A DNA stretch of 38,255 bases from NCBI RefSeq assembly GCF_001194135.2, contig NC_068996.1:32219461-32257715 (forward strand). The letters run 5' to 3'. Made by a program: the position numbers and the translations under genes. The notes under the pieces were generated by a model. It made no database searches and was not told the DNA's origin. It saw only the letters and a program-made list of their open reading frames with translations. The DNA is from Octopus bimaculoides (Eukaryota). The number at the start of each line of letters is the position of its first letter. The first letter of the stretch is position 1. Shown in pieces: positions 1 to 38,255 of the stretch.

Positions 1-51
<51 letters not shown>

Positions 52-80
52 TTTGTGTGTGTGTGTGTGTGTGTGTGCGT
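1..80. repeat. (AT)n/(GT)n microsatellite
   Basis: Directly visible. Confidence 0.97.
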
Positions 81-119
81 ACGTGTACATGCGTGTGTAT
101 ATTCGTGTGTGACGCATTT

Positions 120-1230
120 CCTCACAATTTCTTGAGCACTCGTAGTCTATTTTCTTTGACCAAAGCATGATAAATTTGCGTGGTACTCAACGTACCCTTG
201 TTTCATGTGCTTACAGTGCAAAAAGCAAAACATTGATAAAATTAACATGACCTTCAAGGGCGGTGATGGCCGTAGATACAGTGAGCAACATTAACGAACC
301 ATTATTCTTCCCCATTCCATATCAAATCAGGACTAATGAAGCAATTTGTTAAAACTTTGAACAATGATCATTCCATCAAGTACATTTTCAAATTGTTCCT
401 TGACTTGTGTATTGCAAAACTAAAAGCAGGAATATTTATTGGTGCTCATATTCGTTAACTCATCTTAGATTCAGTTTTTCCGAAACAGATGAATGAAATT
501 GAAATTTCTGTTTGGTACAGTTATCTCTCAGTTATTAAGAGTATTTTAGGATAAACAGAAAACTGACAGCTATGAAGGATTAATTGAAAAGAAGTACAAT
601 AACTTTAAAAATATGGGCGCTAATATGAGCGTAAACGTATACTTTTATGCGACGTGGACCTCTCTTCCACAGAATCTTGATCTCAGTGAGGAACAAAGGG
701 CAGGGTTCCACCATGCTATAAGATAGACAAAGGAAAGGTATCAAGACAGATGGGAAAAACTTATGATGGCAGACTACGGCTGGAAGCTTCAGCGTGACTG
801 TCATGCAATAAACTTGATTAAGCAAAATCATAGACACGGCATTGCATTCAGATTGGTTGATATATTTTAATATATCTAATAACCCAACCATGCTATCATA
901 ATGACTTGTTCACTATTACTGCATAAGACATCATCAAATGTTTTGTGTTTATACTTTAAAGATTTTAGTGCTACAATGGGGTACATTTTGGGGAGGCATT
1001 TTATGTAAATATATTTTGATGTTTTATAATGAAATATAAGTATTATTTTCAGCATTTAATATTTATATCATAAAAATGGTAGAGCTCAGAAGGTTAAGCG
1101 TGGCGAATTCATACATATATGACCCTTTCGATTATGTCAAAGGACAGGTAATCTTGCAAAACTGATGTTATATTTAACTGCAGCACCACTAACTTTCAAC
1201 TTTGGCAAAGAAATTTCTGCTGAGGAAATA
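120..1230 (+). mobile_element. Decayed Chapaev-type (CMC superfamily) DNA transposon, 3' part of transposase plus 3' subterminal region
   Basis: Manual translation across frameshifts and stops gives YPCFMCL, NINEPL, HIKSGLMKQFVKTL, KLKAGIFIGAHIR*LI, MNEIEISVW, FKNMGANMSVNVYF, LSEEQRAGFHHAI and ERYQDRWEKLMMADYGWKLQRD (about 200-800). These match in order the C-terminal transposase motifs I recall for Chapaev3-like elements (HIKLGLMKQFVKAL / GIFxGPQIR / SEEQGERFHQDI / RYQGRW..MMADYCW.L.RD). The 3' limit is approximate. Confidence 0.8.
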
Positions 1231-2239
1231 TATATACTTATCTAGATATACGTACACACACATACACATATGTGTGTATAAGGCCCATAATCCAAAATAG
1301 CATAAGTGTAAATCAAACAATCAACACAGATACAATAACTGTAAAATGTCTCTACAGACGTTTCAAATACTTAATTGCTTAGTATTAGACAATATGTATT
1401 GTAATTGTTTCATTAGGGATATAACATACTTTGTATAACGAATCATTATATACATATACATATATGTTTGTGAGTATCTGTTCGGGTGCGTGTTCGTGGA
1501 TGCGTTTAATATTCTATCACTGCTTCGTTCTCGTTCCCTCTCTTTTCATGATTCAAAAGATCTAGTGAGTACGTCTTTTGGAATTAGACATTAATCTTGT
1601 CAAAGATGTGCCTGAATCATTACTTTATAGCTTCTCAGATAAGCGTTTCCTTTTCTAGGATGCTTCAATACATCTTTGTCGGTTGTGGATATAGCACACG
1701 AATTCACACTTGCTTCGTTATCGTGCAACAATAACTGGTTCTTATCTGGTCTTTTAAATCTTACAGCTATCACTTTTGCGTGCTGAGTCACTAGTGTCGT
1801 TATGAAATAAGCAAATAAGAACTTGCTTTTGAAAGCGAAAGCTGTGTGCTAACACCTCACCATCTTCTCCTTGTTACAACAAGCTCCATAGAGGAATCTG
1901 TTCATTCGCATCTTGTAGAAAGAACGGTTCCACTGGAAAGATTATCCATTAGCTGCCAACGTCCAAGGTCTCAAGGTGCTAGGACTGCTGACGCGGGGTG
2001 GGGTATGCATTGAGACTGACACATCTGCAGAATGCTTTCTGACAACATACGTGAACAGGATCTTTTGCTGTTCCTGTGGCGCGCAGCTTATCGCTTTAAC
2101 TGAGATTCAGTCCTGAGCCCATTGCAGGTCAAGATTAGCATCTGGAATGTTGCCAGTCGCTTGCTCCATTCCATTATCTAGGCCATGCAGCCACATTCTA
2201 CTGATGGTTATTTGGACAATTTCCAAAAGCTTTTTTTCT

Positions 2240-2770
2240 AAAAGAGCATAATGATAGGGGGAAGGGTCTCCTTGCGTGTTCAGAATATGCACAACTGGGA
2301 CTCAACCCCGGAACGTTCCTTTTCAATTCTGTATGTTTCTGATTTGAAGATCGGCTATCAACTGAAACTATCACTTTACTTGACAAGAAAGAGCTGGTAG
2401 TTTTCTTTGATGGCTATTACGAAGGAAGTTGCTTGCTGAAAGCTTTTGAAAGATTCGTGGACAAAGTTTTCTTTTCAGGCAAATTCCTCATCAGCTTCAA
2501 GTATCACTTGTACGCGAAGGGTGAAAGTAGAGAGTTAGACGCTTCCCTCCAGTAGATTTTTATGAAAAGTGGTAGAGTGTAATGAATAGGCCCGCACTAA
2601 ATGTGCAGTGATAGGCTAACAGCAATACCTGGAAGAAAGCGCATGAGATCTTGTGGGAAATGCTCCAAATTATTCTGCTTTCCCCTTTTTTAGAGGTTCT
2701 TTCTTGTTATTTTGTTTATCTGTAATTGACTTATTTTTATCTCTACATTCATAAATCTTTATTCAATGTA
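2240..2770 (+). pseudogene. Possible degraded NACHT-type NTPase coding fragment
   Basis: Motifs in NACHT order across two frames: KSIMIGG-RVSL-x7-W (Walker A region with apparent deletion), FSILYVSDLK, LVVFFDGYYE (Walker B-like hhhhDGYDE, one substitution away), FLISFK, RV**IG, PLF and STFINLY. 2343-2552 is stop-free. The similarity is weak and was judged by eye. Confidence 0.35.
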
Positions 2771-3510
2771 AATCCGTTTCTGTTCCCTGTAAGTTGTTTC
2801 CTTGTGTATTTCATCACTGCACTGTCACCAATGTATTCGGCATTTGTAACCAGTAAAAGTAATCCTTTGTAAAACACCGGCCAACCACAATTTTGTGCGT
2901 ATCCATTAGTCTATTACGTAGTCTCTTGTATTCGAATAGTATTTTATTTCATCGACCACAGGACGGAAAGCAAATTTGATCTCGGTTGGATTTGAATTCA
3001 CAGCATAAAACGCCAGGAAATATATCGTAATGTATTTTTCGAACGCTTAAATTTAAGTTAGCATTTGGAAATATCAACAGAAAAGAAGTGGAGATACAGC
3101 ACACGGCAGAAAATGATAACAAAGTGATAATATGCCAATACACAGGATGGCATCAAAGATAAAGACATGTCTTTTTAAGTATCAATCCACAAAGACGTGC
3201 ATGTATCTCTCAAATACAATAATTATTTTTATATTATGAAGTGAAAAGGACGATAGCTTGAATGTGACGGCTGGAAGCAGAAATACTCACCATTATTATT
3301 AATAGATACTTCGGGAATGTTTAAACAATGCGAATACGTAACCATTACACTAGAACTTACAAATGCAAGCAACATACAGCAAATAATACCACCAGGCACT
3401 AGTAGAACATAATAGAGTAGTAAATACAAAATCAAAACACTGCACATACCCATGGCACTTAAAATAATGATCGGTGGTACTGCGAAATCACGCAATAAAA
3501 TCAAAACGCC

Positions 3511-3590
<80 letters not shown>

Positions 3591-3748
3591 AGAAGAGGAG
3601 GAGGAAATATAAGGGGGGAGGGGAGGAATATAAGGGGGAAAAGATGAAGGATTATAAGGCGGAGGAGGAGGAGGAGAAGGGAGGAAGAAGAAGAAGAAGA
3701 AGAAGAAGAAGAAGAAGAAGAAGAAGAAGAAGAAGAAGAAGAAGAAGA
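3511..3748. repeat. (TAG)n, GA-rich spacer, (AAG)n compound microsatellite
   Basis: Directly visible; source of the poly-S/R/F/Y ORFs. Confidence 0.97.
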
Positions 3749-3923
3749 TGAGAAAGTGGTAGTGGATCAGGTGAAAGGGAGAGATTTTTATAGCCATGGC
3801 AGTGATCGTCAAAGTCAAAAACATTTGCGTTTGCTTGAATTGTTCGAATTTCTGCCGTTAAAAATGATTTTTAAATTGTTTTTGTTGATGATTCTGATAT
3901 CGATGTTGGCAGTGTAGTTTATA

Positions 3924-4160
3924 TTGTTGTTGTTGCTGCTGCTGCTGCTGCTGTTGTTGTTATTGACGATGATGACGATGATGGTGATGATGGTGGTGGT
4001 GGTGGTGGTGGTTAGAATGTTGCCGTCTAAGCTGATGCTAATAACAATACACGCCTGAAGCGATCAGAGAATGAGCGATGAAGTAAGAAAGCACGTGAAG
4101 AGGAAACTGTGAAGAACTGAAATAAATAAATCAGAAAGTAGAATATAGCGCGAGAGAGCG

Positions 4161-4229
<69 letters not shown>

Positions 4230-4744
4230 AGGAGAGAAGGAGAGAAATTGAGAATGAATGTTTGAAATGGAGAAAGAGAAATGAAAGACAAGTAGATATA
4301 GGAATAGTGTAAAGATATGAATTACTGTCATTTGTCTTGTAGCAGTGAAAAATTGTTTCTTCCAGTGGGTATTTTTCATTTTTCTAGGGCAGTATCTCTG
4401 TGAATAGACAGGCAAACTGAACAAGTTAACATACGTCCACCGTTAACACGGAAATCAATACATAAATACGTACATGCAAACACACACACGCACACACACA
4501 CATACACACACACACGCACATACACACACATGAACACACACGCACGCATACGCATACATGCACATATATACACGCCTGAGTATGTGTAAGTATGTGTAGG
4601 TATCATACATTTATAAGCAAACGCATTACATTTTCTTTTTCTTCATATCTTTGCTATTTTATAAACCTCAACAATATCCAGTACTCGTTGCGTATTCATC
4701 ATTACCACCAATATAACCATCACAACCACCACCACCATCACTCC

Positions 4745-4775
<31 letters not shown>

Positions 4776-4780
4776 CACTG
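3924..4780. repeat. Cluster of (TGT/TGC/GAT/GGT)n, (AG)n, degenerate (CA)n and (CAC/CTA)n repeats
   Basis: Directly visible runs at about 3924-4012, 4165-4224, 4470-4570 and 4700-4780. Confidence 0.92.
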
Positions 4781-5469
4781 TTGCCAGAGTTACTTCTGCC
4801 TCCTAACAATGTCTCCGAGCTAACCTCTCCATAGCACCTCGGTCTGCATGAATAGCACCCAAATCTCCCGCAACTCACATTGTATCATCTTCAAACCTAG
4901 TTCACATTAGATAATGCTGAGCTTTAAAATATAATGAGACGATTTTGATCATAAGTTTGTTGAATTAGTCTTGATCTGGAGCTAAACAATAATTTTAACT
5001 ATCAAACCTTCCAACCACATTTCTCCACCTCACATAAAAATCGACAAATCTGCCATCACTAACAACAATATATATTCGTCTAATGACATACGCTATTAGA
5101 AATTCATCGAAGCTTAATAACGAAACATCAAATGTTATTTTAGATGTGGATCTTTCCTTCACTTGTTTTTGTCACTCTTGTTGTCCCTTACAATACATGT
5201 ATAAGCACACGTGCGCGTGTTTGAATGTGCTTGTATGTGTCTTTGGAGTGGAATGTCCTATGGTATTAATTACTGGTGTATCCCATGTTCATTAAAAGCT
5301 ATTATATACCAAACTTATAGTCACTGTCACGACTAGTGTCACATCGTTTTTCTCTAACAAATAAAAGAAAATGGATCCTCCGTTGTTTTTGACGGCGATT
5401 ATTCCTGTAGTTCAGTCAAGGCGACTTACGCACTCATTAATTTATAATGTAAGCGGCCGATTATTTCAG

Positions 5470-5570
5470 ATACATGTATTTAACGCAATATTCAATCAGA
5501 GTCAATGTGTCACATTGTGTGACAAAAGTGGCTCTTTAAATAACAATTACAGCTTACCCGATGGGCATCC
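5470..5570 (+). CDS. Candidate internal exon (101 nt, phase 0 to 2), IHVFNAIFNQSQCVTLCDKSGSLNNNYSLPDGHP
   Basis: Acceptor TTATTTCAG ends at 5469 and donor GTAAGT starts at 5571; only one frame is open. Product not recognised. Confidence 0.3.
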
Positions 5571-5860
5571 GTAAGTTTTCTACTTACAGATTTTCACGCA
5601 CAAAACGGCTATGGTACGCGTCTATTAGCCAACGTGTAGCACTTATGGCGAGGTCTTACTTAAGAGATGTTGTCAATAGTTCAGGATTTTCATGATCTTT
5701 TGTAAACTATAAAAACATAGATCCGCTGTTATTTACACAATACTCTGTACAGAATCATATGGAATAATTCGAATAACATAATTAATAGTAGTACTGTCCC
5801 TTCAATGAAGATTTATGCTTTAAATTTTCTTGAGCCAGAGATCTGTCGTTCCTTTTAAAT

Positions 5861-5960
5861 TACATAGGTTGAAAATAGTAAACATTATAGAAGCACAACA
5901 AGACAGTGAGTACATAGGTGGAAAATAGTAAACATTACATAAGAACACGATAGTGAATAC
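5861..5960. repeat. Imperfect tandem duplication, about 50-bp unit x2
   Basis: TACATAGGT(T/G)GAAAATAGTAAACATTA starts at both 5861 and 5911. Confidence 0.85.
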
Positions 5961-6571
5961 TATAAATCGCTGTTAATTTCCTACAAATAAAGAATAACAT
6001 TCAGGTTCGATTCCACTTTGAGTGAATTCACTTCAATTATTCTTCCTACTTACAATTCTCAGTTGAAATCAAAACGCTGAGGAGCGGTGTTCTTGAAACA
6101 TAAATGAAGATTGAACTGCTATTACAGATAAAAAGAAAATAACTCATATATTGATACTGGAAGCTATATTTATGTGTCAACTGGATTGATGATGTCTGCG
6201 CTTGATTTGATTAATTTATACGGTTGAGTACTTCAATGACAATTCTGGAAATACGCTTCCCCAGTAAAAATAATACAAAAGCCCCTAAATATTAAATGAG
6301 TGAAATTGGACAAAAAAAAATTTATTCAATACACCGGAAAAGCACCGACATAATGCCAAATGTCTTGAACTGAATACATGTAAACAGGCAACTCGATATT
6401 TGTAATCCGTTTTCACTTCTTTCTAAAACTATAAATATACATCCTCACATGGTATTAAAGAATTAGGTCAAGATATTCATGATATAGAAGTAAAGTTACT
6501 GGATTAAAATTTTCAATACATCATTTTGCTATCACATAATAGGGTAGAGAAAATGAATGACGGTGGCTACA

Positions 6572-6572
<1 letters not shown>

Positions 6573-6640
<68 letters not shown>

Positions 6641-6645
6641 TGTAT
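6573..6645. repeat. (AT)n(ATGT)n microsatellite
   Basis: Directly visible. Confidence 0.96.
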
Positions 6646-8631
6646 ATGCATTTATATAAAGAGTGCTTCTCAGTCATATATTTATTTTGCGGATATGACG
6701 TAAAGACAACAGAAGATAACGATTTAAAGTAATTTGCGAAATATAATTGTATCGTGTGTATTACTAGTTATATTTCCATTGGCTCATTCATCCTCATCAA
6801 TATTTTAAAACTTTTGTCTGTGTGTCTAGGTTTTCCCTTTGTATAGTCTCTTTCTTTTACATGACCTTCTCTATTCTTACTTTCCTTTTATAATGTCATC
6901 TTGTATTTATTCATGCCAGTTTTAATGATTTTAATGATTTAAATTTCATTTCTTTTGTCTATAGTGCGAGATCGTAGATCAAATATGCTTCCCCGACATT
7001 TTTATGGAAATCTTTATTTCTTATTTTAAATATGCAAGTAGTATTGTCTAAACTAATGATGAGATACATACAAGCTTATATCTTCGATTTGTTTCTCTCA
7101 ATTAGTTAATTGCAGTCGTAGCAATTTAGTTATTTGTTAATGATGATTATAACTTAATTTCATATCTGAAATTGCAGACAAATTTACTATAGTAGTATGT
7201 ATTCATACGTTCATATATATATATAAGCAATCGCAAAAAGAGAAAGAGAGAAAGAAAGAGAGAATATTGTTCTATTACTATACTGCATCTGCTATTACGA
7301 ATTTATATGTATTCTTACTTTGATATATACACACATCACTAATAAAGATATCAGGATATCGGGTTCCGTATAAAAGAATTTTAGGGTTACAAAGCAAATT
7401 TATTTCAAAAGCGGTTCGTTATCGTTGAGGTCTGGCTTAGATAGTAGCACAATCATGCATGCCAAGATTATTATTTCATTTCCTTATTTCATTACATGAA
7501 AATGGACATCCAGGAGAAAAATTTTACTGCAATTCAGTTTACATAATGTTATGAAATAATATTGTGGTTATAACGCTTTATATAAGTTAAGAAAACAACA
7601 AGGATAGAATTTCTAAAACTGTCTGTCGAATTTCTTTTTTTTTTTTTAATGATTTACTGTATATAGAGAATACTTTAAGCAAGTTTAAGAACTATACGTA
7701 GCTCTATATACACCGAAGCTGCGGAGACTCAGTTGGTGAGACACAACAAGTATACTTCTGTTTGTTGAAGCTGCATAACTTCTCTAAAAATGAATACGTC
7801 AAATAATTTTAGAGCAATACTAGAATTGATTTCTTAGTCCTTTGATGTGTAATATAATATTTCCCGGAAAATATATGTATGGTTATGTGTATATATTTAT
7901 TATATTTTACAGGATTTAGCCATTGTTTGAGGTCATACCGGGGCACTGCTCTTAATGTATATAAAGACACACAGACATATATTAACACAAACGCACAAAC
8001 ACATGTTGATCTTGGGTCATGTACATAACTTATTTCAACTAAATCCATTTTCTCACGACTTCAGTTTCAAGCCAGTGCTAAGCCTGGAACTCGTATAACG
8101 AATAAAAGAATTCAGTTTAAAAGCCAATATGCCCTATACTTTGTTTTGAACGCCCTCTTCCGATTTCATTCACAAAACTTCATATGCATGTGCGTATATG
8201 AATATATATGCGCGCGCGCGTGTATTATGTGTATAAGTACGTTCACATACACATATATAAACACGCACATACATGCAGACATATACAGATTCATAAACGT
8301 CTCTCAACTTCTTGTTATAGGCCTTCTTTCTAATCATTATAGTTTGTGTTGCGAAGTTTAATCTGTAACACTATATATATAGACACCATAAAGCAGTGGG
8401 TGGCAGGATCGGAATGACATCATAAAAATATAGAGCCCAGTTATTTTCTTATTTCTATGCATCGAGTTTGGTAAAACAGCTACCAGTCAAGTATAGAGGT
8501 AGCCATTAGTGTCTATACGCTTAAATGGCAGCTGTCTGATGGCTGAAATAGAACAAAAGGAAATATATACATTGTCGTGTAGTTGAGATGTATGTATACG
8601 TCTTACTATGTACTTCTCTCTCTTTCTCTCA

Positions 8632-8635
<4 letters not shown>

Positions 8636-8708
<73 letters not shown>

Positions 8709-8720
8709 TGCGTGCGCGCG
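8636..8720. repeat. (GT)n microsatellite
   Basis: Directly visible. Confidence 0.97.
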
Positions 8721-9144
8721 TCTATGCATGTATATAGTTTAGTGTACACAGTATATAATTATGAGCTATTACTAGTTTCATACATCGGAAATATTAACTA
8801 GGCAGGTTTTAAAGCACGCCTAGTGTCTCTAAGTAATTTTGAGGCTCTGGAAACATACAAGTTACAAATCAGGACAATAGAACAGGAGATATCACGAGGA
8901 AAAAAATACAAGATTAAGATGCGTTCAAAAAGTGAAATGGTGAAAAAACAAACAACGAAAAAAAATAACGGAAAAGGAAAAAGCCAAAAAATAAAGAAAA
9001 AAGGATTAGAGTAATGTTCCCTCTGAGCCTAATGTCGTATGGCTAGATGATATAGAATCAACAGAAGTTGATATTAATCAATGGAAGTATATTATTTGAT
9101 CGAATGTCTGTTAAAGTCTGCGATACGGCTGCTCAATCTGTACT

Positions 9145-9328
9145 CTCTTTTACTCTTTTACTTGTTTCAGTCATTTGACTGCGGCCATACTGGAGCACCG
9201 CCTCTAGTCGAATCAAATCGACCCCTTATTCTTTGTAAGCCTAGTACTTATTCTATCGGCCTCTTTTGCCGAACCAATAAGTTACGGGGACGTAAACACA
9301 CCATCATCGGTTGTCAAGCGATGCTGGA

Positions 9329-9380
<52 letters not shown>

Positions 9381-9558
9381 GTACATATGCACATATATAC
9401 GACAGGCTTCTTTCAGTTTCCGTCTACCAAATCCACTCTCAAGGCTTTGGTCGGCCCGAGGCTATAGTAGAATACACTTGCCCAAGGTGCCACGCAGTGG
9501 GACTGAACCCAAGACCATATGGTTCGTAAGCAAGCTACTTACCACACAGTCACTCCCA
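9145..9558 (-). mobile_element. tRNA-derived octopus SINE (family 1, OR/CORE-type) with internal (CA)n/(AT)n
   Basis: Minus strand reads A-box-like GTGACTGTGTGG, B-box-like GGTTCAGTCCC, CORE-like TGGCACCTTGGGCAAGT, then an internal microsatellite and a 3' body ending ATGACTGAAACAAGTAAAAGAG. It is collinear with the copy at 29338-29820. Confidence 0.85.
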
Positions 9559-10535
9559 ATTCGCCAAAAGAATCTTCTCTATTGGTTTGCATGTGTTGAG
9601 AATTTCTGATCCGGAATTCTGCAGTGCGGTTGACATTTTAGATATAAAATGGATGTGCGATCTTTCGGGTAAGCATAACTTGAATGTTTTTTTATCCATT
9701 CACATTTGGCATGGATTTTTCTACGATTTTCCCTTGATTGTAGTAGGTGTGGAAATGGTTCTCAAACCTCGAACGTGGCTAGCCAATTTAGTGGCTTTAA
9801 TTTTGTCCATATACCGGAAAGAGGATAAGTGGTCAGCATAGCGACTTTTGAAGTCGCCTTCGCATAACCCGATGTAATTCTTCTTTTTGGTTATGTTATC
9901 ATGCAGCGTTATTGTAACTTTTGCCAGAGTTTTTCATGCACCTCTGGTCGAATTGACAAGCTCCAGAGTCTCGAGAGTTACAACTGGGATTGGACTCTTG
10001 GTGCTGTTTGCAGGTAATGATGCTCTTTACATTGGGGCAGCAGCTATATCATTTGTTTGAATGACTGTTAAAGATTTTTCTGTATTTATGATTTTCTGGT
10101 AAGCGCTTGTCTAAAAGAAACAGGAATCTTTTACCTACGTTAATTTTAACACTTAGGGAGAAGTGGGGGCGAACTGAATTATTTTCTTAAGCCTATTCTT
10201 AGGTTAATCTTTATCATTCGTATTATTACAAGAAGGGTTGTAATATAACTTATCTTTCAAACCACTATTATCTGGGGAATTGTTATGGCAGGGGGCTGCC
10301 TTATCAAAAATTCCTTTAGAAGAAGAGAGGTGCCAATGTTAGTTATCAGGTTTTTAAACAGTGTGGGATGGTGGCAGGGTTGTTTGTATATGTGGAAAAA
10401 ATTTTCGTTGAGCTTATTGCACAGTTTTCAAGAATGAGAGTTTAGATCTAAGGGAACATAAACATTGGACTTCTGACAAATTAGAAGTAACCGTGATTTT
10501 GAGGCTTAATTGATTAAAGGTAGGAATTAAGTTTT
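9557..10535 (-). mobile_element. Penelope-like element relic (RT thumb, Cys linker, GIY-YIG endonuclease)
   Basis: Minus-strand peptides LKITVTSNL, SSSKGIFDKAAP, FSLSVKINVGKRFL, KIFN..YSCCPNVKSII, CNSR...CQFDQRC, NYIGLCEGDFKSRYADHLSSF, ATKLASHV and EILNTCK match PLE C-terminal architecture. Many stops and frameshifts. Confidence 0.88.
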
Positions 10536-10570
10536 TATAAAATTTTTGTGAGGGAAAAAAAATGAAACGG

Positions 10571-10573
<3 letters not shown>

Positions 10574-10640
<67 letters not shown>

Positions 10641-11005
10641 NNNNNNNNNNNNNNNNNNNNNNNNNNNNNNNNNNNNNNNNNNNNNNNNNNNNNNNNNNNN
10701 NNNNNNNNNNNNNNNNNNNNNNNNNNNNNNNNNNNNNNNNNNNNNNNNNNNNNNNNNNNNNNNNNNNNNNNNNNNNNNNNNNNNNNNNNNNNNNNNNNNN
10801 NNNNNNNNNNNNNNNNNNNNNNNNNNNNNNNNNNNNNNNNNNNNNNNNNNNNNNNNNNNNNNNNNNNNNNNNNNNNNNNNNNNNNNNNNNNNNNNNNNNN
10901 NNNNNNNNNNNNNNNNNNNNNNNNNNNNNNNNNNNNNNNNNNNNNNNNNNNNNNNNNNNNNNNNNNNNNNNNNNNNNNNNNNNNNNNNNNNNNNNNNNNN
11001 NNNNN

Positions 11006-11046
<41 letters not shown>

Positions 11047-11135
11047 TATATATGTATTATATATGTATGCATGTATGTATGAATGTGTGCGTGCGTGCGT
11101 GCGCGCGCGCATGTGAGTATGTGTGCGCGCGCGTA
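10574..11135. other. Assembly gap (N 10641-11005) flanked by (AT)n/(GT)n
   Basis: Run of Ns between microsatellites. Confidence 0.98.
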
Positions 11136-12708
11136 TACTGTAATTAAATGCACATCTTTTCTAAGATCTGCTGTGTTTAAGAGATCTGAAATCACTTGAA
11201 GTATATATCTGTGTTGTATGTAATTACTGAAAAACCTTTGTTGATATACTGAGAAGGAAGTGATTTACTATCGTGTGCAATCGGAATGTAGGCGGGCGTG
11301 TTGGTACCCGCCTTTCGATATTACCGAAAGTACATATGGTTCTCTATTAGGTGATGGGTGTGTAGATGTGTGTGTGTGTACGTTTGTGCGCGAGCGCATG
11401 TGTGTATGCGTATGTGTGTGTGCGAGCACGTGTGGGTGTGTATGTGTGTGTGTATGTGTATGTATACATACATGCTGATATGTACATACATTTCTAGCTG
11501 TAAATGTATGTTATTTAACGTATGTTTTGGTGTGCGTATGTATCTAATTGCGTTTACATTTTTAACGTAATTCTTGCCTATCTATTTATATGTCAGTTCT
11601 CTTTTTAGTTTTTCCGTGTTCACACATATATGCGCATGCTTTTAAGAAAACATATACAAGACATAAACATAAAAATACATTTGAAAGTGAAGAGTGTTGT
11701 GAGCACTTAAAATACATTTCTATATGTGCGTCTGTGTTCGAGTGTGTGTGCGTGAATTTATTTCAGTGCATGTCTGGACTTCATACATAAATGTATCTTT
11801 GTGAAAGTCAGTTTGTTCATGTGTGCTATCACTTCAGAACACACACACACACAACACACAACACACACAACACACACAACATACACACATATAACCATGC
11901 ACACACACTCATCAGAAGACACGTGTGTCTGTTATCGTTTTGATGAGTAAAATTTGTGTTGTAAAGGAAATTGTCTTTACGTATATACGCATGTTTGTGT
12001 GTGTATGTGTATGTAAGAGACGAATAGAGAGAGTGGGAAAGGGAGAAAGAGAGAGAGTGGGAAAGGAGAATGAAAGAGAGAAAGAGGCAGACAGACAAAC
12101 AGACAGAGGAAGAGGGAAAAGAAGAGGTATCACAAAATAGATAGATGGACGTATCGTCAGTCAGCCATGAGAGTGAAATAGTAAATTCAGGGAGTGTGAG
12201 AGGGGAGACAATGTGAGAGTCTGGGAGAGAGGTGTGTAGGGATATAAATGATTTCAGGTTTCCGCGCCCCTCTAGGCAATTCACTTCCAATGATATCTCG
12301 CCTAGCTTGTCGTGTGTCGGGTTTGATCGTTGGCAGATGGATCTTTTGATGGCAAGGCGACAGCCGCTATAGGAACGAACACAAACAATTATTCTGAAAG
12401 TGTCTCCCTTCGCCTAACGGGCGACTTGAAATGACATCTTTTACACACGACGGCAGTCTGTCGTCGATCATTTACTACTACCACTGCCACGGTGTGTGTA
12501 TGTATGTGTGCACGCGCGCGTGTGTGTGTGTGTGTTACATGTGGATGGAGGGATAGGGAGATATGAAGTAAACGACTGAAGATATTTTTTTTGTTTCAGT
12601 GACATTCTGCACGCACACATAAGTGTATCTGTGTGTCTTTGAGTGTATGTGCAGACATATGTGCCTGTTTGAGTGTTCCTTAAATGGCTGAGACGTTATA
12701 ATGTGTGT

Positions 12709-12746
<38 letters not shown>

Positions 12747-12981
12747 CAGTGTGTCTGTTTGTGAACTGGTGTCAGTGTACGATGAAAGGGAAGTATTAGA
12801 AGATATTGCAAGGTGAGAAAAAATGAGGTTGGTGGTTGGTTGGGTGGTAGTAGCGGGAATGGGATTCGGAAAGAAGATAGACAGAAGAATGACACCATCA
12901 ACAACAATCAAGACGAAATGAAAGAGATAAGAAGAAACAAGATTATATGAATGAAAAAAAAGGAGTGAGATCGGGAAATAG

Positions 12982-12982
<1 letters not shown>

Positions 12983-13031
<49 letters not shown>

Positions 13032-14057
13032 CGAGAGAAAAACAGGTAGAGACAGAGAAGGGAAGTAAATGTTTATACAGAGGGATTGAGTGGTGAAGCA
13101 GAGAGAGGATCTTAGAGAGATGGAAAGGTAGACAGATATGGGGAGAGGGATGAGAGAAATGCGAATGAGGGATTGAAGAGAGATTGAAGTGGAGAAAGGA
13201 ATTATAAATAGGGTAAGTGTGATATGTAGGTGGCAGTGATAATGGAGGCAGTGTGTAATGTATTATGGAGATTGAAGGTTTGTATTTCACTGTGACAGCT
13301 AGAGAAAGCTGTGTTAAGTATCTTACAGCAGTTTTCCTTTTCGGAAATGACGATTATCTTCGGAACATTAACAATCATTGTTGTGGTACAATATATGAAA
13401 GTGGTTGAGGTGGTGGTGGTGGTGGTGGTGGTGGTGCTGCTGCTGGTGGCGGCGGCGGCGGCGGCGGCAGTGGTGGCGGTGGTAGTGGAAATCGTAGTGG
13501 TGGTGTTGAGTTGTAGTAATGGTAGTAGTGGAACTGATTGTTGCCGTAGCAGTGGTGGCTAATGCGAAAGTGGTGATGGGAGCGATTGTAGCAGTCGTAA
13601 CAGTGGTGTAGCGTTGTAGTAATGATAATGTAGTTTGAGTTGATGGCATAATTTAATGATAATATTATGTGAATATTAGATATAACAATGCAAATGTACA
13701 TTATGTTATTGTTTAGCCTCACGCCAATCTTTGTAGAGAAAATCTATAACAAAATTTGTCACGACCGTCCTTTAGGTGTTAGTACCTATAGTCCCTACAT
13801 TACTTCATATTTCCTTAAAATATTTAAGAATGTACGATGATTGGCTATTATTTCTAGCAGGTCGAAGCTCCTTTGTTTGGTTGACAAAATTAAAGGTGCA
13901 AAAGGAGTATGTGTGAACACTAATAATACTATATGACCACTATAATTGATAGAGGGATGTATGTATGGTGATAGGTAAGGTACAGGTGTATATATGTGAC
14001 AGATATGCTGATAATAGTAATAGCAGCAGCAGCAGCAGCAACAACAACAACAACAAC

Positions 14058-14115
<58 letters not shown>
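12983..14115. repeat. (AG)n, compound (GGT/GGC/AGT)n and (AGC)(AAC)(AGT)n microsatellites
   Basis: Runs at about 12983-13027, 13385-13630 and 14012-14115. Confidence 0.92.
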
Positions 14116-14306
14116 TGCTTGAATGTTTGACTGTGTCACGTTTCAGACAATTTTTATGTAGATGATGTCGTAGGTTTAGCTTAAACTGTGTTTTGAATAA
14201 CCGAACAACATTTTATCAAAACCATTTGATTCTTGAATTTCACGCCTTCTTTTCGGGCAGTTTTTACTTGAAGTATGTCATACAATGCCAAGTTCTATTT
14301 AAAATA

Positions 14307-14534
14307 TTGGGTTGTCCGGAAAGTTCGTGCCGATTTATAGTAGCTTACTTTTCGACTTATTTGCCATGAAACCACCTCAATTCTGGGAAGAGGTTATTTT
14401 CAAGTTAAAAGAGAGATGGAGACGCATTGTGTAACAAAATGGTTCATATTTGGTTGAATAAAAATGTAATGGCAAGTATTTATAGACTTTTTTCTTTCCT
14501 TTAAAAATCGGCACGAACTTTCCGGACAATCCAA
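14307..14534 (+). mobile_element. Non-autonomous mariner derivative (228 bp) with 30-bp TIRs and TA target-site duplication
   Basis: Left TIR TTGGGTTGTCCGGAAAGTTCGTGCCGATTT (14307-14336) and right TIR 14505-14534 differ at 1 of 30 positions. TA flanks both ends. The interior encodes a mariner C-terminus, KPPQFWEEVIFKLKERWRRIV*QNGSYLVE*. Confidence 0.92.
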
Positions 14535-15399
14535 TAGTATGTCACAGTTTAAGGATTATTTAGCTGGAACTTCTAGGTAGTCAAATCATTTCAATGAAGC
14601 TATATATCATTGTCCCAACCTTATAACATTAGATGGATGATGGAGTAGGGAATGATATTCGGAATAGACTACATATTCCAAAATAAAGCAAAAACTTAGA
14701 AGAAATTTGGATGACTACTAAAGAAAAAAATGTAGTAATTTAAAGAAATTTAGATTTAATCTAACGGAAAACTGAATTTTCATACATAAGAGGAACACGC
14801 GATCTTTATTGGCAGTGCAGATAACATTTATGGACATATTTTGGTTTTATTAGTGGATACTTAAATCAGCACCTGCTATTATGCGGATATTGTACTTTAA
14901 TATTATGCAAGTTCACTCCCACATTGAAATAACTGAACTGTCTTCTCATCTGGTCCAGCAGACTTTATTCATAAGATTTTTCCCCAAAATCATCTTCAGA
15001 AGCTGCTGGTGTAGTTTTTAAATTGGCTTCGAGGTTTTTCTTGAAATTAACCAAAATGTCTTTTGTTGATTTTGATCCCCTAACTAAACCACCAATTGCA
15101 TTTCCACTTCAAAAATTAAAATACCATGCTGCTAGGTAATAACTGTAGCTGACATTGGAACAAATTCTTTTAAATGTCCTGTTATTTTTAGCGCCTTATG
15201 AAATTGTACCGATCTTTGACCAACTGCATTCTAACACTTTTTTTCAGTAATTAATACCAGTATGTTTTTTGGTCATAAATGACTCAATGTGTGTGTGTGT
15301 GCGTGCGCGTGCACGTGTTTGTATTGTGTATGTGTGTTTGTGTATGTGTGTGTTTGTGTGCATATGTGAGAGAGAGATTACATACTGGATATATGTAAG

Positions 15400-16135
15400 G
15401 TTGTCCAGGCTTGAGTTTATATACAACGACTAGTATAGCAGCATTTAGTCAACTGCTGCAAAGTGAAAGATGATGCCAGAAACAAAAATAATTACAAATT
15501 TATCAAATTTCAGCACCAGGTCATGAAATTTACAGAGTGTGCCATAGCACAACTAGATAGGAAATGAGTTAGCCTACATGAGATGGAGCTTGCACTACTG
15601 GGGCTATCTTCTTTGTAAGGTAACTGCTGGAGAAGCATTTAGCAAAACATTAACCGCTGCACTTGACATTTGTCCAGATGGAGAATGCGTTCGCTTACAC
15701 ATCTGGTGGCCTATGGGGAAGCTAGGGGTAGATGAGGGTTGGTGAGAGCCTTCTAACCCATGTACAAAAATGCTATCAGTAAGGTGAAAGACGACAATGA
15801 GTTCAGCAACGAATTTAGTGTGCAAGTAGGAGTTCACCAATGATTGGTTCTCAGCTCTATATTGTTCATCATAGTTCTCCAGGCCATAACAGAGGAATTT
15901 AAGACCTGTTGCCCTTGGAATCTCTTCTATGCTGATGACCTTGTTCTTATAACTGAATCCCTTTTAAAGTTAGAGAAGAAATTTCAAGTATGGAAGCAAA
16001 GAATGGAGTCTAAGAACCTTAGAGTTATTTTAGCAAGGACTAGAGAACTAGTAAGCAGGAACGCAGACAAGTTACTGATCCCTTCAGAGATGTGACTGTT
16101 CAATATTCAGAAAATCTGTAGGTAGAAATTCAACT
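15400..16135 (+). mobile_element. RTE-clade non-LTR retrotransposon RT fragment (decayed)
   Basis: ND*YSSI.VNCCKVKDDA..NNYKFIK..QVMK, TTGAIFFVR*LLEKHL, LTFVQMENAF, IWWPMGKLGV, FSVQVGVHQ..VLSSILFIIVLQAITEEFKT.CPW.LFYADDLVLI (YADD at 15928-15939), KFQVWKQRMESK. Confidence 0.9.
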
Positions 16136-16571
16136 ATTTATTTATTTTCTTGTTTCTAATTGAAAATAAATGAAGGTAAACGTAAATAGATGCTCTCTTG
16201 TCGTTCCAGTCACACACACACATGCACACAGACACAGTCACAGACACAGACAGACACACGCAGACAAACTTACACACACACACATACGTGTGTAAAAAAT
16301 AAAGCTGTACACTGGAAAAAGATTGTAGTTTTCTTCTTATACTTTAGATAAGATATAGAAATTCACCAAATGTTAGATGATCGTATGCCAGAGATATCAG
16401 TGATATGACATTTATTAATTCTACGGCATAATACATAAATAGGGTCCGCTCTAATAATTTTATTGGACGAGTGTTTTCTAGAACTAAACTGGTAACCGTG
16501 TTTCACTCATATCATATATCTCAAAGCTGACAAGTGACATGTAAACCACATGTTCATGTTTGCTCTCTCAG

Positions 16572-16610
16572 GTGTAGAATTCAAATGACGATAAAAAGAG
16601 ATATGAAAAT
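16572..16610 (+). CDS. Candidate 39-nt symmetric (phase 2-2) exon, CRIQMTIKRDMK
   Basis: Acceptor TTTGCTCTCTCAG and donor GTAAGA. Only the phase-2 frame is open, which is compatible with the 5470 and 37276 candidates. Short enough to be chance. Confidence 0.2.
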
Positions 16611-16776
16611 GTAAGAAGCACTTATTGGTATAGCATGTAAAGAAAGTTTTTACATTATAAACATCAGTTATCTGGGAATCGCTTTTAATATTCAGATGAA
16701 TAACATAATGTTATTGCTACAATGTAAATGTGGCATATATAATACAACAGGTTTAGAATAGAGAATATTTTTCCAG

Positions 16777-16778
<2 letters not shown>

Positions 16779-16810
<32 letters not shown>

Positions 16811-16820
16811 NNNNNNNNNN

Positions 16821-16850
<30 letters not shown>
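16779..16850. repeat. (AT)n with a 10-N gap (16811-16820)
   Basis: Directly visible. Confidence 0.96.
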
Positions 16851-16853
<3 letters not shown>

Positions 16854-16855
<2 letters not shown>

Positions 16856-17604
16856 GAGGCGACTCCAAATCGTCAGTGTCACTCCGGCTCGTCACAGATT
16901 TCACTTAGAATACATGCCTGCTCGAAGAATTTCACGTTTTGCTGCAATATTTCTAGCCCGAAATGGCTTGTTTTTTTAATATCTAGCACTATGTATTTCT
17001 CCATTTCTAAGTTAAGGGTAAAATTAAAGGAACCCTGCAAAACACAACTGATATTTACTCACAGACGCACAGAATAACAACAATCAAATAACGACAGGGG
17101 AATGCACAGCAAACATCAGCGATCTGATATCTTGACAAGATATACCAGTTAGTTTTTTTATAGTTACTAGTTTCGTTCGTATTAGCCCGAGTTGCTGGAT
17201 AATTTTTCGTTCCTTTAAGAATATTGTAGAACAGAAACTTTTCATAGATTGGAATTTAAATCCTAATTTCTATAGAAATTTATTGTTCCAAGAAAACATT
17301 TAATTTGAATTACTTTTAATTTTTACGATTATAGATAACAACTCGGACTGTAACTTCTGAGCCCGAGTCAGGTGCGTGTAAATGATATCGAGAGAACGTC
17401 TGCCACGAATGATATTTTGGGACACAGGGCACCTCTAAGATGACCACCAGACGCTGAACAAAAAGAAATGGTCTGCGACCAGGCTCAATAAAAGGAGCTG
17501 AGTTACTGGCTGCAATTACATACTTGAAGTCAGTTTTGGCAGAAACTAAATCAGCTTAAATCATTTTACTAAATTTATCAGCTCTAGTGCCAGAGTCGCC
17601 ACTG
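16854..17604. mobile_element. Putative non-autonomous TIR DNA element (hAT-like termini) inserted in (TA)n
   Basis: CAGAGGCGACTC (16854-16865) and GAGTCGCCACTG (17593-17604) are 11/12 inverted complements, with (TA)n on both sides. AGCCCGA recurs at 16955, 17184 and 17360. No ORF. Confidence 0.55.
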
Positions 17605-18301
17605 ATATATATATATATATCGTATATATACACGCAAATATACACAGGTACGAGAGTTGCATTCACATTCGAATAGATCATTAGGAATATTCTTTAAATC
17701 TATACTTTCTTTTCTTATTAATTATAATTATAACCCCCGAATGAAAATCAAAGCATAAAATACATTGTATAATCGTGTCTCACATTTTTATATTAATATA
17801 TTACATTGGTGATTTATGATTCATGACATTTGATGCTGTTTAATTCACAATATATAAATAGCAGGAGATATTTCTTAATTTTCAAGCTACAGTTTCCACC
17901 CATTTCATTATCACCTTCATCATCATTACCACATAATTTTTTTTTCCAATAATACCATGGCAACAGGGAATACAGGTCATTATCACCGCATTAATTATGA
18001 CCGAACTTTTGACTAAATTAATCATAGTTTAAAGTCGATATAACACATTTCGCTGACATTAGTTGCCGTAATGGAATTGATTATAGGTGTCAGCTTCAAA
18101 TGAAGCATAGTTTAAACTGGAACTCACAGGGAGGTGGTATTGGGAGTTAATGTGCGATGGAATCGAGATAAGTAATTCATTTCTGTTTTTTCCTTTTTTT
18201 TTTTTTTTGCATGCGGATGTCCTAAAAGAGATGCTTAAAATGCTTTGTTTTAATTATTGTTGTTGTTTTATTGTTGTAGTAGTAGTTGTTGTTGTTATTA
18301 T

Positions 18302-20100
18302 TAGCCAAGAAGTTGGCGCTTGTCGTCGATAAACTGGCCTGTGAAGTGCAGACATACGCTATCCCAAACAGATTTGTCCATGACAACCTACATTTCATGC
18401 ATTATGTCACAGAAAAGGTTGGTAAGGAACCTGGAATAGGTAGGGCCCTGATCTGTTTGGATCAATCGAAAGCTTTTGTTAGGGTCGATCACCAATACTT
18501 AAAGACTGTTCTCGCATCGGCTGGTTTCGCTCCTATTTTCAGAATCTGGATTGCTGGAATGGTCAAAGTCACTTCACGGAATCATTTAGCATCGTACGTT
18601 TAATCCACTAAAGATACCCGCTCTTACCCCTTCTGTATGTGGTGGCTCTCAAGCCATTACTACGTAAGCTGGATGTTTCGAGGGGCATTCCGCATGAACT
18701 GGAATGTGGAAAGTTTGTGTCACCTTATGCCGATGACGTCACCGTAATAATATCGGACATCTCGAAAATCGAGGTGATCAGCACTATCATAAGGGAAGTG
18801 GTAACGCGAGTAAATATTAACCAAGAGAAGTTGGTGGACCTGCAGCTCGGCACCTGCAAAGGCAGGTCTATGCCATCAGACAGCGTCGTAGGTCGCTGGA
18901 TGGAAGAATCGGTTAAATTCCTCGGGGTCTAATTTAGTCCAGACCTCTAGGTAGGCAGGAACTGGGGAGGGAGTGACAAGCAGAGTGGCCAGTCTCACTA
19001 AGAAATGGGCAGAGGAGAAGCTGTTTCTGAAAACTCAAGCGCAGGTGGTTAATTCGTACATCGCTTCCATCGTCCCTTGTCCTGCTTCGTGACTGATCAA
19101 CCTGGAGCGTTTGTTCCACCGCTTTCTGAGGAAGGGATGTGTTCCGCTCGTAAGACGGTTCATCTGCTGTCAGCAGCCGCTGAGTTGAGGATTAGACATG
19201 CCGTAGCTAATGATGCGCAGGTGAGCAGGTGAGGTCGTCGTTTTTCAGAATGGATTTTTCTGCAGCTTGTCTCATTGACGGAGCAATAGTTCTGAATCAA
19301 GCATAGAGCGAGGAAGGGTGTTTGGCACCTGGAATGTTGGCAAGTACTCAGCCCTCTGACAGTCGATCAATGCGTTCCTTGGAGGTTGCACACTGGAATT
19401 CTATAGGGGATTAGAAAAGCGATGGCGTTCTAGGGTAATCATTGAGCATCAGGGGAGATCAATTGGCTGGTATTTTCTGGAGGTCTTTCTGGCTGGGGAC
19501 TATGGATAATTGCCGTATCCGGCAGTGCTACCGGAAATCTCTTCCGGTTCGAGAAAGCTCTACAAGTATGAAAGTGCCGTTAGACGGACCTGTTCAAGAT
19601 GTGCGTAGAATGATGAAATTGCTGACGGGTGAAACTTTATCGAACAGCTTTTGTCGCGTGTAGGACGGATCCGATTATCGGCGGAGTCCATCGGGAAAAT
19701 AACCCTGCTGCTTTCTTTTGGGGCGGGAAGGACAGGCAGTTTTCCCCTGTCTGGTGGTTGTAGTAAATAAAAGGTAGATGAGTGTGGCGAGGATGTCCTT
19801 TGTGGATGGGCCTATTCTGAGTATGCACCAGTAGGCTGGAGGGAATGGAGAGGGAAGGTGTGCCCGGCCGAGATACTCTTGGCGTTCGGGTTATCAAGGA
19901 TGTGTTAGATTCCTTGGATGCCTTTAGGTGAACTTTACCCCCTTTTCGGGAATTTTATTGTTCGAATTTTTTTCATGTTAAGTGTTATTGTTTATAATGC
20001 TTTACACGCAGTGTATGTAAAACGCCACTGTTCTTTGTTTTGTATTATCCTTTGTTTTTGCGTTTGGGCTTTGTAGCCAATAAAATATTATTATTATTGT
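18302..20100 (+). mobile_element. Tx1/L1-clade LINE, 5'-truncated ORF2 (RT to C-terminus) with 3' UTR and AATAAA/(TTA)n tail
   Basis: QTYAIPNRFVHDNLH, ALICLDQSKAFVRVDHQYL, PLLPLLYVVALKPLLRKL, PYADDVTVII (YADD at 18726-18737), VKFLGV*FSPDL and LERLFHRFL; AATAAA plus a (TTA)n run at about 20079-20140. Confidence 0.9.
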
Positions 20101-20140
20101 TATTGTTATTATTATTAATTATTATTAATAATAATATTAT

Positions 20141-20349
20141 GAAGGTGCCGAACTAGCAGAATCGTCAGCACGCCGAGCGAAATACATTTCGTCCGTCTCC
20201 TCGTTCTAAGTTGAAACTCCGCTGGGGTCAGTTTTGCCTTTGATCATTTCAGGGTCGATAAAATAAGTACCAGTTGAGTACTGGAAACAATCAAATCGAC
20301 GTATCCCTCCTCCGAAATTGCTAGTTTGGTGCCAAAATTTGAAACCATT
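20141..20349 (+). mobile_element. tRNA-derived octopus SINE (family 2)
   Basis: GAACTAGCAGAATCGTCAGCACGCCGAGCGAAAT...GGGTCGATAAAATAAGTACCAGTTGAGTACTGG...CCAAAATTTGAAACCA; collinear with the copy at 22737-22943. Confidence 0.82.
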
Positions 20350-20367
20350 CTTCTTCTTCTTCTTCTT

Positions 20368-20448
<81 letters not shown>

Positions 20449-20477
20449 TTATTGTTGCTGTTGTTGTTGTCGTCGTC

Positions 20478-20532
<55 letters not shown>

Positions 20533-20533
20533 T
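20349..20533. repeat. (TTC)n(TTA)n(TTG)(GTC)(TAG)n compound microsatellite at the SINE tail
   Basis: Directly visible. Confidence 0.96.
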
Positions 20534-21467
20534 AGTTAGGTCAGCTGGCAGATTCGTTAGTGTAATCATTTATACTCAGGAATATACTTCAACACTGCAA
20601 AAGTTTGTTAGTATACTCTTTCATCGATTCTGGGTTGGAGTAAGGCAAAACGGGAAGATTTGAACTTAAGTTAGAAATTTTCTAAAAGATTTAATTCGTT
20701 GCCCCACATTGAAATTGCTGTGAACATTTTATACAAGTCTCTAACGCGTGTTGACTTTGTTCTAGAGAGATGTTTTTACAAATTACAAAATCTTGGCTTT
20801 TGTTGGATTCTTCAGGAAGAAAAAGAAATTCCAATCCTTCCTTGTTGCCTTTGGATTTAAACATTCTGAGAGGGGAGTTTTTGTGTTTAATTGCGTAGAT
20901 AACCTCAGTTTACTGAAGAATTTTTAACTAACTTTGTTACATATGTGAGATCCCACCGCATTTGTATTTAGTATGAAGAACATTCTTCAGAGGCATTTTA
21001 TCTCCGCTATATTGTTAACATTGTTTTGCTTCATAATAACAATAGTTTTATTTCACCATTTTCCAATTTAAGAAGATTCAATTTAGATTCACTTTATCTC
21101 TCTTCAATAGAATTATCGTAGATATTTTATTGTCTAAAATACCAACATTGTTTGTTTTCCTCATTTTCAAAAGACAATATATGTTTTGGTGTCACCATCA
21201 TCTTTTTTGTAAAGTTAAAATATTGAATACATTTATTTTTCTCTACAATCTCTATTGTTAAATGACTTCCCTTCTCAATAAGTGTACAAAATATCAAATT
21301 TCCCTAAATATACTCTTTATCGTTTTATTGACCAATATAATCTTCAAAAATTCTACATTTACTAAATATCGATCTCTTTTTCTTCTAAACTAAACACTTC
21401 TCAGAAGAGGTAGTTTATTATCAATCAGTCTGATAGTGTTAATCACCATATCCATCAATCCGTCTCC

Positions 21468-21511
21468 CCCCCTCTCTCTCTCCTCTCTCTCACCCTTTCT
21501 CTCTTTCTTTC

Positions 21512-21547
<36 letters not shown>
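21468..21547. repeat. (CT)n-rich tract
   Basis: Directly visible. Confidence 0.92.
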
Positions 21548-21550
<3 letters not shown>

Positions 21551-22049
21551 CCCTCTACGTACCTGACTTTCTCTCATTTCAGTTTCTCTCTTTTTCAGCA
21601 TCTTTGTCTGCCCGTCTATTTGTCTGTCGCTTCCTATCAGTTAGTCTCTGCGTCAATCTATTTCAGCAATGTCTCTCATTATTGGTTTTCTCCACTATCA
21701 CTTTTTATTTCTCAAAATGTCTCTATAAGTCTGTCTCTCTCAACCTGTTTCTCTCTTTCTAACGTTAGGTTCTTTTCCCTCCTTCTCTTGCTTTATCAAT
21801 ATAAAACTGAACTCATTGCAGTAGAAAGTACTACTATTGGATCAATTAGAATTTAAATGTAATACTACTTCCCAGATAACAATGATCCATACAGTTGATG
21901 TTCAAGTGCAGATCTTTGGCTGCTGAGCGTGGTAGCTTTCCCAAAGACAAAATTATCCTGACAAAGGAACGTAGAATAAAGTCTTATCAGGTCACTCAAA
22001 GAAAGGCGAACCGAAAAGACAGTCTATGACGTGGTGGTGAAATAACTTG

Positions 22050-22175
22050 ACAAGGCTTCGATAGGTCCAAGGCTAACATAGAAGACATTTACCCAAGGTG
22101 CCACACCATAGGACCGAACCCTGAACGATGTGGGAAGCAAACTTCTTAGCACACAGCCATGCCTGTGCCTGTATA
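22050..22175 (-). mobile_element. SINE family 1 head fragment
   Basis: Reverse complement gives GGCACAGGCATGGCTGTGTGCTAAGAAGTTTGCTTCCC..GGTTCGGTCC..TGGCACCTTGGGTAAATGTCTTCTA, matching the head of the 29338 copy. Confidence 0.75.
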
Positions 22176-22736
22176 ACTGGAAATAGTTTCGAAAAAGAAA
22201 CTGACAACGAGATTTTGTCAAAACCTAATTGGAATTAAATAGCATGAGTTGCACATTTAAACCCTATGTGAATAGATATGACATACATCATTATAGCTTA
22301 CAGTTTAATAAATAAAAAAAAGAAAGAAAACACATTGTCATTCTCAGCATCGTAACCATAATGAACTATCATCATCATCATCTTAATAACAAATTTGGCG
22401 TCAACAAAACTAAATGGTATAATACGATATTGGAACTATGTAAATGGAAGAAAAAGTAAATAAAAGAATGCTGAAAAATATTCATCTAAATGTTTATTTA
22501 CATTTTGAATTTGGAAATTAAAAATATATTTATCTTACATTGCAAGTAAAATATTTTCTGTGTGACAAAAATATAATCAGAGAAGAAGGGGAAAATATAG
22601 ATTGAGAGAGAGAGAGAGACAAAGACAGAGATAGCGAAGTAAAACGGAAGGGATACCATACCCAACAAATTCCAAATTTAACAAAAGACACAGACAAGAA
22701 TATAGAGAAATAAATTGCTTAAGACTACTGCATAGT

Positions 22737-22943
22737 AACTGGCGGAAGAGTTACCATGCTGGGCAAAATGATTTGCGGCATTTTGCTTGTTTTTACGTTC
22801 TGAGTGCAAATTCTGCAGGGTCGAATTTGCCTTTCATCCTTTAGGGGTCGATAAAATATGTACCAGTGGAGCATTGGGGTCGATGCAATCGACTTACCCA
22901 TCTCCGGCAGACTTGCTGGCCTTGTGCTAAAATTTGAAACCAG
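22737..22943 (+). mobile_element. tRNA-derived octopus SINE (family 2), abutting the truncated 3' end of the R4 relic
   Basis: TTACGTTCTGAGTGCAAATTC..GTCGAATTTGCCTTTCATCCTTTAGGGGTCGATAAAAT..TACCAGT..GGGGTCGATGCAATCGACTT..AAAATTTGAAACCA; collinear with 20141-20349. Confidence 0.82.
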
Positions 22944-22944
22944 T

Positions 22945-23630
22945 ATCTTTATCTTGTCATTCTCGATTATTCCTTCTAAGGTTTACCCGTACCACATCCT
23001 TGCTCTATCCAATTCATACATGCCACTCAGTTCTCAATGAATCATTCTTACGACATTACCACGTCTTCTTTTGTATTTGTGGGAGCCGCATTTAGAGTCA
23101 GAATCGTTTTGAAGAACGTGAGCCTGGTAGTTTTTGTAATCAAGTTTTGATCTTGTGCTGCCAATATGAAACCTTCAGTCTCTGCTTTCAGTCCTGAATT
23201 TCTCAGCCACTAATGGGTTGTTGCTTGATTTACATCAGCATTTCGATTTCGAAGTACATACTATCCATGCAGAGGCTTTTGGCATCACCGCTCCTCAATT
23301 TGTTTCTGCCCGTTCTTTTTTGAAGTCTGCTTGATCCATTTTGCATGTTTTGTGGTAGTAGTTTCAGGTTTTTCAAATAGTTCAGGATTAATGCCAAGTT
23401 CCCTTGCGAATTTGCAAGCTTCTTTGATAATATAAGGTGATTTTGTTTTGCTGCATTCATGTTTGCACACAAGTTGCAGCGTCCAGTTCTCTGTACTATA
23501 TAAGTACCTATTCATTGCGATCGTGGAGGTCTTACAGCACAGATCTACCTGCGCCATTCCTCTTTTTCCTTTACTTCTAGGTAGGTACAGACAATCAACA
23601 TATGCTTTTGAGTGGTGTATGTAGATTCAG
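22945..23630 (-). mobile_element. R4-clade (RLE-type) LINE, 3' segment (post-RT region to just before the endonuclease core)
   Basis: HHSKAYVDCLYLPRSKGKRGM, CKTSTIAMNRYL..ENWTLQLV, WLRNSGLKAETEGFILAAQDQNL, YKRRRGNVVRMIH*EL and WYG*TLEGIIENDKIKIL. Confidence 0.85.
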
Positions 23631-25420
23631 AATATTTTCTGAGAATATGAACTTGCAAGTCTTTTTCAAAATTGTAGCCGTTTGACGTGAAATGTTCAGC
23701 AAGTTTGGTCGAACTAACGCTATTGTGCCTGACGTCATACCTGTGTCCATTGAATCTTTTATTTAATTGTTTTATTGTACAATCAACATAAATCAAATTA
23801 TGTGTGATGCATTCTGCCGCGTACACCAAATGGGAATCTTTGTATGTTCCACCTTCCGTACAAATCATAACATTCCTATTATGATTCCTGATGGAATTGA
23901 TTTGACTCATGTTGTTGCACAGTGATCAGGATTTACCTCTCTTGCGGCTATTCTCTTATATTTTGATTCAATCTAAAGGCTACAATAGGCGGCTGAGGGA
24001 ATATTTGTATGAAGCGGGGATATTTTTCTGAAATATGCTAGTAATTTTTATGTAACACTTTTGAAAAGCCAGCGAAATTCTGGTGCCAGCTAATCACTAA
24101 AGAAAATCTATCACAAATTTTACTTTGGTTGTTAAAATTATGCGTGGAAGTTTGACTATCTTTGCTAATTTTAGCATTGTCATTGCGATTCCCTTTACTC
24201 ATGATTCACTATAACCGAGTTTGACATAATGGTCTACAAAAGCATTTGCATGTTTCTAGTAATCCCCTATATCAATATAAATCCATTTTATCCACAAAAA
24301 TTGGGATTTCGGATTTGACTTAAATTATATGATGCGGATAATCAGAGCAGCGATGAAGGTAAATGTCGGATGACGTGGCCTTGCCAAATAACTCTGTCAC
24401 TGTTTTGCATCCAGAACACTTAACTTTTGTGACCAAAAACTGGAAGACAGTGTTTTTAAAACTAGACGTACATTTTATATTAGACTTAAAAACCATAGTT
24501 TTTAACGTAACAGTCACAGAAATGCAAGAAGTCAATTAAAACTGTCCTGTGATCTTTCCCGGACAAGAAGAACAGTCATCAATGAACTGTAACCAGAGTA
24601 TCGGTTCATGACCACGCAAGGATTTGAATGTATTTATTAACTGTATCGCGAATTTCCTCATGAAGACATTAGCAAAAATAACTGCCATGAGGGTTACCAT
24701 GGCGCAAAATCTTCAATAACTTACAGGGAAAATTAAATGGAATACTTTTGTTTGACCGTTTTTCTAAGACAGTCATGCATGCTTCCACTCCCTCATCGTG
24801 TCAATATTGGAGTATAGTGAATAAAACATCCATGGTTACCAAAATAACCCCCAGTTTTCCATACTACTTCGGTGCTTGGAAAAGTTGTTAAAATCGAAGG
24901 TATCCTGAATATAGGAGCTTGATCTTGCAACAAGGAGTAGAAAGCTATCCAACCACTTCGAAATTTGAGCTGGGAACATGTAAATGTTCTTATACACCAT
25001 ATCTGCTGCAAATTGAGTGCATTAGAAGAAATCTTTCGAACTTTTTGTGTATTTTGGGGAGACCATAAAATACAGGTTTTCTTTGTTCTGACTCTGTAAA
25101 CTCTTGGATTAATGAAACTGTTTACCTCCATTTCCAGAATTATTTAGTCAAGTTCCTCTCTGTAATTCGGGTTTGGATCGACAGATAATTCTTCATGTGA
25201 AGTTTTGTCTCTTAAAACTTCTTCATAAGCCGAAATATACTCACTGGTGTCTATAATTACAATAGCGCCTTGCTTACCCGCTATTTTAATAACAATAGAG
25301 TCATTATTAGCTACACGACGGAGTGCGTAACGCTGGGAATTTGTGAGATTATTCCAGGACTTCTTTCTATTTGTTTTAAAGCTTTCCCTAATGCCTGTCT
25401 GGCAAGATTCAGGAAATTCT
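23630..25420 (-). mobile_element. Penelope-like element RT plus GIY-YIG segment, truncated at both ends, lying inside the R4 relic
   Basis: NNLTNSQRYAL..SIVIKIAGKQGAIVII, FYGLPKIHK, KWLDSFL..SYIQDT, LVTMDV, AM..MAVIFANVFM, WLQFIDD (24575-24586), LHRCSDYPHH, PQPPIVAFR and LVYAAEC..LIYV..RFNGHR..TKLAEHF..DLQVHIL. Confidence 0.9.
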
Positions 25421-26850
25421 ACTAGTACTTGTTATAAGTCGCAGATAAACAGATAATGGACTTATAGGTTTTTGGAACTTTGGATTCATTATTCATTGGG
25501 AGTAGGTAAGTAATACCACTTGCTAACCAGTCAAGTGATTTCTAAGGATCTCTCATAACTTCATTGGCCAGCTAGACTAACTTTTCCTGTGTGCACTGGA
25601 ACGATGAGAGCTAGAAATTTGGCACCCTGTCTACTTATGAACCTCCATGAGGGTCTTCCTTAGGTCTGCTATTGTAACGTCTTCCCATGCTTGTTCTTGT
25701 AATCTTTGGTAGGATCCTTCTCTGCATCTAATCCAATTTGCAGTTTCATTGTATGACTTCTCATCACTCCAAATCTTCTTCCAAACGTTTCCAACTTCTT
25801 CCTTGGGAGCTTATTTTCTCTGTAGAATATTTTCTCATTGGATGTGAGCAGCTTATTTTGCTTGTAAAATTTGTTTCTTTTCTCATAACGTCGTGTTTTT
25901 TGAAGTTTTCCTTCAACATTTTGCTCCAGCATTTCTTTTGTTCATATCAGTTCTTCTCTTGGTGAGAATCTATATTTTCTCTTCATCTCCCTACCTTTTC
26001 TGGATCTTACATCTTTTCCTCAGATTAATTCCTTTAATATTGATATTTCTCCTCTCATTATTTCAATCTGTTTTCAATTCTATTTTTCCAGTTTGGATTT
26101 CTTCTGAGGATTTTTTTCTCATTCTTCATTTAACTTAATATGGTCAGATTTTAATTCTTGTATGATTTCTTTTGTTACATAATTTATTTTTATTTTGGTT
26201 TACATGTGAGAGTTTATAGAGGGATTCTCTATCGTTCATATTTGTATGAAGTTCATTCAGCAAGTTCATTCAGAATTTTCTGCTTCATGCCCATCATAGA
26301 CTCTCTGTGTTCTTCAGCAAATGTATGGCCTTCAAATACTTTATTTACCACTTTTCTGGTTATCGTTATCAAGTTCATTAGAATTTAGTCAGTTGATAGT
26401 CTTTCAATTAAGACTCATGGCATTTTCTCTCCTAATCTGATTCTTCATTTCCTTCCTGTCTTATATTTAGGTCTTTTCTGCTGCGTGCTTGGTCAAGATT
26501 ATTTCTGAAGATATCCCTCATAACATTTACTAACTTATTTTCAGCTAAGTATGGTCTGCTACCTTGATTTCATGTTCTCCATATTTCATGATTTTGTGGT
26601 GTGTCTCTCTAGGGATGGTCTCCTTAATGCATAGTAATAAGTGTATATTACTTCTTTACGTTATTTTTCTTTTTTTGTGGTGCCTGAGGTGGTGAACTTT
26701 GAGGACTTGAGATTGGGAAGTTACCGTTTAGTGGTCATCCAAGTTCGTTTTGGAGAAGAGTTTGTGTCAGAAGATGACTTTTCAACTTCAGGTTGGCTCT
26801 TTGCTAAGAGACGCACTTCAAGATTAACTATAGGACAAACGATTTGGTGT
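25420..26850 (-). mobile_element. R4-clade LINE, 5' segment (N-terminal domain to start of RT)
   Basis: EVIYTYYYAL, NKLVNVMRDIF, RRYEKRNKFYKQNKL, QEQAWEDVTIADLRK, DRVPNF*LSSF and DWLASGITYLLP..YKSIICLSATY, which ends at the junction with the PLE. Confidence 0.85.
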
Positions 26851-27861
26851 ATTATTTTAATTTTCCTTTGTGTGTAATAAAACATTTATGCAGCATTAAT
26901 ATTATTATTATTGAGCCCTGTATGGCTAATGAAGAAACGATTATTATTATCTCTACCATTATCATTACCACCATTATTATTACCATTATTTTTATTGCCG
27001 TTACATTTACTATTTTTATGCTACTTTAGTAGTTGTGGCTATTGCTGATCCCCATTATTATTGTCATTATTTTTGTCCTTGTGGCTACATTCTGTAGCCA
27101 TGGTAATGGTATAGTTATCATAGTTGTTATTGTTGTTACTTTCTGAGTTGTTGCTGATGTTACTGGGAATTGGCGAAGTTAATTTTGCTGGTTTTATCCT
27201 ACAACTTTTGCCTTGTGTTTGAGACAGTCATAAGTACATAAGATTTGGGGAAGAGACACAGTTTGGCGGACATACAGTTAGATATCATTAGTCTAAACAG
27301 ATTCTATAGATGTTGAACGGGAAGTGAAAAAAGAGTGGTTGCACCCACATGGTCAGCAAAATGTGTTTACAACTGATTAATGAAAGTAGTGGGAGATTTT
27401 GAAGGAAACTGATTTACTTTGTTCTGTTTCAATTGCCGATAGAAAAAAAAATATATACATCCATGATTTTTTTACAATATTAAATGAAGTTTGCTGCGCT
27501 TTACAGTTTTTGTAATTGTGCAATATGTAAATATGTTAATCGCTATCTTTTGTGTTTGTTATTAGTTCTGAAACTGTTCTGAGTTTTAAGTTTTGGAGGC
27601 GTTTCAATTTTTCCTGGCTATAAAAGCAGAATGTTTGCGTGTTCTAGATGCTAGAAAAAGAAAGATTTTTTTTAAAAATTACTCAGTGTCACTTAATTTT
27701 GAAGTTACTCTAGTTAGATAGCCAGAGGCATCTAAGAATGTTCTTGCTATAAAAGACATGTTTACGTATTCGAATAGTGAAAATGAATAAAATAAATTTG
27801 GAATAGTCACAGAAAATTGTAGACATTCAAATTTTTAAAGTTATATAAAGGATGATTGCTT

Positions 27862-28400
27862 GCGTGTTTGAGCAGGGAAAACTTATAGATAGTGAAGTTT
27901 TAATCGGGCTGGGAAGGCATTTTCTTTGCCCGGTGGCGATGGCAAAGGAGGTTGTCTGGTGGACGTTACTGAAAGGCATGAGGACAGAGACATTCTTCTT
28001 TGGTAGAGACTTCATCGAAGTTTTCAACTTTCATTTGAAAAAGAAAATAAGGGTGGAGAGGGAGGTCCGGTCCTCGATTGAGGACAGCACTTTTGAAATG
28101 CCAGTGACGGTGAGATTCCTCGATTATGCCTTGAGGTCCTCCTGTATCAGGGGGACAACATCACTATCATCCCCGACTTTTTATCCTTCCTTCTTTCTTT
28201 AGACTATTGTATACTATGTATGATTTCCTTCTTTGTTTTATTGTATACTGTGTATGCTTTCTATATACATATGCCTTTTTTATTATCTCATTATATGTAA
28301 ACCCCACACGTTTTAGCTGTCTTTGTATTATCCACCCCATTCTTCACAGAGGTAACAAATATAAAATATCATTAGGATTTTCATGATGCTTATTATTATT
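27862..28400 (+). mobile_element. Tx1/L1-clade LINE 3' fragment with 3' UTR and (TTA)n tail
   Basis: SFNRAGKA and FLCPVAMAKEVVWWTLLKGMRTETFF..FHLKKKIRVEREV, the same C-terminal region as the 34532 copy. Confidence 0.8.
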
Positions 28401-28405
28401 ATTAC

Positions 28406-28455
28406 ATCGACCCCAGTGCTCAAATCTGTACTAGTTGAGCACTGGTACTTGTTTT
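28406..28455 (-). mobile_element. Short SINE family 2 fragment with internal inverted duplication
   Basis: ATCGACCCCAGTGCTCAA...CTGGTACTT is the reverse complement of the family 2 core seen at about 20265-20300 and 22860-22892. Confidence 0.6.
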
Positions 28456-28535
28456 CCAATATTCAGTCATCACCAGAGTGTGCAATATCTATGATGAAAT
28501 CAGTTTCCCTATGCTCCGGTGGCTAATAAGAGAAA

Positions 28536-29203
28536 TCATCATCATCGTCATCGTCGTTGTTGTTGTTGTTGTTGTTGTTGTTGCTGGTGCTGGTGCTGCT
28601 GCTGTTGTAGTTGTTATTATTTTTATTATCTCTTCAACTAGCTAAAATAATTAAATTTTCTCTACAAACAAATAACGAAAAATGATTTAAAAAAAAAAAA
28701 GAATTTGATTAAAGGTCTGAAGACACCTTGTTTTAATATAGAATCATTTTGATAAACAAAATAGAATTTGGTGCTGTTATTTTTGAAGCGATAATTAAAC
28801 CGACTGGAGAAGTTTTTTAATTTTATTTTTATTTTCATAAGAATAATGTTGTGCAGTTGATGATTGTGATAGAAACATTAGTATTTATTGTTGCTACTAT
28901 TTTTATGTTACTTTTAATATTACTATATAATTATTGCTGTTTATGATGATGATATTCTGGAGTTGTTTTTATTAATATTAATATCATCTGTGTCATAAGT
29001 ATCGAAAAATTTCTTTTCTCAATCTATCGTATGAGATGCAACTGAAGTATACATCGTAAAGTGTAAGAAATTAGGGAGACACATATGTATGTATATATGT
29101 ATGCATGCATGTATGTATGTATGCATGTATGTATGTATGTATGCACGCATGTATGTATGTATGTATGTATGTATGTATGTATGTATGTATGCATGTATGT
29201 ACG

Positions 29204-29237
<34 letters not shown>

Positions 29238-29284
29238 TGCATATATATGTGTGTAAGTATGTATCTATTTATCTATTTATCTAT

Positions 29285-29335
<51 letters not shown>
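28536..29335. repeat. (ATC/GTC/GTT/GCT)n run and (ATGT)n(ATCT)n tetranucleotide array
   Basis: Runs at about 28536-28627 and 29083-29335. Confidence 0.93.
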
Positions 29336-29337
29336 CT

Positions 29338-29678
29338 TAGGCGCAGGCATGGCTGTATGGTAAGAAGTTTGCCTCCCAACCACATGGTTCCGGGTCCAGT
29401 CCCACTGCGTGGCACTTTGGGAGAGTGTCTTCTACAATAGAATCCAGCCGACCAAATCCTTCTGAGTGGGTTTGGTAGAAACCCTTCATACATGTGTATG
29501 TGTGTGCGTGCGTGTGTGTGTATGTGTGTGTGCTTGTCTCTGCGTGTGATGTACATGCGTGTGTGCGTGTGTGTGTTTGTTTGTCCTCCATCACTGCTTG
29601 ACCGGTATTGGTTTGTTTGCATTTCCATAACTTAGCGGTTTTGCAAGCGACTGATGGAACAACAACAACAACAACAAT

Positions 29679-29711
<33 letters not shown>

Positions 29712-29820
29712 AATAATAATAATCAGGACTGGGCTTGATTCATTCGAATAAAAATTCTTCCAGGCGATGTCCTAGCATGGCTGCAGTTTAATGACTGAAA
29801 CAAGTAAATGATAAAAGATA
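29338..29820 (+). mobile_element. tRNA-derived octopus SINE (family 1) with internal (TG)n and (AAC/AAT)n
   Basis: TAGGCGCAGGCATGGCTGTATGGTAAG..GGTTCCGGGTCCAGTCCCACTGCGTGGCACTTTGGG head and 3' end CATGGCTGCAGTTTAATGACTGAAACAAGTAAA. Confidence 0.85.
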
Positions 29821-29875
29821 CATATAAACGCATTTATATATATTCAAATATACACATACATATACATGTCTACAT

Positions 29876-29879
29876 GTGT

Positions 29880-29932
<53 letters not shown>

Positions 29933-30001
29933 TGCGTATGTGTGTGTATGTGTGTGTATGTGTATGTATGTGTTCGTGTGTATAAGATATGCACGCATAT
30001 T

Positions 30002-30041
<40 letters not shown>
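29876..30041. repeat. (GT)n/(AT)n microsatellite
   Basis: Directly visible. Confidence 0.95.
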
Positions 30042-30042
<1 letters not shown>

Positions 30043-31879
30043 TTTGTTATTTTATGTTGTTTTACGCAGAAATCAAACGCATGCAAACATATACTAAGCT
30101 GGTTTCAGTATTCCTTTGCCATTGTATTTTCTAGATTTGTACTTATTTTATTTACGTTTTTGGTATTTTCCTTTGGCATAGTGTGGGGGACGCATTAGTA
30201 TAGTTTTGTGGATTCTCAGCTTTACGCACATTAGAGAAGAACACTTTTTGCATTTAGATAATAAACTTTAGCTATATATATGATGGTAGGCAGGAATTTA
30301 ACCAAATGGTTCTGAACATTAGAAAAATACTACAGTATTTTTTTAATGTTCTAAACATTGGAATGTGAGCTTATCACACTGTATGCACCAAAATACGTTT
30401 CTCATCAAAGAATAATCTGAACTACAAAAAAGATGTAACAAAGACCAAGCGCATCATACATATACCAACACAAACACACAAACTTACAGAAATACGCATA
30501 CAACTTAAATCGACTCCATGCAACTTATATCACACATCCATTTATGCATATATAGTGAAAATCTACAATTGAATCAGTTAATAATCTACAATGACTTAAA
30601 TGAAACGTATTTTTGTTTGTATTCCCAAACAATTTAAGCCATATCTAGTCAACCACAGCATACACACATATAGTAATAAGCATGCAAAGACCGGGATTTT
30701 GCACACGCTCACATACACACTCACGCACACATACTTATATACGCACACACGTGTGCGAACACACTACAAATGATTAAATACAAAATCCATGCTTCCATTG
30801 AAATATATTAAAATCTAATTATTTTAACAAACACATTCTAAGAACCTCGACCAAATCTCTTAGCTACATTTATTAATGCAGAAAGATTGTGTTCCCCGAC
30901 ACAATTAAAAATAAGTCCTATCAAAGGATGGAAATTCTACTCAGAAACTGGAAAAGATGGCGCCACCAAGTTATCTACCGGTTGCAAACTTTACTATGTA
31001 ACTTTGGCTTTCATGCTTTCGATATTGGATGAATTAAAAAGTTTTGTAGTAGAACCTCTGTAGTAATTGAAACTGAAGAGAACTTTACGTTTCATTCGGT
31101 TTTCTTTTTGAACACTTCTTAAAGAATAGTTGAAAAAAGGAATCCTATAACATTCAAATGATAGTTTTGCTGAGCATTTGCTATTTTCAGATAATGTGTT
31201 TCTACAAAACCCAGAAAGAAACTGAAAGGATCATTGTGTTGACCATTACACTGCTCACAAATGCCCCGTGTATCTGTGTATTGCAATGAACTTGAACAAT
31301 ATCCTCTTTTGCTTGCCAAATTTGTAAAAAAAACAAAAAAACATTAATTAAGAAAACGTAAATTATTAATTTTCTATTGTGGCTGAATCGCTATGTCATG
31401 GGGCAATAGTAGCTCCAATACTCTATCGATCAGTACGGTGTGTGTGAATGTGTGAAGTGATATGTGGTTGTGAAGCAAACTTTTTTAACAACTTGTTTAA
31501 CGATCTTCGAGAATAAGCTACGACAGAAATTTGTACTTATTTTCTAGAAAAACGAAATTCAGCTCTTCAAAATTAGTCATGAAATTAAGAATTAAAAACC
31601 TTGAGAAAAATATACAAAAAAGAAAATAAGAAAGCTACAAAGAAACAGAGAAAATCAATCATTTTATCTGAATGGAACTGTTTTATTACCGTTGTAATCA
31701 AGCAACTAATCACTATAATCAACCACAACCAATCTCTCAGTCAGTCGATTTATCAAACTATCACTCTTTCAATCTAAAATACCGCTTTGTCTACGCTTAG
31801 TTTTTTTCTCTCGCTTCTATCTATATATAAATCTATTTATCCATCTGACTCTCTCCGCCTCTCTCTGTTTCTCACTGTC

Positions 31880-31901
31880 TGAATATCTGTCTGTCTGTCC
31901 T

Positions 31902-31932
<31 letters not shown>

Positions 31933-32830
31933 ACCAATCTATCTGTTTCTTTCTCTCTCTTACAAACACACACACACACACACACNNNNNNNNNNNNNNN
32001 NNNNNNNNNNNNNNNNNNNNNNNNNNNNNNNNNNNNNNNNNNNNNNNNNNNNNNNNNNNNNNNNNNNNNNNNNNNNNNNNNNNNNNNNNNNNNNNNNNNN
32101 NNNNNNNNNNNNNNNNNNNNNNNNNNNNNNNNNNNNNNNNNNNNNNNNNNNNNNNNNNNNNNNNNNNNNNNNNNNNNNNNNNNNNNNNNNNNNNNNNNNN
32201 NNNNNNNNNNNNNNNNNNNNNNNNNNNNNNNNNNNNNNNNNNNNNNNNNNNNNNNNNNNNNNNNNNNNNNNNNNNNNNNNNNNNNNNNNNNNNNNNNNNN
32301 NNNNNNNNNNNNNNNNNNNNNNNNNNNNNNNNNNNNNNNNNNNNNNNNNNNNNNNNNNNNNNNNNNNNNNNNNNNNNNNNNNNNNNNNNNNNNNNNNNNN
32401 NNNNNNNNNNNNNNNNNNNNNNNNNNNNNNNNNNNNNNNNNNNNNNNNNNNNNNNNNNNNNNNNNNNNNNNNNNNNNNNNNNNNNNNNNNNNNNNNNNNN
32501 NNNNNNNNNNNNNNNNNNNNNNNNNNNNNNNNNNNNNNNNATATATATATATATATATATATATATAAGCAATGCCTACATATCTATGGTACTTTATTTA
32601 TTAGTGAGTCGTATGTGTTATGTCTGTTTCCTTACATATTTCATATCCCTTCATGTACGGTGCATTTGCGCATACGATTATATACTTATTGAAATAAGTA
32701 GAGACACTAACAAAAATCACACTCAAAAATGTATTTGTAAATGTATACATTTTAATTGTAAATGTACACGGGTTTGTGTATTTTCGTATAAGTATATATG
32801 TATATATGCGCAATTATACATACAAATAAA

Positions 32831-32868
<38 letters not shown>

Positions 32869-33732
32869 CATACATACATACATACATACATACACACACA
32901 TACATACATACATACATACATACAGACAGACAGACAGACATATGTATGCGTAAGTCTTTTGATCAATTGATGTGAATCAAAACAACACAGTAGCTTCGTT
33001 GTGATTCAATAAAACATAAAACGATCCATCCCTCCATCCATCCCTCCATCCATCCATCCATACATACATACATGCATACATACATACATACATGCATACG
33101 TTCATACATACATACATATATATACATACGTATTTATGTGTATATATCATTTATATATTGTTCACGTCAAAGGCATTTTTAAAACCAATATTTACACGCT
33201 ATTATTTATAGCCTATCTGCATCAATGTCCAACATTTCAAAACGATTTTTTTATGTACACACATATGCACAGAGACCCAGACGCAAACATACACACACAT
33301 ATATGTGTGTGTGTGTATATANNNNNNNNNNNNNNNNNNNNNNNNNNNNNNNNNNNNNNNNNNNNNNNNNNNNNNNNNNNNNNNNNNNNNNNNNNNNNNN
33401 NNNNNNNNNNNNNNNNNNNNNNNNNNNNNNNNNNNNNNNNNNNNNNNNNNNNNNNNNNNNNNNNNNNNNNNNNNNNNNNNNNNNNNNNNNNNNNNNNNNN
33501 NNNNNNNNNNNNNNNNNNNNNNNNNNNNNNNNNNNNNNNNNNNNNNNNNNNNNNNNNNNNNNNNNNNNNNNNNNNNNNNNNNNNNNNNNNNNNNNNNNNN
33601 NNNNNNNNNNNNNNNNNNNNNNNNNNNNNNNNNNNNNNNNNNNNNNNNNNNNNNNNNNNNNNNNNNNNNNNNNNNNNNNNNNNNNNNNNNNNNNNNNNNN
33701 NNNNNNNNNNNNNNNNNNNNNNNNNNNNNNNN
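31880..33732. other. Two assembly gaps (N 31986-32540 and 33322-33732) among (CT)n, (CA)n, (AT)n, (ACAT)n and (ATCC)n repeats
   Basis: Directly visible. Confidence 0.97.
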
Positions 33733-34038
33733 ATGAGTTAAATACGCAAATAACGAGAGAAAAAAAGGACAAGTAATACAAAAATGACCCTTCATCAGTT
33801 GTCGGCTATCTACCTACTCCCCATTTGGAGCAATATGTATATATAAATGCATCAGTGGACAAAAAAGAAAGTGACTCTCAGCACACTTAATAGGAGTTAA
33901 CATATATAATTATTTAGAACAGTTTCATTTAGTTCCACGCAACTTAAAGTTTCGTAGGCTTCTTAACGAAACCTAGCTTGTCGGGCACTGCCCTAAGTTG
34001 GCTTAACTTGCGTGAGGCCGAACGAAGCTGTTAAAACG

Positions 34039-34066
34039 AATAATAATAATAATAATAATAATAATG

Positions 34067-34153
<87 letters not shown>

Positions 34154-34156
34154 TTA

Positions 34157-34214
<58 letters not shown>

Positions 34215-34427
34215 CTTTTATTCGCCACCTGGGTGAGAGATGAGGGGAACGATACAAACACAGACATATAGTGGTGGAGGGGTGCATATGAAATGATAAA
34301 AAAAAGGAAAGTAATGCAAGTATACATGGTATAAATGAACAATCTGTTGTGTTTATTTTAGTATATAGTGAGTTTCTTTGCCCGAGAAGACACTCGGCAA
34401 GAAATGGAAACAAATTGAAAGAATAAA

Positions 34428-34507
<80 letters not shown>

Positions 34508-34530
34508 ACAACAACAACGACGACGACGAC
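34039..34530. repeat. (AAT)n(GAT)n and (AGT)n(AAC)(GAC) microsatellites
   Basis: Runs at about 34039-34212 and 34429-34530. Confidence 0.96.
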
Positions 34531-34531
34531 A

Positions 34532-35197
34532 ATAGCTTGATCGAAGAGGGAAGTGTCTTCAATCCTTTTTACGTCGTTCACCACACTACCTCTTTCGACA
34601 TAGCCACTAGGCAAAGGAACAACGCCTGTTCTGACGTGTTGAAGGTGGGTGGTGATGGATTCGACTGATTGTAGGATTCGTCCCACACGTGATAACAGCT
34701 GTTCCACGTAACTCCACAGGTCAGCAATACTCGGACACTGCACGAATGCATGCAGAACAGTTTCGTCGCTCTGCTCGCATCTCGGGATAGTCCCTCCTAA
34801 CAGCGCTTCTGTGCCTGTAGAGTCTGTCTTGATCTGGCAGTGCTTCGCATTAGTATTGCCGGGCTAGGGACTTTTGGAAGTTATCCATGGCAGTACTGGG
34901 CCAGAATTCCTCCGAAATAGACCGACTTATTTGTGCTCTTCGACGTCTAGAGTTTCCATATGCATGAAACGTCATCCCCCTTACCCAGTATTAGGTTTCT
35001 ATATATTGCCACCGTAGAACTTACTCCAACCGTATTGCCAGACTGGTAGAAAGTAGTGAGCGTCTGAAAACATTCCAGATGCCAGGCGCTTAACCTTTGT
35101 CTTTTCTTCATTCAGAATTGCAACTCCGTCAAAGCGATGAACTACAGAAAGAAAGCTTGTCTTACAAACGGAGACCACAATGGCTCGCCGTCTATGT
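34532..35197 (-). mobile_element. Tx1/L1-clade LINE internal ORF2 C-terminal fragment
   Basis: DGEPLWSPFVRQAF, AWHLECFQTL, MDNFQKSLA, RLYRH, PRCEQSDETVLHAFVQCPSIADLWSYVEQLLSRVGRI (C-terminal Zn-knuckle region) and SKEVVW..KGLKT. Confidence 0.87.
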
Positions 35198-35619
35198 AAT
35201 AGCAACAACAGCAATAACAACAATACTGATAATATGCGTGTATGTATGCATGTGTGTGTGTATTGTATATAGGCATATACAGATATGCATATTTACATAC
35301 TTATATACATACACAAAGAGGTGCAAGCATACATAGCAGTTTGGGTATGCACGCGTATATGTATATGTGTGTTTTCGCAATCACGTATTGTAAAAGTTAA
35401 ACAGGTTTACCATTTTTACTGACGATACTTGGTTTTAGTTCTTAACGAATAAAAGTGACTTTAAAACTGATAGTTAGACAGTCAGAGAGTTAGATAGTGA
35501 GTCATTCATTCAGTGAAGCAGACAGACAGTCAAACATAGTAATCTAATGGCTGAAACATCCAATATGACCTTTACTGTGTTCTTCAGTATGTACTTAGAT
35601 CAATTTAAATGCAAAGTTG

Positions 35620-36540
35620 ATTGACTAGGTGGCAGCAGTAGTGGTGTTAATGATAATGATGGCGTTGCTTGTGGTTTTTTGGCGATTATGTTGATTGTTA
35701 TAACGATGGTTGTAATAGTGGTTGTGGTGGTGAGTTAATGATTGCAGCGTAGAATGGAATTAAGGTTCTGTGCTTATGTTTTTCGTTGTCAGTGATGGTA
35801 GTTGTGATTTTGGTTGTTGTTGTTGTTGTGGTGATCGTGATGTTGGTGAGAGCGATGGTGATTTTAGTTCTGATGCTTGTGCTGGTGGTGATTGGTTCTG
35901 GTGCCGATTTGAGAATTAAGGATGTTCTTTAATGATATTTGCTTTTAATGATTATGTAGTTGTTTGTTTTGAAGTTGAAAGAGATGATGTGTGTTGATGC
36001 TGTAGTAATGGTGGTGGAAAGTAAAGGTGTTGTTTGTTGTGATGTTTATTGTTTTGCTGATGTTCCTGTGGGTATTGGGGATGGCGGTGTAAAGAAATTA
36101 AAGTTATTTGTGGTATTTATTTTTGCTTATTGTGGCTGTTGATTGTTTTTGTAATGGTGGTAATGGTTGGTCGTTGAAGGCTGCTACTTCCATTCTTAGT
36201 AATCTTGTTTACTCTTAGTATCTTAATATTATACCATTCTCAGTAGTGTAGCAGTGGATTTGGTTGAGTTTCTCGTGGTAGTGAGTGTAGTTGAAGTAGT
36301 AATCATATTAGGGAGATGGTTATGGTGAGCATGACACGGTTTATAGTTGTTAAATATCTGATTGCTGGAGTTAATGCTATTGCTGTAATGTTTTTACTGT
36401 TCTTCGTCGAAATGATTATGATTATGTTGGTGGTGCTGGTAGTGGTGGTGATGGTGATGGTGATGGTGGTGGCGGAGACGGCTCAGATGGTAGTGGATGG
36501 TGACAGTGGAAATCAGAGATAATGTGGTGATGATGGCGGT
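35620..36540. repeat. Degenerate trinucleotide field (GTT/GGT/GAT/AGT)
   Basis: About 900 bp of G/T-rich 3-periodic low-complexity sequence; yields the V/M-rich ORFs. Confidence 0.8.
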
Positions 36541-37275
36541 AAGGCTAATATAAGAGTAAGGCTAATATAAGAGTATGTGTTTACGGGATGTAGTGAGTGT
36601 ATAATTTAGTTTATTTCAGTCTGACCATGTCATTGAGTAAGGTATGAACATCATAAATTCTCATTTATGTATGACTGCAAAGAAGAAGTGGGATTAATTA
36701 TTATTCTTTAATTTTATACGAACATTAGTGACATAAATAAAATGAAATAGTTAGTGACAACAATCCACTGTATTGATGTAATTCTTTATTAATAGTGTTT
36801 GTTTTATTTTAGTTTAGTTAGTTTTTGGTTATCATATTTGCACTTTTGATAGCGAAGTCTTCTGAAGTCCGTCATTTACATGAATTTTAGTTGTGTAAAT
36901 GAATTGAATTCATTCAAACTGAAAATTGAAGCAATGTGGCGGTCTCAGAACTCAGGAAGCTTACCGTTATACTATGATACCTATTGGTTATGTTTGATTA
37001 TGCACAAACCAATGTTTGTAAAACTCATTCTGTTTCTGATATTTATCTCATTAATCTTAATAATCTATTAATTATTAATTTACAACCTTCATACATAAAT
37101 TAGCAGACAAGAAAAGTATTCATACTGAATACGTTGCCGTGACTGAATAAGCTCTAACCCTTTCCCATACGCATGAAAAATGTTTGAAGGATTTCTGAGT
37201 TCAAGTATTTTGCTTAACCACTTGCACCGAACTAATTTCACAACAGTATAAGTATTCCATATTTTCTGATTTCAG

Positions 37276-37427
37276 CAGCCATAAAGGAGTATCTTTAAAT
37301 ATAATAGCCTGGAGAGAAGATATTGTTCCTGATCTTTTACAAAATATTGGCACTGTATGTATTTGTATAAATGCAAGCAGTGGGCAGAAACTAAACATAT
37401 ACTTCATCATGGACATGACGAGCACAT
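37276..37427 (+). CDS. Candidate internal exon (152 nt, phase 2 to 1) ending in a vWA-like first beta-strand
   Basis: Acceptor ATTTTCTGATTTCAG(CAG) and donor GTAAGA at 37428 bound 50 open codons: SHKGVSLNIIAWREDIVPDLLQNIGTVCICINASSGQKLNIYFIMDMTST. KLNIYFIMDMTS resembles the vWA strand A leading into a MIDAS-type D-x-S/T motif. It lies in non-repetitive sequence. Confidence 0.45.
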
Positions 37428-38111
37428 GTAAGAGAAAGTTCAAAAGAGAAACTGTCTGTGCACGCGTGTGTGAGGGAAAGAAATATGTACATACATAACA
37501 TGTATACGTACACAGGCGTATACATGTATTTACATATAAATGTCTAAGTGGGAGAATTGCATATTATTTTAGCATAGAAAATGTTTCAAATTTAAATATC
37601 CAATTAACAAAATAAGATGATGATTATTACATGAACTGACTAATGGATCTGTTTCGGCATGATTCAATACAGTAACAGTAAAAAGTAACGATCATTAGTA
37701 TGCTGTGGGGAAAAGCTATAATATTTTGCAGAGTGCTACATAGATTTTTCCAATTAAGGGCTGTGCATAAAATGCAATTTTTTTTCTTTTAATAGCAGGC
37801 TAAAATACCTAATTTCTTTCCTTTTTACACACTTATCAATTAACACATATTTACAACAGATGCTTTAGGACACTGAAACATTGATGACGTATAATGTAAG
37901 ACATTTATGATTGACGATATTTTGTTTTATATATTGTCACTACTCCCACATAAGTTATTCGCAGCATCCATATTTTCAAACTTTGTCACTTGCTCTAGTT
38001 GTCGCTCTGTATTTACTTATATATACTTAATCAATATATATATGTTGCATACACTCATATTTATCTATCACTCGATTCTTCTCTTTCTCTCTCTTTGTAT
38101 ATAAGGAGGAT

Positions 38112-38157
<46 letters not shown>

Positions 38158-38255
38158 GGTATGTGAGTTTAAAGTCGTTACTTAAAAACGTGTAAATACG
38201 AAGTATCCAATGCAAAAGAGGTTATTCACATCCGTACCCCAAGAACAAAAGAAAG

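What the first reader, a model, noticed from the sequence alone, without database searches (positions are those of the whole stretch)
22945..26850. R4-clade LINE whose RT core is replaced by a co-oriented Penelope RT plus GIY-YIG module
Seen in sequence (minus strand, 5' to 3'): the R4 N-terminal region runs to the YKSIICLSATY motif (NYRPITCL equivalent, junction about 25420). About 1.8 kb of PLE follows, from the pre-RT NLT..AL motif through FIDD to a GIY-YIG cut off at DLQVHIL (junction about 23630). R4 then resumes at HHSKAYVDCLYLPR. Established: in R4-type LINEs the RT palm and fingers (roughly 1 kb, including the YxDD motif) lie between those two R4 motifs, and they are absent here. A simple insertion would leave the host complete, and the PLE is truncated at both ends. 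Inference: this is either a one-off PLE insertion with target deletion or a template switch, or a copy of a chimeric family in which an RLE-type LINE swapped its RT and gained a second nuclease. The frames are too decayed to prove in-frame fusion (TAG TAG and a frameshift at the 5' junction).
Basis: partly seen in the sequence, partly recalled or inferred. Interest (0 to 1): 0.78.

Follow-up and report, generated by a model that had tools for sequence, protein, structure and literature searches.

The report
Dead one-off LINE/Penelope composite locus
A decayed fragment of a Penelope-like retrotransposon sits where the reverse-transcriptase core of an old Dong/R4-type LINE copy used to be, but it appears as a single, out-of-frame, non-functional locus of this octopus genome, so it is ordinary transposon wreckage and not a new chimeric mobile element.

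Summary
On the minus strand an RLE-type (Dong/R4-like) LINE runs from about 26895 to 25433. A 1,810-bp Penelope-like (PLE) RT plus GIY-YIG fragment follows (25432-23623). The LINE then resumes at 23622 and runs to 22947. About 317 aa (about 950 bp) of LINE RT core are missing.

The chimeric-family reading is not supported.
- Both junctions were mapped to the base, and each is out of frame as formed.
- The LINE also lacks its CCHC knuckle and its RLE core.
- All three parts are full of stops: 10, 15 and 5.
- In the contigs of eight DNA runs of this species, hundreds of related LINE and PLE contigs all diverge exactly at the junctions. This holds at 80-88% likeness.
- Only the locus's own contigs cross, at single-copy depth.
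- No other species in the run index, no RNA run and no database protein shares a junction.

Misassembly is unlikely. The 5' junction is in 13 runs from at least 9 samples, and the 3' junction is in one independent run.

Best explanation: a 5'-truncated PLE inserted into an old LINE copy, followed by a microhomology (ACA) deletion, or capture of a PLE fragment at a break. Low interest.

The parts
25433..26895 (-). 5' part of a decayed Dong/R4-like (RLE-type) LINE copy: the N-terminal region up to the start of the RT (..PKTYKSIICLSATY, equivalent to KNYRPITCLTTTY). It needs 10 stops and several frame changes to be read through.
   Evidence: P0053 aa 19-85 maps to 25634-25434. Translation and stop count. 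Multi-copy depth of 4-35x extends to about 26900. The 5' boundary is approximate.
25432..25433 (-). 5' junction, LINE|PLE. At most 1 nt is shared. The LINE frame runs into TAG TAG two codons later, so the junction is out of frame with the PLE.
   Evidence: Alignment to the O. sinensis PLE copy L003 starts at 25432. A 158/159-nt contig covering 25371/2-25529 has 0 mismatches and single-copy depth in X1, X2, X4 and X8. The junction words are in 13 runs.
23623..25432 (-). 1,810-bp fragment of an EN+ Penelope-like element: pre-RT region (WNNLT..AL), RT (FYGLPKIHK ... FIDD), linker, and the first two thirds of the C-terminal GIY-YIG domain. It lacks the N-terminus, the last 41 codons and the 3' UTR. 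It carries 15 stops and at least 4 frameshifts.
   Evidence: L003 continues upstream (NPNWFPDKVRDGRS) and downstream (ASLSLLRMHEEKYVCELLTSHPGGMNKMTGEYHQIYTKLFD*).
23620..23623 (-). 3' junction, PLE|LINE (23623|23622). ACA at 23622-23620 is present in both parents in some PLE subfamilies, giving 0-3 nt of microhomology. The PLE frame reads 25 junk codons and then a stop.
   Evidence: PLE contigs diverge at 23620-23623 and LINE contigs at 23622. Reconstruction. Crossing contig of 79 nt, 0 mismatches, depth 69.5 in X4.
22947..23622 (-). 3' part of the LINE: from the end of the RT thumb (IHHSKAYVDCLYLPRSKGKRGM) to KILWDF-equivalent. An internal 20-aa deletion near 23090 removes the CCHC zinc knuckle. 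The last 118 aa (PD-(D/E)XK RLE core) and the 3' UTR are absent.
   Evidence: tblastn of P0052 and P0053. P0053 aligns to R2 proteins through the RLE.
22740..22946 (+). Very high-copy SINE whose 3' end abuts the broken 3' end of the LINE. No LINE sequence resumes beyond it.
   Evidence: Depth about 45,000x single copy. Other copies at 20202-20347 in the window and in L003. Unique contigs at 22400-22848.
26900..27062 (.). Cluster of degenerate (AAT/TAA)n runs directly upstream of the LINE 5' end. It is probably the remnant of the microsatellite that the Dong-type LINE inserted into.
   Evidence: 4 of the window's 15 (TAA)>=3 runs lie here, and such runs cover 0.8% of the window. TRF array at 26943-26996. 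The homologous element L002 ends in (ATA/TAA)n after its 3' UTR.

Best explanation
This is a single, dead, composite locus produced by ordinary transposon nesting and deletion. It is not a mobile chimera.

Proposed sequence of events:
1. A Dong/R4-like LINE inserted, minus strand, into a (TAA)n microsatellite.
2. A Penelope-like element inserted into the start of its RT-coding region by target-primed reverse transcription and was 5'-truncated, as most PLE copies are. This made the 25433|25432 junction.
3. A deletion of about 1.2-2 kb, joined at an ACA microhomology, removed the PLE's last 41 codons and 3' UTR together with about 950 bp of LINE RT. This made the 23623|23622 junction.

A one-step variant fits equally well: a PLE cDNA fragment truncated at both ends was captured at a resected double-strand break inside the LINE.

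Further decay followed: a 20-aa deletion of the CCHC motif, loss of the LINE 3' end next to a SINE, and 30 stop codons. Nothing here encodes a working RT or nuclease.

What is shown: the element identities, the exact breakpoints, the frame mismatches, the missing catalytic parts, and the uniqueness and single-copy depth of the junctions. What is inferred: the order and type of the events.
For: Identity and missing parts.

Breakpoints to the base. In L003 the PLE continues on both sides. LINE copies of the same genome continue upstream of 23622 as VTRKLLTSKN, matching P0052 KTRKLLTSRN.

Frames. Codon-start positions modulo 3 are 2 (LINE-N), 0 (PLE) and 1 (LINE-C). There are no indels next to the junctions relative to the parents.

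Uniqueness.
- At 80% likeness, 363-431 contigs per run were laid around the 3' junction. Every long one stops at 23620-23625 or at 23622, except the locus's own X4 contig.
- At 88% likeness, only the locus's own contig covers 25431-25465.
- 5' junction contig depth against unique flanks: 14.7 versus 15-16 in X1 and 48 versus 46-51 in X2.
- In X4 both junction contigs have depth 69.4-69.5, against 63-68 for locus-specific neighbours.

Other searches.
- 5' junction words occur only in organism A, in 13 runs. 3' junction words occur only in X4.
- No RNA reads at 97% likeness or more in 3 RNA runs.
- No protein hit combines LINE and PLE domains.

The locus is deletion-prone: the CCHC deletion and the missing LINE 3' end, which target-primed insertion always includes.

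Both families are abundant in octopus genomes, with 5'-truncation gradients. Depth rises toward the 3' end in both; see also PMC8967140, PMC13282606 and PMC8557442.
Against: - The 3' junction was found in the cleaned contigs of only 1 of 13 runs. The thin sample of raw reads, 1-2% of three runs, had no crossing read. I attribute this to contig cleaning between very high-copy repeats, but a polymorphic junction is not excluded.
- Copies of a very old chimeric family that are less than 80% alike would escape the DNA test.
- Co-orientation of the three parts is required by a template-switch origin and has only a 50% chance under insertion.
- The order of events cannot be tested without the orthologous locus of a sister species.
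Confidence: 0.85

Rival explanations
1. Single-event template switching. During target-primed reverse transcription of the LINE RNA, the LINE RT jumped at the ACA microhomology onto a PLE RNA. It copied 1.8 kb and then jumped back onto LINE RNA about 950 nt further upstream. This would make a chimeric retrocopy in one step. It would still be a one-off.
For: All three parts are co-oriented. There is 0-3 nt of microhomology at the 3' junction and at most 1 nt at the 5' junction. RTs of R2-type LINEs are known to jump between templates (my own knowledge of R2 biochemistry, not tested here).
Against: It needs two jumps, the second returning to LINE RNA at an upstream position. It predicts an intact LINE 3' end at formation, so the locus would still need later deletions. 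It has no more explanatory power than insertion plus deletion.
Confidence: 0.08
2. Copy of a mobile chimeric family in which an RLE-type LINE replaced its RT with a PLE RT and gained a GIY-YIG nuclease.
For: Co-orientation, and the tidy replacement of one RT by another of similar size (1.8 kb in place of 0.95 kb).
Against: No second copy shares either junction at 80-88% likeness. The junctions are at single-copy depth. Both junctions are out of frame as formed. The GIY-YIG domain lacks its last 41 codons, and the PLE lacks its N-terminal region, which is conserved in relatives. No chimeric protein was found among 5.8 billion clusters. No transcripts were found.
Confidence: 0.03
3. Assembly artefact. 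Short-read assembly joined unrelated LINE and PLE copies through shared repeats.
For: The window comes from a scaffold with N gaps. The 3' junction lies between a LINE segment of about 100 copies and a PLE segment of about 1000-2000 copies. The junction contig is missing from 12 of 13 runs. No crossing raw read was seen in a thin sample.
Against: The 5' junction is in 13 runs from at least 9 samples and 4 studies, with 0 mismatches. A 79-nt contig in run X4, with 0 mismatches and depth 69.5, holds all 30 junction-spanning 31-mers of the 3' junction. Locus-specific contigs tile the PLE and both LINE parts.
Confidence: 0.04

Closest known systems
Nested transposable-element insertions with later deletion, including endonuclease-independent capture of truncated retroelement fragments at DNA breaks
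   Same: One element lies inside another. The inserted piece is truncated. Target sequence is lost, with 0-3 nt of microhomology at the joints. Decay is heavy and the locus is single.
   Different: Nothing essential. The only unusual point is that an RT core happens to be replaced by another RT in the same orientation.
Dong/R4 clade of RLE-bearing non-LTR retrotransposons (RepeatMasker LINE/Dong-R4), abundant in octopus genomes (PMC8967140, PMC13282606, PMC7998251)
   Same: The family homologs have RT, a CCHC knuckle and a C-terminal restriction-like endonuclease, and they align to R2 proteins over that whole span. They also show a (TAA)n flank.
   Different: This copy has lost the RT core, the CCHC motif and the RLE core. 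Placement inside R4, as opposed to another RLE clade, was not tested by phylogeny.
Canonical EN+ Penelope-like elements with a C-terminal GIY-YIG domain (PMC8557442)
   Same: RT with the PLE-specific flanking domains, a C-terminal GIY-YIG domain, 5' truncation, and copy number rising toward the 3' end.
   Different: It is 3'-truncated inside the GIY-YIG domain. There is no 3' UTR, no pseudo-LTR or tandem partner, and no hammerhead ribozyme at this locus.
Natural domain-shuffled retrotransposons, such as LINEs with two nucleases (Dualen: RLE plus APE) and the permuted-domain PLEs Naiad and Chlamys
   Different: Those are multi-copy families with intact ORFs. This is one out-of-frame, decayed locus. 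The mention of Dualen rests on my own knowledge. Naiad and Chlamys are described in PMC8557442.

Membership tests
Dong/R4-clade (RLE-type) LINE | Non-LTR-type reverse transcriptase domain | tested here: not met
   In this copy the RT core is deleted. It corresponds to P0053 aa 86-401, and the RVT_1 match is at aa 70-325. The family homolog P0053 has it (RVT_1, E 5.6e-30), so the copy is a remnant of such an element.
Dong/R4-clade (RLE-type) LINE | C-terminal CCHC motif plus PD-(D/E)XK restriction-like endonuclease | tested here: inconclusive
   Homolog P0053 aligns to R2 proteins 9nl3 and 9dou over aa 27-736, including the RLE (E 1e-30). In the window the CCHC motif is deleted and the copy ends before the RLE core. 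The flanking conserved blocks (WLRNSGLKAETEGFILAAQDQ, KYKRRRGNVV) are present.
Dong/R4-clade (RLE-type) LINE | Site-specific insertion into (TAA)n microsatellites (Dong type) or rDNA (R4 type), per PMC7998251 | tested here: met
   The 5' end abuts a cluster of (AAT)n runs at 26900-27062, and such runs cover only 0.8% of the window. The homologous element L002 is followed by (ATA/TAA)n after its 3' UTR. The 3' flank of the window copy is lost.
Dong/R4-clade (RLE-type) LINE | RT phylogeny placing it in R4/Dong and not in R2, NeSL, CRE or Hero | not tested
   No reference set of clade RTs was available, and the copy itself lacks the RT.
EN+ Penelope-like element | PLE-type RT with its flanking conserved regions | tested here: met
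   51 homologs, nearly all with PF28514 and PF26215 and most also with RVT_1; best E 1e-51 at 100% query cover. The FYGLPKIHK and FIDD motifs are readable. DNA identity to an O. sinensis PLE copy is 77-82%.
EN+ Penelope-like element | Complete C-terminal GIY-YIG nuclease | tested here: not met
   The N-terminal two thirds are present (VYAAEC..IYVDCT..RFNGHR; Pfam GIY-YIG positions 2-38 of 78, E 0.075). The last 41 codons (..RMHEE...PGGMN..) are absent.
EN+ Penelope-like element | Pseudo-LTR or tandem arrangement, and a hammerhead ribozyme | tested here: not met
   No repeat of the PLE in the window and no Rfam family at gathering score. This is expected for an internal fragment.
Mobile chimeric LINE-PLE family (hypothetical) | Several loci share both junctions | tested here: not met
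   all related contigs diverge at the junctions; junction words are found only in this species, at single-copy depth.
Mobile chimeric LINE-PLE family (hypothetical) | One ORF runs across the junctions, with intact catalytic domains | tested here: not met
   Frames are 2, 0 and 1. There are 30 stops. The GIY-YIG domain is truncated, and the CCHC motif and RLE core are missing.
Mobile chimeric LINE-PLE family (hypothetical) | Transcripts or proteins carry the fusion | tested here: not met
   No RNA run holds the junction words. No reads in 3 RNA-seq runs, about 6% of each sampled. No protein has both domain sets.

The most novel reading that the evidence does not exclude
The locus is either the last recognisable copy of a very old chimeric LINE-PLE lineage whose other copies are now less than 80% alike, or a fossil of an RT template switch between a Dong-type LINE RNP and a PLE RNA. 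The second reading would document cross-talk between two retrotransposon classes.
Probability: 0.06. Interest if true: 0.5.

Novelty: already known. Interest (0 to 1): 0.12.

Why it matters
It matters little biologically. Dong-R4 LINEs and Penelope-like elements are both abundant in octopus genomes, so nested and partly deleted composites are expected. The useful outcome is negative: an arrangement that looks like an RT module swap between retrotransposon classes is a one-off, out-of-frame wreck. It also shows that base-level breakpoint mapping against sibling copies, together with junction k-mer depth, can settle such cases quickly. Had it been a mobile family, it would have been a rare natural case of RT and nuclease module exchange between LINEs and PLEs.

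Tried and rejected
- Pfam on my stitched read-through translations gave almost nothing: only GIY-YIG at E 0.075. The identities therefore rest on homolog searches.
- A junction-spanning peptide search found one protein, O. sinensis LOC115222486. It matches only the PLE half. Its locus, L003, then served to map the breakpoints.
- Raw DNA reads (X19-X21) were sampled at 1-2% and gave 0-6 reads on the stretch, none crossing. That is too thin to say anything.
- RNA reads matched only the SINE.
- Rfam found no hammerhead ribozyme or any other family.
- I considered a double nesting: a second, 5'-truncated LINE inserted into the PLE. It is equally parsimonious in number of events. I ranked it lower because this LINE family appears to target (TAA)n (PMC7998251), and the sequence upstream of 23622 is PLE coding sequence, not a microsatellite.
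- I did not attempt relative dating of the three parts. The other-letter tables of read laying are biased by the likeness threshold.
Full report
WHAT IS THERE

I translated the minus strand of 27000-22700 in three frames and searched stitched read-through translations against the protein database.

The middle part has 51 homologs, best E 1e-51. Nearly all carry the domain set PF28514 plus PF26215, most also RVT_1, and about a quarter GIY-YIG. That is the architecture of canonical endonuclease-positive Penelope-like elements (PLEs; PMC8557442).

The two outer parts hit a different family, best E 2.8e-71. Its longest member, P0053 (765 aa), has RVT_1 at aa 70-325. It aligns over aa 27-736 to solved R2 retrotransposon proteins, from the RT through the C-terminal restriction-like endonuclease (9nl3 and 9dou, E about 1e-30).

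tblastn places the homologs as follows:
- P0053 aa 19-85 (...KNYRPITCLTTTYK) at 25634-25434.
- P0053 aa 402-647 (MHHPKADIDRLYLPRS...) at 23620-22941.
- The PLE homologs between 25431 and about 23590.

So P0053 aa 86-401, about 317 aa or 950 bp and essentially the whole RT core, is absent from this LINE copy. A co-oriented PLE fragment lies in its place.

CLASSIFYING THE LINE

The family is an RLE-type LINE. It has CCHC plus RHD..RPDI..D..K motifs in P0052 and P0053 and the R2 alignment.

R4/Dong elements carry RT plus an REL endonuclease and insert into rDNA or microsatellites. Dong elements of molluscs use (TAA)n (PMC7998251). Two findings fit that:
- The homologous element on contig L002 is followed, after about 190 nt of 3' UTR, by a perfect (ATA/TAA)n run.
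- In the window, the LINE's 5' end abuts a cluster of four (AAT)n runs at 26900-27062. Such runs cover only 0.8% of the window.

Dong-R4 and Penelope are both among the abundant, anciently expanded repeat classes of octopus genomes (PMC8967140, PMC13282606). I did not run an RT phylogeny, so Dong/R4 rests on architecture and target. The copy itself no longer has an RT.

EXACT BREAKPOINTS

Two independent sources agree.

Source 1, a related PLE copy. The copy is in the Octopus sinensis assembly (L003, reached through protein P0079).
- It aligns at 77.6% to window 25432-24705 and at 82% to 23914-23623. The alignments stop exactly at the two junctions.
- L003 continues upstream with PLE coding sequence (..NPNWFPDKVRDGRS|QALLEF..).
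- It continues downstream with 41 more codons (ASLSLLRMHEEKYVCELLTSHPGGMNKMTGEYHQIYTKLFD*) and a 3' UTR.

Source 2, contigs from DNA runs of the same species.
- PLE-derived contigs fit down to 23620-23623 and then continue with the same ..LKMHEE.. sequence.
- LINE-derived contigs fit up to 23622 and then continue with sequence that translates VTRKLLTSKN. This is the RT-thumb segment that precedes MHHPKAD in P0052 (KTRKLLTSRN).

The resulting breakpoints:
- The genome's own LINE family does contain the sequence that this copy lacks.
- The junctions are 25433|25432, with at most 1 nt shared, and 23623|23622, with 0-3 nt (ACA) shared depending on the PLE subfamily.
- The PLE piece is 1,810 bp.

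COULD IT BE A WORKING FUSION?

No.
- Frames. Codon-start positions modulo 3 are 2 for the LINE N-part, 0 for the PLE at both of its ends, and 1 for the LINE C-part.
- 5' junction. The LINE frame runs into TAG TAG two codons after the junction.
- 3' junction. The PLE frame reads 25 unrelated codons after the junction and then stops.
- Original state. The sequence on both sides of each junction aligns to the parental families without indels, so the frame mismatches date from the formation of the junctions.
- PLE losses. The PLE lacks its conserved N-terminal region. It also lacks the C-terminal third of the GIY-YIG domain, including the ..HEE.. and ..GGMN segment.
- LINE losses. The LINE has a 20-aa deletion that removes the CCHC knuckle, and it ends at KILWDF-equivalent. 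The last 118 aa (RLE core) and the 3' UTR are missing.
- Decay. Reading the three parts through needs 10, 15 and 5 stops (LINE N-part, PLE, LINE C-part) and several frame changes.

IS IT A FAMILY?

Contigs from eight DNA runs of the species were laid on the junction regions.

5' junction, at 88% likeness:
- A single 158/159-nt contig (25371/2-25529) with 0 mismatches covers 25431-25465 in each of X1, X2, X4 and X8.
- Its depth is 14.7, 48.1, 69.4 and 19.4. The unique flanks of the locus have 15-16 in X1, 46-51 in X2 and 36-45 in X8.
- No other contig crosses.

3' junction, at 80% likeness:
- 363-431 contigs per run were laid.
- All the long ones end at 23620-23625 (PLE side) or at 23622 (LINE side).
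- The one exception is a 79-nt contig of X4 with 0 mismatches and depth 69.5, the same depth as neighbouring locus-specific contigs (63-69).

An index search with the pure junction 60-mers gave:
- The 5' junction in 13 runs of organism A, from at least 9 samples and 4 studies. No other species and no RNA run holds it.
- The 3' junction only in X4.

Three RNA-seq runs, about 6% of each sampled, gave no read at 97% likeness or more anywhere in the composite. Only SINE reads were found. None of the 79 proteins found combines LINE and PLE domains.

Related LINE segments occur at tens to about 130 copies. PLE segments occur at 20 to about 2,000 copies. Depth rises toward the 3' end in both, which is the signature of 5'-truncated target-primed insertions (PMC8557442). 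A mobile chimera of comparable age should therefore have left further junction-bearing copies. None is seen.

IS IT AN ASSEMBLY ARTEFACT?

This is unlikely.
- The 5' junction is supported in every DNA run examined.
- The 3' junction is supported by one independent run, whose contig contains all 30 junction-spanning 31-mers.

The 3' junction's absence from the other runs' contigs is best explained by contig cleaning. It is a 60-nt single-copy link between a LINE node of about 100 copies and a PLE node of 1,000-2,000 copies. The tool notes that contigs show presence, not absence. The four runs of sample S1 also lack it.

The raw-read sample was too thin to help: 0-6 reads on the stretch, none crossing. 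This is the weakest point of the analysis, and a polymorphic 3' junction is not excluded.

HOW IT AROSE (INFERENCE)

Target-primed insertions always carry the element's 3' end. The PLE's missing 3' end and the LINE's missing 3' end therefore both require deletion or break repair.

The most economical history is:
1. A Dong-type LINE inserts into (TAA)n.
2. A 5'-truncated PLE inserts right after the ..TTY codon, giving the 5' junction.
3. One deletion of about 1.2-2 kb, joined at ACA, removes the PLE 3' end and 950 bp of LINE RT, giving the 3' junction.

A one-step capture of a doubly truncated PLE cDNA at a resected break fits equally well.

Two alternatives rank lower:
- A double nesting, with a second 5'-truncated LINE inserted into the PLE, needs as many events. 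It is disfavoured because this LINE family seems to target (TAA)n, and the upstream flank of 23622 is PLE coding sequence.
- A two-jump template switch by the LINE RT is possible but needs more special assumptions.

All of these make a one-off.

VERDICT

The interesting interpretation is not supported. This is ordinary nested and deleted transposon debris, at a single locus apparently fixed in the species, and of low interest.

Noticed in passing
window 23623-23654: A 32-nt stretch at the 3' end of the PLE fragment (GIY-YIG region..VHILRKYSES) has about 1,000-2,000 times single-copy depth. Neighbouring PLE sequence has 20-300 times. It may be a core shared by many PLE families, or it may reflect extreme 5' truncation.
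   Followed up: partly
window 22740-22946 (+): A SINE at about 45,000 times single-copy depth, with RNA reads of the family present. In other copies the sequence after its 3' end is (ATT/TAA)-rich. That is the kind of microsatellite Dong-type LINEs target, which hints at a SINE-Dong partnership.
   Followed up: no
window 22936 joined to 26895: Contigs in X2, X3 and X8 at about 1-2x depth join the SINE end to the (ATT)n at the LINE's 5' boundary, with CAAGTT between them and only 21 nt on the short side. This is probably another SINE copy next to a microsatellite. Formally it could be an allele that lacks the whole composite.
   Followed up: no
window 25372-25529, run X8: The 5' junction contig has depth 19.4 in X8, while the unique flanks of the same run have 36-45. 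This may be heterozygosity at the locus in that individual.
   Followed up: no
window about 9960-9700 (-): A peptide resembling a GIY-YIG core (KNYIGLCEGDFKSRYADHLSSFR) appears in a decayed frame. It has no Pfam hit.
   Followed up: partly
window 34848-34732 (-) and 34039-34152: A weak zf-RVT-like remnant (..CEQSDETVLHAFVQCP.., Pfam E 0.01) lies about 580 nt upstream, on the minus strand, of a long (AAT)n array. It may be another LINE 3' remnant abutting a (TAA)n target.
   Followed up: partly
window 10641-11005, 16811-16820, 31986-32540, 33322-33732: Four runs of N. The window comes from a gapped scaffold, so repeat-rich joins in it deserve read-level checks.
   Followed up: yes
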